A DNA stretch of 64,000 bases from a phage, in the NCBI GenBank assembly GCA_033286805.1, contig GCA_033286805.1_4727.1; one strand, 5' to 3'. This document shows positions 1 to 64,000 of the stretch, one piece after another (positions within the stretch are counted from its first letter, which is position 1; every line of letters begins with the position of its first letter). The position numbers and the translations under genes are program-made. The notes under the pieces were generated by a model. The model did not search any database. It worked only from the letters and a program-made list of their open reading frames with translations, and was not told the DNA's origin.

Positions 1-456
1 AGCGATTGCCAAATTCTGTTTGTATAACGTATTCCCAGTTGTGAAGTCGAATCCAAAACTGTTCCCATACCGTAGGTGCGGTGCCAGCGTTGACGAAGCT
101 TCGAAGCTTTGCGCGATGGGTTTACGACCAACGGCTTTTGTGTAGTGACGGCGGATGTTGCTGAGTTCGAGCTGTAGTGCGCGACTACGATCGATAAACC
201 GTGCGATAAACGCGGTAATGTTCCGCAACGTTGTCCAGATCGCATCGATGATGGCTTTGATGATTTTCATCGCAAGCTGATTGTACGATTCCATCGTGAG
301 GAGATCAGCACTTTCTGTGGTATAACCGGTTGCCGGAATACCGCCTGCTTGCTGATAAATAAGCTGGTGAATTTGTCGTTGCGTTGCTGTCTCTGGCACA
401 GGTAATGTTTTTAACAAGCTTAACGCTTGAATCTGTCCGTCATAGGTCTGCAGCAT
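1..456 (-). CDS. hypothetical protein, 3' end runs off the window edge (begins MLQTYDGQIQAL)
   Basis: ATG at 456-454 preceded by GAGGAAA; frame checked open for ~40 codons towards position 1; start overlaps the end of the upstream gene. Confidence 0.45.
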   Translation of the reverse strand, partial: MLQTYDGQIQALSLLKTLPVPETATQRQIHQLIYQQAGGIPATGYTTESADLLTMESYNQLAMKIIKAIIDAIWTTLRNITAFIARFIDRSRALQLELSNIRRHYTKAVGRKPIAQSFEASSTLAPHLRYGNSFGFDFTTGNTLYKQNLAIA

Positions 457-1741
457 TGCTGGTTTCCTCAAGTTCGAGATGCGCGTCAAGATAATCATTA
501 AGACCGTCGATGACGTCGCAGACAGTTAACAGGAATCGGGCAAAAGCAACCGCCTGGAAGCCGACGACGTTACGCGCGATACCCACACGTTGAACGATAG
601 CGGATGCGGTGGTATCGTCGTTGTCCATCTGTTGTAGCAAACGCTCGTAAGGTTGAATCCATTCGTCCTGGTCGGCAAGGCTTGTTTCAAGACAACGTTT
701 AAATTCCAACTGTCGTAGCGTAGACCATAACGTACTTAATGCGTTGATGATCGCGTTGGTTCCGTCGATAACATCGTTTAACGGTAAGAAACGGAATCCG
801 TCTTTTGCTGATTGGAAAGGTACAGCCTCCCACACAACACTGAACTGCGTTCCTGATGCGTCTTCGATGTTGTGTAATTTAAGGTAGGAAGCACCAACAG
901 GAACGTCAACGACCAGATCGTCTGTTCCGGTAGGTGTTAACGGTTTCTCGCATAACGCATCGTTGATGACTTCGAGGATATTCTCCCAACAGGCTTCGTT
1001 TTCTGCAGCGATACCTTCTTTGTTATCCGCTGATGGTGCTTTTAGTAGCTGCATTAATAACGGATCGAGTTGACGATGCCATGCTGCGAGGATTCCTGTG
1101 TTCGTTACGATGTTTTCTGCGGTTTGTCGTAAATCAGCAATGCTGCTCACCGCACCGCCTTTCGGATGAAGATATCGCCAGTTGTAAGGAAAGTTCTCCC
1201 AGAATGCGTTATCTTCATTAACATCGTATTCGGAAATAGTTTTCAACGCAGCCGCTTTCTTTAATAACGGCTTCACCTGACGAACGAATCGACGATAACA
1301 ACGATTGCAGATATCGATCGCGTAGCGGTATAATTCGTTCATGTAAAGCCATAACGCTCGGGTTGCTTCTTTTGCGGTCTTGTCAAAACTTTCCATGTTC
1401 AAGCTCATCCCGCTGGAAGTTTCCTCTTCCATACCTTCGATGATGTGGTTTGGATCCATCCCCATCCCGGCTGCTGCGGTCGATGCGATATGTTTGATGG
1501 TGTTGATATCGCGTTCCTCGACTTCAGCCATGTTTGGGACAATATCCAGCCTGAGTTTATTTAATGTTTGAAGGTGTTGTTCACCTTCTTTCATCACCGT
1601 GTTTGTTTCGTCGATTGAGTGAAACTGATTCTCAATATTACTGGCATCGAGAATGTTGCCAGCGATACCGAACGATTCTACAGGTTCATCATCAATCCCT
1701 TGAAACAACGATGTCATGGGTTGTTGTAACACGTTTTCCAT
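440..1741 (-). CDS. putative virion/internal protein, paralog family member
   Basis: 433-aa ORF, ATG with GGAG SD; shares a central segment (IIEGM...) with neighbouring paralogs. Confidence 0.65.
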   Translation of the reverse strand: MENVLQQPMTSLFQGIDDEPVESFGIAGNILDASNIENQFHSIDETNTVMKEGEQHLQTLNKLRLDIVPNMAEVEERDINTIKHIASTAAAGMGMDPNHIIEGMEEETSSGMSLNMESFDKTAKEATRALWLYMNELYRYAIDICNRCYRRFVRQVKPLLKKAAALKTISEYDVNEDNAFWENFPYNWRYLHPKGGAVSSIADLRQTAENIVTNTGILAAWHRQLDPLLMQLLKAPSADNKEGIAAENEACWENILEVINDALCEKPLTPTGTDDLVVDVPVGASYLKLHNIEDASGTQFSVVWEAVPFQSAKDGFRFLPLNDVIDGTNAIINALSTLWSTLRQLEFKRCLETSLADQDEWIQPYERLLQQMDNDDTTASAIVQRVGIARNVVGFQAVAFARFLLTVCDVIDGLNDYLDAHLELEETSNAADL

Positions 1742-1767
1742 TTGGGACTCCTACGTAGGAAAATCTT

Positions 1768-1816
1768 GGCGGGTGATCATGTCCGCCATTTACCTTCTGA
1801 ACCGTTGATTCAGAAG
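1768..1816. promoter_or_regulatory. two further hairpins in the same leader (GGCGG...CCGCC and CTTCTGAA...TTCAGAAG)
   Basis: Inverted repeats at 1768-1787 and 1794-1816 between the terminator hairpin and the start at 1741. Confidence 0.4.
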
Positions 1817-1848
1817 TCAAAAGATAACCGGATACCAACGTCATAAAA

Positions 1849-1881
1849 CCTTCCTCCAACCCAACAGGGAAGGAGGAAGGG
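1849..1881. terminator. GC-rich hairpin element CCTTCCTCC-AACCCAACAGGGA-AGGAGGAAGG
   Basis: 9-bp stem read directly; flanked by CATAAAA on the left; 10 nt downstream of the minus-strand stop at 1891. Confidence 0.6.
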
Positions 1882-1890
1882 ATATAGTGG

Positions 1891-3180
1891 TTATGCTTTT
1901 TCGGTTACAGCGTCGAAGTATTTCGCTGCAGCAAATACAGCATCTGCATATTGACGGTTAGCAACACGGAGGATCTTAGCTGCTAATACTGCACTCAAGC
2001 GTGCCATTTCAGAAATGGCGCTTATATAAGGGCGAACGGTTTCACGATCTGCTTCCGGTAGATTGTCGAGCATACCGTCCCATTTAGTTTTAATTTTCAT
2101 ACCGTTTAGTTTAGCAGTACGTTCGACAGTACTCGTTAAACTTTCGGTCTGGCGGAAATATGCAGGGTCAACAATACGAAATACGTTAAGATACGAAGTC
2201 AGTGCGGCTTTCAATTCGTCGTCGTTATTGAAAATGTTCGCGTTTTCGATATTACCGGTCGCGGTTTCTTCAACTTCGATCTGAATATTCTTCACGAGCG
2301 CGCAGGCCTTAATGGTATCTTTCTCAGCCAAAAGAGCGTCAAGACCTTTAACAACATATCGTTTCCCACCGCTTTCTGGTATTTTGAGTCCTTTTAACGC
2401 AGGCTTGATAGCGTAAATATAATCGTCCAGAATATCGGCAAGTGTCGTCAAATCGGTTAGTTTATTAACTTTCTTGTTAATGTCGTCAGTTTGGAGTAGT
2501 AAAAAAGTGGATGCTTGTGTGGATGCCGCTAACTGCTCAATATGTTTACGAATCTCCAACGCGTTAACCGTTTTTGCGTTAGGGAACATGCTAATCATAT
2601 TCCCGGTCGGTTTATTTAGTTGTTTGATGTGACGCTCGCCTTTATTTACAGCGGTTGCAACATCAGTAATTTTTTTATACGCTACAGCAAGGTTTTTGAA
2701 AAGCAGCTGAATCAGTTTACATAACTGTTCAGCCATGTTCGCAATGATTACCCAAACTGCGTATAACGCTTGCGCAGCGCGTTCTTTAAAGCCTTCCAGT
2801 ACGATAGCTTGCCCTTCCACCAAACGATCGTCAGCTTGGAACATGTCTTCATCAGACATCCCCAGGTTTGCTGCTGACGTCGAAGCAATCTGACGGATAA
2901 GGGCGATGTCGCTCGCACGTGCTTCAGGGATCGTAGGTGCGATCATGTACGCGGTATCTTCCAGCGTTGCTGAGGTACGCACCGCAATTTCAGCCAGTTC
3001 GCTGGATTCATCGATTGTCTCGTCGGTACGTCGAATCACCAACTCAACTTCGTCCTCTTCGATTTCTGCGTTGGGATCATTTTGCTCCGCTGGAATTGCC
3101 GCAAGAAGATCTTCGGCGCTGAGCAGTGCGAGTTCGAATGCGTTTTTATTGACGTTATCAAAAAGAGAGATGCGGGCCAT
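1891..3180 (-). CDS. putative virion/internal protein, paralog family member
   Basis: 429-aa ORF, ATG with SD; central motif RLVEGQAIVLEGFKERAAQA paralogous to the 3190-4506 product. Confidence 0.7.
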   Translation of the reverse strand: MARISLFDNVNKNAFELALLSAEDLLAAIPAEQNDPNAEIEEDEVELVIRRTDETIDESSELAEIAVRTSATLEDTAYMIAPTIPEARASDIALIRQIASTSAANLGMSDEDMFQADDRLVEGQAIVLEGFKERAAQALYAVWVIIANMAEQLCKLIQLLFKNLAVAYKKITDVATAVNKGERHIKQLNKPTGNMISMFPNAKTVNALEIRKHIEQLAASTQASTFLLLQTDDINKKVNKLTDLTTLADILDDYIYAIKPALKGLKIPESGGKRYVVKGLDALLAEKDTIKACALVKNIQIEVEETATGNIENANIFNNDDELKAALTSYLNVFRIVDPAYFRQTESLTSTVERTAKLNGMKIKTKWDGMLDNLPEADRETVRPYISAISEMARLSAVLAAKILRVANRQYADAVFAAAKYFDAVTEKA

Positions 3181-3189
3181 GTTAGTTCC

Positions 3190-4506
3190 TTAACCTTTGG
3201 TATAAGCTTTAACGAGAGTGTTGATAAATGAGGTCAATGCACGAAGATATTGGTAAGCGAATTGGTTTTCAATACGGTTCTCTTTACCGCAAAGCAGAAT
3301 CGCGCGCTTAACGAGCTTAGGATAGATCTCAACGTACGGTTGGTAGCTTGCATCAAAATTCTGTTCGTTGAAGCGTTTCATGGTGATTTCCTGGATGCGC
3401 TCCATGGTACGAATTTTATTGCGAGAGAACATCTCAGAGAAAGCACGTCCGCGTTTTGTTACCATCAACAGATCTTTCGCGAACGTCAGTTGTCGAACGC
3501 TACGCAAATCGTCAGGTGTCGGCAGGACGTACGTTTCCGGGTCACTATCCCATTCAACATCTTCAACGACAATATCCAAGTCGAGGTAACGTTTAACCGC
3601 ATCGACGATATTGTCTTTTGATGCGTCGAATTCTTTCAAGAAGACCGCGCCGTTGATGTAACGAATGCGTTTTCCGGAAACCGTTGGAGTGATAACGTCA
3701 GTACCTTCCACGGAACCGCGATTTTCCAGCGTTGATTTGACAGCGTTCAAGAAAGACAGGTAATCAACGGGAAGTTTTTCAACCTTATCTAAATGGAAGT
3801 CGATGATGTTTAACCCCAACCCATCAATAACCGAATAGCCGTCCGATTTAAGGAACATCTGATTGAAGGTATCAATGTTGCTTTTCAGCGTGTCTACACC
3901 ACCAACGTTGTTACGGTTAGGGAAAAGTGTCCGCCACTCCGCTTTAAACGCAACTTCTTTATTTTCCTTGTATTTGCCTTTAGGCATTTGTTCGAGGTCT
4001 GCAACGGCTTTCTGAAAATTGCGCGTCTCGTCGTAAACAAGACGGGTAAGCTTCTCGAAGGCTGCTGCCAAGGTCAGGGCAATATCAACAATGATATCCC
4101 AGATCTTTTTCATGGCTTTTACAACGGTGTCCTTAAACCCTTCAACAACCAAAGCTTCTCCAACTTCAACACGATCGGTTGGAGTCAGCAATGCTTCGGA
4201 GGGTAGACCCAGAGCAATCGATGCGGATTCTTGCACATTACGAACTAATGCAACGTCACTGTAGTTAGCCGATTCGATAGTCGGAGCAACATCAAAACTG
4301 ATTTCCCGTAATGCGGCAACAGCAGGGAAAGCACGATCAAGTGCATCTTCATGTTCGTCGATTGTCGCCAAACGTAATTCAACGCCATCAGCATCGATGA
4401 CATCGGCTGTAGGCTCCACAGCAAGCGCCTCAGCAACAATAGGATCTTTTTCAAACGCCTCAAGGCTGATATCGCCTTGGGTCGCAAATAGCGGTATGTG
4501 TACCAT
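3190..4506 (-). CDS. putative virion/internal protein, paralog family member
   Basis: ORF track starts at TTG 4530; ATG at 4506 has a GGAGA SD. Motif RVEVGEALVVEGFKDTVVKAMKKIW. Confidence 0.7.
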   Translation of the reverse strand: MVHIPLFATQGDISLEAFEKDPIVAEALAVEPTADVIDADGVELRLATIDEHEDALDRAFPAVAALREISFDVAPTIESANYSDVALVRNVQESASIALGLPSEALLTPTDRVEVGEALVVEGFKDTVVKAMKKIWDIIVDIALTLAAAFEKLTRLVYDETRNFQKAVADLEQMPKGKYKENKEVAFKAEWRTLFPNRNNVGGVDTLKSNIDTFNQMFLKSDGYSVIDGLGLNIIDFHLDKVEKLPVDYLSFLNAVKSTLENRGSVEGTDVITPTVSGKRIRYINGAVFLKEFDASKDNIVDAVKRYLDLDIVVEDVEWDSDPETYVLPTPDDLRSVRQLTFAKDLLMVTKRGRAFSEMFSRNKIRTMERIQEITMKRFNEQNFDASYQPYVEIYPKLVKRAILLCGKENRIENQFAYQYLRALTSFINTLVKAYTKG

Positions 4507-4554
4507 GTGTTGTCTCCAGTAATGATTCAAAAGATAAACCTGAGCGGCATAGAA

Positions 4555-4586
4555 CCCTCTCCCAACCCGTCAGGGAAGGGAGAGGG
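4555..4586. terminator. hairpin element CCCTCTCCC-AACCCGTCAGGGAA-GGGAGAGGG
   Basis: Perfect 9-bp stem; flanks CATAGAA and AATATG; between the stop at 4609 and the start at 4506. Confidence 0.65.
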
Positions 4587-4608
4587 AATATGTCAGTTTA
4601 TTAACTGA

Positions 4609-5931
4609 TTACTGCTGTGCTGCGTCAGCCGGTTTCTCAGCCGCCTGGCCGCCGTACTCTTTCAGCATTTTAGCAACGCCATCCAGGACAGCGTTACCTG
4701 CCTGAACACCGTATTTCATCAGACCGGTCTGCGGGTTCACGTAGCAGGAACGTGCGTCTTTCAGCGCAGACAGTACAGCTTGAACACGCTGTTTTTCCTG
4801 AGCGGAAACTTCGCCTTTCTTAGACAGATCGGCTTCCATATCGTCACCGAATTTAACAGCGTCTTTGAAGCCCTGGGATTTCTTACCGATGTTGCCTTTC
4901 AGCGCCAGCAGTTTGTCAGCCAGTACTTCAACACCGCTAACCGCAGCAGCCAGCTGGTTCAGGGACAGGACGGTAGCTTCAACTTCTTTTGCTTCGCCGG
5001 TGCGTTCCCAGGTTACTTTACCATCGTTGGCTTTGAAACCCCAACCTGCCGGACCAGCAACGTCAGCAATCGCCGGAGCGTTCAGTTTATCAGCGTACTC
5101 GGTGTGAGATTTAGCAACAACGGTACCAACGAATTTATCAGCGCGATCGTCAGCAGCCTTCATTGCTTTCTCGAAGGTGTCAGCGATTTTGGTCGCGCCG
5201 GTAACCAGATCGTCGCCACCGATGTAGCCAGAAACGCCGCTACCCAGTTTAACTTTGGTATTTTTAGCAGCGCCTTTACGTTTGGCGATCATTTCTTTCA
5301 GTTTAGCGGCACGTGCTTTCAGCTTGGTTGCGCCGTCGAAGATACGATCCATGAACTTCACGAAGGTTTCCCAGGAAGTCTTCAGGAAGTTCTTGATGGT
5401 TGCCCACAGTTTCTGCCACCATTTTTGTTCTTCCAGGAAGATCATGTTGGTTGCATCGTAGCGGGAAGCGGAACCACCGAAGCTTTCGAAGGACGGCATG
5501 GTTTCCGGCAGTTTGAAACCGATAGTACCGCACAGACGTTTCAGATTACGCATGTGTTCCTGAGCGGTTTGTGCAGACATACCACCGTCTTTCAGGTAGC
5601 TTTCGGTTGCAACAACGGTTTCCGTCAGTTCATCCATGGCTTCGTCCATGGCTTCTGCGGTTTCGTCGTCTTTTGCAATTTCGATAACAACAGCATCAAC
5701 CTGCTCGATATCACCACGAACTTCGATAGCCAGTTCGGTTTCAGCTGCGGTATCTTCAGCGATTTCAGCACGTTCGGTCAGTTCAGCCACAACGGTTTCA
5801 TCCGCTGGTGCAGCATCAGCTGCCGGTTCTGCTTCAACGGTTGCCGCTGCATCCGGATCGATCTCAGCAGCCAGTTGAACCAGCTGTGCGTTAGATGGAT
5901 TTGCGACAAGACGATCAAAAATAGAAGGCAT
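4609..5931 (-). CDS. putative virion protein with acidic Ala/Glu/Asp-rich N-terminal region
   Basis: 440-aa ORF, ATG with AAAGGAAAC SD; the antisense 390-aa ORF is Cys/Phe-rich and was rejected. Confidence 0.7.
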   Translation of the reverse strand: MPSIFDRLVANPSNAQLVQLAAEIDPDAAATVEAEPAADAAPADETVVAELTERAEIAEDTAAETELAIEVRGDIEQVDAVVIEIAKDDETAEAMDEAMDELTETVVATESYLKDGGMSAQTAQEHMRNLKRLCGTIGFKLPETMPSFESFGGSASRYDATNMIFLEEQKWWQKLWATIKNFLKTSWETFVKFMDRIFDGATKLKARAAKLKEMIAKRKGAAKNTKVKLGSGVSGYIGGDDLVTGATKIADTFEKAMKAADDRADKFVGTVVAKSHTEYADKLNAPAIADVAGPAGWGFKANDGKVTWERTGEAKEVEATVLSLNQLAAAVSGVEVLADKLLALKGNIGKKSQGFKDAVKFGDDMEADLSKKGEVSAQEKQRVQAVLSALKDARSCYVNPQTGLMKYGVQAGNAVLDGVAKMLKEYGGQAAEKPADAAQQ

Positions 5932-5971
5932 AATTTGTTTCCTTTACAATAAATTGCACATTAGCTAATGC

Positions 5972-6004
5972 GGCTTAAGTGAACCATCAGCCCACTTAAA
6001 AGCC
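5972..6004. terminator. hairpin TTAAGTG...CACTTAA
   Basis: 7-bp inverted repeat overlapping the 3' end of the 5996-6526 gene. Confidence 0.35.
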
Positions 6005-6526
6005 CTTAAAACCCGGTGCCATAGGTTGCCCAAACACCGCATTCAAAGTACATATGATGTCCTGGATGCCATTGTCCCAATGGAGCCAAGTACGCACCAT
6101 CTCTTCGTCTGACAACGTGATATAACTCATAAGTTTACCGCTGCTTTCCAGACGTTGGTGTGAACTTAACGACTGACGATCTGACCAGTTATCAATCAGT
6201 TGACCAGCAATCTGAACGTTCGTGTCTCGTCTACCCGTGTGAATGAATCGTAGCGTATCACGGATAAACTCCAGACTGGTGAAGTTCAGATTTGGGTTAT
6301 GGCTGTTCATTTCCACCCAATCGGTGATGGGGTACATCAAACGATAAAGGGTAGAAAGAACCTGACGTTCATATTTCCAGTCATCGAGAGGAGTACCGTC
6401 GACCAGACGCTGATACAAACTAACAACGTCACGATCGTAGTTCTCCTGGCGTTTTACGCCGTTAACCGGAAAACCAAAGAACCCGGTACCGTATAATGTT
6501 AAAGGGACGTCACGAAGTGCATTCAT
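5996..6526 (-). CDS. hypothetical protein
   Basis: 176-aa ORF; ATGA start/stop overlap with the upstream gene. Confidence 0.6.
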   Translation of the reverse strand: MNALRDVPLTLYGTGFFGFPVNGVKRQENYDRDVVSLYQRLVDGTPLDDWKYERQVLSTLYRLMYPITDWVEMNSHNPNLNFTSLEFIRDTLRFIHTGRRDTNVQIAGQLIDNWSDRQSLSSHQRLESSGKLMSYITLSDEEMVRTWLHWDNGIQDIICTLNAVFGQPMAPGFKGF

Positions 6527-7425
6527 ACAGCCGCCTCTTCTTTTCGTTTAATATCGTAACGAAGTTTCTTCAGTCGCTCTTCGTGATATTCGATCTGCTG
6601 CTGGATTTTTGGATCGTTGCCCGCATTCTGTTGCTTTTGCTTCAGTGACAAAATCCAATACTCCAACGCTTGGGCTTCTTCTTTGGCTGCTTGTAATGAT
6701 GCTTCTTCACGTTCGCTACGCCAGATGCGATAACGGTAAATAAGCGTGCTGGTCATTTGAGTGTCGGACCATGAGCCCATACGCATCGGGTCAGTATTAC
6801 CCGCGTTGTATAAGCCATTACCAACACCGTCTTCATCAGAAACCACAACATCCGGGATTTTATCCAACCCAGCAAGGATCTGTTGTTTCTGTCCGCACAG
6901 CACCTCGGTGGCAATGGCAAAACCGTACATGTTGGCGGTCAGGTAAGCAATCTCGTTTTTGGTGAAGAACTCACCAAGTGCTTTATCACCACCTGGCATG
7001 CTTTCGCAGATGACCGTTGCACGAAGCAGCGTACGAGCATAGCTAACGTAGAAGCCCAGGGACTCAACAAGACGTACCAGAGCAGCTTCTTTGAAACTTA
7101 GGCCGTCAGCGGCAACATCGATTTCCAGGTTTTTGTTAACACGTTTAACAATTTCTGGAATCAGGTCAACAGCATTACGTAGCGCTAAGTGAACGTTTTC
7201 TACCCAGCTTCCGGAGCGAACGCGGGTTAAACGCTGGTGCAGATCCTTATCAGCAAGTTTCCATAAGGCGCTTTCTCCCTTTTGGAGAAGCGAAGCGGAT
7301 GTCTCGTAGTAAGGAATCGCGGTGTTGTTGATTTCGTCACGGATTGATTCGAGTGCGTCAGCAACACCGGTGCGTTTAAAAAGCGGCTTCAAACCGCGAA
7401 TGAATTCTTTAAAATCGATTGCCAT
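6523..7425 (-). CDS. hypothetical protein
   Basis: 300-aa ORF, ATG with AGGTG SD. Confidence 0.65.
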   Translation of the reverse strand: MAIDFKEFIRGLKPLFKRTGVADALESIRDEINNTAIPYYETSASLLQKGESALWKLADKDLHQRLTRVRSGSWVENVHLALRNAVDLIPEIVKRVNKNLEIDVAADGLSFKEAALVRLVESLGFYVSYARTLLRATVICESMPGGDKALGEFFTKNEIAYLTANMYGFAIATEVLCGQKQQILAGLDKIPDVVVSDEDGVGNGLYNAGNTDPMRMGSWSDTQMTSTLIYRYRIWRSEREEASLQAAKEEAQALEYWILSLKQKQQNAGNDPKIQQQIEYHEERLKKLRYDIKRKEEAAV

Positions 7426-7464
7426 GAGTGAGCACCTATGCTATTTCGAAACAGGTTGCGTGTA

Positions 7465-8571
7465 TTAACGAATCTGTGGGACGTTTCCGGTACGGAGCGC
7501 CTGGAGGATCGTCAGGAGATCGGAACCCGAAGTTGACGAACTGTTGGATTTTTCCAGTTGCTTGAAGCTTACGGTGGTCCCTTGATCCAAGCTGTGGAAA
7601 TAGAAGGTCACCATCTCTTCAGCTTCGTCGATGATGATCAACTGCATTGCGAGGGCTTCAGCCATGACTTTCTGACGTGTGGTATAGTCAGATAAACGAC
7701 GTCCGATCTTACGCTCGATGGCTTCCTGGTTAGCCTTAGAGATGATATAGGTGGAGGCGATGGCTCCAGAAGAAGGGATCTTTGTGCTCGCTGCAGCTTT
7801 TGCGGCATTGATGCGCGCAGCGTTAACAGCCTTACGGATACCCTCTTTATCCATGCGTGAGATTCGTTTATGTTCACGAACCAGATCGCTAAGCAGGATC
7901 ATATCGCTCCAGAAAGATAGCTCACCTGCCATCATGCGATGCCAACGTGCTCGCCAGGTGTTCTGTGGGCCACCGATCGCTAAAATCGATGCAAGCACTT
8001 CCGCCGGTGAACTTGCGATACGCATGCTGATGTTCAACGGCATTTTCATCGTTGCCTGACCATCGGTCAGCGTCACGGTTAAGAACTTGCCGGTAACCGC
8101 GTTCGCATCTTTGTTCAGCAATTCGATCGCAGCGTCGCTGGCTCCAACATCGGCGATATTTTTTTGTTTCCCCTGCAGGTTGAATCCTTTGTCATCAAGG
8201 AAAACAAGGCTTTTGCTATCCGCACTTTCCAGCGCTAATTTAACAGCCTTATCCATCAGGTTAGCGTTACGATTTGGGTTCACACGACCCAGCGTTTTAT
8301 CGACACTGATGTTACCCACCTGCATGATGGTATTCAACGCCAGTAAATAGAACCCGGTATACATGTTTTCAGCGGTGCGCATGCAGTTGCCTAACGCATT
8401 GCGTGCGTCGCTATAATACAACTCACGTTCAAAGATCAACGGCGCGATAACGCGTGAAGGTTGTGAGAGTTCAACCAGCGAACCTGGCTGGATAAGTTTA
8501 TTAACTTCGTAGACTTTAGCGATACCGGACGCAACAACGTTAACAGCGTCGGCAATTTCTGATGCTACCAT
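7465..8571 (-). CDS. hypothetical protein (possibly structural)
   Basis: 368-aa ORF, ATG with AAGGA SD. Confidence 0.65.
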   Translation of the reverse strand: MVASEIADAVNVVASGIAKVYEVNKLIQPGSLVELSQPSRVIAPLIFERELYYSDARNALGNCMRTAENMYTGFYLLALNTIMQVGNISVDKTLGRVNPNRNANLMDKAVKLALESADSKSLVFLDDKGFNLQGKQKNIADVGASDAAIELLNKDANAVTGKFLTVTLTDGQATMKMPLNISMRIASSPAEVLASILAIGGPQNTWRARWHRMMAGELSFWSDMILLSDLVREHKRISRMDKEGIRKAVNAARINAAKAAASTKIPSSGAIASTYIISKANQEAIERKIGRRLSDYTTRQKVMAEALAMQLIIIDEAEEMVTFYFHSLDQGTTVSFKQLEKSNSSSTSGSDLLTILQALRTGNVPQIR

Positions 8572-8605
8572 ATTGAAATCCTTATTTACAAATAAAGGAA
8601 AGAAA

Positions 8606-9811
8606 ATGTCTAATTACTACGACCAAGCTATTCAAACCATTCAGGAGAATAATGCGTCGTTAACACCCGAAGCTGTGGAGGCAGCGGGTAATGCGGTGTT
8701 ATTCACTGATTCGGATTGGGCAATAGCGCGGAAGAATATTCGTACCAGTGTCGGTCAAGGGACATACGAGGACAGTATCGCCAGACGGTATCGGAATGTC
8801 TCACCTATTCCGGGTAACAGTCCGATTCCGATTAACCGCGATCATGCCGGTATTACCTTCTTCACACGACCTAATTTACATCTTACCGACGCGAACTTAA
8901 AACGAGATCGACGTTTGTGGTCGTTACGCACGGATAACCCTAACAGTATTCAGGCTGTTGTCCGCGACTACTTGGACCCTGTGGGTGCCAGAAAGCGGAA
9001 CCATCGAGGACGTGCCATCGTCGATGAGCGCAATCCATTCATAAGTATACTGACGGACAACCTAACGGATATCAGTGGCTTCAACGACATGGAAATGCAG
9101 GTCTATCAGGGCAAACCGGGATTACGCCAAGAAACCGTTGTGATGGCTGACGGTTCGGTGGATATGTTTCAACCCTATAACCTGAACGCGACGTTCAAGA
9201 ACATCATGGGTAACCCCATCATGTTCCTTCATTATATTTGGTTGATTTACATCGCGGGCGTGCATAATGGCGAACTGACGCCAAGCCCTCAGGCCATCAT
9301 TGATAATGAAATGGATTACTGGACAAGATGTTATCGTATCATCTTGGATCCGACTGGGATGTATGTTCGTTATATCTTCGCACCGACCGCGATGTTTCCT
9401 GTCGGACTACCGATTGGTAATATGGCTAACTACAGCATCGATAAACCCTTCACGCAAGATAACGAACGTATCACTATTCCATATCAGGCGGTTGGTAACA
9501 ACGCATTCGATGAGATTCTGAAGGATGAATTCAATCGACTTGTCCTGATGTTCTATTACGGTGAGAACGATACCCGTACGTTCCTTGAAGATGAGGAGCT
9601 GGTACCTATCTCACCCTACGAGCGTCGAATCATGTCGTATCGTGTCGATATGTATCCATTTATTCATCCGTTGACCTCAGAGCTTCTTTGGTTCGTACCC
9701 GCTGATGATTACAACGAATTCTATCTGGATCTTGAGCCGTCGGCGTTACCACCGGATACGTTCAGTCGCGACCTTGTCCGTACCACCATTCCGCAAAATT
9801 ACGAGGGATAA
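8606..9811 (+). CDS. hypothetical protein
   Basis: ORF track start 8573 lacks an SD; ATG at 8606 follows AAAGGAAAG. Confidence 0.65.
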   Translation: MSNYYDQAIQTIQENNASLTPEAVEAAGNAVLFTDSDWAIARKNIRTSVGQGTYEDSIARRYRNVSPIPGNSPIPINRDHAGITFFTRPNLHLTDANLKRDRRLWSLRTDNPNSIQAVVRDYLDPVGARKRNHRGRAIVDERNPFISILTDNLTDISGFNDMEMQVYQGKPGLRQETVVMADGSVDMFQPYNLNATFKNIMGNPIMFLHYIWLIYIAGVHNGELTPSPQAIIDNEMDYWTRCYRIILDPTGMYVRYIFAPTAMFPVGLPIGNMANYSIDKPFTQDNERITIPYQAVGNNAFDEILKDEFNRLVLMFYYGENDTRTFLEDEELVPISPYERRIMSYRVDMYPFIHPLTSELLWFVPADDYNEFYLDLEPSALPPDTFSRDLVRTTIPQNYEG

Positions 9812-9814
9812 TAA

Positions 9815-12808
9815 ATGAGCGTAACCAACAAAGATCTTGCTGAACAGCTCAATCGCTATATGCTTTCACCTATTGAAATGCAGGCTGTTGCAAGCGATAT
9901 GATCCGTTTGGCTTCTGATGGTGAATTAACCCTGGTTGACCCCAGCTGTCCGTTTGTTTATCTGCTGGAGGTTGCAACGGCGACGGCGGCGAACCAGAAC
10001 GCACGGGATGAGTCCCGTGTTCGCGAACTGTATCCAAAACTTGCAACGAACTGGAACCAGCTCTATCGTTGGATGTATGATGAGTCGTACGTCGGACGTT
10101 TCGCAATGCCGGGTAAAACGGAAATCATTTATTCGTTAGGGTATCAGGAAATCCTCGATCGTGCGGTAGAGATTCCCAACACCATCGCCTCCGATGATTT
10201 AAGCCGTTCTTACAGCCGTAAGTTAGTGATACCGCGTACGACGGCGTTTACGGTGGCCGGGATGGATTTCGGGTTGCATTATCCCATCGAAATCCAAGTG
10301 CAAGCGCACGACCAGATACGCGTCGTTTATAACACTGATAACATCAGCCCATTGCAAACCTTGGAGAGTAACCAAGTTGAGTACGGGGTCGTTCGTGTAA
10401 AAGCGGGTAAAGTGTTGGTTATGCGTATCCCGCTGTTCCAGTTTAAAACACTGGTAAAAGATGTGCCGTTTAACAGCGTTCATGGGATGAACAGCAGCAT
10501 TACCTTCGAAGATCAGTTTTACCATTGTCGTGCATACATGTCGTCGGATAACGATACCTGGACGGAGATAGCGACAACACACAGTCAGCAGATTTACGAT
10601 CCGTTAACACCAACCATCGCGTTACAAGTAGAAGGGAACAAACTTAACTGGCGTGTTCCTGAAATTTATTTGTCTCAAGGTACGATGGATAAAAGCACCA
10701 TTCGACTTGAGGTGTTGACGACGAAAGGGAAAATCAGCGTCGACCCGTCTGATTACGACGTGACCGATTGGAAAGATAACTACATCGATCTGTCGCCAAA
10801 AGCCGAACAGAAATACAGTGCGCCGCTAAGTGCATTCAACATTAAAGGGATTTATAGCGAAGGGGCATTGTCGGGTGGACGATCTGCGTTAACGTTCGAG
10901 GAACAACGTGAACGTGTTATGGCGGGTGTGAACAAAACCAAGGTACCAATCACAGGAACGCAGGTCGAGCTGGTGCTTCAAGATGCGGGCTATGGGATGG
11001 TGACCACCATCGACAACGTAACTAATCGTTCGTTCCTGGCAACCCGAGATTTACCGCAATTGAGCGACAGCGTGCCGCAAGCCGGTTCGTTGATGGGGTC
11101 TTTCTATACGTCAGCCGCAGCATTGGTGAAAAGTAAGTTTGTCGCCGATAACGGCGATCGTATTACGATTAAACCTGATTGCTTGTATCGTGACAGTAAC
11201 GGAAGTATCGCGCTGTTGTCAGACGATGAAATTGACCGTATTAATGCAGGCAACTCCGATGCGAAGTTGAATGCGGTAAACAACGCCATGTTGTTCTACA
11301 GTCCGTTTCATTACGTATTAGATGCAACAAGCGATTTCGACATCCATGCTTATTACCTGGATGCCCCTAAGATCGGCACGCAAGCATTCCTCGACGCGAA
11401 CGAGACGATCCCGTTAACCGCTATGGTGACCGGATACCGTCTGGATCGTATCGCTGAAGGATATCGTCTAAGCCTCATTGTAGAAGGTAACGACGCATGG
11501 AAGGCGCTCGACGATAAAAACGTGCATATCCAGCTGGGGTTCAATCCGCGGGGTGAGGGTGATTATGCGACGATGCTAGCATCACCGACAACCGATGAAC
11601 AAGGTCGTCGTTTGTTCACCTTCGATATCACCACGAATTATGATTTTACGCGAATCCTGGCTGATGATTCCACGGCGTATGAACCGTATATCGCATTGAC
11701 GTCGTTCTCGATGTATGAATCAACACCGCGGGATTATTGGGCATCACTGCAGCAGTATTTGGAAATCTTCCATGTGGTGACGGATTACGCACCGGAAGAT
11801 GTCGACGGTATTTTACACAGTGCTTCCGATAATTACCTGGTTAAGAAACTCACGCTTCAAAATGGGTATTGTTTCTACCGTGAACGTCTCACCGCAACCT
11901 TTGGTTACGATCTGGACGGTCTTTGGATGCGCTCACGTACGGTGGCCTCGGAGATTACGTATAAACGTTACACCGAGAACATCCCGTGGGTGTATGACGA
12001 AGATATTCCAGCGACGGATGAGACCGGTTCGGTTATCATCGAACAAGGTGATGATGGTACGTTGTCGGTTAAATACCTGCATCGTAAAGGAGACCCGAAA
12101 TTAAACAGTGATGGAAGCCAAGCCTATCGTTATCTGAAAGGCGACATCATGAAAGATAATTACGGTAATCCGATCCCCGTTGATGAACGTGAGGTTCTGC
12201 GTAACCTGGACATGTTCTTTATCGATGCGTCGTATCTGCTCGCGAACGATACGGACGTGATTGACTATCGTAATGCGATTCCTACGCAGCTTATTGAGTG
12301 GATCCAGAACGATATCAGCACGTTCAGGAATTTCTGTTATGAGGAAACAGAGATTTCATTGTATCCTAAGCAATCGCTGGGGTATGTGGATGTTATTGTG
12401 GAAAACGGATTGGAAACAACGCTTCCTGCTGCCTTATCGTTCAACGTGACGCTTTACTTACCGGCTAAGCAGTACGCAGACTTGGATTTACGTCAAGTCC
12501 TTCAAGCGATGGTATCGAAAGTCATCAATGAATGCTTAACATCACGTACAGTGGCTAAAGCAGAAATGATCGCGATGATTCGTGAGGAGGGCGGTGACGA
12601 CATCCTTAACGTTGAAATCGATGATTTTGGACCAGGTAAGAACCTCAGTGTTTATACCGCGAAGAACGACGGTGTTCGTTGTGCGGTGAAGAAAGAGCTA
12701 TATGTGAAAGCGGATGGTATCTTGTCCGTACGCGAAGCGATTGATGTGAGTTTTGTGAAACACGCACAAAGCAACAGTTCAGCGCTAGCGCAAGGCCTTC
12801 GTGTCTAA
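9815..12808 (+). CDS. large hypothetical protein (997 aa), possibly structural
   Basis: Long ORF starting 4 nt after the upstream stop. Confidence 0.7.
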   Translation: MSVTNKDLAEQLNRYMLSPIEMQAVASDMIRLASDGELTLVDPSCPFVYLLEVATATAANQNARDESRVRELYPKLATNWNQLYRWMYDESYVGRFAMPGKTEIIYSLGYQEILDRAVEIPNTIASDDLSRSYSRKLVIPRTTAFTVAGMDFGLHYPIEIQVQAHDQIRVVYNTDNISPLQTLESNQVEYGVVRVKAGKVLVMRIPLFQFKTLVKDVPFNSVHGMNSSITFEDQFYHCRAYMSSDNDTWTEIATTHSQQIYDPLTPTIALQVEGNKLNWRVPEIYLSQGTMDKSTIRLEVLTTKGKISVDPSDYDVTDWKDNYIDLSPKAEQKYSAPLSAFNIKGIYSEGALSGGRSALTFEEQRERVMAGVNKTKVPITGTQVELVLQDAGYGMVTTIDNVTNRSFLATRDLPQLSDSVPQAGSLMGSFYTSAAALVKSKFVADNGDRITIKPDCLYRDSNGSIALLSDDEIDRINAGNSDAKLNAVNNAMLFYSPFHYVLDATSDFDIHAYYLDAPKIGTQAFLDANETIPLTAMVTGYRLDRIAEGYRLSLIVEGNDAWKALDDKNVHIQLGFNPRGEGDYATMLASPTTDEQGRRLFTFDITTNYDFTRILADDSTAYEPYIALTSFSMYESTPRDYWASLQQYLEIFHVVTDYAPEDVDGILHSASDNYLVKKLTLQNGYCFYRERLTATFGYDLDGLWMRSRTVASEITYKRYTENIPWVYDEDIPATDETGSVIIEQGDDGTLSVKYLHRKGDPKLNSDGSQAYRYLKGDIMKDNYGNPIPVDEREVLRNLDMFFIDASYLLANDTDVIDYRNAIPTQLIEWIQNDISTFRNFCYEETEISLYPKQSLGYVDVIVENGLETTLPAALSFNVTLYLPAKQYADLDLRQVLQAMVSKVINECLTSRTVAKAEMIAMIREEGGDDILNVEIDDFGPGKNLSVYTAKNDGVRCAVKKELYVKADGILSVREAIDVSFVKHAQSNSSALAQGLRV

Positions 12809-12830
12809 AACAAAAATAGCATGAGCATAA

Positions 12831-12862
12831 CCCTCCTCCAACCCGTCAGGGAAGGAGGAGGG
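12831..12862. terminator. hairpin element CCCTCCTCC-AACCCGTCAGGGAA-GGAGGAGGG (bidirectional)
   Basis: Perfect stem between convergent genes (plus gene ends 12808, minus gene ends 12872). Confidence 0.7.
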
Positions 12863-12871
12863 AATATGTTG

Positions 12872-15800
12872 TTATCTTACGTTACTGCTATTCTGCTGTT
12901 CGCTGAACCAACCGTACACCTTGAGATCGGTACCATATCTCAGTGCGATATACGCATTCAGCGCAGCACAGAACAAAGACGCGAATGCCCATATCAGCGA
13001 AGGATCAACATCTTCCGTTACCACTGGGAGAGTATTATCCGGTTCCCATGATGGAGAACTGTCCATGAACGTCGTGTACCATTCCCGCCGTTGTTCTTCA
13101 GTGGTAAAGTCGCTATGGGGTTCCAATGCTTCTTTTGCCAGACGTCGATATTCGAACATATGCGTTGCTAAAGCCGATGAGTTACCAGATTCGCCTTCAT
13201 AGTTCGGATCCACCGCATAACAGAGTTCTGTGGAATCTAACAAAGCGACCGCCTGTGTGATGCTGTCGGCAGTGCCTGCACCATAGAGCTCGATAGACCG
13301 CGAGAGCTTCTCACAGAACGCATTTAACGCGGCAGGATTGGACACCTGAAGGTCAAGGCCTAATGTCCACGGATAGTTACTGAATACACCCGTAAACCGC
13401 GGCATAACACCCAACAGATGTTGTCCGATTACAGCACGGTTATAAACAGCCCGGTTATAGACTTGAAACGCAGCCTCCAGGGCTTGGTTATAATGACGAC
13501 GAAGTTCATCACGCGTGTTGCGGAACCTGTTTGCCGCGAGACTTGTGGCTGCAACGCTACAAACATCGTAATTGGTGGACGAGAGCACAACCTCGTTAAG
13601 ATCGAACGATTCCTGTTTCAATGTTCCGCTAACAGCTGCCGCTTCGCTGTTCGCTTTATCGACAACTGTACTCAAAGCGTTGATGTAACGTTTAGCTCGG
13701 ACCTCCAACCATTGTGCGATGCCGAGAATATCCACCGCAGCTTTAGCAAGATCGCGTGCATTCACGATTTCGTTCTTCAACGCCCCTAAACCTTTATTTT
13801 CAGGCGATGAGGCTTGTTGACGAATCATGCTGTTCAACATGGTAAGCAGATTATCCAACTCATGTCCGCTGACCTTGTTACGCGCATCGGTAATCGGCCC
13901 TTGCAGGAATTTACGGCAACCATCGTTGTATCGAATCAGTTTATCCACATCGATAGATTCGTTCGTAGATTCCTTGAACTGATCCTTCAATTCTTCACGG
14001 TAGTCGTGGATTTCACTTGCGAGATTATCGATAGTGATACCGTCATGTCCAAGAAGAACTTTATTGAAGTTACCTTTCTCGAATGCCAGAGCAAGACCTT
14101 CACGAATCTTAGCGAGTTTATCCTGATCGAGTTCACGACCGTTCGATAGCTCTTTCACTTCCGAGCTGATTAATGCCGAAACGTTACCCAGATTGTCGGT
14201 AACTCCTTTGAACGCTCCCGACCAAATCGTTCCTACTTCAGCATATTTCGCAATGGTCTGAATACCGACGGTGTGTAGCGACGCTAAACGTTTCTTCGTG
14301 CCTTCGGTAAGCAGAGCGTCTTTAGCTCGCGTAAGCTGACTGTTATTAGCTTCCGCCTGCTGAATCGCTGCTTTCGCACTTCCATTACGCCAGCTCTTAA
14401 CCAGCCAATCAACCAAACGTTTTAGGATATTGACGGTGTATTCCATTGTCCGCCGTAACGTTTCCCACGCGCTTTCTGCGGTATAGATGCCGTACCCTTC
14501 CATCTTCAACGCTTTCAAGCTTGTTTGACGTGCCAACCATTCTACCGTTGCAGAGCAAACGTTTACTAATGCTTCCAGGTAGTTGTAATAGACGTCTGTT
14601 GCAGTTGTTTCGTTGAACTTTGAATGCAGATAGAACTGATCGTAAAGTTCGTCGTCATCGCCGAAGGCATCATAGTTCCACAGTTCTGTATCACAACCTG
14701 TACCGCAGAAGACGTCAGCTGTCGTAAACTCTTTAAGCGCTTTAGCTGCGTCATTTGTCAGGAATTTACCTGTTTCAACTACATCGTCAACATTAAGCTT
14801 GGGGAGTTCGTCGGTGACTGGCTCTTCCAACATCAGCATATTGAAGAATGTGCTGTACTTGTATCCGAGCCATTTTGGATAACTGCTTTCAGGGATCGTA
14901 GACAGCGGCTTGATTTTCTTGGCTTCAGCCAATGTGTCTTTTGCGACCTGATATTGGTTTTCCCCAGCCTTGACGCGACGTAATGCTTTTTCTTCCAACT
15001 GCTTAAGCTTGGCATGGCGTGCTTGTGCTGGAGCTTCAACAAGTTTTTGTACCGACCGCATTGCAGAAATCGCTTCTTTTAATACGATCATCGGCATACG
15101 AACTTTACCGTCGTCGAAACTAAGAGCGCGAGCGACACGTTTACTTACGACCGGCTTATCATGGATATTTCGTTCCACCCACGATTTGTTTGCGTAAGTT
15201 TGAGCGATCTGCTGTTGGATATTTTCAAGGTATTTCCAGCTGCTGGATGCTTTATTATCCAAAAGCGGATTCGGTCCCTTCTTATCGAAAAGTTTCAGAA
15301 TCGGACCAAAGAAACCTTCCTGTACGAGTTCGATACGCGTGTATCCGTCAGCCGCTTCGATTTCTTCTTGGGTTTTGTCCCAGAGCTGTTCACTACGGAC
15401 AGCAGTAGCTGTTTCAGATACCGACATAACAAGCTCGGCAACAACTTCAGCGCAGGTCAGTACGGTACGCACGCATTGCAGTAGCATACGCTGGTAAACG
15501 ATACGGGCGTTTTGTAAACGTGCGATAACCGCTAAATAACCGATATTGTCAAGACGTTCGTCGGCTTGAGCAGAGTCAACACGTTCTATCAGTTGTTTAA
15601 CCAGCGCGGCTGTTTCCGGATAATCGTTCACGACGTCACGCATAATTCGTGATGCGAAAACCGCGGTACCTAAAACAGTGAGGAGTGTTTTACTATCCCA
15701 TTCTTTTGGTGTCGCTACCGATTCAGTAGGGATGAGATTTCCCGCCTGGTCGAAGTACGGCATAAGGACATTGATATCAGTAGACGGAACAGCAGTAATT

Positions 15801-16477
15801 GCGTTATACTCTTCATCCGCACCATCGTTGCCAGACGGCTGTAATGCAAGTGCTTGTTCAAGGATTTTGCGGTCAGCGGCATAAAGCGCCGACAGAGCTT
15901 GCGTTGCCGCAACCAAATCAACGATCGGCGACCAGAGCTGTGCGAGCTTACCTTCGTATTTCCGTACAGCGATAGCAAGGTCTTCTTTTACGTCTGGATG
16001 ATTGATTAAACCACCCAATGTTTCATGGATGGCAGAAAAACGTTCGGAATGTGCTTGTGTCAACGCGGTAAAATCGTCAACGTACGACGCATTTTCTTCA
16101 AGGCGTGTAAGTTCCTGCTCCAGGAGATCTTTTACTTGCGTAGCAGATGCGTTTCTCAACTGTTCACCGATAATCGCGATGGCTTTATCGACAACGCGAC
16201 AAGCTTCATTGAAGCCGGTTGTTGAAGGTAACTCGGTCCATAATGCCAGCGGCTTACCTTCCATTGCGTCAGGAAGGGAATATGACAACATTGCTAGTTG
16301 TTGACGTGATACCTGTTTGTCACGATGTAATGTTTCTTTCAACGCCAGAAGCTCATCAAGACCCACACTGCTAGGGATCGTGGGATGTGATACAGCGTTG
16401 ATGTTTTCTGCTAATGACTCAAGAACCAATAAACCATTTTCAGCGGAAGATAACCCTGCTTTAAGGTATTTGTTCAT
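12872..16477 (-). CDS. large putative virion/internal protein (1201 aa), paralog family
   Basis: ATG with GGAG SD; contains RIELVQEGFFGPILKLF, related to the motif in the 430-aa paralogs. Confidence 0.7.
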   Translation of the reverse strand: MNKYLKAGLSSAENGLLVLESLAENINAVSHPTIPSSVGLDELLALKETLHRDKQVSRQQLAMLSYSLPDAMEGKPLALWTELPSTTGFNEACRVVDKAIAIIGEQLRNASATQVKDLLEQELTRLEENASYVDDFTALTQAHSERFSAIHETLGGLINHPDVKEDLAIAVRKYEGKLAQLWSPIVDLVAATQALSALYAADRKILEQALALQPSGNDGADEEYNAITAVPSTDINVLMPYFDQAGNLIPTESVATPKEWDSKTLLTVLGTAVFASRIMRDVVNDYPETAALVKQLIERVDSAQADERLDNIGYLAVIARLQNARIVYQRMLLQCVRTVLTCAEVVAELVMSVSETATAVRSEQLWDKTQEEIEAADGYTRIELVQEGFFGPILKLFDKKGPNPLLDNKASSSWKYLENIQQQIAQTYANKSWVERNIHDKPVVSKRVARALSFDDGKVRMPMIVLKEAISAMRSVQKLVEAPAQARHAKLKQLEEKALRRVKAGENQYQVAKDTLAEAKKIKPLSTIPESSYPKWLGYKYSTFFNMLMLEEPVTDELPKLNVDDVVETGKFLTNDAAKALKEFTTADVFCGTGCDTELWNYDAFGDDDELYDQFYLHSKFNETTATDVYYNYLEALVNVCSATVEWLARQTSLKALKMEGYGIYTAESAWETLRRTMEYTVNILKRLVDWLVKSWRNGSAKAAIQQAEANNSQLTRAKDALLTEGTKKRLASLHTVGIQTIAKYAEVGTIWSGAFKGVTDNLGNVSALISSEVKELSNGRELDQDKLAKIREGLALAFEKGNFNKVLLGHDGITIDNLASEIHDYREELKDQFKESTNESIDVDKLIRYNDGCRKFLQGPITDARNKVSGHELDNLLTMLNSMIRQQASSPENKGLGALKNEIVNARDLAKAAVDILGIAQWLEVRAKRYINALSTVVDKANSEAAAVSGTLKQESFDLNEVVLSSTNYDVCSVAATSLAANRFRNTRDELRRHYNQALEAAFQVYNRAVYNRAVIGQHLLGVMPRFTGVFSNYPWTLGLDLQVSNPAALNAFCEKLSRSIELYGAGTADSITQAVALLDSTELCYAVDPNYEGESGNSSALATHMFEYRRLAKEALEPHSDFTTEEQRREWYTTFMDSSPSWEPDNTLPVVTEDVDPSLIWAFASLFCAALNAYIALRYGTDLKVYGWFSEQQNSSNVR

Positions 16478-16492
16478 AAAACACTCCGTTGA

Positions 16493-16523
16493 CCTAGGTG
16501 GAGGCCAATAACCTCCACCTAGG
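16493..16523. terminator. hairpin CCTAGGTGGAGG-CCAATAA-CCTCCACCTAGG
   Basis: Perfect 12-bp stem between the 16559 gene end and the 16477 gene start. Confidence 0.6.
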
Positions 16524-16558
16524 GTTGAACAACGCGTACGGTTATACGGTACGCACGA

Positions 16559-19357
16559 TTACGCTAATTTACCGAAACCGGCTTTCTGTAGTTTCTCGTT
16601 GATCAGTTTTGCTTCCGCGAAAACATAATCACGATACGCGGTCACTAACCCGTCCACCCGTGAACGCAAGGCTTCTTCGAAGCTATACCACGCAGCGATT
16701 TCACGAATCTGTGCGTTGATATAATCAACGGTTGAGCGAAGCTCGGTTGCGTTTTCTTGCGGGATGGCTTTCACCTGGCGAGCAACGTCATTTAAACGAC
16801 GGAACTGTGTTTCGATTTCTTTAAACTTACTGTCGGCAAGTTTGCTGAATTCGTCACCAGAACGGGTAAATAACAGATAGCTGTTGCCGTCAAGTGCGGT
16901 CGCTAACTGCTGAAGTACGTTGGTGTCCGGATACACAGGAGTACCGCTTTGCAATACTTTCTCACCGAATTCCGCGAAGTCCTTCGGCGGTAAGTGCGCA
17001 GACGTTGTCAATTCGTTGAAACGGAAAGTCAGCGAATTATCATACAGCATCCGGTACGCTTCCATACCCTGTTTCATGGTACCGGCCAGGTTAGCCAGAC
17101 GCGGAGCAATCTCACCCTCTTTAGCGCGTTTCTGATCTTCTAACGCCCCTTCCAGTTCTTTACATTGGTCGTTCAGATACACGATACGATCGGGACGCAG
17201 ACGACGCATCTCACGAAGAATAGTATCCAGCTTGCCTTCCTGGAAATAACCTAACGTTAAAGACGTACACGCTTGCTGAAGACGATCGAAGACCGGTAAA
17301 GTCACCATCTCCTTACGGATACCATCAACAATCGCAGAGACAGCCGAAAGTTTCTGTTCTGTCGTTAATGGAACATCAGAGGCCGACTTGCTGGGTGCAC
17401 CAACAACGTTACGCATTGCGTCGGTATCCTCGGTTTTATCAACCTCTTTACGAACATGCTCATCAGGAACATAAACGTTAGCATTACGTTTCGCCTGCTT
17501 GATGGCGTCGTTGGCCGCTTTTTCGGTGGCTGCTACGCTATCAGCACGTTTCTTCAAGAGTTCAATAATCCAGAGCAACAGACGACGAATCGCAGTATAG
17601 GCCGTCGTGATGATGACACCGATAACAGCCATCTTCATGATACCGAACGATTCCATGGTCGGCTCTAATGCCTGGTCTGGCATATACCGTTCACGCAGTT
17701 CCAGATAGATCTGCTCATCTGGTTTGCTGACCTCACCACGATGCGAAGTACGATAGATGGCTTCGTCAATCTCAACAAGATCTTTGCGGGCCTGACGGTC
17801 TGTTTCGGTCAGATAAGCGCAGCCAGATACGTCGTCTTCAAAACTTTCGAACTTAAAGAAATCGACAACCATCTGGGCAAGCATCTCCTTCTTAGCAGGA
17901 TCGAGTGTCTTCGCATCTTCTTTTTGCTTAGCCGCTGCTTTATCGAATTTCTCTTTGTAATCATTCAGGGGTTTCACTGCTCTTGCTTTCAGTGCCTGAT
18001 AAATGATTTTCCAATCATCGTCACGTTCGAGGATGATGAAATGGTTTTTGAGTTCGAAAGCGCGATAGCGTGCAACGAGCTGTTCCACCTGAATGTGGGC
18101 GAGTTGGATATCCATTAGCCAACGGGACATCGCTGAAATCAAACGACTAAAAGCAAACAGCGCTTGATACGCGAGTTTCATATGCGTCTCGTACAGCTCT
18201 ATATCGCCGCTCCGGATATCGGCTGTTGGATTCATTTCTTTCGTTGCTTTGAAGATCTGCTCTGCTTCTTTCAGCGTCTTTTCGAACTTAACGTCATTAA
18301 ACGCGGTGAATGGTTCAGCGAGCTCATGCATTTTATCATGGAGTTCACGAACCCAAGCTTCCTTGTTGTTGCGGATGACGCTTCCATCGTGAAGTTCGGT
18401 TTGGTGTTTCTGTACCCATTCTTCGACGATATCTGCTGCGGCGACAACACCGACGTTTTTACCAACGAGAGGAACAATGGCTTCAAGTGTGCCGCGTCGG
18501 ACACCCCATAACCGATTTACCGAATCGTAGAATTCTCTGATCTCGGCTATATGTGGAACAATATTTAAGAAGGTGTTCCCGTTATGGCTCATCGATGAAG
18601 CCATTTCCGAGAATTGCTGGAACTTAATGACGACATCAGGGATCGTGTCCATCAGCCATTCTGCAGTATACTTCGCTTTCTCTTTCAGATTTTTGTCAGC
18701 GATTTCTTTAAGGTTAATCGCGCTACCGTATCCTGCAAGTTCGTTGTAGACGTCGTTAACCGTCATCTCTTTATCCAGCATTTCTTTAAAACGTGGATAA
18801 TCTGCACCTAACGCATCGATGACTTCTTGGATGATGTCGTCTGTGGTGGCGATAAATTTATTCGTACCCCCGTAATGTTTCCAGATTTTCTGTAGCGTCT
18901 TCTTAAAGAATTCGAAGACGAATGTCCAGATACGCTTAATGAGTTCCCAGACTTTCTTCGCACCATCGACAAACAGTTTAGAGACCTTGGCAACGAATCC
19001 TTCCTGTACCAACTCAACGCCGTTACGTGATGGGATTTCGGTGAAGAAAGCATCCGGTAGTTGTTTCGGGAACGCATCACCAAGTCGCATACGCAATTCG
19101 GGTACATCGGCACGAGAAATACCACGCGTCGTTAGCTGCTCGTGAAGACGAACGTTTTCTTCACCAGAGGCTACGAATTCGTTAACGTCAAATGAAACCA
19201 GTTCTTGATCTTCGGTGGTAACGACGCTTGAACCGTCACTGGTTTGGATGTCTTCGTCAGGGAATGCCATGAGCATACCGTGACGCATTTCAACCACTCC
19301 GTAATCGGTTGCTAAACCGAATTCGTTGTGGTCTGGGGTAATAACTGGGATACTCAT
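16559..19357 (-). CDS. large putative virion/internal protein (932 aa), paralog family
   Basis: ATG with AAGGAG SD; contains GVELVQEGFVAKVSKLF. Confidence 0.7.
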   Translation of the reverse strand: MSIPVITPDHNEFGLATDYGVVEMRHGMLMAFPDEDIQTSDGSSVVTTEDQELVSFDVNEFVASGEENVRLHEQLTTRGISRADVPELRMRLGDAFPKQLPDAFFTEIPSRNGVELVQEGFVAKVSKLFVDGAKKVWELIKRIWTFVFEFFKKTLQKIWKHYGGTNKFIATTDDIIQEVIDALGADYPRFKEMLDKEMTVNDVYNELAGYGSAINLKEIADKNLKEKAKYTAEWLMDTIPDVVIKFQQFSEMASSMSHNGNTFLNIVPHIAEIREFYDSVNRLWGVRRGTLEAIVPLVGKNVGVVAAADIVEEWVQKHQTELHDGSVIRNNKEAWVRELHDKMHELAEPFTAFNDVKFEKTLKEAEQIFKATKEMNPTADIRSGDIELYETHMKLAYQALFAFSRLISAMSRWLMDIQLAHIQVEQLVARYRAFELKNHFIILERDDDWKIIYQALKARAVKPLNDYKEKFDKAAAKQKEDAKTLDPAKKEMLAQMVVDFFKFESFEDDVSGCAYLTETDRQARKDLVEIDEAIYRTSHRGEVSKPDEQIYLELRERYMPDQALEPTMESFGIMKMAVIGVIITTAYTAIRRLLLWIIELLKKRADSVAATEKAANDAIKQAKRNANVYVPDEHVRKEVDKTEDTDAMRNVVGAPSKSASDVPLTTEQKLSAVSAIVDGIRKEMVTLPVFDRLQQACTSLTLGYFQEGKLDTILREMRRLRPDRIVYLNDQCKELEGALEDQKRAKEGEIAPRLANLAGTMKQGMEAYRMLYDNSLTFRFNELTTSAHLPPKDFAEFGEKVLQSGTPVYPDTNVLQQLATALDGNSYLLFTRSGDEFSKLADSKFKEIETQFRRLNDVARQVKAIPQENATELRSTVDYINAQIREIAAWYSFEEALRSRVDGLVTAYRDYVFAEAKLINEKLQKAGFGKLA

Positions 19358-19794
19358 GCATTCTCTCCTTGCAGTGCGTTAGCGAAAGCCGTTGCGAGTT
19401 GCGCAACCAGTTTCGGATCAACACCTTCGATAACGTCAGGCAGCCCTGCGGTTTCCTGGTCACGAACGGCGGAGGCTAATAACAGCATGGTTTCAGGCGC
19501 GGTTGGCTCATGCACCATGCGGTAACGCAGGCACCAGAAGTAGCGAGCAACGTCTAACGCATCAGCCAGCCCGATAACCAGCACCTTGTTCAGCTTATCC
19601 AACCCTTCACGGATTTTAGGGAGATGTTCACGAACGAAGATGCTGTCCGCAGTCAGATCTTCTTTTTCAGCGAATACCGGCATGCTGTAACCGGCGATGT
19701 AACCAGCGGCAATACTTAATGCGCGGGTCTGTTGTTCGGCTGGGAAGTCACGTACCAGGTCTTTCAGCTGAACGGCGAAATCAGAAATATTCAT
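19354..19794 (-). CDS. hypothetical protein
   Basis: 146-aa ORF, AAAGGAA SD; stop overlaps the downstream start (ATGA). Confidence 0.6.
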   Translation of the reverse strand: MNISDFAVQLKDLVRDFPAEQQTRALSIAAGYIAGYSMPVFAEKEDLTADSIFVREHLPKIREGLDKLNKVLVIGLADALDVARYFWCLRYRMVHEPTAPETMLLLASAVRDQETAGLPDVIEGVDPKLVAQLATAFANALQGENA

Positions 19795-19826
19795 GTTAAA
19801 TTCCTTTATAGTAAAAATAGAAGAGA

Positions 19827-21137
19827 TTAGGCGATAATGGAATCAAGAGTCGCTGCGGTTTTGAACAGATCGCTGTTCATTGTAGAAGAAAGGACTTGCT
19901 GAATTTCTTCCTGTTTAACCGCTTTACGAACCCCAGGACGAAGGATAAGCGTAACCATCTGTGAAAAGGTACGATTATTGTTCATCGCACTCAGCGTTTC
20001 ATCGATTGTTTTGATGGCATCCAGCGTCATGGAACGAACATCGCTTGGGATATCACGATCTTTCAAGCGTATAATTAAATCTTGTTTGATTTTACGGAAT
20101 CGTTCCATGTCGTTATCGTAAATGCTGTATGTCGGATCTAACCAAACAGAAAGCGCGGTTACAGCGACAACAACCAACACGCCGATAGCACCAACAGAAG
20201 CTAAACCTATCGCCATCATAGAAGCTATAGTAGCATCCATGATGAAGGAGAGCCAGAACATCGTTTTGGACTTCACGGAGTCTTTGCTATAAAGCCGATA
20301 CATTTTAGCAAGCCCGCTAACGAGATACTCCCCACCACCATGACGCGTAGCGAACTGATCGGCCATGAATTCGGAAGCAACGTCGGTATATCGTCCAGCG
20401 TTGTTTACATTTCGTAACTGCATTGCTCTGTTAGACACGTAAACCGTGTACCAGACACTACCATCGTCTGAATCACTGATTTTGTCTACGTCGACGTTGG
20501 TATCCAACGTTTTGTTTAACGCTTTCGCCAGTTCGATACGTTTTACCTTATCGGTTGTCCCCAACAGTTCACGCTGTACGGTCATGATTGAGGCTTCGAC
20601 ACGAACCGTTTCCGACAATGTTTCAAGGAAGGTAAATGCGTGCCCGATTTCATGCAGCATTATGGCTGCTTTTTCTTCCGGAAGAAAGGGTTCTGTCGCT
20701 GTTAGCAATTCATACGTGATGGCAGAACGAATCTTCAATTCTTCAAAGATACCGTAAACACGACCTTTTTCTAAATCGACGTAACCGACAGGCGTATCTT
20801 TAATCTTCTTAAGGAGCGTAACGCCATCAGCACCGCGCATCCATAACCGATGATAGTCTGCCAGAATTGTGTTGTTTGTCGAAATATCCGGTGGGTACAC
20901 GTAGGCATTCATTTGGCCCATTTTCACGTCGACCGAGAATTCGATGTTCAACCCCGTATAGCGTTTAACCATCTCGGTTAAACGACCGTCCTTGAAAACG
21001 TTTAAAACCTCTTTTTTATCCAGTCCCTGTTTGCTTCTGAAGAACTCGGTCATTTCCTTGAACAAGGAACCATCTTGAAACTTGATGGCCTCCATCGTTA
21101 ATTCGTCATGACCGTACACGCGTTGTAGTAATGACAT
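19827..21137 (-). CDS. putative zinc metallopeptidase (HExxH) with C-terminal transmembrane segments
   Basis: MLHEIGHAF motif; hydrophobic stretch WLSFIMDATIASMMAIGLASVGAIGVLVVVAVTALSVWL. Confidence 0.5.
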   Translation of the reverse strand: MSLLQRVYGHDELTMEAIKFQDGSLFKEMTEFFRSKQGLDKKEVLNVFKDGRLTEMVKRYTGLNIEFSVDVKMGQMNAYVYPPDISTNNTILADYHRLWMRGADGVTLLKKIKDTPVGYVDLEKGRVYGIFEELKIRSAITYELLTATEPFLPEEKAAIMLHEIGHAFTFLETLSETVRVEASIMTVQRELLGTTDKVKRIELAKALNKTLDTNVDVDKISDSDDGSVWYTVYVSNRAMQLRNVNNAGRYTDVASEFMADQFATRHGGGEYLVSGLAKMYRLYSKDSVKSKTMFWLSFIMDATIASMMAIGLASVGAIGVLVVVAVTALSVWLDPTYSIYDNDMERFRKIKQDLIIRLKDRDIPSDVRSMTLDAIKTIDETLSAMNNNRTFSQMVTLILRPGVRKAVKQEEIQQVLSSTMNSDLFKTAATLDSIIA

Positions 21138-21358
21138 TGTACACTCTCTAAATTTACGTAAATTTAAGGGCTAATGGATCGGCTGGCCGCACCAATCACA
21201 ATGTGTCCGCTGCTATGCAACGGCATTCATAGAAATACCTTTTGACGGTAACATCACCGTTCATAGCCCAAGCAATAAGAGTGGTCGGTTAAAAACAACA
21301 GAACGTGGGGATGATATAGAAAATCACCTTTTAACACTTATTACGAGTTTATCAAGCC

Positions 21359-23110
21359 ATGAGCGAACAAGAACGAAAACCTAAGAAGAAACTGCTCGGT
21401 ATTCAATGTCGACACATCAGCTATAACGAAGCGAACGATGGCAGCAAGAACGACCTCATGATCGCAAAAGAGATCATGTTCTTCGATGATAATACGCAAG
21501 CGACGAATCTTCGCTTCTTCGAGAATTACAAACGTCCGTTTTGGGTGACGGTAGAGAGTAAACGTAAGAACAAATATAAAAAGGAAAGCGAGAAGCTCTC
21601 GCATGTGCGTCGCTATGATGTCCGCCAAAGTGAACTGGTTGAAAAGATCAGTTCGGTGCTTTATAAAAGACGTGCTGATGACAACACCCGTCTACAGCAG
21701 CTTGCACGGAGTCCATACCTCTATGGCACGGACGTTAGCGCCAGCTGTTATTTAAAAACCCAGTACAACACAAAATGGCCGGAATACGTCGATAAATTAC
21801 CCGCTTCCATTGCCTGTTTCGATATCGAAACCGACGTTGTCCACGGGCACGGTAAGATCGTCTGTATGTCTATTACAATGGGATACAATGCGATACTTTG
21901 CTATACCAAGGACTTCGTTGGTCATATTCCGAATGCGATTGAGAAAACCCATGAGAAGATTCGATATTACCTGGCCGAACGTCTGAATACCAAAGAAGAT
22001 CCTCATGCGTTCGAAAAATATCATTACGATGTGCGAATCGTAGAAAGTCCGGCGCAAGCAGTCATCCAGTGCATGCAGAAGGTTCACGAATGGCAGCCGG
22101 ATTATCTCCTTGGCTGGAATATCGCGTTCGATATTCCGCGCATGCTCCAGGCACTGAACGAGGAAGGGTATCGTCCCGAGGATGTTTTCTCCGATCCTCG
22201 TGTACCACCTAAATATCGTATTGCTCGCTGGGTACCACCGAAGACAGACAAGGTATCTGCTTCAGGTCGTAAAACCAACCTTACCCTTGAGCAGACCTGG
22301 CCGATGTTTTATACGATGGCCACATACCAGGTTATGGATGCGATGTGCGGTTATAAGTTCGTTCGTTTAGGAAGACCGGATGAAGGACGCTATTCACTCG
22401 ATGCGGTGTTAGAGCGAAATAAATGCCATACGAAATTAAAAGCGATTCCTGGTACAGAGGGGTTCACGGAGCTTGCGTGGCACGAAGAGATGCAAACGAA
22501 CCATCAAATCGACTACGGCGTATATAACCTTTGGGATAACCAGGGTATCGAGGCGTTGGACCAGAAAACAAAAGACTATTCGATGACCATCCCTATTCGT
22601 TTGGCGGCGTCGGATTTGAAAGATTTCAGTTCTAACCCTAAACGTATCTGTGACAAACTTTTCTTCGTTTATCTTAACCGTGGGGAAGTCATGGGATGCA
22701 CTGCCGACGACATGACCCAGGAAGAAGATAAGTGGGTTATCTCACGAACCGGACATATCGTCACATTACCGTGCGATCTCATGGCGGACAACGGCATTCA
22801 TCTCTTCTGGGATATGCCGAACCTGAGAAGTTATATCCGTCTATTCGTTGCAGACCTCGACATTAGCAGTTCATACCCAAACGGGCAGATCCTGTTGAAT
22901 TTATCCAGAGCATGTGTTTTTCGTGAGCTCTCGCGCATTGAAGGCGTCTCTGACTATCAATTCAGGAAGTTAGGTATCAACTTTATTACCGGAGGTAAAA
23001 CGAACGCTGTAGACTTCTGTAGAATCGTTTATAAAGCACCATCGATGTTCGAACTCTTAGAACATTTCGATGCAACGCGTCCAAAAGGGGAAGCGCGGAC
23101 CATCGAATGA
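21359..23110 (+). CDS. family-B DNA polymerase N-terminal fragment (3'-5' exonuclease domain plus palm motif A)
   Basis: Exo I CFDIETD, Exo II GWNIAFD, Exo III YNLWD, motif A DLDISSSYP; ends ~75 aa after motif A with no motif B or C. No SD before the ATG. Confidence 0.6.
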   Translation: MSEQERKPKKKLLGIQCRHISYNEANDGSKNDLMIAKEIMFFDDNTQATNLRFFENYKRPFWVTVESKRKNKYKKESEKLSHVRRYDVRQSELVEKISSVLYKRRADDNTRLQQLARSPYLYGTDVSASCYLKTQYNTKWPEYVDKLPASIACFDIETDVVHGHGKIVCMSITMGYNAILCYTKDFVGHIPNAIEKTHEKIRYYLAERLNTKEDPHAFEKYHYDVRIVESPAQAVIQCMQKVHEWQPDYLLGWNIAFDIPRMLQALNEEGYRPEDVFSDPRVPPKYRIARWVPPKTDKVSASGRKTNLTLEQTWPMFYTMATYQVMDAMCGYKFVRLGRPDEGRYSLDAVLERNKCHTKLKAIPGTEGFTELAWHEEMQTNHQIDYGVYNLWDNQGIEALDQKTKDYSMTIPIRLAASDLKDFSSNPKRICDKLFFVYLNRGEVMGCTADDMTQEEDKWVISRTGHIVTLPCDLMADNGIHLFWDMPNLRSYIRLFVADLDISSSYPNGQILLNLSRACVFRELSRIEGVSDYQFRKLGINFITGGKTNAVDFCRIVYKAPSMFELLEHFDATRPKGEARTIE

Positions 23111-23158
23111 ATCAAGTATGTTGATCCTCGTTTAACAAAAAAGAAAACGCATGCGAAG

Positions 23159-23190
23159 CCCCTCCCCCTGGCGGAAGCCGGAGGGAGGGG
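23159..23190. terminator. GC-rich compound hairpin with flanking T/A runs (bidirectional)
   Basis: CCCCTCCC...GGGAGGGG stem followed by TTTT on plus and preceded by an A-run; between convergent genes. Confidence 0.65.
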
Positions 23191-23208
23191 TGGAGGTTTT
23201 ATGTGTTT

Positions 23209-23655
23209 TTAATTATTGTTGGTGGGGTTATCGTCCGGTTTATATTCAATGCCGTAGGCGACGTAACGGTCTGTTGTATGGACGACAAGCGAGATAGGGA
23301 AATCATAATGCATAGTTTTGTCTCGAACGAGCTGAGTAAAGAGATCCATATAACGTATTAAGTCTTCACTGGTGTAATCAGAAGGGAAGAAGACATCGAT
23401 GGTTATTGAATCTTCATAGAGGCGTATGACCAACTTATCCAGAAGGTCGGCATATTGGTTAGCCGGGGTGACGTCCAGCTGACAGATGTCACGATCTCCT
23501 TCGTCTCGCGATACCCACATCGTGGTATCCTGTAATGAGGTTTCAAGGATCTCGAAAACACATTTTGCTGTAAGTCTTAGTTTATTTGTTACGTCATGGT
23601 TAGGTGAATAATGGTCACGGATGTTTTTCACTGCGTCTTTGATAGAGAAAGTCAT
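23209..23655 (-). CDS. small paralog-array protein (family member A)
   Basis: Start moved to the ATG with AGGAA SD (MTFSIKDAVKNI); C-terminal DFPISLVVH...YGIEYKPDD shared with the neighbouring paralogs. Confidence 0.6.
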   Translation of the reverse strand: MTFSIKDAVKNIRDHYSPNHDVTNKLRLTAKCVFEILETSLQDTTMWVSRDEGDRDICQLDVTPANQYADLLDKLVIRLYEDSITIDVFFPSDYTSEDLIRYMDLFTQLVRDKTMHYDFPISLVVHTTDRYVAYGIEYKPDDNPTNNN

Positions 23656-23686
23656 TGTTGCTGTTCCTGTTATAGTCAACATATAG

Positions 23687-23717
23687 CCCTTCCCTAGCCG
23701 TCAAGGCCGGGGAAGGG
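23687..23717. terminator. hairpin CCCTTCCC...GGGAAGGG
   Basis: 8-bp stem flanked by ATATAG and TATG; between paralog genes. Confidence 0.55.
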
Positions 23718-23732
23718 TATGTTTACGTGTAA

Positions 23733-24128
23733 TTACTTTTTGGCGTCCGTTGGTGATTCAGTATGTTTCTCGCTGCTGGTGTACCAGAGTAGGTATGTCG
23801 GGAAAAGATTAACCTCTAAGCTAAACGGGATATTATATTTTTCTTCCATTTTGCAGAGATGTTCTTTAAGTAAATCCCTTGCTTCTTTGTTACGGCGAGC
23901 GGAGTGCCAATGTAGTTCTTCGTTCTCCTTTACCAGTACTTCTACAATGATACGCTGCTCGTGAACCTCGGTTTTCACAATAGCAAGTAAATCGTTACTA
24001 TCGAAACGGGTAAAACGAATGTACGAACCAGGCGTTTTTTCTTGTTTAACGATATCGATCATAGTAGAAATGTGTGGGTGATCGATGTTGTCGTTAACTG
24101 CTTTAACGATGGAATCTACAACGCTCAT
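23733..24128 (-). CDS. small paralog-array protein (divergent member)
   Basis: N-terminus MSVVDSIVKAVN resembles the paralog N-termini; AAGGA SD. Confidence 0.55.
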   Translation of the reverse strand: MSVVDSIVKAVNDNIDHPHISTMIDIVKQEKTPGSYIRFTRFDSNDLLAIVKTEVHEQRIIVEVLVKENEELHWHSARRNKEARDLLKEHLCKMEEKYNIPFSLEVNLFPTYLLWYTSSEKHTESPTDAKK

Positions 24129-24168
24129 TTTTTTTTATCCTTAATGTTATCGGTTTAGAAATAATATT

Positions 24169-24933
24169 TTATTTGCTGTTATCTTTATCGACAGTTGTTA
24201 CCCATGATGGGAAAGCCGGATGGAAACAGAGCGTGAACGTAACCTTCGTATCGTATTTAAACGCACGGTCCACTAGCCGAGTATCGAACGTTTCCCTTAG
24301 ACCGTCATCATCGTTATCGATGACAGCCATATCCCTTAATATCCCAAGCACGTTAACGCCATCTGGTGTCTGGGTTACAACAAGTCGTCGTAATGGTCCG
24401 CATGTATAATCACGTACGTATCCTTTCTTCGGGTCCGATACTCTATTTAACGCATCGTGATTTTCGATGAATTCATCGGCAATACGAGTGATGTGTTCCC
24501 TTGCTTTATCTGGATCGTATTCTGCTAATAGTTCCTTCGTGTCGAATGTTATCGCGTTATTAGCATTCGATTCAGAAGGGAAACATAAAACTAAACGAAC
24601 AGGGTATTCGTATTGATCTGTTCTTGTTTCGAAAGCATTAGCTAAACACGGCTTGTATGCCTTTGCGTCGACATTGTCCAAACACGGATGCAATAATGCA
24701 TGAATAACGGCACCATCATCAGTTAAACCGAATTCCATAAATTGTGTTTCATCGGTGTCTGTTACGGTTTTCTGAAGGTACGCTTTACCGTTAACAATAT
24801 CGGTATCCCACATATCGTCGTTTAACGATTCTTCAAACTTATCGAATATATGGTTTACGAGATTGACGAGTTCATCAATACGGCACTGTTGGTTGAATTC
24901 GATTAATCGTTGAACTTTATCTTTGATAGACAT
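24169..24933 (-). CDS. small paralog-array protein, apparently duplicated domain (254 aa)
   Basis: MSIKDKVQRL N-terminus; internal YEYPVRLVLCFP and VTFTLCFHP repeats; AGGAG SD. Confidence 0.6.
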   Translation of the reverse strand: MSIKDKVQRLIEFNQQCRIDELVNLVNHIFDKFEESLNDDMWDTDIVNGKAYLQKTVTDTDETQFMEFGLTDDGAVIHALLHPCLDNVDAKAYKPCLANAFETRTDQYEYPVRLVLCFPSESNANNAITFDTKELLAEYDPDKAREHITRIADEFIENHDALNRVSDPKKGYVRDYTCGPLRRLVVTQTPDGVNVLGILRDMAVIDNDDDGLRETFDTRLVDRAFKYDTKVTFTLCFHPAFPSWVTTVDKDNSK

Positions 24934-24935
24934 GA

Positions 24936-25394
24936 TTACCCATTAGCTCCTTCTTCGTCTGGAGAGTATTCCATCGTGTAGAATTCATAACCGTCGGAAA
25001 ACTTGAGTGTTAATGTAATAGGGAAATCGCACGGCATAGCTGATTTCGTAAATGCGTTATTAGCAACATCAGCCAACCGACGTATAGCATCAGTCCCGCT
25101 GACGCTGAATGGTAGTTGTATGTTGATAAGGATGCGGTGCTTGTAAACATAGAAAACAACGGTGCTGTCAAGATAAACGCTATGGAACGGTATTGTTGGG
25201 ATGCGTTCCACGATGGTAAAATACGTCCCGTCATTATCGCTATGTCCCACCGACCAAATATCGGATTTGCGTAGATTTTGTTTGAGAGATTCGATACTTC
25301 GAGTGACGGTATCAGCAACAGGTGCGACGTAAGCGTCTTTATGCGAGTCGAAAAGTTCGTTGACGTTAGATTCGAATGAATACATTGTTGCCAT
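24936..25394 (-). CDS. small paralog-array protein
   Basis: C-terminal DFPITLTLKFSDGYEFYTMEYSPDEEG; GAGGT SD. Confidence 0.6.
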   Translation of the reverse strand: MATMYSFESNVNELFDSHKDAYVAPVADTVTRSIESLKQNLRKSDIWSVGHSDNDGTYFTIVERIPTIPFHSVYLDSTVVFYVYKHRILINIQLPFSVSGTDAIRRLADVANNAFTKSAMPCDFPITLTLKFSDGYEFYTMEYSPDEEGANG

Positions 25395-25460
25395 TATTCT
25401 ACCTCAATGGTTTAACCGATACGTGCCCCACCTAACAAGGGACACGTTATCGTTGATTAA

Positions 25461-25955
25461 TTACTCTTCTGTGTTTTCATTGTCTGGATCGTAGTGGAAT
25501 TCGAACAGCCCTGAACCGTCGTGCCCGTTGATTGTTAGTATAACGGGCATATCGAATCCTCGGACACGCGAATGAAAACACTGTGCTAATTTTAGTTTGG
25601 CATATGCCGCTATTTCATTGATGGCAATACACGACTCACCTGTTATACTCAGTATAACGTCGATACTAATGATGTTATCATGCAACGCAAAACGCCAGCG
25701 ATCGATACGATTATTATCTTTATCGGTTGTCTCGTTTACGAGATAGACTTTATCATCAACCGACAAAGCGGGACTCCAGCAACGTTCGTTTATTAAATTC
25801 GCCTGGAGTTTTAGTATCGTCTGATCGATAATATCCCAACACGTAACCAGCGTGGTGTCAGGCACTGAGTAGAGAAGGGCGTGCACTTTATCCTTTATTT
25901 TAAGTGCTTCCGCAGGACGTCCGCAAATACCATGCATTTCAACTTTCTTATTCAT
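25461..25955 (-). CDS. small paralog-array protein
   Basis: C-terminal DMPVILTINGHDGSGLFEFHYDPDNE; ORF-track start is GTG 25961, ATG at 25955 preferred. Confidence 0.55.
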   Translation of the reverse strand: MNKKVEMHGICGRPAEALKIKDKVHALLYSVPDTTLVTCWDIIDQTILKLQANLINERCWSPALSVDDKVYLVNETTDKDNNRIDRWRFALHDNIISIDVILSITGESCIAINEIAAYAKLKLAQCFHSRVRGFDMPVILTINGHDGSGLFEFHYDPDNENTEE

Positions 25956-25998
25956 ATTCACTTCTTTCTTAATCTAAATGTTAGTTGGGGTGGGATGC

Positions 25999-26601
25999 TT
26001 ACATGCTTTCTAGCATATTGACGATCATGGAACCCATACCGAAACTCGGTCTTTCACCGATGTACTCAGCAAGCTGGCGATGGACGTCTTTTGGATTTCC
26101 TTCTTCACCATCGGCATCGATGTAAACCGAAAAAGAAACCGAATCGGAATCCACGCTGATAACCAGACGACGTTCATTGCGTTCCTTGAGCGTGTCGACG
26201 ATAGATGCTTTCAGTACCGGGATCGCATTCATCGCGTGCAAGATATCTCCATCGGGTTTCGGCAGATCGATCTTTTCTTTCAGGTCGATATTGATGTTGG
26301 TTACAATTGGGTTGAGGTCGACCTTGACGTAATCGTTAGGGTACATGCGAATAATCGCACGATCAATATCTGAACCGTAAAAGTCAACACGTGGCTTTAA
26401 CACTTCTTTGTTTGGATCCATGTTTTCATCCATACCTGCCTGCAAGAAACGTTCTACGTTATCCAGTTCACGATAAACTGACGCTTCGATTTCTTTCAGA
26501 TAGTTGGCTGCGGTTTCATGTTCTTTGCGCAGCTCGTCTTTAAGGAGCTGTACGGTGGTTTCACTGGAACGGATGCTGTTCGCGAATTGGGTAATTGACA
26601 T
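25999..26601 (-). CDS. hypothetical protein
   Basis: 200-aa ORF, AAGGAA SD. Confidence 0.6.
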   Translation of the reverse strand: MSITQFANSIRSSETTVQLLKDELRKEHETAANYLKEIEASVYRELDNVERFLQAGMDENMDPNKEVLKPRVDFYGSDIDRAIIRMYPNDYVKVDLNPIVTNINIDLKEKIDLPKPDGDILHAMNAIPVLKASIVDTLKERNERRLVISVDSDSVSFSVYIDADGEEGNPKDVHRQLAEYIGERPSFGMGSMIVNMLESM

Positions 26602-26649
26602 ATCGAATTCCTTAAATTATCTTGAGTTCAATTAATGATGAAAAGCTGT

Positions 26650-26675
26650 AAAAAAAAGGTGGGGCGAACCCCACC
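26650..26675 (-). terminator. rho-independent terminator (minus strand)
   Basis: GGTGGGG-CGAA-CCCCACC preceded on plus by A8, so a U-tract follows on the minus transcript; just past the stop at 26701. Confidence 0.75.
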
Positions 26676-26700
26676 AAAACGTCAGACACACGCAGGAAAA

Positions 26701-27126
26701 TTAATTCAGTGATGCATATAACGCGTAACGACTGTAGATCTCAACCGCCGGTCCGTTATGCGTTAACAGACCATCCTGGTTGTAATATTGGAAAAATGAA
26801 TAACGTTTGTCGAAGTGATAAACAAAAGCAATGTCTTTGCTGCCAAGACCTGTGATGCGTGGTCTGTTTTTATCTAGCAGAGCTTTGACTTTTAACAGTG
26901 TTGCCGCACGTGCTTTAACGTTAGGGATCAAGCCATCACAATCGATATAAACTGTGTAACCTGTTTCAGATGTTGCGACGGTTGTATTACGATTGACGCG
27001 GAAGATTTTTGTTTCGTATGTACTATCTTCAAGAATTGGGTTTTGTTTTTCGTATTTTCGTTTACGTAGAAATTCTACAACGGTGATATAGTTAGCGGTG
27101 ATATGTCCGGTTATAGCTTGTAACAT
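26701..27126 (-). CDS. hypothetical protein
   Basis: 141-aa ORF; AAGAGGA SD lies inside a conserved leader element. Confidence 0.6.
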   Translation of the reverse strand: MLQAITGHITANYITVVEFLRKRKYEKQNPILEDSTYETKIFRVNRNTTVATSETGYTVYIDCDGLIPNVKARAATLLKVKALLDKNRPRITGLGSKDIAFVYHFDKRYSFFQYYNQDGLLTHNGPAVEIYSRYALYASLN

Positions 27127-27244
27127 CTTGACATCCTCTTATATCGGATTGATTACAGTTATCTTAAATAGGCGATAAGATATTTTGCTCTTATCACTAA
27201 GGTAATGTAGTCGCGAAATAAACTGCGTTAAAACGAAATAAAAC
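27127..27244 (-). promoter_or_regulatory. conserved leader/promoter-like element, copy 1
   Basis: 30 nt directly upstream of the ATG are 27/30 identical to 53683-53712, with a second conserved block ~90 nt upstream (ctaaggtaatgtagtcgcgaaataa). Confidence 0.5.
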
Positions 27245-27254
27245 AGCATAGAAA

Positions 27255-27297
27255 CCTCCTCCCCCATCCTTCAAGAGGACGGTGGGAAGAGGGAGAG
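27255..27297. terminator. imperfect GC-rich hairpin
   Basis: CCTCCTCCCCCATCC...GGTGGGAAGAGGGAGAG directly after the stop at 27299; left flank CATAGAAA. Confidence 0.5.
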
Positions 27298-27298
27298 A

Positions 27299-27700
27299 TT
27301 AAATGTCGTGGACGGCAATGCCGTTTAACCAGCAATACAGCTTAACGCGACAGGAATACCGCTTCGTTGCGGCAACCATTTCATCGCGTAAACGCTGGTA
27401 GATTTCATCCTGGTGTTCACGATCAATGGGGTAATCAGCCCAACATTCGATCATGACGTCACCATTCGTCAGAATCGTCGTACGCATCCTGTCCTGGATA
27501 CGGCGGTCTTTCCCGGCATTAGGGAAATACATTCCTTCAGTACGAATAAGGTCGCCGCAGGGCATGACTAACCATTCGTTCGTTTTGCCGGTATTCTTAT
27601 AATCCATTACAGCTTGCATTGCGGTGTCAACGCTAAAAGAAACATAATTCCAAACGGATGTCCAACGATAGATTGCGGGTTGTTCGAGTGTTTCGTTCAT
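27299..27700 (-). CDS. hypothetical protein
   Basis: 133-aa ORF flanked by hairpin elements. Confidence 0.55.
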   Translation of the reverse strand: MNETLEQPAIYRWTSVWNYVSFSVDTAMQAVMDYKNTGKTNEWLVMPCGDLIRTEGMYFPNAGKDRRIQDRMRTTILTNGDVMIECWADYPIDREHQDEIYQRLRDEMVAATKRYSCRVKLYCWLNGIAVHDI

Positions 27701-27754
27701 GGAGTGCTTGTCCTATTTTTATTTTCTGCACAGGATAAATTCAACGGCATAAAG

Positions 27755-27786
27755 CCCTTCCCTGCCCTTATATGGGGCGGGAAGAG
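27755..27786. terminator. hairpin CCCTTCCCTGCCC-TTATAT-GGGGCGGGAAG
   Basis: Flanks CATAAAG and TTTATG; in the 214-bp intergenic region. Confidence 0.5.
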
Positions 27787-27914
27787 TTTATGACCGCAAT
27801 GAGAATCTCTCACGACAAGCTCACGACGATTATCGCATCACCCCGCGAGTGAGGGAGATCAGGATCACCTCCTACGTCGTAACGACAGCAATCCCGTTAA
27901 CGCCACCTTAGGCA

Positions 27915-28541
27915 TTATGCAAAGCGACGCATGTAACCTGCCAGATAGTTACGCGTATCGAAGTAGGCAATTTCAGGAATTGCGATATTAAGGTCGATAG
28001 CACGGATTTCAACTTGGCGACGGCTTTCATCATAGATCGCATCCATCAGACGCAGTACTGTCAGGAAAGCCATGCGGGTATGGTAGTCCAGCGGCATGTT
28101 ATCGATACCGCGATACAGATAACGGTTTGCGTTAAATGCCCCTTCGCTGTTATCTTTCCAGATCTTCAGAATATCAGCAAAGGCGGTGCGGAAAACCTCA
28201 GGATTATCCACATCCAGTAACGCACGGAAAGCAGACATTAAAGACCGCTGATGACGGATCAACGACTGCGGCGTTTGCGGCATGGTCGGACCCATTTCTT
28301 CCGCATATTTCTGGAACGGAGCAACCAGGGTTGCGGCACGAGAAGCCACGATAGAAATAACAGGCGATTCTTTCACCACCGGTTTCGCAGGCTTTTCTTC
28401 AACAACGGTTTCCTTCTTCTCAACAGCGACCGTTTCCGGCTGTGCTACAACATCACTAACCGGAGCATCGGCAACGGTGGTTTCTACCGCAGTAATCTCC
28501 TCGTCCATTTTTGCAGAACGTTGGTCTTTATTCTTGCTCAT
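27915..28541 (-). CDS. hypothetical protein with low-complexity N-terminal region
   Basis: 208-aa ORF, AAAGGAAA SD. Confidence 0.6.
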   Translation of the reverse strand: MSKNKDQRSAKMDEEITAVETTVADAPVSDVVAQPETVAVEKKETVVEEKPAKPVVKESPVISIVASRAATLVAPFQKYAEEMGPTMPQTPQSLIRHQRSLMSAFRALLDVDNPEVFRTAFADILKIWKDNSEGAFNANRYLYRGIDNMPLDYHTRMAFLTVLRLMDAIYDESRRQVEIRAIDLNIAIPEIAYFDTRNYLAGYMRRFA

Positions 28542-28566
28542 GTTTATTTCCTTTCATTTAACAAGG

Positions 28567-29868
28567 TTAACTAATATAAAGTTCAGGATCGTAAGGCGCT
28601 AACGATACACTGGCGTTATGCATTGCTTTCATCATAGTGTTCATGAAAACGTTGTTTACACCGGTGATCTCTGCCCCGATCGCGTCTGGGGTTGGAGCCA
28701 TCGCGTTACCGCAACAGGTAGCACAGTATTCCAATGGGCCTGCTTTACAACGTTGAGGATCACGTAACTTGATGGTTTGTCCTTCCAAGGAAGCAAGTAA
28801 TTCAGCATCAATAAGTTTAAGCGCCGCGCCGTCGATCATGTAACGACCGACAAGCAGCTTATCTTTGACATGATCGCGGTTTACCGTGAACAGAATATGT
28901 TCGTGGGTACCACAGTCGTCCATCGTGATTTTAAGGTTCTGTGTCGCACGCTGTGATTCTTTCGCCGTCTGTCCCGCTAAAGCGGTCAGTGCGCCACGTG
29001 AGAACGAACCTGCACGTGCACTGTTGTTGTACTCCGCCCAATGGTCGACACGCATCCCTTCAGCCAGGCTGTGTGTGATAACGTTACGTTTACCAGGGTC
29101 AACGAAGTCGGCTTCAACCCCCATCATGATGTGCGTTTTCTTTCGAGTATTACCGAAACTCTTGCCAGGGTTAATATAAAACCCTTCCGATTCATCACCC
29201 TTAAAGGATTCCTTATCCATTTTGGTTAGCGTGGCTTCGAGTTTGATCAGTTCTTCAGGTGTGAACTTACCTTCCTCTTGTAAGCGTGCTAACTCTTTAT
29301 CACGATAGGCAATAATATCATCATCGACCGTTAACGCTTTATCGCTCATCGATGGGACAATTAAACGGTTGATAGCGGTTAACGCACTGATATTGTTGGT
29401 GAATTTCTTCACTTCGCTTGCGTACAGCGGGCCAATAGGACGTTCGTTAGGATCGGGTATCCCCTCTTCGGGATCGTCCGCTACGCGTGGCGCAATCAGT
29501 GATTCCAGTGTACCGCTGGTCAACCGCCCTGCCTGATATTCAATCTGAATACCAAAAGCATCATAAAGGACGTACATATTGAACAACGCTTCACCGAAGG
29601 TTGTGGTGGTCGTATTCTTAACCGACGGTAGATCACCAGGTGCAAGCTCCAATGGCTCCCAGAAACTCAACAGGGGTTTTGTTGGCTCGGTTTCCCATTG
29701 GTGTTCTTCACCGTCGATGGTAACCGTAACGACGTTACCTTGACGACGTAATTTAGGCTGATACTTCTCAGCGCCGCCTTCCGTAAAAGCAAATGCGTCG
29801 TTAATCCATTCAAGATAACGGTAGTGCCCTTCACGCATCGCGTAAAGGAAATATTCACGAGGTGTCAT
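28567..29868 (-). CDS. putative multisubunit RNA polymerase beta-prime fragment
   Basis: By-eye match to the E. coli beta-prime region: bridge-helix-like SRGALTALAGQTAKE, then DCGT, then CKAGPLEYCATCCG (cf. C..CAHCYG zinc motif), then AIG...TMMKAMH (cf. GEAIGV...TMRTFH). No NADFDGD motif. AAGGAG SD. Confidence 0.45.
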   Translation of the reverse strand: MTPREYFLYAMREGHYRYLEWINDAFAFTEGGAEKYQPKLRRQGNVVTVTIDGEEHQWETEPTKPLLSFWEPLELAPGDLPSVKNTTTTTFGEALFNMYVLYDAFGIQIEYQAGRLTSGTLESLIAPRVADDPEEGIPDPNERPIGPLYASEVKKFTNNISALTAINRLIVPSMSDKALTVDDDIIAYRDKELARLQEEGKFTPEELIKLEATLTKMDKESFKGDESEGFYINPGKSFGNTRKKTHIMMGVEADFVDPGKRNVITHSLAEGMRVDHWAEYNNSARAGSFSRGALTALAGQTAKESQRATQNLKITMDDCGTHEHILFTVNRDHVKDKLLVGRYMIDGAALKLIDAELLASLEGQTIKLRDPQRCKAGPLEYCATCCGNAMAPTPDAIGAEITGVNNVFMNTMMKAMHNASVSLAPYDPELYIS

Positions 29869-29881
29869 GTAACAACTCCTT

Positions 29882-30754
29882 TTAAACCCGGGTCAGGTCA
29901 CCGTGACATGAAACGAACTCTGATAGCGCTCGGGTTGCTTCTTTGGATTCTTCAGCCATCGGGAAGTTTGCGGTAATAAGTTCTCGTAAGACAGGGACGA
30001 GTTCATTATCTTCGAGATCGGAAGCTAAGGCGAATGCAATCAGTTCTTGGGTGTATGCATACGGTTGCTGACGTAATGCAGTAAGCTGATCCCGACACTG
30101 CGACATTAGCAGGTCCAGTGGAACCGCTATCGTACCCCCTTCATCAATATACTGGCTGAACACCGGTGGGAACGCATCGCTGATGACACGAATACGTCGA
30201 CGAATATGATCCGGAATCTGGACGTTTTCTTCGTCAGCGACGTTTTCGCTATCTTTCTCCAGCTTCTTGGTCAGTACCTGTTGGATGCGTGGGAGCAAGC
30301 TTGAATGCACGAAACCGATTAATGGGGTTACGTTAACAGCATCAACGCCGTAAATATGACGCACGCATTCCGCCAGCGCTTCAGCTGTGGTGTAGTCTTC
30401 ATCTTCAACGATAGCGAGTAGAAAAGCGGTATCGTCGTGTGTTTCCAGGTCTAATAACGTAGACGCTAGTGCATGAAGATATTTCAGGCTATCCAGAGTT
30501 AGCTGTCCTTCGTTAATTCGGATCCCGAAGGCAAGCAATTGTTGTTTATAAAGTTCGATACATCCGTTTGTTAAAATGATATCTAATTCGTTTAAATCGT
30601 ATTGTTCCCCAGCACCTGATAACATCGTACTGCAGAACGTTTCCAGTTGTTCACATTTAAAATCTTGGTATAAACGATGCATGCAGTGCTGTAACAGCGT
30701 ACGCCTTGTTTCAGGGATCTTACCTTCTAACAAAGCCAAGACGGAATCAATCAT
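29882..30754 (-). CDS. hypothetical protein
   Basis: ORF-track start is GTG 30760; ATG at 30754 with GGAGTGG SD. Confidence 0.6.
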   Translation of the reverse strand: MIDSVLALLEGKIPETRRTLLQHCMHRLYQDFKCEQLETFCSTMLSGAGEQYDLNELDIILTNGCIELYKQQLLAFGIRINEGQLTLDSLKYLHALASTLLDLETHDDTAFLLAIVEDEDYTTAEALAECVRHIYGVDAVNVTPLIGFVHSSLLPRIQQVLTKKLEKDSENVADEENVQIPDHIRRRIRVISDAFPPVFSQYIDEGGTIAVPLDLLMSQCRDQLTALRQQPYAYTQELIAFALASDLEDNELVPVLRELITANFPMAEESKEATRALSEFVSCHGDLTRV

Positions 30755-30850
30755 ATCCACTCCGATGCGGTAAATGTCTACTAGCTCTCATAATCTATTG
30801 AAGAAACTACCAGCTTACGCCAACTTAGATTAATCAGGAGTAACCATCCC

Positions 30851-31324
30851 ATGCCAGTTTCATCCAAACCAAGAAAAAAATCCGTAGGAAACCCTAAAGC
30901 TCAGGAAACAACAGCGATTCGTTGGGACGAGTTACGTGAACCTATCGAAAACTGCGAATTGTTGTTGGGCACCCTGGGTGCGGCTATTTACCAAGCGACG
31001 CAACCCTGTCGTTTACGATTAACCCAAAACAAACGTGATGAGTTCGTTGCGTTATCAACAAGCACGAATAAAGATCTGACCGAACTTCAAACCGAGTTGA
31101 CGACGATCAAGAACTCCATTACGCCGATGTACGGTAAAGAAGTTGATGAACAAAGTATTCTGTTACAGTACAACTACGGGATGTCGTTAATGAACATCCT
31201 GGAACGCGCATCCGATATTCTGCGTCCTGACGTTGCACGCCTAAGCCAACTGCGTGTCGAAGGGATGGAGAACCAGATCCGATTCGCTAACAGTGTTAAA
31301 TCTCAAGGAGCCACCGAAGCATGA
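30851..31324 (+). CDS. hypothetical protein
   Basis: 157-aa ORF, AGGAG SD; stop overlaps the next start (ATGA). Confidence 0.6.
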   Translation: MPVSSKPRKKSVGNPKAQETTAIRWDELREPIENCELLLGTLGAAIYQATQPCRLRLTQNKRDEFVALSTSTNKDLTELQTELTTIKNSITPMYGKEVDEQSILLQYNYGMSLMNILERASDILRPDVARLSQLRVEGMENQIRFANSVKSQGATEA

Positions 31325-33006
31325 GCGAACAAGAAAAAGAAGTCGTGACGAATCAGGAAGCCGTCGAGCGTTCAGAGTCGTCCGTTGAAACCACGATTCC
31401 GGCAAGTTCCGAGCCTGTTGGTTCCACACAGCAGGAAAGTAAAGACGAAGTCAGCACGACTAAAGAAGATGTAGCGGCTCCAGAAGCAACCCGTGAAGAA
31501 GAACCATCACATCCACCGCTGGTTGATTTCTCGAAAGCAACGATACGTTTCCAATGCGAAGACATTCGTCCTAAGAGCCCGAAGAAAACAAAACGCCAGC
31601 CGCTGGTGTTACCGCTGTATTCTCCGCGTGTACAAACAGCGTATTACAAGGAATACATCAACGAAGCAATGGATACCGTACAAGCCATTGTCGCTCAACG
31701 CGGTAAACCTTCGGACGAGCAATTTGATAAATTCAGTAAAGCGGTAGTGCAATCGGTTGCTGATGGGCAATACCAACCGCGTGGCCCAGCTCACGATCGC
31801 GCCTTGGAACGTAAGGGCAGTCAGTGGACTAACGTACCCGTAGACTCATCGGGTGTTGGTCGCGTTATTCCTGGCATTCCACAACCGAATCATATTCCTG
31901 ATGATGTCGAAGCGCCGCTGACAGGAACCGATGCGATCTATTTTGCAATCCGCAATACGAAATCGGGCGCACCTGCGGTAATGCCGTTATGGCATAGCGG
32001 TATTAAGCTGCAGTTCAATCCACCGTCAAATGAACGTGTCGCAATTATGCATGAACGTATTGCACGCGATAAAATCCTGGGTGGACGTGATAGTACCGGT
32101 TTCCTGTTTTCGGCAACCTCGATTATCACCATGAAGCACGCAATCGAATTAGCATTAGAATGCTGCTACATGGCCAACGTACCGAACCTGGATATCCAGC
32201 GTTTGAAAGACATTATTCCGGTTACCGATGTTCCAGCACTGTTGTTGAACGTGCTGGTAACCATGTATCCGTACGGATATCCTTACGTACAGACCTGCTA
32301 TCAGAATCCAGAAACCTGCGACTATCGTGTTGAAGATACCGTAAGCTTTGCGAAGCTCTATCAAGTTGACAACAGTGCGATTACCAAACGTATGCGACAG
32401 ATCATGACCGAAGGTCCGGTCATGACCGATGAACTTTTGCGTGAGTATGCAAACGAACTGGGTGAAACAAACTCCCGTACGCTGGATCTGTCCGACAACG
32501 GTTCTGTTATCATTGAACTTGAAGTACCGAAGATCTCACGACAAATCGCCATGGGCGAGCGCTGGTTAAGCGATACCCTGGAAGATCTGCGTGATATTCT
32601 ATCGCGTCCGTCAATGACCGAAGAAGAGCGCGATCGTGTTATTCGTGAACGTCAGTTCTATAGCTGGATGCGTCAGTATGATGCATGGATCAAATCGATG
32701 CATGTGTCAGTAAACGGCACCATGCGTCGTGTAAGCGATGCGGATACAGCAACGGTATTAGCGCAGCTGTCTCGTGATAGTGATCTTCGTGAACGCTATA
32801 TCGATGGGTTGATGCAATTCATCGGTGATTCGACGATTGCGCTCGCAGCAATGCCTGCCTGGAAATGTCCGAAATGTAATGCCGATATTGCTGACAATCT
32901 GCGTGACCAGAAATACTACGATCTGATTGCTTTGGATGTACCCCAGCTTTTTTTTACCCTAAACTCCGTCCAATCTCTTCAGGAGGGGATGGACGCGGTA
33001 TTCTAA
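31321..33006 (+). CDS. hypothetical protein with acidic Ser/Thr/Glu-rich N-terminus (561 aa)
   Basis: AAGGAG SD; a T8 run at 32948-32955 lies near the 3' end. Confidence 0.65.
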   Translation: MSEQEKEVVTNQEAVERSESSVETTIPASSEPVGSTQQESKDEVSTTKEDVAAPEATREEEPSHPPLVDFSKATIRFQCEDIRPKSPKKTKRQPLVLPLYSPRVQTAYYKEYINEAMDTVQAIVAQRGKPSDEQFDKFSKAVVQSVADGQYQPRGPAHDRALERKGSQWTNVPVDSSGVGRVIPGIPQPNHIPDDVEAPLTGTDAIYFAIRNTKSGAPAVMPLWHSGIKLQFNPPSNERVAIMHERIARDKILGGRDSTGFLFSATSIITMKHAIELALECCYMANVPNLDIQRLKDIIPVTDVPALLLNVLVTMYPYGYPYVQTCYQNPETCDYRVEDTVSFAKLYQVDNSAITKRMRQIMTEGPVMTDELLREYANELGETNSRTLDLSDNGSVIIELEVPKISRQIAMGERWLSDTLEDLRDILSRPSMTEEERDRVIRERQFYSWMRQYDAWIKSMHVSVNGTMRRVSDADTATVLAQLSRDSDLRERYIDGLMQFIGDSTIALAAMPAWKCPKCNADIADNLRDQKYYDLIALDVPQLFFTLNSVQSLQEGMDAVF

Positions 33007-33068
33007 TCGATCCGCGATACGGGTTACATGACGGACAACTTGTTCGTAATGATGGAAAAATCTGGGAA

Positions 33069-33428
33069 TTGCTGTTAGCGCGTAAAGGCGATGGTGGCAT
33101 GAAATTGAACATCGAAATGGGTATTGCGTACGATACCATGTTTGGTTTGTACGATCGGGTTAACGACTGGACGCCGTTGAAATGGGTGGCTCAGCACCCC
33201 GCTGAAGATCCCTGGGACAGATTAGGGATTAAACCCTTAATCGAGGATTATGTCCGATTCGGTATTAAAGAGTTCATGACGCTGGATGCGTTTTTAAAAG
33301 CACCGTATCCTTACGCGCAAACGGTACTCAAAATCGCACAAGACGAACTGCGGAAACGTAGTGCGGTACTGGACGACGATGAGGACAAGTTACGACGAGA
33401 AGAAGAACGTTTACGAAACGGAAAATAA
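33069..33428 (+). CDS. hypothetical protein; possibly the C-terminal continuation of 31321-33006 after a -1 shift
   Basis: This frame is open from 32907 with no ATG/GTG/TTG until TTG 33069 and ATG 33099; translation upstream of 33069 looks protein-like. Confidence 0.45.
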   Translation: MLLARKGDGGMKLNIEMGIAYDTMFGLYDRVNDWTPLKWVAQHPAEDPWDRLGIKPLIEDYVRFGIKEFMTLDAFLKAPYPYAQTVLKIAQDELRKRSAVLDDDEDKLRREEERLRNGK

Positions 33429-33429
33429 A

Positions 33430-33939
33430 ATGGCAAGATTTACCAGTTTGATTGGATTGGACATTTGGGAAACACCGGCTGACGTTCGGGTTATTCCTGT
33501 CAACACCGTCGGTGTGATGGGACGTGGTCTTGCCAAGCAGGCAGCCGATCGTGTGCCCGGTCTTCTTGAAGCGTACCGTAAGCAATGTCAAGATGGGTTT
33601 AAGGTGGGCGAAGTCGTGTCATATCAGCATGGCGAGAACGATCAGCTCACTTACGTGTTGTTTCCATCAAAATCGGATTGGCGTGAAAGAACACGACGCG
33701 AGTATATCGTTAACGGTTTACTGGCGTTAAAAGCATGGTTATTGGAGCTTCAGTTCGAAAGAGATGGCTTCTCATACCACCGTCCGGCTGAACCGTTGAT
33801 TGTCGCAATTCCTCCGGTTGGTTCTGGTTGCGGTAATATCGGTTACGGACAATCCGAAACAATCCAGCCTCAGTGGGTACGCGCACAAATCAAACAGTAT
33901 CTTGCCACCGTGCCGAACGTTCATTTCTACTTGTTCTAA
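33430..33939 (+). CDS. macrodomain protein, DarG/TARG1-like (putative ADP-ribosyl hydrolase)
   Basis: IPVNTVGVMGRGLAKQ (cf. VNTVNxVGVMGKGIA), FPSKSDWRER with candidate catalytic Lys, AIPPVGSGCGNIGYG. ATG 2 nt after the upstream stop; start moved from ORF-track 33361. Confidence 0.6.
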   Translation: MARFTSLIGLDIWETPADVRVIPVNTVGVMGRGLAKQAADRVPGLLEAYRKQCQDGFKVGEVVSYQHGENDQLTYVLFPSKSDWRERTRREYIVNGLLALKAWLLELQFERDGFSYHRPAEPLIVAIPPVGSGCGNIGYGQSETIQPQWVRAQIKQYLATVPNVHFYLF

Positions 33940-33955
33940 CGCAACGGTAACATAA

Positions 33956-33987
33956 CCCTCTCCCAACCCAGCAGGGAAGGGAGAGGG
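33956..33987. terminator. hairpin element CCCTCTCCC-AACCCAGCAGGGAA-GGGAGAGGG (bidirectional)
   Basis: Perfect stem between convergent genes (33939 and 34005); flanks CATAA and CTTATG. Confidence 0.7.
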
Positions 33988-34004
33988 CTTATGCTGTTAT
34001 GCTA

Positions 34005-34379
34005 TTAATGTTCGTTCCAGATGGCATCTTCCGGTGGAACAATAGGATCTTTCTTCGGCATTGATGGCACTTCATGACGATGTTTACGGAACTGCCTATC
34101 AATAACCTCACGAAGCCGGTACGCGTCAACCCATGTTGATTTATTGAACAGCTCCAATGTCACAGTTAATCGTGTTCTTGACATTGAATAGCTTTTCTTT
34201 GCAATCAAATTGGGATAATTCAGTTGAGCGAACCACGCACGTATTTGTGCTTCGGTAAAAGCGATGCTGTAATAACTAAGTTTACCGTCATTAAAATCGT
34301 GCGCGTGGGTGTAGCGTCCAGCGTAACGCCAGACAAGATGCACATTCAGATCGATCCATGGTGGGGTGGTATCAGCCAT
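34005..34379 (-). CDS. hypothetical protein
   Basis: 124-aa ORF, GAGGG SD. Confidence 0.55.
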   Translation of the reverse strand: MADTTPPWIDLNVHLVWRYAGRYTHAHDFNDGKLSYYSIAFTEAQIRAWFAQLNYPNLIAKKSYSMSRTRLTVTLELFNKSTWVDAYRLREVIDRQFRKHRHEVPSMPKKDPIVPPEDAIWNEH

Positions 34380-34388
34380 GTGTTACCC

Positions 34389-34958
34389 TCAACGATTCTT
34401 CATCACTTTACCCAGGCTTTCGATATTATCCCAAAAGCGATTTTTACTTGGCGCATCGCCAACGATAACCGACATCAAATCGCGACGTTCGCGACTGATG
34501 ATGCCCTGTGATTTCCAGATCACCATCGTCCAGCAAGCTGCCAGAACGAACAGATGGTTAATGCTCGGTTTGGTTTGCGCGATGAACGCAAGCCATGCCC
34601 AGATACCGGTGTATACTATCGTCACTAAAAAGAGCGAGATTGTTGCAACGACAACAACGAAGTTTTGGACAGCGGGTTGATTAGCGTTATCATGAATAGC
34701 GGTAAGATCAGGAAGGTTACCTTCAACTGAACTCGTTTCATCGATTTCCAATTCTTCGATTTCTTTTCGTGTGTCGGGAGCTAATCCGGCATCATCAAGA
34801 TGCTTTTTTAACCGCTGTATACTTAATCGTTGACCGACAGGAATGTTGATGTTGTCGTAACTATTAAGCGCATCAACCAGGGAGCGTCCATCAACGAGAA
34901 CCAAGCTCGCGGTACCCATCGTTTGCGGTTTTATTTTGTAAAGGTCTTTTACTTTCAT
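34389..34958 (-). CDS. hypothetical membrane protein (C-terminal TM helices)
   Basis: Hydrophobic VVVVATISLFLVTIVYTGIWAWLAFI; GGAGGTGG SD. Confidence 0.6.
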   Translation of the reverse strand: MKVKDLYKIKPQTMGTASLVLVDGRSLVDALNSYDNINIPVGQRLSIQRLKKHLDDAGLAPDTRKEIEELEIDETSSVEGNLPDLTAIHDNANQPAVQNFVVVVATISLFLVTIVYTGIWAWLAFIAQTKPSINHLFVLAACWTMVIWKSQGIISRERRDLMSVIVGDAPSKNRFWDNIESLGKVMKNR

Positions 34959-34979
34959 GTAGACACCACCTCCAACGTG

Positions 34980-37592
34980 TTAAGCGTCCGGCGTAAAATC
35001 AAAAGGAATGTCCGTACGAATGATATCGTAACGTTTTCCTAGGAAATAAAACTCTTCGGGAACCTGACCAGGAATAATGCTATCGCCGATGAACTGCGGA
35101 TACGCCCAGATGTACTGAGTGAGTCCTTCGAACATATCCAGGTTATTTGCATGGTTACCCATGATACGTTTCCAGAGTTCGCGTTTATACGGTGTTTTAA
35201 CATCGAATCCATAAAGCGGTGCAAGATCTTCACCAGGAACAAATCCCAGGTAATAATGGATCTGACTAACCGGGAAACCAAGCGTATCTCGCGGAATGGT
35301 GATCGCTTGCTCTGCCTTGGTGACATGCGTCTCAATAATCCAGTCGTAGCACTCCGAATAGAACCGGTCGAATTTCTCTGGGTTATACCACGCTTTGGGA
35401 AGATTGAGTTTCTCCGTGAACGCGTTCGACATGATCGTCGGCAAGAACGGAAGAACACCGGTTTTGATCTGCGTGTATTTCGATTTTACCCGATTAACCA
35501 AATTCCAGCAACTGTATCCTAACTGTTCGTTACAAAACTCAACGTAGAGATCGTAGTCACCACCGGATAATGGGTTGTTAATATCACCGATGTCTGCGGC
35601 ATATTTGTTGGGATATCGGTTATTGAAAGCCAGTTTGGTTTGGTAATCGTAGATACACGGTTTGTTGTTCGCTGTATTGATCCACCACCAGGGTTCACCT
35701 ACTTGCACACAAATGTCCTGGACATGGGGGTAGATGATATCAGCAAACGCGGTTAACACATCCCCTAACCACGCCATCGCCTGTTGGTTACATGGAGACA
35801 GCAACCAGGACGGTGGTGTGTATCCGGTTGCTGCGATGTTTCCTTCCCAATCCTGCTGCGCCCACTCGAACGGGCAGGCTGTACTCATCAATTCGTAACT
35901 TAAACTGATGGTGACAGAGAAATGGTGTTTTGCGGCGTATGCAGCGAAAGCTTCATGCCATGCGATACAGGGTGGATTTAATACATCCGTGGTGTTCACC
36001 AGTAACTTACCTGCACTTGGCGTCCAGACAGTATCGTAGAAATGCGACATTCCAACATAGTGCACTAATTCATCCTGATATCCAGCATAAACCAGGTTTT
36101 CAAATACACGCTCTGGCGTGATGTTGTAATGGTCATCATAAGCGGTTATCGCACGAAGTTCGTGTGGCGTACAATGATGGCGATTAACCGTCATTTCCTG
36201 ATACACCCCATCGATAGGAAGAATCTCGAGGGTTAAACCAAGATCGATCGGTGTTTCCAGATAGGTCGTTTCTGTAGCACCTTCTTTATAATGTCGAGAA
36301 CTCATGCTGAACATCAACGACGTTACCGATTCGAGTTCGATAGGCTCGTCAGCATAGAACCCCGCCATTGCGTCATTGAAATCGATCGTTACGATTGCGC
36401 TTCTACCGTCTTCAGAGACATCGGTGGCGTATCGGGTTAATGAGATATACTGACGGCTATCGTCTTTGTGTACGACGGTTAAAACCGGCGGGTTTTCGGT
36501 ATCTGCAAAGTTACGCTGATCGCCAGTAAACGTGATCTTCGCTTTAAAGATCAAACCGAATAACGACGTCATGGGATCATACGCAATACAACCGTGATCC
36601 AGCGTATCCGTTGTCCGCCATTCTATCCCGACCAACCCGTTAGCGGTATGGCATCGCATATACGCATTAAGGACCATGTCTTCACTGACAACCGCGAAGT
36701 TCTCTGTTGACTGACCGTTGATAATCCAATACATCGGTTGCCAGAGGTTACGCGTACCTTTTGCGTAGCGGTAGGTTGGCGCGCCTTTAGGGTTGCCGTT
36801 ATTAAGATGGAATACAGCAGTACCTTGATAATGGTCGTTCGTATTAATCGGAACACTGTAAGCATCACCGAGATCCGTACGTTCCACCTTCTTGACTGTT
36901 GCGTTTTCAAATAACCCACGCAGCGCGGGTAAACCGATATCATCAGGCGCGTTTTCTCGACGAATCGCATCCGCGATGCGGTGGGCTAGGGCGGGGTAAA
37001 TGGTCTCACCCTGTTGTAGGTTTGCAAGACCTACAAAGCGATCGGGAGCGATGCCAGCAATCAATAACTCAACATCACCCTTCGTTCTATCGTCATTAAG
37101 ATATTTCAGTCCGGTAAGGTCAAGATGCTGAATAAGCGACAACAGGTTGTATTTACGGTTTTCAACAGTTAGTACAAGATCGCCTGCCCAAACCAAACTT
37201 CCCTCATCCGCTGTTACTTTAACGGATTGTCGGCCTGTGGTAGACGTTGTTGTCGTTTTATTTAATTGTCCTTGTAGGAAGTCGGTTGCGAGGTCAAAGG
37301 CAATACCGTAACGGTCAGCGACCGCTTGCATGATTTCACGTAACTGGGTATCTTCTTCAATGATAATCTTGACAGGTATTCCCAAGAACGCTTTAGCGAG
37401 GTCTCGTTTAACCAACGAGACGAATACGGATTTGTAGTATCGGCTTCCATCTTTCCCTTTAAAAAGAATGGAGGTTGTTTCGGGTGCCGATAGAACACGT
37501 GCAAATACAACATCGTCGGAAGTAAGAGAAAGTCCGTTTTTCTCGTTGACCAATCTTAGTATTTCATTTTGCGCGGTTTCATGTAACTTCAT
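34980..37592 (-). CDS. putative tail fibre/tailspike-like protein (870 aa) with shared N-terminal domain
   Basis: N-terminal ~110 aa (RDLAKAFLGIPVKI) paralogous to the 43326-43853 and 47669-48499 products. Confidence 0.55.
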   Translation of the reverse strand: MKLHETAQNEILRLVNEKNGLSLTSDDVVFARVLSAPETTSILFKGKDGSRYYKSVFVSLVKRDLAKAFLGIPVKIIIEEDTQLREIMQAVADRYGIAFDLATDFLQGQLNKTTTTSTTGRQSVKVTADEGSLVWAGDLVLTVENRKYNLLSLIQHLDLTGLKYLNDDRTKGDVELLIAGIAPDRFVGLANLQQGETIYPALAHRIADAIRRENAPDDIGLPALRGLFENATVKKVERTDLGDAYSVPINTNDHYQGTAVFHLNNGNPKGAPTYRYAKGTRNLWQPMYWIINGQSTENFAVVSEDMVLNAYMRCHTANGLVGIEWRTTDTLDHGCIAYDPMTSLFGLIFKAKITFTGDQRNFADTENPPVLTVVHKDDSRQYISLTRYATDVSEDGRSAIVTIDFNDAMAGFYADEPIELESVTSLMFSMSSRHYKEGATETTYLETPIDLGLTLEILPIDGVYQEMTVNRHHCTPHELRAITAYDDHYNITPERVFENLVYAGYQDELVHYVGMSHFYDTVWTPSAGKLLVNTTDVLNPPCIAWHEAFAAYAAKHHFSVTISLSYELMSTACPFEWAQQDWEGNIAATGYTPPSWLLSPCNQQAMAWLGDVLTAFADIIYPHVQDICVQVGEPWWWINTANNKPCIYDYQTKLAFNNRYPNKYAADIGDINNPLSGGDYDLYVEFCNEQLGYSCWNLVNRVKSKYTQIKTGVLPFLPTIMSNAFTEKLNLPKAWYNPEKFDRFYSECYDWIIETHVTKAEQAITIPRDTLGFPVSQIHYYLGFVPGEDLAPLYGFDVKTPYKRELWKRIMGNHANNLDMFEGLTQYIWAYPQFIGDSIIPGQVPEEFYFLGKRYDIIRTDIPFDFTPDA

Positions 37593-37614
37593 TAAAAACC
37601 TCAGCCCTTTAGAA

Positions 37615-38256
37615 TTAAATGTACTGCTTACCGCCCACGAAGGAAGTTAACCAGTTCCCGCTGACGAGTTGTGATACCCAGCCTGGAACGGCTCTACCAT
37701 TCTGGCTCATGATGTTACCACACCAACCAGGGAATCCGGGACGGATGTAATAGAAAGTTAAATTGTAGAGATGGCAATTCCATACCGCAACGTTATGTTT
37801 ACCAGAAACCGCTTTAAAGACAAACGCGACAGGTAACGGAGACGATAACAATTCGGTCACAGGGACGGCTGACCAGTTCGCATTCGCGTTCCATGGCTGC
37901 CAGGTATGGCTACGCGAGTCACCGTTAACGTTACCGTTGCTACCGCGTCCGCCCGCGTTCCACCATAGCGACGGACTCATGTTCTTAAGTGAGGTAAATT
38001 GCTGTGGTGGAATATTCGGAATGATAACAGGGTTGGTACCTTGTCCGTGTTTCTTTTCTTTTGCGTTCACATACCCGCTTATCGATTCCAGGTATTTGGT
38101 ACCAGGATAATTGTTCTGGACTTGTGTCGCAATATCACGAACGTCGAACGTCCAGCAGATCATGGTGTTGTAGTAAGCGTCGGTGTTATCGTGCCATGAG
38201 TTACCATCTTGTAAACGTGCGCCGCTATTCGGTGTTTTATCTGTGCTTATAGCCAT
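37615..38256 (-). CDS. hypothetical protein, possibly tail-fibre associated
   Basis: 213-aa ORF with Trp/Gly/Asn-rich segments, next to the fibre module. Confidence 0.5.
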   Translation of the reverse strand: MAISTDKTPNSGARLQDGNSWHDNTDAYYNTMICWTFDVRDIATQVQNNYPGTKYLESISGYVNAKEKKHGQGTNPVIIPNIPPQQFTSLKNMSPSLWWNAGGRGSNGNVNGDSRSHTWQPWNANANWSAVPVTELLSSPLPVAFVFKAVSGKHNVAVWNCHLYNLTFYYIRPGFPGWCGNIMSQNGRAVPGWVSQLVSGNWLTSFVGGKQYI

Positions 38257-38438
38257 GGTGTTGTCCTATACGTTGGTGGTTGAGGTGGCGGATATCGGAT
38301 GCGTGTTGTCGTCAGGTAATACATACAGAAACGCCCACTGATAAAACAGTAGCTTCTTTTAAATGGAATTTAGATATCGCGTATTTCTACCTCGTTTCTA
38401 TTCTCAAAAAGGAAATTTCATACGATGACGCCATAGCA

Positions 38439-38468
38439 GCTCCTCCTTCCCTGACGGGTTGGAGGAGC
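38439..38468. terminator. hairpin element in inverted orientation (GCTCCTCC-TTCCCTGACGGGTT-GGAGGAGC)
   Basis: Same stem and loop as the 12831 element, reverse-complemented; 9 nt past the lipoprotein gene stop. Confidence 0.65.
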
Positions 38469-38476
38469 ATACTTAA

Positions 38477-38983
38477 TTACTTACTGATAACCTCAACGGA
38501 GTTGGGATCAGCGATCAATGCACGGTCGGTAGAACAATTGAAGAAGACCGTACCAACACCATCACCGTTCGAGTTCAGGGTTGAACTTGCGTAAGACAGG
38601 GTTGGTTTATTCATGCGGTAGAAGCGTTCGCTGGTTGCGGTATTGAACCCCAGGTCAACGTAGTCTTTCACCGTGGTATACAACTGGGTGGACTCGAAAA
38701 CGGTTACCGGAGAGTCGACGGTAAATTGACTGCCTTCGTCCACAACCAGAACTTTATCGTTCCAGATTTCAGTGGTTGAGAACTTCGGTTTCCAATGTTC
38801 GAATTCCTGGGTTGCACCCCAGCAAGAATACACAGCGAGATTGCTGTTCTTCTCGACAGGTTTCAACCCCACCAGTTGTGTCAGGTCTTTATCCAGGTTC
38901 GGTAAACCTTCCAGCGTAGCACACCCACCCAGAGAAAGCACCATTAGCATACCAAGAACGATCGCGCAAAGTTTCTTTGTCAT
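38477..38983 (-). CDS. putative lipoprotein
   Basis: Signal peptide with lipobox LSLGG-C (MTKKLCAIVLGMLMVLSLGGCAT); GAGGAAA SD. Confidence 0.65.
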   Translation of the reverse strand: MTKKLCAIVLGMLMVLSLGGCATLEGLPNLDKDLTQLVGLKPVEKNSNLAVYSCWGATQEFEHWKPKFSTTEIWNDKVLVVDEGSQFTVDSPVTVFESTQLYTTVKDYVDLGFNTATSERFYRMNKPTLSYASSTLNSNGDGVGTVFFNCSTDRALIADPNSVEVISK

Positions 38984-39024
38984 CGGATTTCCTCATGTGT
39001 TAACGGGAGTGATTTCCATAGTAA

Positions 39025-39441
39025 TTACACAGTTGTAGGAAATTCCGGCCAATCGATATTTGGTGCAGCATCGGTATCGACAGCAGTCACCGCATCAGTG
39101 TAATCCAAAACAGCATTAAGTCGGGTCGTTTCTTCCTGAGTCAGTTTTCGCCCAGCCCGTAATTTTAACTGAATAAGATCGATGGAAGCCAGCGCAGAAT
39201 CAATCAAAGATTGTTTTATCTGTTCTGCCTCGGCGACGAGATCTTCGTGTTGCCGCTCGGGTTCCGGAGGTGCGGTAAACTCACCATTTGAGTATGACCA
39301 ACCTATTCCAGGTGACACAGCCTCCTTATCGTCGATATGAACCAACTGCTGATTGTCGAATATATCGAGCTCTGCTTCACCGTCGTAAACAATCGTGTTT
39401 ACTACCACCCCATTTTCAATAACAGCGTATGATGTACTCAT
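39025..39441 (-). CDS. tail fibre assembly protein (Tfa-like chaperone)
   Basis: C-terminal NIDWPEFP resembles the Tfa C-terminus; TAATG overlap with the fibre gene; start moved to ATG 39441 with GAGGAG SD. Confidence 0.7.
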   Translation of the reverse strand: MSTSYAVIENGVVVNTIVYDGEAELDIFDNQQLVHIDDKEAVSPGIGWSYSNGEFTAPPEPERQHEDLVAEAEQIKQSLIDSALASIDLIQLKLRAGRKLTQEETTRLNAVLDYTDAVTAVDTDAAPNIDWPEFPTTV

Positions 39442-42400
39442 TACATAAACTCCTCGATGATGCAAATCCCATTAGCACCACGCCCACCAGGCTTAGCGGT
39501 TCCTGAGTAAGAGTTATCGTAAGCACCGCCACCACCCGAACCAGGCGCGAGGCCGTTATGGGCGGTGCCAACACCAGCGCGACCGCCACCGCCCCAATAT
39601 GACGCACCCCCACATCCACCGACGGCAAGAGTACCGGCTTGTCCATCGTTACCGTCTCCGCCCGGAATGCGTATATCCCCGGTAGTAGGTACGCCCCCAT
39701 AGCCACCGCCAGTGTTTGTGACAGTTGTTTTTCCTGCGCCTTGCCCGCCGGGAGCAGTTAGCAGGGATGCAAATTTACTATCCCCACCCCCGTTCCCAGA
39801 CGTCGCCCCAGAGCCACCGGAACCACCAGAACCAATTACAACAGAATAACTAGCAGCTGTTACCGTTATAACCGAAATTACTGTTCCGCCAGCGCCTCCC
39901 CCAGCGCCAAAAAACGTTTCGCTGTTGGAATAAGCCTGACAGCCACCGCCGCCACCGCCGCCACCGGTTATTGTTACTCTAATCCGTTTTGTTCCTTGTG
40001 TTGGGGTGTACGTCCCTGACGATGTGAAAACACGCATGTTCAGTAAACGTCCGACATATCCGCTAGAATCGGCTAAACCAAGATCTTTAGCTGCTAACGT
40101 GATATTAGCTGTACCGTCAAACGGTTTACCGTTAATCGTGCGCGCGGTCTGCAACTTCGTCGCCGTTGCTGCGTTTCCTGATGTGTTCTGGTTCCCCGCA
40201 GCGTTAACACCCGGCAGATTGATGTTCGCACTACCGTCGAAAGATACCCCACCAATGGTGCGGGCTGTTTTCAGTTTTGTCGCCGTGGCAGCATTACCGG
40301 TTGTGTCTTGGTTACCGGTGGTGTTTACCCCAGGCAGGTTGATATTTGCCGTTCCGTTAAATGAAACACCGCCAATCGTCCTTGCTGTTTGAAGCCTCGT
40401 CGCGGTAGCGGCGTTACCCGTCGTGTTCTGGTTTCCGGTTGTGTTCACACCAGGGATACTATCTTTCGAGGTGTAGATCTGTGCCCATTCTGACCAGTTC
40501 GAATCGGCCGCATCACGACGTGAACGTAGGTAAGCTGGAGCGTATGCACCTGAGGTACCTGACCACCCAATGAGGATTTCACCTTCACCGACCGATGAAG
40601 CCCCTTTAAGATGAATGACGTTACCATAAGCGGTGGGATACCCGTTATTGTACGCTTCATACATCTGGATGCCCGCATTGCTGCCCTGAGCCGTGTTAGC
40701 TAATGCCGTAACACGACCTTTGGAGGCGAGAGCGGTAATACTGAAGCTAATATCCTTAGTACCGTCAAAGGCGACCCCATTAATCTTCCGTGCTGTTTGG
40801 AGTTTCGTGGCGGTAGCCGCATTACCAGAGGTACTCTGATTACCTGCTTTGTTCACGCCAGGCAAATCAATGTTGGCTGTTCCATCAAAGGACACGCCCC
40901 CTATGGTTCTCGCTGTCTGGAGTTTTGTTGCTGAGCCAGCGTTTCCGGAAGTGCTTTGATTACCTGCCGCGTTGACACCTGGTAGGTTAATGCTAGCAGA
41001 GCCATCAAAAGAAACTCCACCGATCGTGATTGGTGTTTTCAATTTCGTGGCTGTCGCAGCATTACCCGTCGTATTCTGATTGCCAGCCGCATTAACGCCT
41101 GGTAATGCGATATCGGTCGTACCATCGAACGCGACACCACCGATTTTACGGGCAGTCTGTAGCTTGGTCGCTGTAGCCGCGTTGCCGCTGGTATTTTGCG
41201 TGCCCGCTTTATTTACGCCTGGTAAATCAATGTTCGCAGTACCATCAAAAGAAACACCCCCGATGGTTCTCGCGGTCTCAAGTTTGGTTGCGCTTCCTGC
41301 GTTTCCGCTGGTGTCTTGGTTTCCCGCTGCATCAACACCCGGTAGACTGATGCTGGCCGAACCATCGAAACTCACACCACCGATCGTAACAGCGGTTTTC
41401 AATTTCGTAGCGGTTGCAGCGTTCCCCGTGGTATTTTGGTTACCTGTCGCATTCACACCCGGTAATGCAATATCCGCTGTTCCGTCAAAGGCAACGCCAC
41501 CGATTCTACGTGCAGTTTGTAGCTTGGTTGCACTAGCAGCGTTACCGCTGGTATTCTGGGTGCCAGCTTTGTTAACACCAGGGAGATCGATGTTAGCAGA
41601 ACCATCGAAGCTAACGCCACCTATCGTTCTTGCAGTAGCAAGTTTAGCTGCTGTAGCAGCGGCGTTACCGACTTTTAACCATTCGCCCCATGGACCATCC
41701 TGGCCGTTCCATGATGCCGTTAAACTACGTACGTAAATATTGCCGGTACATACAGTGTAACGTTGCGTTCCACCGAATTGCCCGGTTGGGAGCACTTCAA
41801 TGTAACCTGCGGCATTTGCTTCAGGGAAATTGTGGGCGACGTCCGCGTTCGTTGATACTGGTTTAGACCAAATACCCACAGACGCTTCAACCGGACCGTA
41901 CGTATTCAGATTTGCGTCGGTGGGAAGTTGTCCTCGAAAACGCTGGAATTGTGTTGCCGATAACCCCAACGTTGTTTGCATGCTTTCAATGCTGGATTGC
42001 TGAAGTAACGTCCGTGCTGTCGACGTAATCACGGTAAGCGCAACTTTATTAACACCGGTGAAATACGGGAGTTTGTCTGCTGATGTCGCTAAACCTGAAA
42101 AGGCGGTCAGTAATGCGTTAAGGGGCTGCTTCCCAGCTAACGCATTTGTTACCGTCGTTGCGAAATTAGGATCACTTCCTATAGCTCGAGCCAGCTTATT
42201 AAGCGTATTTAGCGTCGCTGGTGACGAGTCGATCAGCGCCGTGATCGCACGCATCACAAATTCCGTGTTGGCTATCTGTCGACTGCTATTGTTAACTGCT
42301 GCGGTGGGCGCTGCTGGCGTACCAGTGAATACAGGGCTATTAAGATCCGCCTTGAGGGCGATGAGACGTTTAAGCGCTTCAACATCAACTTTCAGGTTTT

Positions 42401-43319
42401 CCCATCCGATGAGAGAACCACCACTGTTGGTATGATAACGGTTGTACCAGAAGTCACCGTTAACGCCAAAAAAGAATATACATTTCTCTTCGTTTTGTGG
42501 ACCGGAACTATTTCGTGATGAGTCGATATATTTGATTTCAATAAGACCGCTAAACACCACTCCTGGGATTATATTGTTGTCTCCAGCTGATTGTGATACT
42601 TGGTACATCCCCGGGGTTGCAGCTTTAACCCACGTTAAGAATTCTGTTACTCCAGCGTTACCGCTGAAACGCTTAACGTCGGTAAGTATCGCCCCATAAC
42701 CGAACATACCGGGTAAAGCAACTCGCCCATCGGTACGGTCACGAATATCTGTTGCAACAACAGGCAATTGTTTACGAACGGCATTAACCGCTTTAGGCGT
42801 GGCCGATTTTGTCTCGTCGTCGCTATCGGTTTCATTACTTAGAATAGTTAAACCGCGTGTAGTAGTAGTTGCATCAGGAAGAAATGCGTTATCCAACACC
42901 TTAAGCTGTACTGCACTCGTATTACTAACAACGACATGCACTTGACAGTTAAGAACGCTGGTTGCGCCTTCGGCAGGCGTAGGCTTATATCTTTCTGGTG
43001 CACTGCAGACGGCAATCAGAACACCTTGGTCGTCATACAGACCGATCTCACGTACCCAGAACCCACCTTGACCAGCAGGAATAATACCCTCAACGATAAT
43101 CCTAGTTGTGCTATCACCATCCGCATGGATATTAGAAACTTCCCCACGATAAACTTCGTGAACAAGCGCTGTTTGGCTGGCGGTAGGGGTTGGGATCGAG
43201 CCGTTACCATCACCAACGGCAAAGTGTGTGATTTTTAGTTTCTCACCGTCGGGAAGTAACGCAGCGGTGATACGTTCTGCTCCTTTATCGGTAACTACCG
43301 TTATATATGCTGTACTCAT
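39441..43319 (-). CDS. tail fibre protein (1292 aa) with tandem repeats and glycine-rich C-terminus
   Basis: N-terminal KITHFAVGDGNGSIPTPTASQTALV (P2 H / side-tail-fibre-like); more than 10 repeats ending GNAATATKL; Gly-rich C-terminus; Tfa gene immediately downstream. Confidence 0.8.
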   Translation of the reverse strand: MSTAYITVVTDKGAERITAALLPDGEKLKITHFAVGDGNGSIPTPTASQTALVHEVYRGEVSNIHADGDSTTRIIVEGIIPAGQGGFWVREIGLYDDQGVLIAVCSAPERYKPTPAEGATSVLNCQVHVVVSNTSAVQLKVLDNAFLPDATTTTRGLTILSNETDSDDETKSATPKAVNAVRKQLPVVATDIRDRTDGRVALPGMFGYGAILTDVKRFSGNAGVTEFLTWVKAATPGMYQVSQSAGDNNIIPGVVFSGLIEIKYIDSSRNSSGPQNEEKCIFFFGVNGDFWYNRYHTNSGGSLIGWENLKVDVEALKRLIALKADLNSPVFTGTPAAPTAAVNNSSRQIANTEFVMRAITALIDSSPATLNTLNKLARAIGSDPNFATTVTNALAGKQPLNALLTAFSGLATSADKLPYFTGVNKVALTVITSTARTLLQQSSIESMQTTLGLSATQFQRFRGQLPTDANLNTYGPVEASVGIWSKPVSTNADVAHNFPEANAAGYIEVLPTGQFGGTQRYTVCTGNIYVRSLTASWNGQDGPWGEWLKVGNAAATAAKLATARTIGGVSFDGSANIDLPGVNKAGTQNTSGNAASATKLQTARRIGGVAFDGTADIALPGVNATGNQNTTGNAATATKLKTAVTIGGVSFDGSASISLPGVDAAGNQDTSGNAGSATKLETARTIGGVSFDGTANIDLPGVNKAGTQNTSGNAATATKLQTARKIGGVAFDGTTDIALPGVNAAGNQNTTGNAATATKLKTPITIGGVSFDGSASINLPGVNAAGNQSTSGNAGSATKLQTARTIGGVSFDGTANIDLPGVNKAGNQSTSGNAATATKLQTARKINGVAFDGTKDISFSITALASKGRVTALANTAQGSNAGIQMYEAYNNGYPTAYGNVIHLKGASSVGEGEILIGWSGTSGAYAPAYLRSRRDAADSNWSEWAQIYTSKDSIPGVNTTGNQNTTGNAATATRLQTARTIGGVSFNGTANINLPGVNTTGNQDTTGNAATATKLKTARTIGGVSFDGSANINLPGVNAAGNQNTSGNAATATKLQTARTINGKPFDGTANITLAAKDLGLADSSGYVGRLLNMRVFTSSGTYTPTQGTKRIRVTITGGGGGGGGCQAYSNSETFFGAGGGAGGTVISVITVTAASYSVVIGSGGSGGSGATSGNGGGDSKFASLLTAPGGQGAGKTTVTNTGGGYGGVPTTGDIRIPGGDGNDGQAGTLAVGGCGGASYWGGGGRAGVGTAHNGLAPGSGGGGAYDNSYSGTAKPGGRGANGICIIEEFM
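40094..41654 (-). repeat. in-frame tandem coding repeats (~42 aa / ~126 bp units) within the tail fibre gene
   Basis: Repeated TARTIGGVSFDGSANIDLPGVNxxGNQNTSGNAATATKLQ units in two blocks; mirrored by antisense repeat ORFs. Boundaries approximate. Confidence 0.7.
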
Positions 43320-43325
43320 GGTGTT

Positions 43326-43853
43326 TTATCCTGGATAAATAGTGATGATATCACCAATGACGGTTGTGGCACCGGCGTAAAGATGAGCCGGAGATACATC
43401 ATGTTGGTTTGTCACAGTAAGATCCAATCGACCACGCCAAACCATGGAGGTATTCGCGATGGGGATAGAAATCTTTTTGGATATATCGTCACGAAAATCA
43501 ATAACAGTGGCAAGGGTAACCGCATCAAAATCAACATCGGGATCAAAGACGAACCCGTATTGATCTGAAATCGCCCGAATAATGGCATGTATAGTTGTTG
43601 TCTCAACAGACTCTAAAACGATTTTTACCGGTATTCCTAAAAATGCCTTCGCGATATCGCGTCGGGCGTAAACGATAAAGCATTCACCGCACCACTTTGT
43701 TCCTTCATTTGCTGTGACGATCACTTTTGCCCTGTTAGCACCAGAACTCCCATCCAAGGTTAATGTAAGATCGGAGTTGCTGAACACGCTACCGTTACGT
43801 TGGTTTATCAACGTAATCAGTTCGTCTTTCCATGGTGGGTAAAGTGAACGCAT
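43326..43853 (-). CDS. hypothetical tail protein with shared N-terminal domain
   Basis: RRDIAKAFLGIPVKI segment; start moved to ATG 43853 with GGAGGAGGG SD. Confidence 0.55.
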   Translation of the reverse strand: MRSLYPPWKDELITLINQRNGSVFSNSDLTLTLDGSSGANRAKVIVTANEGTKWCGECFIVYARRDIAKAFLGIPVKIVLESVETTTIHAIIRAISDQYGFVFDPDVDFDAVTLATVIDFRDDISKKISIPIANTSMVWRGRLDLTVTNQHDVSPAHLYAGATTVIGDIITIYPG

Positions 43854-43894
43854 AAGCGCACCCTCCTCCAACAATCAAATTAAGATATATAACT

Positions 43895-43998
43895 CCTCGA
43901 AACCAAAGTGCGATTCGAGGTAAGCGTAAACAGTCCAGACGACCGCATAAAATTCCGCGCATATTACCCCTCTACCCCGACAAAGCGAGATAGAGGGG
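43895..43998. terminator. two hairpins (CCTCGAA...TTCGAGG and CCCCTCTA...TAGAGGGG)
   Basis: Inverted repeats at 43895-43920 and 43967-43998 in the 184-bp intergenic region. Confidence 0.5.
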
Positions 43999-44058
43999 AG
44001 GTTAATACGATTATGCTATTGCACTCCAAAGTTCATGGGGCGGTAACCGCCCCATCGG

Positions 44059-47000
44059 TTAAATTGTCGGTTTTACATCACGTAATAAGGCAATATAATA
44101 GCCTAATCCTCGGAGGATCTCCCCACTCCAGAAACCAAAATACATTCCGTCTCTGCCGAGATTAGCGCTATCTGGTGCGGGACTCCACCCACCGTTCATT
44201 ACGTCATCAACGGTGTAGCGGTTGATGTAGTTCTCAACGATTTCGTTATACGCATTAACAGCAACAGAATAGCCTTTATCGTTGGGATGTCCGTACAACA
44301 TTGCTAACGACGCACCAGCCAACCATAATCCTGCCATGTGACCAGTAAAGTCATTAGGGATAAAAGCAGGGGGTTTATCCATCGGAAAATCCGTAGGAGA
44401 TTGATAGGCGTTTTCCTGTTGATACGTAAACAAGAAATCAATCCAATGACTGATGTAAGTGGTTAATTTCTCAGGGACGGCTAAACCACGATCAAGCAGT
44501 CCAGCATAAAGCCGCACCGCTGAAAAGAAAGCCCTCGGCTGATAACCAGACCATGCTGTCTGATCGCCGAAATGGTACATCGTAAAATCATTAACTTTTG
44601 ATCCGCTTGGCGCATCCCAACGATCCCACACGTACGCACTTGCCCCTGGCCCTAAAACCCCGAATTTCTGATAATACCACTGCTGCGAGTCATACCAGAA
44701 ATTCACAACATTCTGAATCATGAGGTCACGTCGTTCAGCCGATACGTCCATATCCAGGAAGACCCATGGATGTTGGTAGCCGGGATAAGGCTGACCACGC
44801 CAACTGTCGAACGTCGGTGCGTTAGGGATATAGTTGTTAGAGAACGGAATAATACCCGGAGTATAAGGCAATGGATCCAGACGTTGGTTGACAATCGTAC
44901 AATCGCCAACACGTAATGTTCCCTCCGCCTCAAAGGTTGCTTTTAACGTAAACAGCATGGTATATCCGTCATCCGTGGTGTAAGTTGACGGTGGATTGTT
45001 GATAGCGTAAAGCTTAAATACCCCTTCAGCGATATCGCTGTCATCAGGCAAGAACAGAATTTCAGTTGAGCCATCACCCCACACAGGTGCAGAAGGTTTA
45101 GGGTCAGTGTCAACATGGTTCGGTTGATACCCTGAGAGCGTCCACCCATTCGCCGAAAGCGTCAATGTATTTCTTGCTGTGGTGGCCGGTAGCATATACC
45201 ACCATCGCCAACCATTTGCATCTTCTACACGAACGTTGTAGTCAATCGACGCGAAATAACTGACCTGCCTTACGATCTGTTTTGCGGTTGGATTGAATTC
45301 AAATTGCCCGCCTGCCGCAGTAAGCTGCGCTTTTAGGAACAACCCATCCCAGGAATCTTCCACCGCTTCGCTGAATTCTGTTGTAATTGCGACATCGTCT
45401 TTCCAGCCGACTTTATCAGCCGATATCAACACAGAACCTGTAACAGCATCGCCGGTTGGCGTTGAAGCTTCATCAACCGCATCAGCAGGAATCAACGAGC
45501 CTATTTTGAAATCCCATTCTTTCGGCTCAGCACTGGAAGGTAATACCAGCTTGTATGTTTTGGCTTTCGCTTCGGTTTTGTCCAAAGAAAGCGATAATGA
45601 GATCTCAACCGGAATTGCAATACCTGCCGTATCCTTACCTCCGCAGGTTACACGAAGAATTGAATTACGATTGACACGGAACGGAATGGCCTGCTGTTCA
45701 AGATAAATTTGTGCTGAAGATGCTTGAATCACGATCCAGCCATCGGTATCACGTGTGATTGTGAACGGTGCTTTCGATGGGTACGTATACGTGTAAGCGA
45801 TACCGTCGGTGTCGTAACGATCGGTTCCTTTTACTTGACGGAAGAACTTATCGTTGGCGTCAATACGGGTATATTCTTCAATCGTAAACAAAGATGCCTT
45901 GTACGCTTTCTGATAACGCTCCTGCTGCGTTAAACGATATAAGGTGTAGGCTGCTTCACAAAACCATTGTTCGGCGTCTGACGCGTTTCCCATGTAGTCT
46001 CTGGTGACCGGCACCTGGATCGGTCGGTTATGCTGACACTCGTTCGTTTTGATGAGGTATCCGCCATATTCAACAGGAACACGCGGTGCCCATGCAACCA
46101 AGTAAGAACCGCTGACGGATTTATCTTTGAGTACGATGGTACCTACCTCATCGTCAGTACACGCTTCAAGATCGTCTCCGTCAGCACTTACGTAACGTTT
46201 TGTGCGTAACGCAACTTTCTCGATAGGGAACACCGTACCCTTTGTATCCCAGTCAATCGTCCCATCATCATTGGTTTTGAACACATCGGCGTTCAAATTC
46301 TGCCAGCCGAGTTTACCCTCATAGACCTGAACAACAAGATCCATGTATTCCCCGAACGTTGGTGCCCCATGTGTTATTTTTCCAATACCGTTGGTGAATG
46401 TAACCGCTGTGTCATGGAAACCGCCATGTGTTGGGTAATCGTCTTTTGCAAGAGGATAATGGGCCAACACAGGTTGTTTACCATTAACAATCCAGTTAGC
46501 GATCCAGCGTGTCGGTGTATCCGGTGGTTCAAGGCCTGCATAGAACGCTTTTATATACGCATCGAACGATGTCTCTGCTAATGTGAGATAATGCGCTTTA
46601 AGCTTGGTGTCATCCGTTGTATGACTGAATATACCCGCACCCAGAATTAACAACGACTGTCCTTCTGTTGTTGCGTCACCATCCGGTTGTGCTTCTTGTC
46701 GTGTTGCTGCAATGAAATGACGGTTGTTTACCATGACCCCGCTTTCATTTAACACGTAATGATCGGTTTCTGGGTCGGTAAACGTTCCTGTGTTTCGGGT
46801 TAAGAATCTTGCATGGCCATAACCAACGAAATTAACCGGCGACGCTGTAATCACCCATTTACCGATAAGTTGAGCAACATCATTATAACGCTCGGATGCG
46901 GTGATTTGTTTCACGTACCAGTCTTTATGGTTAAATGTCCAAAGCAGGAAGTAATAAGTTGTATCGATTTCCATCACTGGGAACGTCGGCGTTAACGGCT

Positions 47001-47655
47001 CCAGCATTAAGTAGTTGCTCCAGTCAATCTGTCCGCCAACAACCGATGGGGTAATCTCTAATAACTGACACCATTCATAACGGTCCGGTACACTACTGTA
47101 CGTTGTTGGTAAAGGTAACTTGTATACGCCAGTACGATTCAGATCGAACGCTTTTCTAGCCGATCCTAAATCAACATAAATACTCGACGATGTGCTTGCA
47201 TCAGATGCCTCCAAAGCACCTAACGTTGACCGATACATTGAGATGAACAACGTATCTTTCCAGTAAGGGTTATCCTTGATTGGTTCTAAAGCGATTTGTG
47301 CGGAGATGCTGTTCTGTGTCCCTAACTGGTATGTTGCATTTAAAGATTCTTCTGTGAAATAACTTTCTGCAATCGTCAGATGGAACTGCTCGTTCAATAA
47401 CGCGAGTGCGGCGCGGCCAGTAACATCCTCGTTACCGGTTTCTTTTTTCACGATCGCGCCGAACGGAAACAGTGTCGCGAATGACCGTTTTGGTTTATTA
47501 ACCGTAACCGTCCCTGTGTAATTTCCAACACCGTCAAGTTTTTGACTATCGCCAACAGCAGTGACTGCGATACCATCAGCCGGGATATTTGTTTTATTTA
47601 GCACATTGAGTTGGTCAACCAGATCCTGCTTATCGTCAGGTAAGAATGTCGCCAT
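44059..47655 (-). CDS. large tail-associated protein (1198 aa)
   Basis: Long ORF, AAGGTGGAG SD, located within the tail-fibre module. Confidence 0.6.
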   Translation of the reverse strand: MATFLPDDKQDLVDQLNVLNKTNIPADGIAVTAVGDSQKLDGVGNYTGTVTVNKPKRSFATLFPFGAIVKKETGNEDVTGRAALALLNEQFHLTIAESYFTEESLNATYQLGTQNSISAQIALEPIKDNPYWKDTLFISMYRSTLGALEASDASTSSSIYVDLGSARKAFDLNRTGVYKLPLPTTYSSVPDRYEWCQLLEITPSVVGGQIDWSNYLMLEPLTPTFPVMEIDTTYYFLLWTFNHKDWYVKQITASERYNDVAQLIGKWVITASPVNFVGYGHARFLTRNTGTFTDPETDHYVLNESGVMVNNRHFIAATRQEAQPDGDATTEGQSLLILGAGIFSHTTDDTKLKAHYLTLAETSFDAYIKAFYAGLEPPDTPTRWIANWIVNGKQPVLAHYPLAKDDYPTHGGFHDTAVTFTNGIGKITHGAPTFGEYMDLVVQVYEGKLGWQNLNADVFKTNDDGTIDWDTKGTVFPIEKVALRTKRYVSADGDDLEACTDDEVGTIVLKDKSVSGSYLVAWAPRVPVEYGGYLIKTNECQHNRPIQVPVTRDYMGNASDAEQWFCEAAYTLYRLTQQERYQKAYKASLFTIEEYTRIDANDKFFRQVKGTDRYDTDGIAYTYTYPSKAPFTITRDTDGWIVIQASSAQIYLEQQAIPFRVNRNSILRVTCGGKDTAGIAIPVEISLSLSLDKTEAKAKTYKLVLPSSAEPKEWDFKIGSLIPADAVDEASTPTGDAVTGSVLISADKVGWKDDVAITTEFSEAVEDSWDGLFLKAQLTAAGGQFEFNPTAKQIVRQVSYFASIDYNVRVEDANGWRWWYMLPATTARNTLTLSANGWTLSGYQPNHVDTDPKPSAPVWGDGSTEILFLPDDSDIAEGVFKLYAINNPPSTYTTDDGYTMLFTLKATFEAEGTLRVGDCTIVNQRLDPLPYTPGIIPFSNNYIPNAPTFDSWRGQPYPGYQHPWVFLDMDVSAERRDLMIQNVVNFWYDSQQWYYQKFGVLGPGASAYVWDRWDAPSGSKVNDFTMYHFGDQTAWSGYQPRAFFSAVRLYAGLLDRGLAVPEKLTTYISHWIDFLFTYQQENAYQSPTDFPMDKPPAFIPNDFTGHMAGLWLAGASLAMLYGHPNDKGYSVAVNAYNEIVENYINRYTVDDVMNGGWSPAPDSANLGRDGMYFGFWSGEILRGLGYYIALLRDVKPTI

Positions 47656-47668
47656 TATTTACTCCACC

Positions 47669-48499
47669 TTAATCGTAACTAAAATAAAGTTTGCTGCTGA
47701 CGCCGCTATCGGAATGAGGTTTTAATACCAGAACAGAGCTTCCGAACGACGGAAGTATTGGAACATCTAAATCGTTCGCATCGGCAACTTTTCCATTATA
47801 AACGACATTGGCTGTTGTGATGAGTTCCCAAGCTAAGGTATAACTCATTGAAATCAGCGACGAGGCTAAACGGAATGCGTTGTATCCTTCTGGAGTATCT
47901 CCAACCGACATCGAACGTATCGCATCTTGCGGTGGTAAATTTAGCTTGATGCCGTAGGTGCTGAATGTGTGGAAATCCCCTTGTTTACTATCTTCTGGAT
48001 AATACGAGGTTAGCGGTTCTCGCACCGTAATCAGTTCGCTAATATCGGTACTTACATCTTTTCGTGCGAGGAATTGAAACGTACCGTGCCATGATGCCGA
48101 TGCGTCAGAACGAACGGGAACAGATATGGTTTTCTCGCCGCTTTCAAATTTAACCTGTGATGCTAACGCTGAAGAATCAAAGATCGTTAAATCGATCTTC
48201 AACCCATATTTCTTAAACAGCTGCGTTAAGCAGTCTGCTATCGTCGTCTTATCAGCAACGACAATAAAAGGTTGGTGTTTGATAAAGAGCTTATTAATGT
48301 CTCGACGTTGAAGATAAACCTGTACGGGGTCTTCGACGTAGTAAACCGATTGTGGTGCGGGGGCTATAGAAAGGCGTAACCGACCCGATGCACCATACCA
48401 GGCTGGCGTTAACGTAACGTCTGACAGGGACAACGGATGCTGGAGATAGGCGTTTATTTTAGATAACACTTCCTCCTGCCATGATGCTTCAGGATACAT
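47669..48499 (-). CDS. hypothetical tail protein sharing the N-terminal domain
   Basis: N-terminal segment (LQRRDINKLF) weakly paralogous to the 34980 and 43326 products. Confidence 0.5.
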   Translation of the reverse strand: MYPEASWQEEVLSKINAYLQHPLSLSDVTLTPAWYGASGRLRLSIAPAPQSVYYVEDPVQVYLQRRDINKLFIKHQPFIVVADKTTIADCLTQLFKKYGLKIDLTIFDSSALASQVKFESGEKTISVPVRSDASASWHGTFQFLARKDVSTDISELITVREPLTSYYPEDSKQGDFHTFSTYGIKLNLPPQDAIRSMSVGDTPEGYNAFRLASSLISMSYTLAWELITTANVVYNGKVADANDLDVPILPSFGSSVLVLKPHSDSGVSSKLYFSYD

Positions 48500-48560
48500 G
48501 CTGACCTCATAGATGATCGTTGATAGGAAAGAGACCTAATTCATACCATGGGAACCTCAA

Positions 48561-48614
48561 AAAAAAAAACGAAAAATAGGGAAACGGTGTTCATCCTTTT
48601 TAGGGATGAACACC
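48561..48614 (-). terminator. rho-independent terminator (minus strand)
   Basis: Perfect stem CGGTGTTCATCC/GGATGAACACCG with loop TTTTTA; plus-strand A11 run gives a U-tract on the minus transcript. Confidence 0.75.
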
Positions 48615-48635
48615 GCGTACCGTTATATCGAACGA

Positions 48636-49211
48636 TTAGTAAGGAATCAGATCGTTAAGCTTTTCTTCTTCAACGACAAAGAAGTTGTTCTGGTCGTCTA
48701 AATCTGTTAACAGGACTTGTCCGACAGTAAAGCAGGTGCCGCCCTTCTTAGGTATCCATACCGGCTCATTCGTTACCTTATCGGGATACCATTTGAAACG
48801 ATTGGTATCCAAGAAGAACGCTGCTTTGTTCGCTTTATCGGTTGAACGATAGCTAACCAACGCAGGCCACTCAATCCAGGTGTTTGTGCATGGTACATGT
48901 AAAGGATACCATGCGCGCCAGCGTTTGCCTGGGTTGCTAGGATCAACCCAATACTCGGCAGTCAATACAGCATCTTTATAATGTTTCTGCATTAACATTT
49001 CGAGCACAAGCTCATTACCTTTTGATGCATCTAAAGTCACTTCCGTCATATAAAGAGATTTAGGTAACTCAGACTGTTTTGCGGGTGTTACAACACCGGT
49101 AACCAACGGTCTGCTCGGTTTACGTTTCTGTTCTTTCCGACGTGTGTAAAAGAATAGTCCGACAGATACAGCAACAAGTACAATAAACAACACTACCTTA
49201 ATCCAATTCAT
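48636..49211 (-). CDS. hypothetical membrane-anchored protein (N-terminal TM helix)
   Basis: MNWIKVVLFIVLVAVSVGLFFYTRRK; ATGA overlap with the upstream gene. Confidence 0.6.
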   Translation of the reverse strand: MNWIKVVLFIVLVAVSVGLFFYTRRKEQKRKPSRPLVTGVVTPAKQSELPKSLYMTEVTLDASKGNELVLEMLMQKHYKDAVLTAEYWVDPSNPGKRWRAWYPLHVPCTNTWIEWPALVSYRSTDKANKAAFFLDTNRFKWYPDKVTNEPVWIPKKGGTCFTVGQVLLTDLDDQNNFFVVEEEKLNDLIPY

Positions 49212-49948
49212 TCGTCAATGTCTCCTTCTGCAAACAGGGTCAATTTGATTTCGGGATCATAGAACATGGTGATCACACCATCTCGCTCTGCTGAACGCTG
49301 TGCTGTCCATATTAACTGTTCATCCCGAATATCAAACTTATACCGTTCGTCGCTAACCACCGCTTCCGCATCGACATAGTGATAAATGCCACCTTCAGGA
49401 TTCTCAATCCAACCACGTACCATCAGACGGTCTTTCTGCTTACGTGTGAAGAATCTATACGGATCTTCGCAGGTTTGCCAAACGTCACCGCTCTCGCTTA
49501 CCAGTTCGTCATACACCTTCGAAAGCTCGTCAGGCACTGGAATCAAAATGTTATCCTGATAGCCTGACCAGAAACGACGTACGTCTTGTAATAGATCGTC
49601 GCTTTGTAGTTTAACCACATGCGTGTGATTCGCAAAATCAGTTTTTGATTCGCTGAACCAAAACGCTTTTTCGTTCCCTACAACGACATCGATTCGATCA
49701 TGTTGAACACAAACCCACCCATAAATCCATCCGTAACCATCAACGTTATATAACGTTGTTTGGTAACTGACAATATCGATATCATCAAACGATGCTAATA
49801 AAGCTTTAGCCGCTAGAAGCGGGGAGAAGTTTTTCGATTGCGATGCTTTACGGATGTCTTCTTTGATGAGTAATTTACCGTGAATTGGATGTTCAATAAC
49901 AAAACCACAGGAGAGCATGATGCTTCCTTGATAACGTGCTTCTTGCAT
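49208..49948 (-). CDS. hypothetical protein
   Basis: 246-aa ORF, GAGGAA SD. Confidence 0.6.
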   Translation of the reverse strand: MQEARYQGSIMLSCGFVIEHPIHGKLLIKEDIRKASQSKNFSPLLAAKALLASFDDIDIVSYQTTLYNVDGYGWIYGWVCVQHDRIDVVVGNEKAFWFSESKTDFANHTHVVKLQSDDLLQDVRRFWSGYQDNILIPVPDELSKVYDELVSESGDVWQTCEDPYRFFTRKQKDRLMVRGWIENPEGGIYHYVDAEAVVSDERYKFDIRDEQLIWTAQRSAERDGVITMFYDPEIKLTLFAEGDIDE

Positions 49949-50065
49949 TTCTATTCCTCAAATAAAGATTGTCTTTTAACGCGACATGATTACAAGTACA
50001 CAGGTTACTGGATTTCTGTAAAAGTTAATTTTCGTAAACTAAAAGAAAATGTATCCGTGTTTCTT

Positions 50066-50102
50066 GGTTCTTCCCCTCCACAGCCTCAGGAAGAGAAGAA
50101 CC
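50066..50102. terminator. hairpin GGTTCTTC...GAAGAACC
   Basis: Inverted repeat downstream of the 50123-50380 gene. Confidence 0.5.
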
Positions 50103-50122
50103 GTTTGCTAAGTTGTTATGTA

Positions 50123-50380
50123 TTAAAATGCATTGATTGGACTGCTCAACGCTTTATCGCGGATTTGAATCGCCGCCAGCATTGCTTTCTGGTACGAATC
50201 GTAAGCATCAACAGAAACCGTCATATCAACCAATTTCTCTAATACGGATTCAGCCGCTTTTACACGAACGCGGAACTTGGTGATTGCGTTATCTTTGTTA
50301 CGATAAACCGTGATGTGGTGCAGCGGTTGAACGTTAGTTTTATTGGTTTTAACGGATTTAGTTGCTTTGATCGTTTTCAT
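50123..50380 (-). CDS. small basic hypothetical protein
   Basis: 85-aa ORF with strong GAAGGAAA SD. Confidence 0.5.
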   Translation of the reverse strand: MKTIKATKSVKTNKTNVQPLHHITVYRNKDNAITKFRVRVKAAESVLEKLVDMTVSVDAYDSYQKAMLAAIQIRDKALSSPINAF

Positions 50381-50434
50381 GATGATTTCCTTCTTTATTA
50401 GGATGATTACATTTAGTCAGTTTAACAGCATAAA

Positions 50435-50459
50435 CCCTTCCCGCCTTACGCAGGAAGGG
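50435..50459. terminator. hairpin CCCTTCC...GGAAGGG
   Basis: Left flank CATAAA; downstream of the endolysin gene stop. Confidence 0.55.
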
Positions 50460-50473
50460 CATACGGATTTGTT

Positions 50474-50971
50474 TTACGTGTGTCGTCGTTTACCAAAGAA
50501 AATGTGGCTGTCTACCACGGTGATATTGGTAGCATGTTTTCTGAAATGTTTAGGGCGAAGATGTTTCGCGTTAAAGAATACGGCTCCTCGTGTTGGGTCG
50601 GCTTTATGGTAAGCCGCAATGTCAGTATAACGTAATGTTGCGACCTCTCGTGCTATTGCTCTTGCTCGCTCAAAAGCAGCATGATCGCGTATGACAATAC
50701 GCCTTTGTTTTGTCCAGGGGAATTGACCTCTTTGCAGTACGACGTCTCTGACGTTCGTAGGGAATCGGTAGTCCATAGATCGATTATGTATTAAAAACGC
50801 CACGGAGTATTGCCCTTTTACAGATTCGCCTCTGGCTTCCATATACACCGCACATGCGACGATCTCTTTCCGGCAATCGATTCTAGGCCCTGCGTTCACT
50901 GATGCTTGACTGAACGGTGTAATAAGCAGCATAACAAGCCCTAAAATCAACGTGTGTAAAATACCTTGCAT
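50474..50971 (-). CDS. SleB-type cell wall hydrolase (putative endolysin) with N-terminal signal/SAR-like segment
   Basis: AVYMEARGE...SVAFLIHNR...DVVLQRGQF...GAVFFN matches the SleB/Hydrolase_2 signature; hydrophobic N-terminus MQGILHTLILGLVMLLITPFSQA. Confidence 0.75.
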   Translation of the reverse strand: MQGILHTLILGLVMLLITPFSQASVNAGPRIDCRKEIVACAVYMEARGESVKGQYSVAFLIHNRSMDYRFPTNVRDVVLQRGQFPWTKQRRIVIRDHAAFERARAIAREVATLRYTDIAAYHKADPTRGAVFFNAKHLRPKHFRKHATNITVVDSHIFFGKRRHT

Positions 50972-51223
50972 CTTAATAACCTCACGATAAGGTGCTGTCC
51001 ACTGGCGTCTTGATAACGCATCCCGTCATCGGGTTGTTCTATTCAGCGGGCAGCAGGTTAGCGTCAGATGTTTGCCCGACATCCACGACAGAAATAAACG
51101 GTACTGAAAATACGGTCTCCTCTGGTTTGGCAATAAACATAACGTTGGATAACAGAACCCATTTCCCGCATCCAACGCGGTAAAGGTGTACATCGTTTGA
51201 ATTCATATAGTTTCTCAAAGATG

Positions 51224-51535
51224 TTAACCTCTACCGTCGAGCCATAGGTTGTATTTATCCCGAATGTACGGATCACGATAAATACGTCGATAGACTTGAT
51301 GCGGTATAAACTTGCAATGTACGAGTTCGTCGCTTAATTTATGCCGTCGCTCCATACCGTTGTGAATACGACGTATCTCCCGGATATTAAAGGTTGTTTT
51401 ATTCAAGAGAATAGACATAATGGCGGATCGATGATCCAGATTAAAGATCGCCATCACGCTTCGTATCTCGCGTAAAACAACTTCTCTATCGACAAGGATG
51501 CGATTAGTTAACTTAAGATTCTCCGTGATACCCAT
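51224..51535 (-). CDS. hypothetical basic protein (start uncertain)
   Basis: ORF-track 134-aa ORF overlaps the upstream gene by ~116 nt; an internal ATG at 51535 with GAGG SD gives 103 aa. Confidence 0.35.
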   Translation of the reverse strand: MGITENLKLTNRILVDREVVLREIRSVMAIFNLDHRSAIMSILLNKTTFNIREIRRIHNGMERRHKLSDELVHCKFIPHQVYRRIYRDPYIRDKYNLWLDGRG

Positions 51536-51884
51536 AACCTTCATCCTCGACACGTCGACACATCGGTAAAAATAAACACCAGCTTGTTGCACTGAGGATC
51601 GCCGTTGCGATGATATTTGCGATATCACTCAATCGAGCATCGGCTTGCCACATAACAAGCATGAAAAGAACGTACGCGAACCCATACACGACAAACCGTC
51701 TGATGTTACGCGTCGACCACGTACAAATATACAAAAGGGGAAGCTGCCCTATAACACAAACGATGGTTCGGATAACGTAATAAACGCGTTCCGTCGTTGT
51801 TTCAAAATCGATATTCGTTGCAGAAATCCCAATCATTATAAAAGTGAAAATGAAATAGATTTTTGCGTATGTCTTTAAACTCAT
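51513..51884 (-). CDS. multi-pass membrane protein, holin candidate
   Basis: 123 aa with 3-4 hydrophobic segments, next to the endolysin. Confidence 0.5.
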   Translation of the reverse strand: MSLKTYAKIYFIFTFIMIGISATNIDFETTTERVYYVIRTIVCVIGQLPLLYICTWSTRNIRRFVVYGFAYVLFMLVMWQADARLSDIANIIATAILSATSWCLFLPMCRRVEDEGYGYHGES

Positions 51885-51900
51885 GGCTTTTCCCGATCGT

Positions 51901-52134
51901 TTATTTGTGTTTTCCTACATTCCTCAACAAGGTAACGATAACGAATACCGCTATCATCAAGAAGACGAACCATAACCCTACGTTAATTCGGGCAGCAGGT
52001 TCATCGACCATGAAGAACATCATCCCACAAAACCCAATGACCATCCATGCTAGAACCATCCCCGTTAATCCCCGTAGTAGCATATGTCCCATCATGAACT
52101 CCTTCTTACTTTTTCTGATAAAGCGATGATTCAA
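51901..52134 (-). CDS. small two-TM membrane protein, holin/antiholin candidate
   Basis: 77 aa, two hydrophobic helices, basic C-terminus. Confidence 0.5.
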   Translation of the reverse strand: MNHRFIRKSKKEFMMGHMLLRGLTGMVLAWMVIGFCGMMFFMVDEPAARINVGLWFVFLMIAVFVIVTLLRNVGKHK

Positions 52135-52268
52135 ATTTTAGAAACACCGCTAACGCGAATGCGAGTAATAACGCACGTACCCACATACCTCCTTGACAAC
52201 TGTTGTACAACATAAAGACCAGAGCAATGCCGCCCATATGTAGGCGGCACTTATCGAACAATGTTGGT

Positions 52269-52478
52269 TTATACATAAGAGATTAAACGTTGAATGATTT
52301 TTACTTTGCCTTTACCTGGACCTTTCTTGCGGCGATTCAACAGTCGGATACTGTTTCCAGTTACGGTGTCGCCATCATAATCAGCCCGGAACTGTGATAA
52401 AAAAGCAGGCTGTATCGGATCGACACCAGGATTGCTGTGGAAAGGATTGAGACTTAAAAGAGGGTTAGCTGGAATCAT
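52269..52478 (-). CDS. small hypothetical protein
   Basis: ORF-track start is TTG; ATG at 52478 with AAGGA SD gives 69 aa. Confidence 0.35.
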   Translation of the reverse strand: MIPANPLLSLNPFHSNPGVDPIQPAFLSQFRADYDGDTVTGNSIRLLNRRKKGPGKGKVKIIQRLISYV

Positions 52479-52496
52479 CGTATTGTCCTTACTCAA

Positions 52497-52847
52497 TTAT
52501 TTACCCAGATAGAGATATTCACCGCCCTGAACAACACCGGTTGCAGGATCAACAAGTATACGAACCCGCGCGTAGGTCTTGAAAGAGGGGTTGAAAACTT
52601 CGAAGTCTGCCACTTTCAATTTCACGCTGGGGTTGGTAGGGTTCTTAACTCCGGGAAGTTCTTTCGGGGTACCGAAATCAACACCGCATTCTTCAAGGTC
52701 TGCTGGCGTCATGCTCTCCATGGCCATGTAGATTGCTTTCGCTTTATCGTAAACTTCTGGGCTATCCAGCAATCCAGCCTGCGCTGAACCGACAACACTA
52801 CCGAACAGAATAGCAACAGCAACAAACAATTTAGTTAACGTTTTCAT
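52497..52847 (-). CDS. secreted/periplasmic hypothetical protein
   Basis: Signal peptide MKTLTKLFVAVAILFGSVVGSAQA; GAGGAAAA SD. Confidence 0.6.
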   Translation of the reverse strand: MKTLTKLFVAVAILFGSVVGSAQAGLLDSPEVYDKAKAIYMAMESMTPADLEECGVDFGTPKELPGVKNPTNPSVKLKVADFEVFNPSFKTYARVRILVDPATGVVQGGEYLYLGK

Positions 52848-52883
52848 GATATTTTCCTCGAAAGTAAAATGTTACAATACTTA

Positions 52884-53306
52884 TTAACGTACGGCCGCCA
52901 CACTGTTAGCGCATGCCTGAATATCATCGGTATTTACGATGATGGTTTCGTTAAACGCACGAATACGCGCACGACGTGCTTCTTTAAGGCTGGCGATTGC
53001 GCTAGCAGCTTGATCTGTATTCGCAAGGCTAATAACCGGGATCAAACGCATGTCAGGACTGCAGATATTCAATGCTTGGTATACACGTCCATTGATTCCT
53101 ACGGTATCAGACATCGGATAGTGCGCACGGCATTGAAATTGACCCATGACAACAAGCGAACGATCGGAGATACCAATCTGATAACGACCGTCTTCGCTGT
53201 AGGCGTAGCAGTTATTCCCACGAGCCATCCAGTTAGCCTGTGCTTGCGTGCTAACAAAAGCCAGGGTGGTGACGATAGCGAATACGATATTTTTGAACAG
53301 TTTCAT
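52884..53306 (-). CDS. secreted/periplasmic Cys-containing hypothetical protein
   Basis: Signal peptide MKLFKNIVFAIVTTLAFVSTQAQA; AAGGA SD. Confidence 0.6.
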   Translation of the reverse strand: MKLFKNIVFAIVTTLAFVSTQAQANWMARGNNCYAYSEDGRYQIGISDRSLVVMGQFQCRAHYPMSDTVGINGRVYQALNICSPDMRLIPVISLANTDQAASAIASLKEARRARIRAFNETIIVNTDDIQACANSVAAVR

Positions 53307-53341
53307 GATAAAGATCCTTATTGAAATAAAATCGGTATAAA

Positions 53342-53361
53342 GGCCCCCATTTAGGGGGACC
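53342..53361. terminator. hairpin GGCCCCC-ATTTA-GGGGGACC
   Basis: Left flank TATAAA; between the 53365 gene end and the 53306 gene start. Confidence 0.5.
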
Positions 53362-53364
53362 TGA

Positions 53365-53682
53365 TTAGTTTGCGCGTAAGAAATGACCCAGAACCGTTAC
53401 GATTGGAAACAGCCCTGTAACAGTATCATCGCCCGAAAACATCATCATTGTTCCGTTAACGGTGATGAAACGGATGTCGGTTGCGGACCCATCGATAGCG
53501 ACAAAACGCATCGAGTTCGGTGGAAGGTCCTCAACCACTTCCACGAGATACTCGCGATTATCAAAGGCTTCTTTAACACGACGCATGAAACGAATCAGTG
53601 TTCCTTCCGCGTCGGCTTCCAAATGACCTAAGATATCGCGATTATTACGAATAGCAAATACAGCCATTTTAAACATACACAT
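53365..53682 (-). CDS. hypothetical protein
   Basis: 105-aa ORF directly preceded by a conserved leader element. Confidence 0.55.
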   Translation of the reverse strand: MCMFKMAVFAIRNNRDILGHLEADAEGTLIRFMRRVKEAFDNREYLVEVVEDLPPNSMRFVAIDGSATDIRFITVNGTMMMFSGDDTVTGLFPIVTVLGHFLRAN

Positions 53683-53790
53683 CTTGACATCCTTTTATAT
53701 TGGATTGATTGCTAATAATTCAAGGTGAAGCTGATTACTGTATTGCTTCACCTAGGTAATATAGCCGTGAAAATTAATGTATTAACCTAT
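53683..53790 (-). promoter_or_regulatory. conserved leader/promoter-like element, copy 2
   Basis: cttgacatccttttatattggattgattgc ... cctaggtaatatagccgtgaaaattaa, matching the 27127-27244 copy. Confidence 0.5.
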
Positions 53791-54747
53791 TCACGCTTTT
53801 GCTGAGTAGGGTTGGATCTCATTAATTCGTTTAACCACAACCTCAGGGAAAAGTTTGAGTATCTCATCAGGTGGTATCGCACCTTCTGTCCAACGATAAC
53901 GTTCAACCATCTCGATGCGTGGACTCCCTCCGACGTCAGCGATACGAAAGATGCAGGCGATGCCTAAATCGAAGCATACGCTGTAAATATCTTCCGTACC
54001 TCCTTTATCTGCAAGTATTTTCGCAAAATGCTCGTTATCAGGAAGAATGGCTAAATTACGGATACACCAAACATTATTCCCCATTTCTTCAAGTTTTGGG
54101 TAGGTTAAAGTGTGCCCGTATTGTGTTAACCATCGATGATTTTCGAGGTAGAAGTCCTTATCTCCGGGTCGATAACTCCGTAACACCGCCGTGTAGAAGA
54201 GATTGGGCATATCGAGCAGTTCTTGAATCGTTGGACCCGTATGCTCCCAGAGACAGATTTGTTTACGGTCTATATCGTAATCTGTGACGTTACTCACCTC
54301 CCAACTTATCGTAAGTTCATCGGCAACATGCCAACCTAAAGCCTGTTCACCACCAAGCAGATTAACAATGGCTGTTATTTCATACTTGTCAAATACGCCT
54401 AAATTACGCGGCGGCTGCATCGTACGTAATGGCTCCCACAGCACACTGTAATCATAGAGCAAATGGCGACATAAACTTTTTGTTAGAGGTGTCTGTTCAG
54501 TGAACAGTGGAAGAATCACCGTATCCAATAACGGGCGTAACGGATGACCATTCGGTGGTAACGGGGCAGCCAGCCGACCTCCTTCTTTGGGGTAATCGAA
54601 ACCAAACCCGTAACGCTCCGAAATGAGTGCAATCAGCACTTTTGCTACGCGGTTACGTAGCATGCGATGGATGTCATCACTGTAACTGAATTTCGGTTTA
54701 TTACCGCAAACGAAGGTGAAGTATCTGGGCGTTAGCGCAGCCATCAT
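53791..54747 (-). CDS. hypothetical protein
   Basis: 318-aa ORF, GAGGGAAAG SD. Confidence 0.6.
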   Translation of the reverse strand: MMAALTPRYFTFVCGNKPKFSYSDDIHRMLRNRVAKVLIALISERYGFGFDYPKEGGRLAAPLPPNGHPLRPLLDTVILPLFTEQTPLTKSLCRHLLYDYSVLWEPLRTMQPPRNLGVFDKYEITAIVNLLGGEQALGWHVADELTISWEVSNVTDYDIDRKQICLWEHTGPTIQELLDMPNLFYTAVLRSYRPGDKDFYLENHRWLTQYGHTLTYPKLEEMGNNVWCIRNLAILPDNEHFAKILADKGGTEDIYSVCFDLGIACIFRIADVGGSPRIEMVERYRWTEGAIPPDEILKLFPEVVVKRINEIQPYSAKA

Positions 54748-54754
54748 CTTTCCC

Positions 54755-55201
54755 TCAATCTAAATAGTACGTGATGGATAGGTCTTTTCCATCGAATACG
54801 ATATCCGTGCAATCGTGGATCGTCGGTAATACCATTTTTGCTGCTATTGGGACGTATGCCTGCAGTTCCATGAAGTTATTCATGCGGAACGCACGACGTA
54901 CCATCAGCGGTGTTAGTGTAAACGTTACGCTGACGTTACCGCTTGGGAGCAGGTGCATTATCGCATGCCCGTGATCGCACCAGCAATGGTTTTCGATCCA
55001 TCCGGTGTAAATCAGAATATCTTTATCTTCGTCGTAATAAGCAATGCCGGTCTGCTTTAAGTGGCTGGTAAATCGAGAGGCTTGCTCGTAGCCTGCACGC
55101 AACATTCGAGCAACCAGTCGAGTATTGTTGGCGATTCGATTCTGTTCGTTGGTTTTTGTGGTTTTGAAAATTTCGATACGTTCTGCTTTTGTAATTTGCA
55201 T
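54755..55201 (-). CDS. hypothetical protein
   Basis: 148-aa ORF, AAGGA SD. Confidence 0.6.
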   Translation of the reverse strand: MQITKAERIEIFKTTKTNEQNRIANNTRLVARMLRAGYEQASRFTSHLKQTGIAYYDEDKDILIYTGWIENHCWCDHGHAIMHLLPSGNVSVTFTLTPLMVRRAFRMNNFMELQAYVPIAAKMVLPTIHDCTDIVFDGKDLSITYYLD

Positions 55202-55283
55202 GATTACTGTCCTTTTGAAATATGTTTAGATAAGGAGGATTTACCGGGTATTAAAAAGTTATTTGGTATGTAATGTTTTTTTT

Positions 55284-55883
55284 TTACTTAGGTTCCAGTA
55301 TTGGTCCGAACAACCAGAATGTCAGACGCTGGTAAACCTGTTCGATGACTGCGGCTTCTGTTTGCTCTTCTAGCGCTTTCCCTTTCTTATGTTGTATTTC
55401 TGGCGGGATGTCGCCGTTGTAAACATACCCTGCTGAGAAGTCCCACGCCAGCCGTTTACCGAAAGTAGGTAAGAACACCTCTTCGAATCGGAACGCTTTC
55501 GAATTCCAATGAAGCAGCTGATCGGATTCAACATGTAAAGCTTTATTACGTTTGCTTGGCATGTTTCCGAAGTACTGAACGATAGCTGATTTCATAACCC
55601 GATCTGCGAAGTCTTTGGCTTCGACCTCATCGAGGGGAGGCAGACGATGCGATAGATTCAGCTTGCGTTGTTCAACATCTATCTTACGCATCGCTTTAAT
55701 CAAATCACCAGGAACGATTTTACCCTTATGGCCTTCCTGTCGGTGTATGAAACACCCCTGGAATAGCACGCAAAGTTCTTGAGGTGCTGTACTTTCCATT
55801 CGTCCGTAAGCAACGATCACCGAACGACGACGATCAATAACTTCGCGGATAAACCGCGGCTCAGTAATACTCACCACTGTCAT
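55284..55883 (-). CDS. hypothetical protein
   Basis: 199-aa ORF, AGAGGG SD. Confidence 0.6.
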   Translation of the reverse strand: MTVVSITEPRFIREVIDRRRSVIVAYGRMESTAPQELCVLFQGCFIHRQEGHKGKIVPGDLIKAMRKIDVEQRKLNLSHRLPPLDEVEAKDFADRVMKSAIVQYFGNMPSKRNKALHVESDQLLHWNSKAFRFEEVFLPTFGKRLAWDFSAGYVYNGDIPPEIQHKKGKALEEQTEAAVIEQVYQRLTFWLFGPILEPK

Positions 55884-55927
55884 TTAAAGCCCTCTTTATC
55901 TTTTTCCATTTCTCTTTACATAACCAC

Positions 55928-56614
55928 TTAAGACGTTGCCATCTTATCTTCCAGAGACTTCTTCGGTAAACCATGGATAACTCCTTCCGGGGTTAAGAAC
56001 ACACAGTCTGGATTCTGCGTTCGCGAACGGTCTTCTGGGCTGTTCAACGAGAACAGCAACGCAGAAATACCTTTTGTCCGATTTAACGTTGCGACGATCA
56101 CATCAAGCTGCCGTAGCGCATCCGATACCGTTCGATGAGGAACGATTCGCGACTGTTTGAAGCTGGCTAACCGCCAAGTCTCGAACAAACAACGCAGTTT
56201 AAACACGTCGGACGGAATAGCTGTAGATCCCTGTTCGATAACCTCAACCCGATCAGCTTCAGGATAACCTACAGCAACCGCACTAAAGTGTCTTACCCCA
56301 TTATGAAAATCATTGATAGACGCTTCGGCGTATTTACATACCGTACCAGAAACGACCATCACTTTTGCTAAACCGCGATAATTGATCGTTAACGGAATAC
56401 GAAATACACGTAAAGCATGTTCCGGATTTAATGAGACGTCATTCACTTTCGCAGATACCAGCGCACCTCGTTCATATCGAGCTTTGAACGGCAGCCCATT
56501 ATAAACGGGGTTGATTACAACGCCCCCTGGGGAGGCGTTAGCGTTAAGATGAGTGTTAAGCCAATCGGATACTTCCTGCCTGCTGGTTACGATTAACATA
56601 AAACGGTCCTCCAT
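55928..56614 (-). CDS. hypothetical protein
   Basis: Start moved to ATG 56614 with GAAGGAAAAG SD, avoiding overlap with the methyltransferase gene. Confidence 0.55.
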   Translation of the reverse strand: MEDRFMLIVTSRQEVSDWLNTHLNANASPGGVVINPVYNGLPFKARYERGALVSAKVNDVSLNPEHALRVFRIPLTINYRGLAKVMVVSGTVCKYAEASINDFHNGVRHFSAVAVGYPEADRVEVIEQGSTAIPSDVFKLRCLFETWRLASFKQSRIVPHRTVSDALRQLDVIVATLNRTKGISALLFSLNSPEDRSRTQNPDCVFLTPEGVIHGLPKKSLEDKMATS

Positions 56615-56624
56615 TTCTTTTCCT

Positions 56625-57275
56625 TCATTCATGGCGCATATCTTCCAAATCATCCTTTTGTTTTGTAAATTCTGATTGCTTGCGATAAACCTCCCATGAG
56701 TCGTATATACCGTAAAAGTTCAAATGGCGTGCATTTAAGTTCACAGTAAATTCTTCCACAGAGGCAAAATCCGAACGAAGCATCGAATGGAAGGTGTCAT
56801 CTCCAGTGCAGCCTCCGTATCCTTCACCCTGATAGACCAAAAGCTGGTGAGGTTGGATACGTGCGGCAACCAATGCAGCTTGTGGTTCGTCGTAAGGTGG
56901 CCATGACAGTAGAATAACGTCGTACTGTGAAAGATCGATGTTTGTGTAGTCGGCTTGCTGAATGTCCTCGATAAACGGGTGGGGATGTAATTCCGTATCG
57001 TAAGCGGTAATGTCCTCAACACCAAGTTTACGCAACACATAGGTCAGGTAACCTGTCCCACAACCCAGGTCAGCAACACGTCGCCCGTAACAGATGTTCG
57101 CTAACTGGAGTGCGGTATCCATGGTTAACAACGACCATCCAACGTGCTGGGTATATTCTTCACGGACAATCCATTGTTGATGGTGCGTCATCGGTTCTAA
57201 GATAGCAGCAAGCTGCTGGTACGGCAACGGCATTTTGGTTTCGCCTTGCGTGAGTAATGCGATAACATCGTTCAT
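56625..57275 (-). CDS. SAM-dependent methyltransferase (GxGxG plus PPY motif)
   Basis: VADLGCGTGYLT (SAM motif I) and ILLSWPPY (xPPY-like); ORF-track start 57308 lies in a terminator hairpin loop, ATG 57275 has AAAGGAAA SD. Confidence 0.6.
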   Translation of the reverse strand: MNDVIALLTQGETKMPLPYQQLAAILEPMTHHQQWIVREEYTQHVGWSLLTMDTALQLANICYGRRVADLGCGTGYLTYVLRKLGVEDITAYDTELHPHPFIEDIQQADYTNIDLSQYDVILLSWPPYDEPQAALVAARIQPHQLLVYQGEGYGGCTGDDTFHSMLRSDFASVEEFTVNLNARHLNFYGIYDSWEVYRKQSEFTKQKDDLEDMRHE

Positions 57276-57298
57276 TTTGTTTCCTTTTATCGGCATAA

Positions 57299-57319
57299 GC
57301 CCTCCCATGTCGGGAGGGT
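57299..57319. terminator. hairpin GCCCTCCC-ATGTC-GGGAGGG
   Basis: Left flank CATAA; just past the 57324 gene stop; overlaps the ORF-track start of the methyltransferase. Confidence 0.55.
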
Positions 57320-57323
57320 ACGA

Positions 57324-57752
57324 TTATTCATTTTCAATAACTTTAAGATTCGGTGTACCGAGCGTTTTCTTCACCAACGCCTCAGCGACGCGTTTCTCGA
57401 TGAAATCGGTCGCATTGCTTCCGTCTATCGTACGCATATCACCACGGAAATTGTTGAAGACCATAAACAAGTCACAACCGTCGATAGGTATCGCAAGATC
57501 ATAACTGACTTGTGATGCGGTGAAATGGACACCCACGACAACGGCGGGAACGAATTTAACCGCTGTGTTATCTCCTTCTTCTCCGGTTCCGAACGGAAGC
57601 TCAACACGATCACCGATAGAGAACTGTGAGACATCATTAATCGCGTGAGTTAGTGCGATTCGTTGCATGTCGGCGATCTTTTCCTTATTCGCGTCGCAAG
57701 GTAGGTCCAAGACTTCTTCCAACGTGAAGAATTTACGATCGAACCAGCTCAT
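57324..57752 (-). CDS. hypothetical protein
   Basis: 142-aa ORF starting 2 nt after the GNAT gene stop. Confidence 0.6.
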   Translation of the reverse strand: MSWFDRKFFTLEEVLDLPCDANKEKIADMQRIALTHAINDVSQFSIGDRVELPFGTGEEGDNTAVKFVPAVVVGVHFTASQVSYDLAIPIDGCDLFMVFNNFRGDMRTIDGSNATDFIEKRVAEALVKKTLGTPNLKVIENE

Positions 57753-57753
57753 G

Positions 57754-58287
57754 TTAAGCTCCTTTGTGTTTTACGGACGATGTTAACCAGGACGATCTTA
57801 CCGTGAAACCCTCAGACTCGTAGAACGCCTGGGCTTCAGCGTTATCAGCACGAACATCCAGACCAATAGAATGCCCGCCGCATCGGTAAGCGATGTTGCG
57901 CGCTTCATTCATCAAGGCATGACCGATCCCACGTCCGCGATATTCGGGTTTTACAATAATCGATGTAACGTCATGAATGCCCATATGGCTCTCTGTATTC
58001 ACTTCCAAGAGGCCTACCGGTATCGAAGCGATAGCATCGATCATAACGACCAACATTGCAGTATCTGGTAAACGCTTTTCTAATTCTAAAGCATCGTACT
58101 CGCGTTTTAAATCGGGGATATTCTCAAACATAAACGTGGTAGCCCATGCCTCTGATTCTACATCGTCGAGAATACGGTACAGCTCACGAATCTGTCGTTT
58201 ATGTGGGTAAAGGTGTGGATCGGCAGCCGTTGAGGCGATAACGCAATAGAACTGTCGTTCATTAATAACTACTGTTTTGATGCTCAT
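57754..58287 (-). CDS. GNAT-family N-acetyltransferase
   Basis: Acetyl-CoA motif VKPEYRGRGIGHALM and AQAFYESEGF; GAGGGAA SD; ATGA overlap with the upstream HTH gene. Confidence 0.75.
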   Translation of the reverse strand: MSIKTVVINERQFYCVIASTAADPHLYPHKRQIRELYRILDDVESEAWATTFMFENIPDLKREYDALELEKRLPDTAMLVVMIDAIASIPVGLLEVNTESHMGIHDVTSIIVKPEYRGRGIGHALMNEARNIAYRCGGHSIGLDVRADNAEAQAFYESEGFTVRSSWLTSSVKHKGA

Positions 58288-58790
58288 GCTAAAATTCCCT
58301 CATTACCTAACAGTCGATTACGATGACGTCGGTACATTTGACAAAGTGTTGTGATTTGATAATGTTTGTTGTAACGTACCTCGATACGTTTTTGCACCTC
58401 TTTCCATGGAAGTTTATCGTATTGCCGATAACGATGGATTTCATTTAACATACGAAGACGAGTAGGATCGGTGTTCTTTATCGTCGTGAGCTTCACACGT
58501 TGATATCCACGCTGTAGTCCTGATTCGGAATACGTGACGTCAAACTCATCTTGAATGATGGTAATGATCTCCCGCCACCGACGGTTCTCGCCGTCACGTA
58601 AATGGACAACCCGCGATAAGATATCGTTCCGATTACGATGACTCAGTTTAATGTTAAGCATTGAAGCAATCGCGCTAATTGCTCTCTGACTCCGTCCTAA
58701 CGCTTCACCTATTTCTTTCGATGTCATGACGCCCGCGTTTCGGCGTATGAATGCGATTTCGGTTGTTGTGTATTCTTTACCTGCTGCCAT
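58284..58790 (-). CDS. HTH DNA-binding protein, tandem paralog 1
   Basis: YTTTEIAFIRRNAGVMTSKEIGEALGRSQRAISAIASML helix-turn-helix-like repeat. Confidence 0.6.
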   Translation of the reverse strand: MAAGKEYTTTEIAFIRRNAGVMTSKEIGEALGRSQRAISAIASMLNIKLSHRNRNDILSRVVHLRDGENRRWREIITIIQDEFDVTYSESGLQRGYQRVKLTTIKNTDPTRLRMLNEIHRYRQYDKLPWKEVQKRIEVRYNKHYQITTLCQMYRRHRNRLLGNEGILA

Positions 58791-59254
58791 TTCTTACCAC
58801 GTGTGTTATAATAGTAACGCTGACAAAGATGTGTGTGACGGTACTCCCGTTTGAACTCGACGCTGATAATGCGAGCAACTTCTCTCCAGTTAACTCCTTC
58901 ATGCCGAAGTGCTGTAATACGGTCTGAAATTTTGCACCATTCATCTGGGTCGTATCGTCGTAGCTTGAGTCGTCGTATTACGGAGGCGACACTCGCTCTC
59001 GATCGGCCAAGATGATTTGACAGTTGTTTAACCGAGTATCTGTGGATATTGTCGCGAATATAGGAAATCTCGTTGTTCGTATATGCCTCATTGGTTCTCG
59101 ACGAAGGGAACAGCATATACAACTTATTCTTAATCGCGCTTTCTGTGCGTTGAAATACAATAGCCAGATCACTAACCGGTGGTCTGGGTATCTGATCCGC
59201 GTAACTCTCGAGGCGTGAGAGTTCCTCATCTGTCCAGCGACGGTATTTGCGCAT
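58724..59254 (-). CDS. HTH DNA-binding protein, tandem paralog 2
   Basis: Start moved to ATG 59254 (MRKYRRWTDEELSRL) with AAGGAG SD; two HTH-like repeats. Confidence 0.6.
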   Translation of the reverse strand: MRKYRRWTDEELSRLESYADQIPRPPVSDLAIVFQRTESAIKNKLYMLFPSSRTNEAYTNNEISYIRDNIHRYSVKQLSNHLGRSRASVASVIRRLKLRRYDPDEWCKISDRITALRHEGVNWREVARIISVEFKREYRHTHLCQRYYYNTRGKKWQQVKNTQQPKSHSYAETRAS

Positions 59255-59729
59255 AGGCAACTCCTTTGTTTTTCGTGTAGTAACACCAACGTTGATACAA
59301 CGCATGTTTATTCGTTGTAATCCCAAATTTAACAACAACGTCGTATGTGATAACATTCCAATTTTGGGTAACGTTAAGTCGTTCCGCGATAAACGCGATA
59401 ATCGCTTCCCGTTCTTGCTTGGTGAGCGCACGACGAATTCCATTAAGCCGTATAAACTGACGAACCGAGTCATACGAACGGTTTAAATCGTACGCAATCT
59501 CACGCAGCGATTTTTGTTTGATTACGGACTTGATGTACGCGCGTTCTTCTTCCGTATAAGGTCGATGCTTTTGGCGTTGACGTATTCCCAAACGTCCCAG
59601 ACGCGCGTCGATGCTGGCGCGTGTTCGTCCTGTCCGTTGTGCGATTTCATCAATCGTCATCGATGTGTTTAAGTACAGATGCGTGACGTCTTTCAGCTCG
59701 TCGTCACGCCATGGTTGAGATCGTCCCAT
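59226..59729 (-). CDS. HTH DNA-binding protein, tandem paralog 3
   Basis: WRDDELKDV...MTIDEIAQRTGRTRASIDARLGRLGI plus a second repeat; start/stop overlaps with neighbours. Confidence 0.65.
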   Translation of the reverse strand: MGRSQPWRDDELKDVTHLYLNTSMTIDEIAQRTGRTRASIDARLGRLGIRQRQKHRPYTEEERAYIKSVIKQKSLREIAYDLNRSYDSVRQFIRLNGIRRALTKQEREAIIAFIAERLNVTQNWNVITYDVVVKFGITTNKHALYQRWCYYTKNKGVAYAQIPSLDR

Positions 59730-60207
59730 CTTGTATCCCTCTTTTCTTTCTATGATGCCACCAACGCTGATAGACAGCCTGCTTCGTACGTGTTATACCG
59801 AAATGCGCATTAACCCGTTCAGCAATGTGGTGCCAATCCTGTGTTTCTTCCAACAATGTATCAACGAAGGCTACGAAGATCTTAGTATCAGCCTCGCTTA
59901 ACCGCTTGAAACCATGACGGTGTGCTATCGTTCTAATACTGTTTGGATCCCTGTTTAAATCGCGTGCGAGTTGTTTGTAACTTTTGTGTTTGCAGTGTGC
60001 TCTGATATATTCCAACTCATCGACACTGAAACGTTTATGCGGTTTACGACGTTCAACATTTAAGTATATCAACCTCGATTTAATTGCACCGTACGTTGTT
60101 TCCATGATTTCTGCGATTTCACGGATTTTTAATTTCGGGTGACGATAGTACAATTCCAGCAACTGTTCATCATCCTTACGATTCCATCGTCGTACTGGAG
60201 GTTTCAC
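59704..60207 (-). CDS. HTH DNA-binding protein, tandem paralog 4
   Basis: RRWNRKDDEQLLELY...IREIAEIMETTYGAIKSRL plus a second repeat. Confidence 0.65.
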   Translation of the reverse strand: MKPPVRRWNRKDDEQLLELYYRHPKLKIREIAEIMETTYGAIKSRLIYLNVERRKPHKRFSVDELEYIRAHCKHKSYKQLARDLNRDPNSIRTIAHRHGFKRLSEADTKIFVAFVDTLLEETQDWHHIAERVNAHFGITRTKQAVYQRWWHHRKKRGIQDGTISTMA

Positions 60208-60220
60208 AACGAGATTTCTC

Positions 60221-60688
60221 CTATTCTGCGCGTTTTAATGCTTGAGTGTAGTAGAGGCTATGAACACCGCTTAACGTGTAATGGGTGTTAAATTCGTTAT
60301 TGATGATATTCCGTATTCTCTCCCAGGTGTTATTCTCTTTTCTAAGGGTGTGTATTCGATAATAAATCATCTCTCGACGTTGCGCTTTGCATGCAACAAT
60401 ACCGTAACGGTAGCAGAGTTTAGCGATTGCATCCACGCTACGATTGAACATCACTGCGGCTTCTTTTACGCTATGCGTCTTAAGATAATCAGCTAACATC
60501 ACGCGTTCTTCGAAACAGCAATAGCGGTGACGCGACGTGAGTTTCCAACGCTTGCGATTACGGTTAATTCGACCTTGAACAGAGCCTTCTGTTCGGTCAA
60601 GCCGTGCCGCAATCTCTTGCATCGGGATACCGTTTCGGTACAGAGTAATCAATATCGCGTCTTCTTCGGGTGTCCAGTCCTTGACCAT
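60221..60688 (-). CDS. HTH DNA-binding protein, tandem paralog 5
   Basis: WTPEEDAILITLYRNGIPMQEIAARLDRTEGSVQGRI resembles the GcrA N-terminal / Myb-like HTH. Confidence 0.65.
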   Translation of the reverse strand: MVKDWTPEEDAILITLYRNGIPMQEIAARLDRTEGSVQGRINRNRKRWKLTSRHRYCCFEERVMLADYLKTHSVKEAAVMFNRSVDAIAKLCYRYGIVACKAQRREMIYYRIHTLRKENNTWERIRNIINNEFNTHYTLSGVHSLYYTQALKRAE

Positions 60689-60700
60689 AGTGCCACCCCA

Positions 60701-63364
<2,664 letters not shown>

Positions 63365-63471
63365 GTTGTCGTTTCCTCCATACGAAACCAAAAAATTGTC
63401 AAAATGTACATCAGCATAACGCCCGTGCCCGCCCGCGATGGGAGGGACACAGGCAATACGCTTTTATTTCA

Positions 63472-64000
63472 TCAAGACTTCACAACACATTCGACTTCGT
63501 CGTTCATATAAGCTTCGTATAACGACAGCACTTCCTTCATTTTAATTTCAGGTAGCGCGACGGAACGAATCGCTTTCAGGATATTCCGTGTTTGATGGTG
63601 TTTAACCTTCGCTTCACGTAGTTTACAGAATTGACGGATGCAGGTATTAACCTTACCCCCTTCCGCACGTTCGAGGGCGACATGCAGTTTCAGGTCCAGT
63701 AATACTTCCGTGAGTTCCTGGGTGGCAGGATCGTTACGAATAAGCCGTACTGTACGTTCATCCGGATTCAGCATCTCGAGATACTGAAGCTTGATATGTT
63801 CAGGTACGGGTTTCGTGTTCATCATGATGGCATCAAGCTGTTCCTTAACACCCAACTCATTGAACACGTAACGTTCGATGTTTACGACATGTGCTTTTCC
63901 TGACTCACCATAAACCGCCATCGCACGATAGTCATCAAACAGCACAGCATACAACAAATCCTGTTCCGGTCCGATGGTACCATCGATGAGCTTCGGCGCA
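63472..64000 (-). CDS. hypothetical protein, 5' end beyond the window
   Basis: Reading frame remains open upstream of the ORF-track TTG start to position 64000. Confidence 0.5.
   Translation of the reverse strand, partial: APKLIDGTIGPEQDLLYAVLFDDYRAMAVYGESGKAHVVNIERYVFNELGVKEQLDAIMMNTKPVPEHIKLQYLEMLNPDERTVRLIRNDPATQELTEVLLDLKLHVALERAEGGKVNTCIRQFCKLREAKVKHHQTRNILKAIRSVALPEIKMKEVLSLYEAYMNDEVECVVKS

Follow-up and report, generated by a model that had tools for sequence, protein, structure and literature searches.

A probable host-lysis gene cluster of a Goslar-like phage with a conserved, probably structured RNA leader before a SleB-type hydrolase gene

In the 64,000-nt stretch of phage DNA analyzed here (contig GCA_033286805.1_4727.1; hereafter, the window), the minus-strand gene block 53306-50474(-) is a probable host-lysis gene cluster, judged from the proteins that it encodes. 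The segment immediately upstream of its cell-wall hydrolase gene, at 50972-51223, is far from a chance feature, since no other segment in the vicinity is as conserved or as structured. Our preferred reading, for which the evidence appears about evenly balanced, is that the block is a transcription unit that performs or aids lysis and that an RNA leader sets the translation of the hydrolase through a chain of coupled translation events. The leader is most likely a cis-acting element controlling hydrolase expression, and coupling is the mechanism that we prefer for this control.

Layout of the gene block

The window shares 94.5% nucleotide identity over 4.5 kb with Escherichia phage vB_EcoM_Goslar (NC_048170), and on this sequence basis its source is a close Goslar relative, a Goslar-like chimallivirus (nucleus-forming giant E. 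coli phage). The block is orthologous to the gp098-gp104 region of Goslar (NC_048170, 110508-113340), with identical gene order, whereas Goslar gp096 and gp108 have no counterpart nearby in the window. The Goslar annotation at this locus contains neither the 56-aa gene with two TMDs described below (gene-called in the relative L007), nor the open reading frame designated ORF55b, nor any RNA feature. The genes of the block are all co-oriented, with tight or overlapping spacing, and all ORFs are under purifying selection, as judged from pN/pS. They encode two signal-peptide proteins, a cationic 69-aa protein, three membrane proteins, a basic 103-aa protein, and a SleB/Hydrolase_2 enzyme. The genes and their putative operon boundaries are as follows.

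53341-53362 (-): terminator-like hairpin, GC-rich and followed by UUUAU, putative upstream operon boundary (sequence and fold)
52884-53306 (-): gp104-like secreted protein, 140 aa, signal peptide MKLFKNIVFAIVTTLAFVSTQAQA; pN/pS 0.11-0.19
52497-52847 (-): gp103-like secreted protein, 116 aa, signal peptide ending SAQA; pN/pS 0.00-0.09
52269-52478 (-): gp102-like soluble protein, 69 aa, cationic C-terminus RLLNRRKKGPGKGKVKIIQRLISYV
52106-52276 (-): 56-aa protein with two hydrophobic segments, holin/antiholin candidate; pN/pS 0.11-0.27
51901-52092 (-): gp101-like protein, 63 aa, two TMDs and a basic C-tail, class II holin/pinholin-like candidate; pN/pS 0.09-0.25
51513-51884 (-): gp100-like protein, 123 aa, about four TMDs, hypervariable alleles
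51224-51535 (-): gp099-like basic helical cytoplasmic protein, 103 aa, net charge +8, fast-evolving
50474-50971 (-): SleB/Hydrolase_2-type cell-wall hydrolase, 165 aa, predicted N-terminal signal peptide (Pfam, PHROG, and alignment)
50434-50460 (-): strong terminator-like hairpin followed by UUUAUGCUGUU, putative downstream operon boundary (sequence and fold)

The upstream hairpin, with the sequence GGUCCCCC-UAAAUG-GGGGGCC, lies after the gp105-like gene. Given the orientation and spacing of the genes and the two terminator-like hairpins, 53306-50474(-) is most likely co-transcribed as one unit. An earlier note on this DNA had described the region as a lysis cassette, and this is reasonable: the Goslar orthologue of the hydrolase, gp098, is an endolysin in RefSeq, and the gene is the last in a block, bounded by the terminator-like hairpins, that encodes secreted and small membrane proteins.

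The two signal-peptide proteins of that note, at 52884-53306(-) and 52497-52847(-), do open with typical n-h-c signal peptides ending AQA. The gp104-like protein has no match in Pfam or PHROG, and its AF2 model (pLDDT 63) gave no fold match with E<0.1; the pN/pS of the gp103-like gene is the lowest in the block. Two proteins of the block are soluble, the 69-aa gp102-like and the 103-aa gp099-like protein. The C-terminal ~25 aa of the former are identical in every copy compared, and its N-terminal half is replaced in one relative.

Hydrophobic-segment analysis raised the number of membrane-protein genes from the two counted previously to three (52106-52276, 51901-52092, and 51513-51884), and we regard the small membrane proteins as holin candidates. 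The start of the 56-aa gene overlaps the stop codon of the gp102-like gene. The 63-aa protein, whose gene was found in every related locus covering its position, has hydrophobic segments with Kyte-Doolittle values of 2.16 and 2.91 and the tail RNVGKHK; in other words, it has the architecture of a class II holin or pinholin, being small, with two TMDs, a charged C-terminus, and an endolysin neighbor. The gp100-like gene occurs as alleles that are 44-56% identical, is absent in L003/L004, and has an additional paralogue in L013. When the six reading frames of the window and of the assembled Goslar sequence were scanned heuristically for lipoboxes, no spanin or lipobox candidate was detected in the cassette. 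The sole convincing lipoprotein in these sequences (38477-38983(-), 168 aa) adjoins tail-fibre genes and has neither a C-terminal hydrophobic segment nor a partner, so the earlier statement that a classic lipoprotein spanin pair is missing is borne out.

The hydrolase and its N-terminus

The hydrolase matched Pfam Hydrolase_2/SleB (PF07486) along its entire profile (positions 1-100/100, E=3.7e-16; score 60 bits, cut-off 27) and PHROG 938 'endolysin' (E=5e-16). Its motif avyMEARGE aligned to avyGESRGE of the SleB structures 4F55 and 4FET. We take the Y-G-E-S/A-R-G-E segment of these structures to be the conserved acidic catalytic motif, and the identity of the catalytic Glu is assumed in the same way. 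A Cys33/Cys40 pair lies immediately N-terminal of YMEARGE. By these matches the protein is a SleB-family enzyme, and its predicted activity is muralytic.

As had been noted for this SleB-type enzyme, the N-terminus is hydrophobic: GILHTLILGLVMLLITPFS has a Kyte-Doolittle value of 1.97 (19-residue window mean). The predicted cleavage site, between TPFSQA and SV, has P at -5, S at -3, and A at -1. The n-region (MQG) contains no Lys or Arg; the h- and c-regions fit the signal-peptide pattern by a heuristic assessment. Furthermore, canonical signal peptides are present in the homologues encoded by Salmonella phage Arash and by E. coli phage A73. A SAR endolysin was also considered and was rejected when the N-terminus was compared heuristically with SAR criteria. 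Strong hydrophobicity, an h-region (GILHTLILGLVMLLITPF) in which only 4/18 residues are G/A/S/T, and the SQA-S site that follows it make the N-terminus look cleavable and not SAR-like, suggesting Sec-type export and cleavage of the enzyme.

The probable RNA leader, ORF55b, and the readings of the block

The leader and its parts are located as follows.

50972-51243 (-): structured RNA leader, 272 nt (conservation, folding energy, and consensus fold)
51142-51178 (-): hairpin H3, 15 bp (consensus fold and substitutions)
51044-51069 (-): 5' arm of helix 6, comprising the last 9 codons of ORF55b (consensus fold)
50979-51004 (-): 3' arm of helix 6, including the hydrolase Shine-Dalgarno (SD) sequence GAGG at 50983-50980 (consensus fold and duplex energy)
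51039-51206 (-): ORF55b, 55 codons plus TAG, possible leader ORF (gene calls and codon usage)

Across 18 Goslar-like genomes, 180-182 of the 182 positions of the leader core are identical, whereas in the same genomes gp099 is 59-98% and the hydrolase 84-99% identical. The leader was the least variable of 103 local windows, with 7/182 variable columns in its core against 65/495 in the hydrolase (Fisher p=2e-4), where 41/165 third codon positions vary. Goslar itself has the corresponding 252-bp gap, 99.6% identical to that of the window. No Rfam match at E≤1 was found within 48000-56000 on either strand, and no tRNA or tmRNA was found.

The leader is also predicted to be unusually stable as RNA. 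The sense strand has an MFE of -98.4 kcal/mol (z=-5.8, reached by 0/200 shuffles), the lowest z of 118 windows sampled, compared with z=-2.8 for the antisense strand. In the consensus fold, a four-way-junction domain (51242-51074), in which the last gp099-like codons form the 5' strands of helices 1 and 2, precedes a long-helix domain (51069-50979) terminating at the hydrolase SD. Among the substitutions at paired positions, 8/11 retain the pair, mostly via G.U, which can form on the sense strand only. H3 contains the sole compensatory pair, 51171/51149 (A-U > G.U > G-C), and a G.U > A-U change at 51165. The covariation is statistically weak, since this one pair was equaled in 80/500 shuffles, and helix 5 carries three pair-breaking changes; the near-total invariance leaves little covariation, and the structure is therefore without statistical proof.

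Helix 6 is a nearly continuous 21-bp duplex joining the end of ORF55b to the hydrolase SD. Its duplex energy is -24.9 kcal/mol, compared with -12.0±3.3 kcal/mol for shuffled sequences (1/2000 reach it), and the 5' arm is the best partner for the 3' arm within 1.5 kb upstream. Neither arm shows any change across 12 sequences, in contrast to the enclosed ~40-nt linker, which varies among them or, as in L005, has been replaced. In 7/7 variants, the SD has its AGG base-paired (P(unpaired)≤0.11); when the 5' arm is deleted in silico, P(unpaired) for GAGG rises to 0.08-0.71. However, opening the hydrolase initiation region (-16..+3) takes 5.6 kcal/mol, exactly the median of 41 window genes (rank 20), a value explained by the position of the SD at an end of helix 6 that can fray. 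Occlusion of the ribosome site is thus predicted to be average and not exceptional, which leaves the mechanism of the leader unproven. Control of the SD would account for helix 6 only, and not for the invariance of the 169-nt junction domain.

In the mechanism that we prefer, a cleavable Sec-type signal peptide would export the hydrolase to the periplasm, so that no holin hole would be needed for export, and the 63-aa and 56-aa two-TMD proteins, perhaps together with the variable four-TMD protein, would serve as holin-, pinholin-, or antiholin-type triggers. The leader would set the amount and timing of hydrolase translation: ribosomes ending the gp099-like gene would unfold helices 1 and 2 and expose the start of ORF55b, and ribosomes ending ORF55b would unfold helix 6 and free the hydrolase SD. 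ORF55b is possibly translated; its AUG is located in the apical loop of helix 2, and its stop codon (51041-51039) lies 3 nt past the helix-6 5' arm (51069-51044).

The earlier note had found no convincing ORF in 50972-51223 and had proposed a regulatory RNA or a short gene. The segment holds three sense open frames and one antisense, and the first part of that statement does not stand, since the 55-codon ATG ORF at 51206-51039 was gene-called on 9/11 related contigs with gene tables covering the locus. An unlikely reading is that ORF55b is a small protein gene missed by RefSeq, such as a lysis regulator, and that the RNA structure is incidental. Besides the gene calls, this would fit its having the best codon usage of the frames (+0.20, similar to other cassette genes), 4/9 variable sites at third codon positions, and a start 17 nt past the gp099 stop, which suits coupling; high conservation stops at its stop codon, which is kept at the same codon in L005 (TAG > TAA) despite local divergence. 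Nevertheless, its substitutions are 3 synonymous and 6 non-synonymous (8 if variant P0004 is counted), giving a dN/dS of ~0.65-0.85 compared with 0.1-0.5 for neighboring genes, which suggests that the nucleotide sequence rather than the peptide is constrained, and its synonymous sites are ~3.5-fold less variable than those of the hydrolase, a pattern that protein selection could not produce. Two stretches outside the frame, the ~35 nt before its ATG and the SD region downstream of it, are highly conserved as well. The SD of ORF55b sits in a stem and is weak (SD-antiSD -2.7 kcal/mol vs -4.3 to -8.3 kcal/mol for most other block genes); among 1.84 billion representatives, homologues occurred only in Goslar-like phages, other matches being tandem-repeat artefacts, and Pfam gave no match. 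The folding z-score of the leader would be odd as a coincidence. The earlier proposal of a regulatory RNA or a short gene thus has stronger support than the note suggested: a conserved structured RNA is well supported, and the short ORF exists too, although its pattern of evolution is not that of a protein gene.

Doubt of another kind, to which we give somewhat more weight though we still think it improbable, concerns the block as a whole, which may not be the main lysis cassette. A second annotated endolysin of Goslar, gp024, is encoded beyond the window, and the SleB enzyme, the endolysin candidate of the earlier note, may thus share the role of lysin. The gp024 protein, in this reading a cytoplasmic enzyme, is built like a standard soluble endolysin (Glyco_hydro_108 plus PG_binding_3, signal sequence absent) and might effect lysis with another holin, the SleB block having some other envelope role. 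The block might, for example, remodel peptidoglycan as the infected cell swells, exclude superinfecting phages, or supply an accessory or back-up lysin. The hypervariability of gp100 and gp099 amid otherwise >90% identical genomes, a pattern typical of conflict or exclusion genes, and the lack of a spanin in the block agree with this, and Pectobacterium phage CB7 (Vequintavirinae) also has a further candidate lysin beside its SleB-like protein (PMC7344957). On the other hand, toxicity in E. coli is described for the CB7 homologue and a link to lysis for that of CR3 (PMC7344957); gp024 lies among virion structural genes, has no small membrane proteins adjacent in the annotation, and could be particle-associated. 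A muralytic enzyme adjoining three small TMD proteins, as found here, is the classic signature of a lysis cassette.

Two further readings concern the leader alone. It is quite unlikely, in our estimate, that the leader is a T4 gene e-like or RNase III site in which structure silences read-through transcripts and expression is switched on without translation of ORF55b. The switch would be a late promoter or a processing cut between the helix-6 arms. A long near-continuous duplex such as helix 6 is the kind of substrate that RNase III cuts, and free evolution within the leader is confined to the ~40-nt apical region. The precedent in a phage lysozyme gene is direct (PMC3014915), and transcription and translation are reported to be spatially apart in nucleus-forming phages (PMC12908238), so that leaders could fold fully before meeting ribosomes. 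Yet the phiKZ-type late-promoter motif TATG (PMC4666361), which is that of phiKZ and may not be that of Goslar, does not occur between the arms; the two TATGs of the leader are both upstream of the helix-6 5' arm, the leader has no sigma-70-like site, and the opening energy given above is merely average. Very unlikely, finally, is that the core acts as DNA (a promoter or operator array, or a replication or packaging site), as a trans-acting sRNA, or reflects a recent recombinational sweep. The scarcity of covariation is in its favor, as is the left boundary of the core, a mosaic junction where gp099 and gp100 alleles swap. However, neither iterons nor notable repeats were seen in the core, which occurs once in Goslar and is lacking in other phages and in E. 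coli genomes, and no terminator that would define a discrete sRNA follows it. Its folding is strand-specific, with G.U-creating substitutions that are neutral in the sense RNA only, and core substitutions are common to groups of genomes (L003/L004/L031; L008/L010/L014/L015), as expected from slow vertical change and not from a recent sweep.

Comparison with known lysis systems

Sec-exported and SAR endolysins (Oenococcus fOg44 Lys44; P1 Lyz and phage 21 R21) reach the periplasm without a holin hole, as is predicted for the window enzyme, and the timing of lysis must therefore depend on membrane de-energisation by a small (pin)holin or on expression control. The window enzyme differs in its SleB-type rather than T4-lysozyme-like fold and in an N-terminus that looks cleavable and not SAR-like. 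In the Vequintavirinae pairs of SleB-like hydrolase and two-TMD holin candidate (CB7 gp83/gp82; A73_73/74; Cronobacter CR3/CR9), the hydrolase shares with the window enzyme the Hydrolase_2 domain, an N-terminal signal peptide (predicted in the window enzyme), and a Cys immediately before YxEARGE, at 29-46% amino acid identity, and likewise has a small two-TMD protein encoded beside it. In CB7, the signal-peptide hydrolase adjoins a two-TMD holin candidate (PMC7344957), and in E. coli phage A73, a 70-aa two-TMD gene overlaps the hydrolase gene. However, the two-TMD gene of Vequintavirinae overlaps the 3' end of the hydrolase gene, with no long leader, whereas in the window the membrane genes are upstream and the 272-nt leader lies between; Salmonella phage Arash, for instance, has a 22-nt spacer.

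The cassette of phiKZ, also a chimallivirus, consists of gp141/141.1/142/143/144, namely, an i-spanin, an o-spanin, a class III holin, a cytoplasmic regulator, and a transglycosylase, and lambda S-am complementation was performed for gp142 (PMC12894885). It resembles the window block in ending with a muralytic enzyme and in having a cytoplasmic protein between the membrane protein(s) and the enzyme. It differs in its enzyme family, its one-TMD class III holin, and its spanins, the window having an enzyme with a predicted signal peptide and two- and four-TMD proteins; tblastn searches of the window and the Goslar loci detected no homologues of phiKZ gp141, gp141.1, gp142, gp143, or gp144 (best E=0.24, others at least 0.6). 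The ribosome sites of T4 gene e, soc, 49, and I-TevI are hidden in RNA helices (PMC3014915). In gene e and, by prediction, in the window, the SD of a phage cell-wall hydrolase gene forms part of an upstream RNA helix, presumably so that lysis is not premature. Compared with the gene e leader, that of the window, in which no internal late promoter was found, is far larger (272 nt with a four-way junction), contains a 55-codon ORF, and has an average occlusion energy.

Gene content of the candidate lysis operon

A 4.5-kb query around the candidate lysis operon matched vB_EcoM_Goslar, an Escherichia phage of the genus Goslarvirus that belongs to the nucleus-forming jumbo phages, with 94.5% identity, and gene order there was identical to that of Goslar gp095–gp106 (window orthologues are termed "-like" below). 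All genes of the operon lie on the minus strand. GC-rich hairpins with U-rich tails were found directly upstream (53362–53341) and directly downstream (50460–50434) of the block, suggesting that 53306–50474 is a plausible transcription unit.

Features of the candidate lysis operon, in order of transcription
52884–53306, minus strand: 140-aa signal-peptide protein, signal ending in AQA
52497–52847, minus strand: 116-aa signal-peptide protein, signal ending in AQA
52269–52478, minus strand: 69-aa protein with a strongly cationic C-terminal 25 aa
52106–52276, minus strand: 56-aa protein with two hydrophobic segments, without annotation in Goslar
51901–52092, minus strand: 63-aa protein with two transmembrane domains (TMDs) and a basic C-tail
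51513–51884, minus strand: 123-aa protein with about four TMDs, hypervariable
51224–51535, minus strand: 103-aa helical protein, basic (net charge +8)
50972–51223, minus strand: gap (structured leader) between the 103-aa gene and the hydrolase gene
50474–50971, minus strand: SleB-like hydrolase with a signal peptide

All ORFs of the block were under purifying selection when compared with two relatives (pN/pS 0.0–0.58). The eight non-hydrolase proteins had no credible family in Pfam or PHROGs, and the AlphaFold2 models of the gp104-like and gp099-like proteins were of low confidence (pLDDT 63 and 61.5), with no Foldseek hit against the PDB at E < 0.1. An earlier note, made from the sequence alone, had described two signal-peptide proteins, which correspond to the 140-aa and 116-aa products; its count of two membrane proteins must be corrected to three. 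The 56-aa ORF, whose start overlaps the preceding gene's stop, showed a pN/pS of 0.11–0.27 and was called as a gene in one related contig, although it is absent from the Goslar RefSeq annotation. The present analysis flags two genes that the reference annotation lacks. In the gp102-like protein (52269–52478), the cationic C-terminal ~25 aa (RLLNRRKKGPGKGKVKIIQRLISYV) were unchanged in every copy read, and the N-terminal half was replaced in one related locus (L009, 3977–4267). Speculatively, this protein could be a "disruptin"-type membrane-active peptide in a phage without spanins.

The 4-TMD protein had alleles that were 44–56% identical in amino acid sequence among genomes otherwise >90% identical; among the related loci, it was absent in L003 and L004, carried an N-terminal extension in L007, and was accompanied by an extra paralogue in L013. 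Together with the neighboring gp099-like gene (59–98% nucleotide identity), it forms a diversity hot spot that directly adjoins the most conserved segment. The hypervariable membrane-protein slot may mark phage–phage or phage–host conflict. Around the block, two Goslar genes were missing from the window: gp096 (~500 bp; site at ~50036, flanked by the gp095-like and gp097-like genes) and gp108 (~420 bp, ~55281). Some metagenomic relatives (L007, L009, L011, and L014) carried them as 166-aa and 137/138-aa genes. Strong hairpins were also present in other nearby intergenic regions: one precedes the gp105-like gene (53683–53790, minus strand; GGUGAAGC...GCUUCACC), and another, with a stem of 14 bp, follows the gp097-like gene (49949–50122, minus strand). 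They are probably terminators or 5′-UTR structures. Goslar-like contigs of 190–248 kb were also present within bacterial assemblies labeled E. coli or Salmonella (L010, GCA_039634085.1; P0012), in line with the published observation that such assemblies can conceal lytic phage genomes.

The putatively secreted hydrolase and other candidate lysis functions

The earlier proposal of a SleB-type hydrolase with a hydrophobic N-terminus was borne out. The 165-aa product matched the full profile of Pfam Hydrolase_2 (PF07486; E = 3.7e−16, 60 bits against a cut-off of 27) as well as PHROG families labeled endolysin, and it aligned with the catalytic domain of Bacillus SleB (PDB 4F55/4FET) over the acidic motif (YMEARGE vs YGESRGE). 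Its first ~23 residues form a strongly hydrophobic segment (Kyte–Doolittle 1.97) followed by TPFSQA↓SV; the n-region contains no Lys or Arg. Because the h-region is poor in Gly, Ala, Ser, and Thr (4/18 residues) and is followed by this motif, the N-terminus resembles a cleavable Sec signal more than it does an anchor of the SAR type, the uncharged n-region notwithstanding. Homologues were encoded in 926 phage records; those read, from Salmonella phage Arash and E. coli phage A73, had canonical signal peptides and a conserved Cys right before the catalytic motif, and the A73 gene was overlapped by a 70-aa two-TMD gene. The window enzyme has two Cys residues (C33 and C40), one directly before YxEARGE and another further upstream. 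When it was compared with the secreted phage SleB-like hydrolases (L022, 1923–2372; L023, 1480–1995), the spacing CxxxxxxC was shared with Arash and was wider in A73; in Bacillus SleB, the position aligned with the phage Cys is not a Cys. The Cys pair may form a predicted periplasmic disulfide, either structural or regulatory.

Within the cassette, a six-frame lipobox scan yielded neither o-spanin nor u-spanin candidates, in agreement with the earlier statement that a lipoprotein spanin pair is not evident there. Two overlapping 55-codon ORFs were also rejected as spanins, since neither has a hydrophobic segment and the cassette contains no lipobox candidate. Across the window and the assembled Goslar loci, a single convincing lipoprotein was recognized, a 168-aa protein (38477–38983, minus strand; MTKKLCAIVLGMLMVLSLGGC↓A) whose gene lies immediately downstream of those for tail-fibre assembly and the tail fibre. 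By position, it resembles the receptor-blocking exclusion proteins of the T5 Llp/Cor type, not a spanin. Outside the window, Goslar gp024 (NC_048170, 17700–18335; locus L016) is a second annotated endolysin, with Glyco_hydro_108 and PG_binding_3 domains and no signal sequence, located among virion structural genes; the large tail protein gp204 of Goslar has a lysozyme-type domain. The Goslar virion-structure and ChmC papers do not mention gp098. As far as sequence can settle it, the SleB-type enzyme could be the principal hydrolase, an additional one, or one without a part in lysis.

Conservation and predicted structure of the probable leader RNA

The gap before the hydrolase gene, for which a regulatory RNA or a short gene had been guessed, is an unannotated, highly conserved, and strongly structured leader RNA with an embedded ORF. 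We gathered 17 related copies from Goslar, IMG/VR, Logan/ENA/NCBI contigs, and JGI/ENA metagenomes; three of the nine hits in the metagenome 20-mer scan were chance matches. Across the 17 copies, identity to the window was 59–98% for the gp099-like gene and 84–99% for the hydrolase gene, and the 182-nt core of the leader (51223–51042) was identical at 180–182 of 182 positions in every copy. Variable columns numbered 7/182 in the core vs 65/495 in the hydrolase gene (Fisher p = 2e−4), where 41/165 third codon positions varied. In a 7.8-kb alignment of seven genomes, the two leader windows were the least variable of 103, each having 5–6 variable columns in 180 nt (median of all windows, 36). High identity begins ~20–35 nt inside the end of gp099, halts at the stop codon of ORF55b (a 55-codon ATG ORF at 51206–51039, minus strand), and returns across the ~35 nt preceding the hydrolase ATG; the ~40 nt between these stretches are variable and, in L005, were swapped for an unrelated, shorter sequence. 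The element was single-copy by blastn and was not found in other phages or in 5,426 E. coli genomes.

The 272-nt sense RNA (51243–50972) folded at −98.4 kcal/mol, and its MFE structure was the same as the centroid. The z-score was −5.8 for the sense strand, with 0/200 dinucleotide shuffles folding as well, and −2.8 for the antisense strand. By a cruder control, the leader (z = −5.1) was the lowest of 118 same-length windows over the 64 kb, for which the genome mean was −0.72 ± 1.24 and the minimum −4.2. RNAalifold predicted a four-way junction, the closing helix of which uses the last gp099 codons and in which the ORF55b AUG occupies the apical loop of helix 2, followed on its 3′ side by a second domain closed by a 21-bp helix (helix 6). 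This helix pairs 51069–51044, the last nine codons of ORF55b, with 51004–50979, including the GAGG of the hydrolase Shine–Dalgarno (SD) sequence. Both arms were invariant in 12/12 aligned sequences, and the region they enclose varied. The arm duplex (−24.9 kcal/mol vs −12.0 ± 3.3 for shuffles) was matched by 1/2000 shuffles, the 5′ arm was the best partner of the SD region within 1.5 kb upstream, and its removal in silico increased SD accessibility. Opening the hydrolase initiation region required 5.6 kcal/mol, the median of 41 window genes; this value is only average because the SD is located at the helix terminus.

Substitutions at predicted paired positions kept the pair in 8/11 cases, with a full A-U > G.U > G-C series at 51171/51149. 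Most other pair-keeping changes create G.U, which is tolerated in the sense RNA only, and three pair-breaking changes fell in helix 5. Covariation was not significant (80/500 shuffles did as well) because there is so little variation. No match was obtained in an Rfam scan (E ≤ 1) of 48–56 kb or with ARAGORN on the whole window. A scan for sigma-70 promoters and terminators found none in the leader, with counts at or below shuffle expectation. The phiKZ early-promoter-like octamer TATATTAC was rejected as a motif here, being seen once vs 1.9 expected.

We favor a cis-acting element governing hydrolase synthesis; other readings are a genuine small protein, a site that acts as DNA, or an sRNA. 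The earlier view that the gap lacks a convincing ORF held in part: ORF55b was called as a gene on 9/11 related contigs whose gene tables cover the position, but its changes are not protein-like. Its codon usage was the best of the three frames (+0.20), on par with other cassette genes. Among its nine variable sites, three were synonymous and six non-synonymous, and an extra database variant added two more non-synonymous changes; dN/dS was roughly 0.65–0.85 vs 0.1–0.5 in neighboring genes. Its synonymous sites were ~3.5-fold less variable than those of the hydrolase gene, its SD was weak (−2.7 kcal/mol vs −4.3 to −8.3 for most other block genes), and an exhaustive phmmer search of 1.84 billion representatives returned one Goslar-like orthologue and no real homologue outside Goslar-like phages. 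These features indicate that the nucleotide sequence is constrained rather than the peptide, and ORF55b may be translated as a leader ORF. Three tandem-repeat proteins (one with an fn3 array, two with low-complexity repeats) were discarded as homologues, their scores being summed over repeats, as were ORF55a (+1 frame) and ORF70 as genes, given their poor codon usage and radical substitutions. Over ~150 nt (51218–51064), no stop codon interrupts any of the three sense frames or one of the antisense frames. A second sense ORF (51193–51026) has a stop position fixed in every aligned copy through different codons (TGA/TAG), and its substitutions look non-protein-like.

In its simplest form, the favored cis-acting control would be a chain of translational coupling from gp099 through ORF55b to the hydrolase, in which ribosomes would melt helices 1–2 first and helix 6 afterwards. 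Since the hydrolase would be exported without a holin, tight control is biologically sensible. The mRNAs of nucleus-forming phages are made apart from ribosomes (PMC12908238), and they could therefore fold fully beforehand. Alternatively, an internal late start might lie, or RNase III might cut, between the helix-6 arms; however, the phiKZ-type TATG (PMC4666361) is absent between them. Simple SD masking leaves the invariance of the whole 169-nt junction domain (51242–51074) unexplained, and on this basis the nearly invariant domain might be a new class of structured regulatory RNA, specific to Goslar-like nucleus-forming phages, that times hydrolase synthesis, and hence lysis, as a sensor or protein-binding switch and not as a passive mask of the ribosome site, although we regard this as improbable. 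The trigger of such a switch could be temperature, a metabolite, or a factor of the phage or the host, for example, the fast-evolving basic gp099-like protein encoded just upstream, and the switch, if real, would exploit the separation of transcription and translation in these phages. Overall, the earlier observation was largely right, and its interpretation in terms of lysis and RNA is supported in part. As the most conserved and most structured segment of the region, the 272-nt leader offers a concrete candidate, easy to test, for an element that controls post-transcriptionally when lysis occurs, in phages whose mRNAs can be folded by the time they meet ribosomes.

Comparison with known lysis systems

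The leader is a variation on a known regulatory theme and is readily testable; comparable control has been described for the T4 lysozyme gene (PMC3014915). The cassette adds a new member to a known module, in which small holin-like proteins accompany a secreted hydrolase of the SleB type. The SleB-like protein of Pectobacterium phage CB7 has a signal peptide and is toxic in E. coli, and the gene of a class II holin candidate overlaps its own, a combination of the same kind as in this cassette (PMC7344957). Among nucleus-forming jumbo phages, lysis has been worked out only for phiKZ, the cassette of which comprises an i-spanin, an o-spanin, a class III holin, a cytoplasmic regulator, and a transglycosylase (PMC12894885). 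No homologues of the phiKZ lysis cassette were detectable here. The present phage has a signal-peptide SleB-type hydrolase, small two-TMD proteins, and no spanins, and a second soluble lysin is encoded elsewhere in the genome of this phage type, as in Goslar. The cassette thus sits in a phage family whose sole characterized lysis system is unrelated to it. This E. coli-infecting relative appears to use a set of lysis parts unrelated to that of phiKZ, which would mean that the nucleus-forming phage family has no single lysis strategy.
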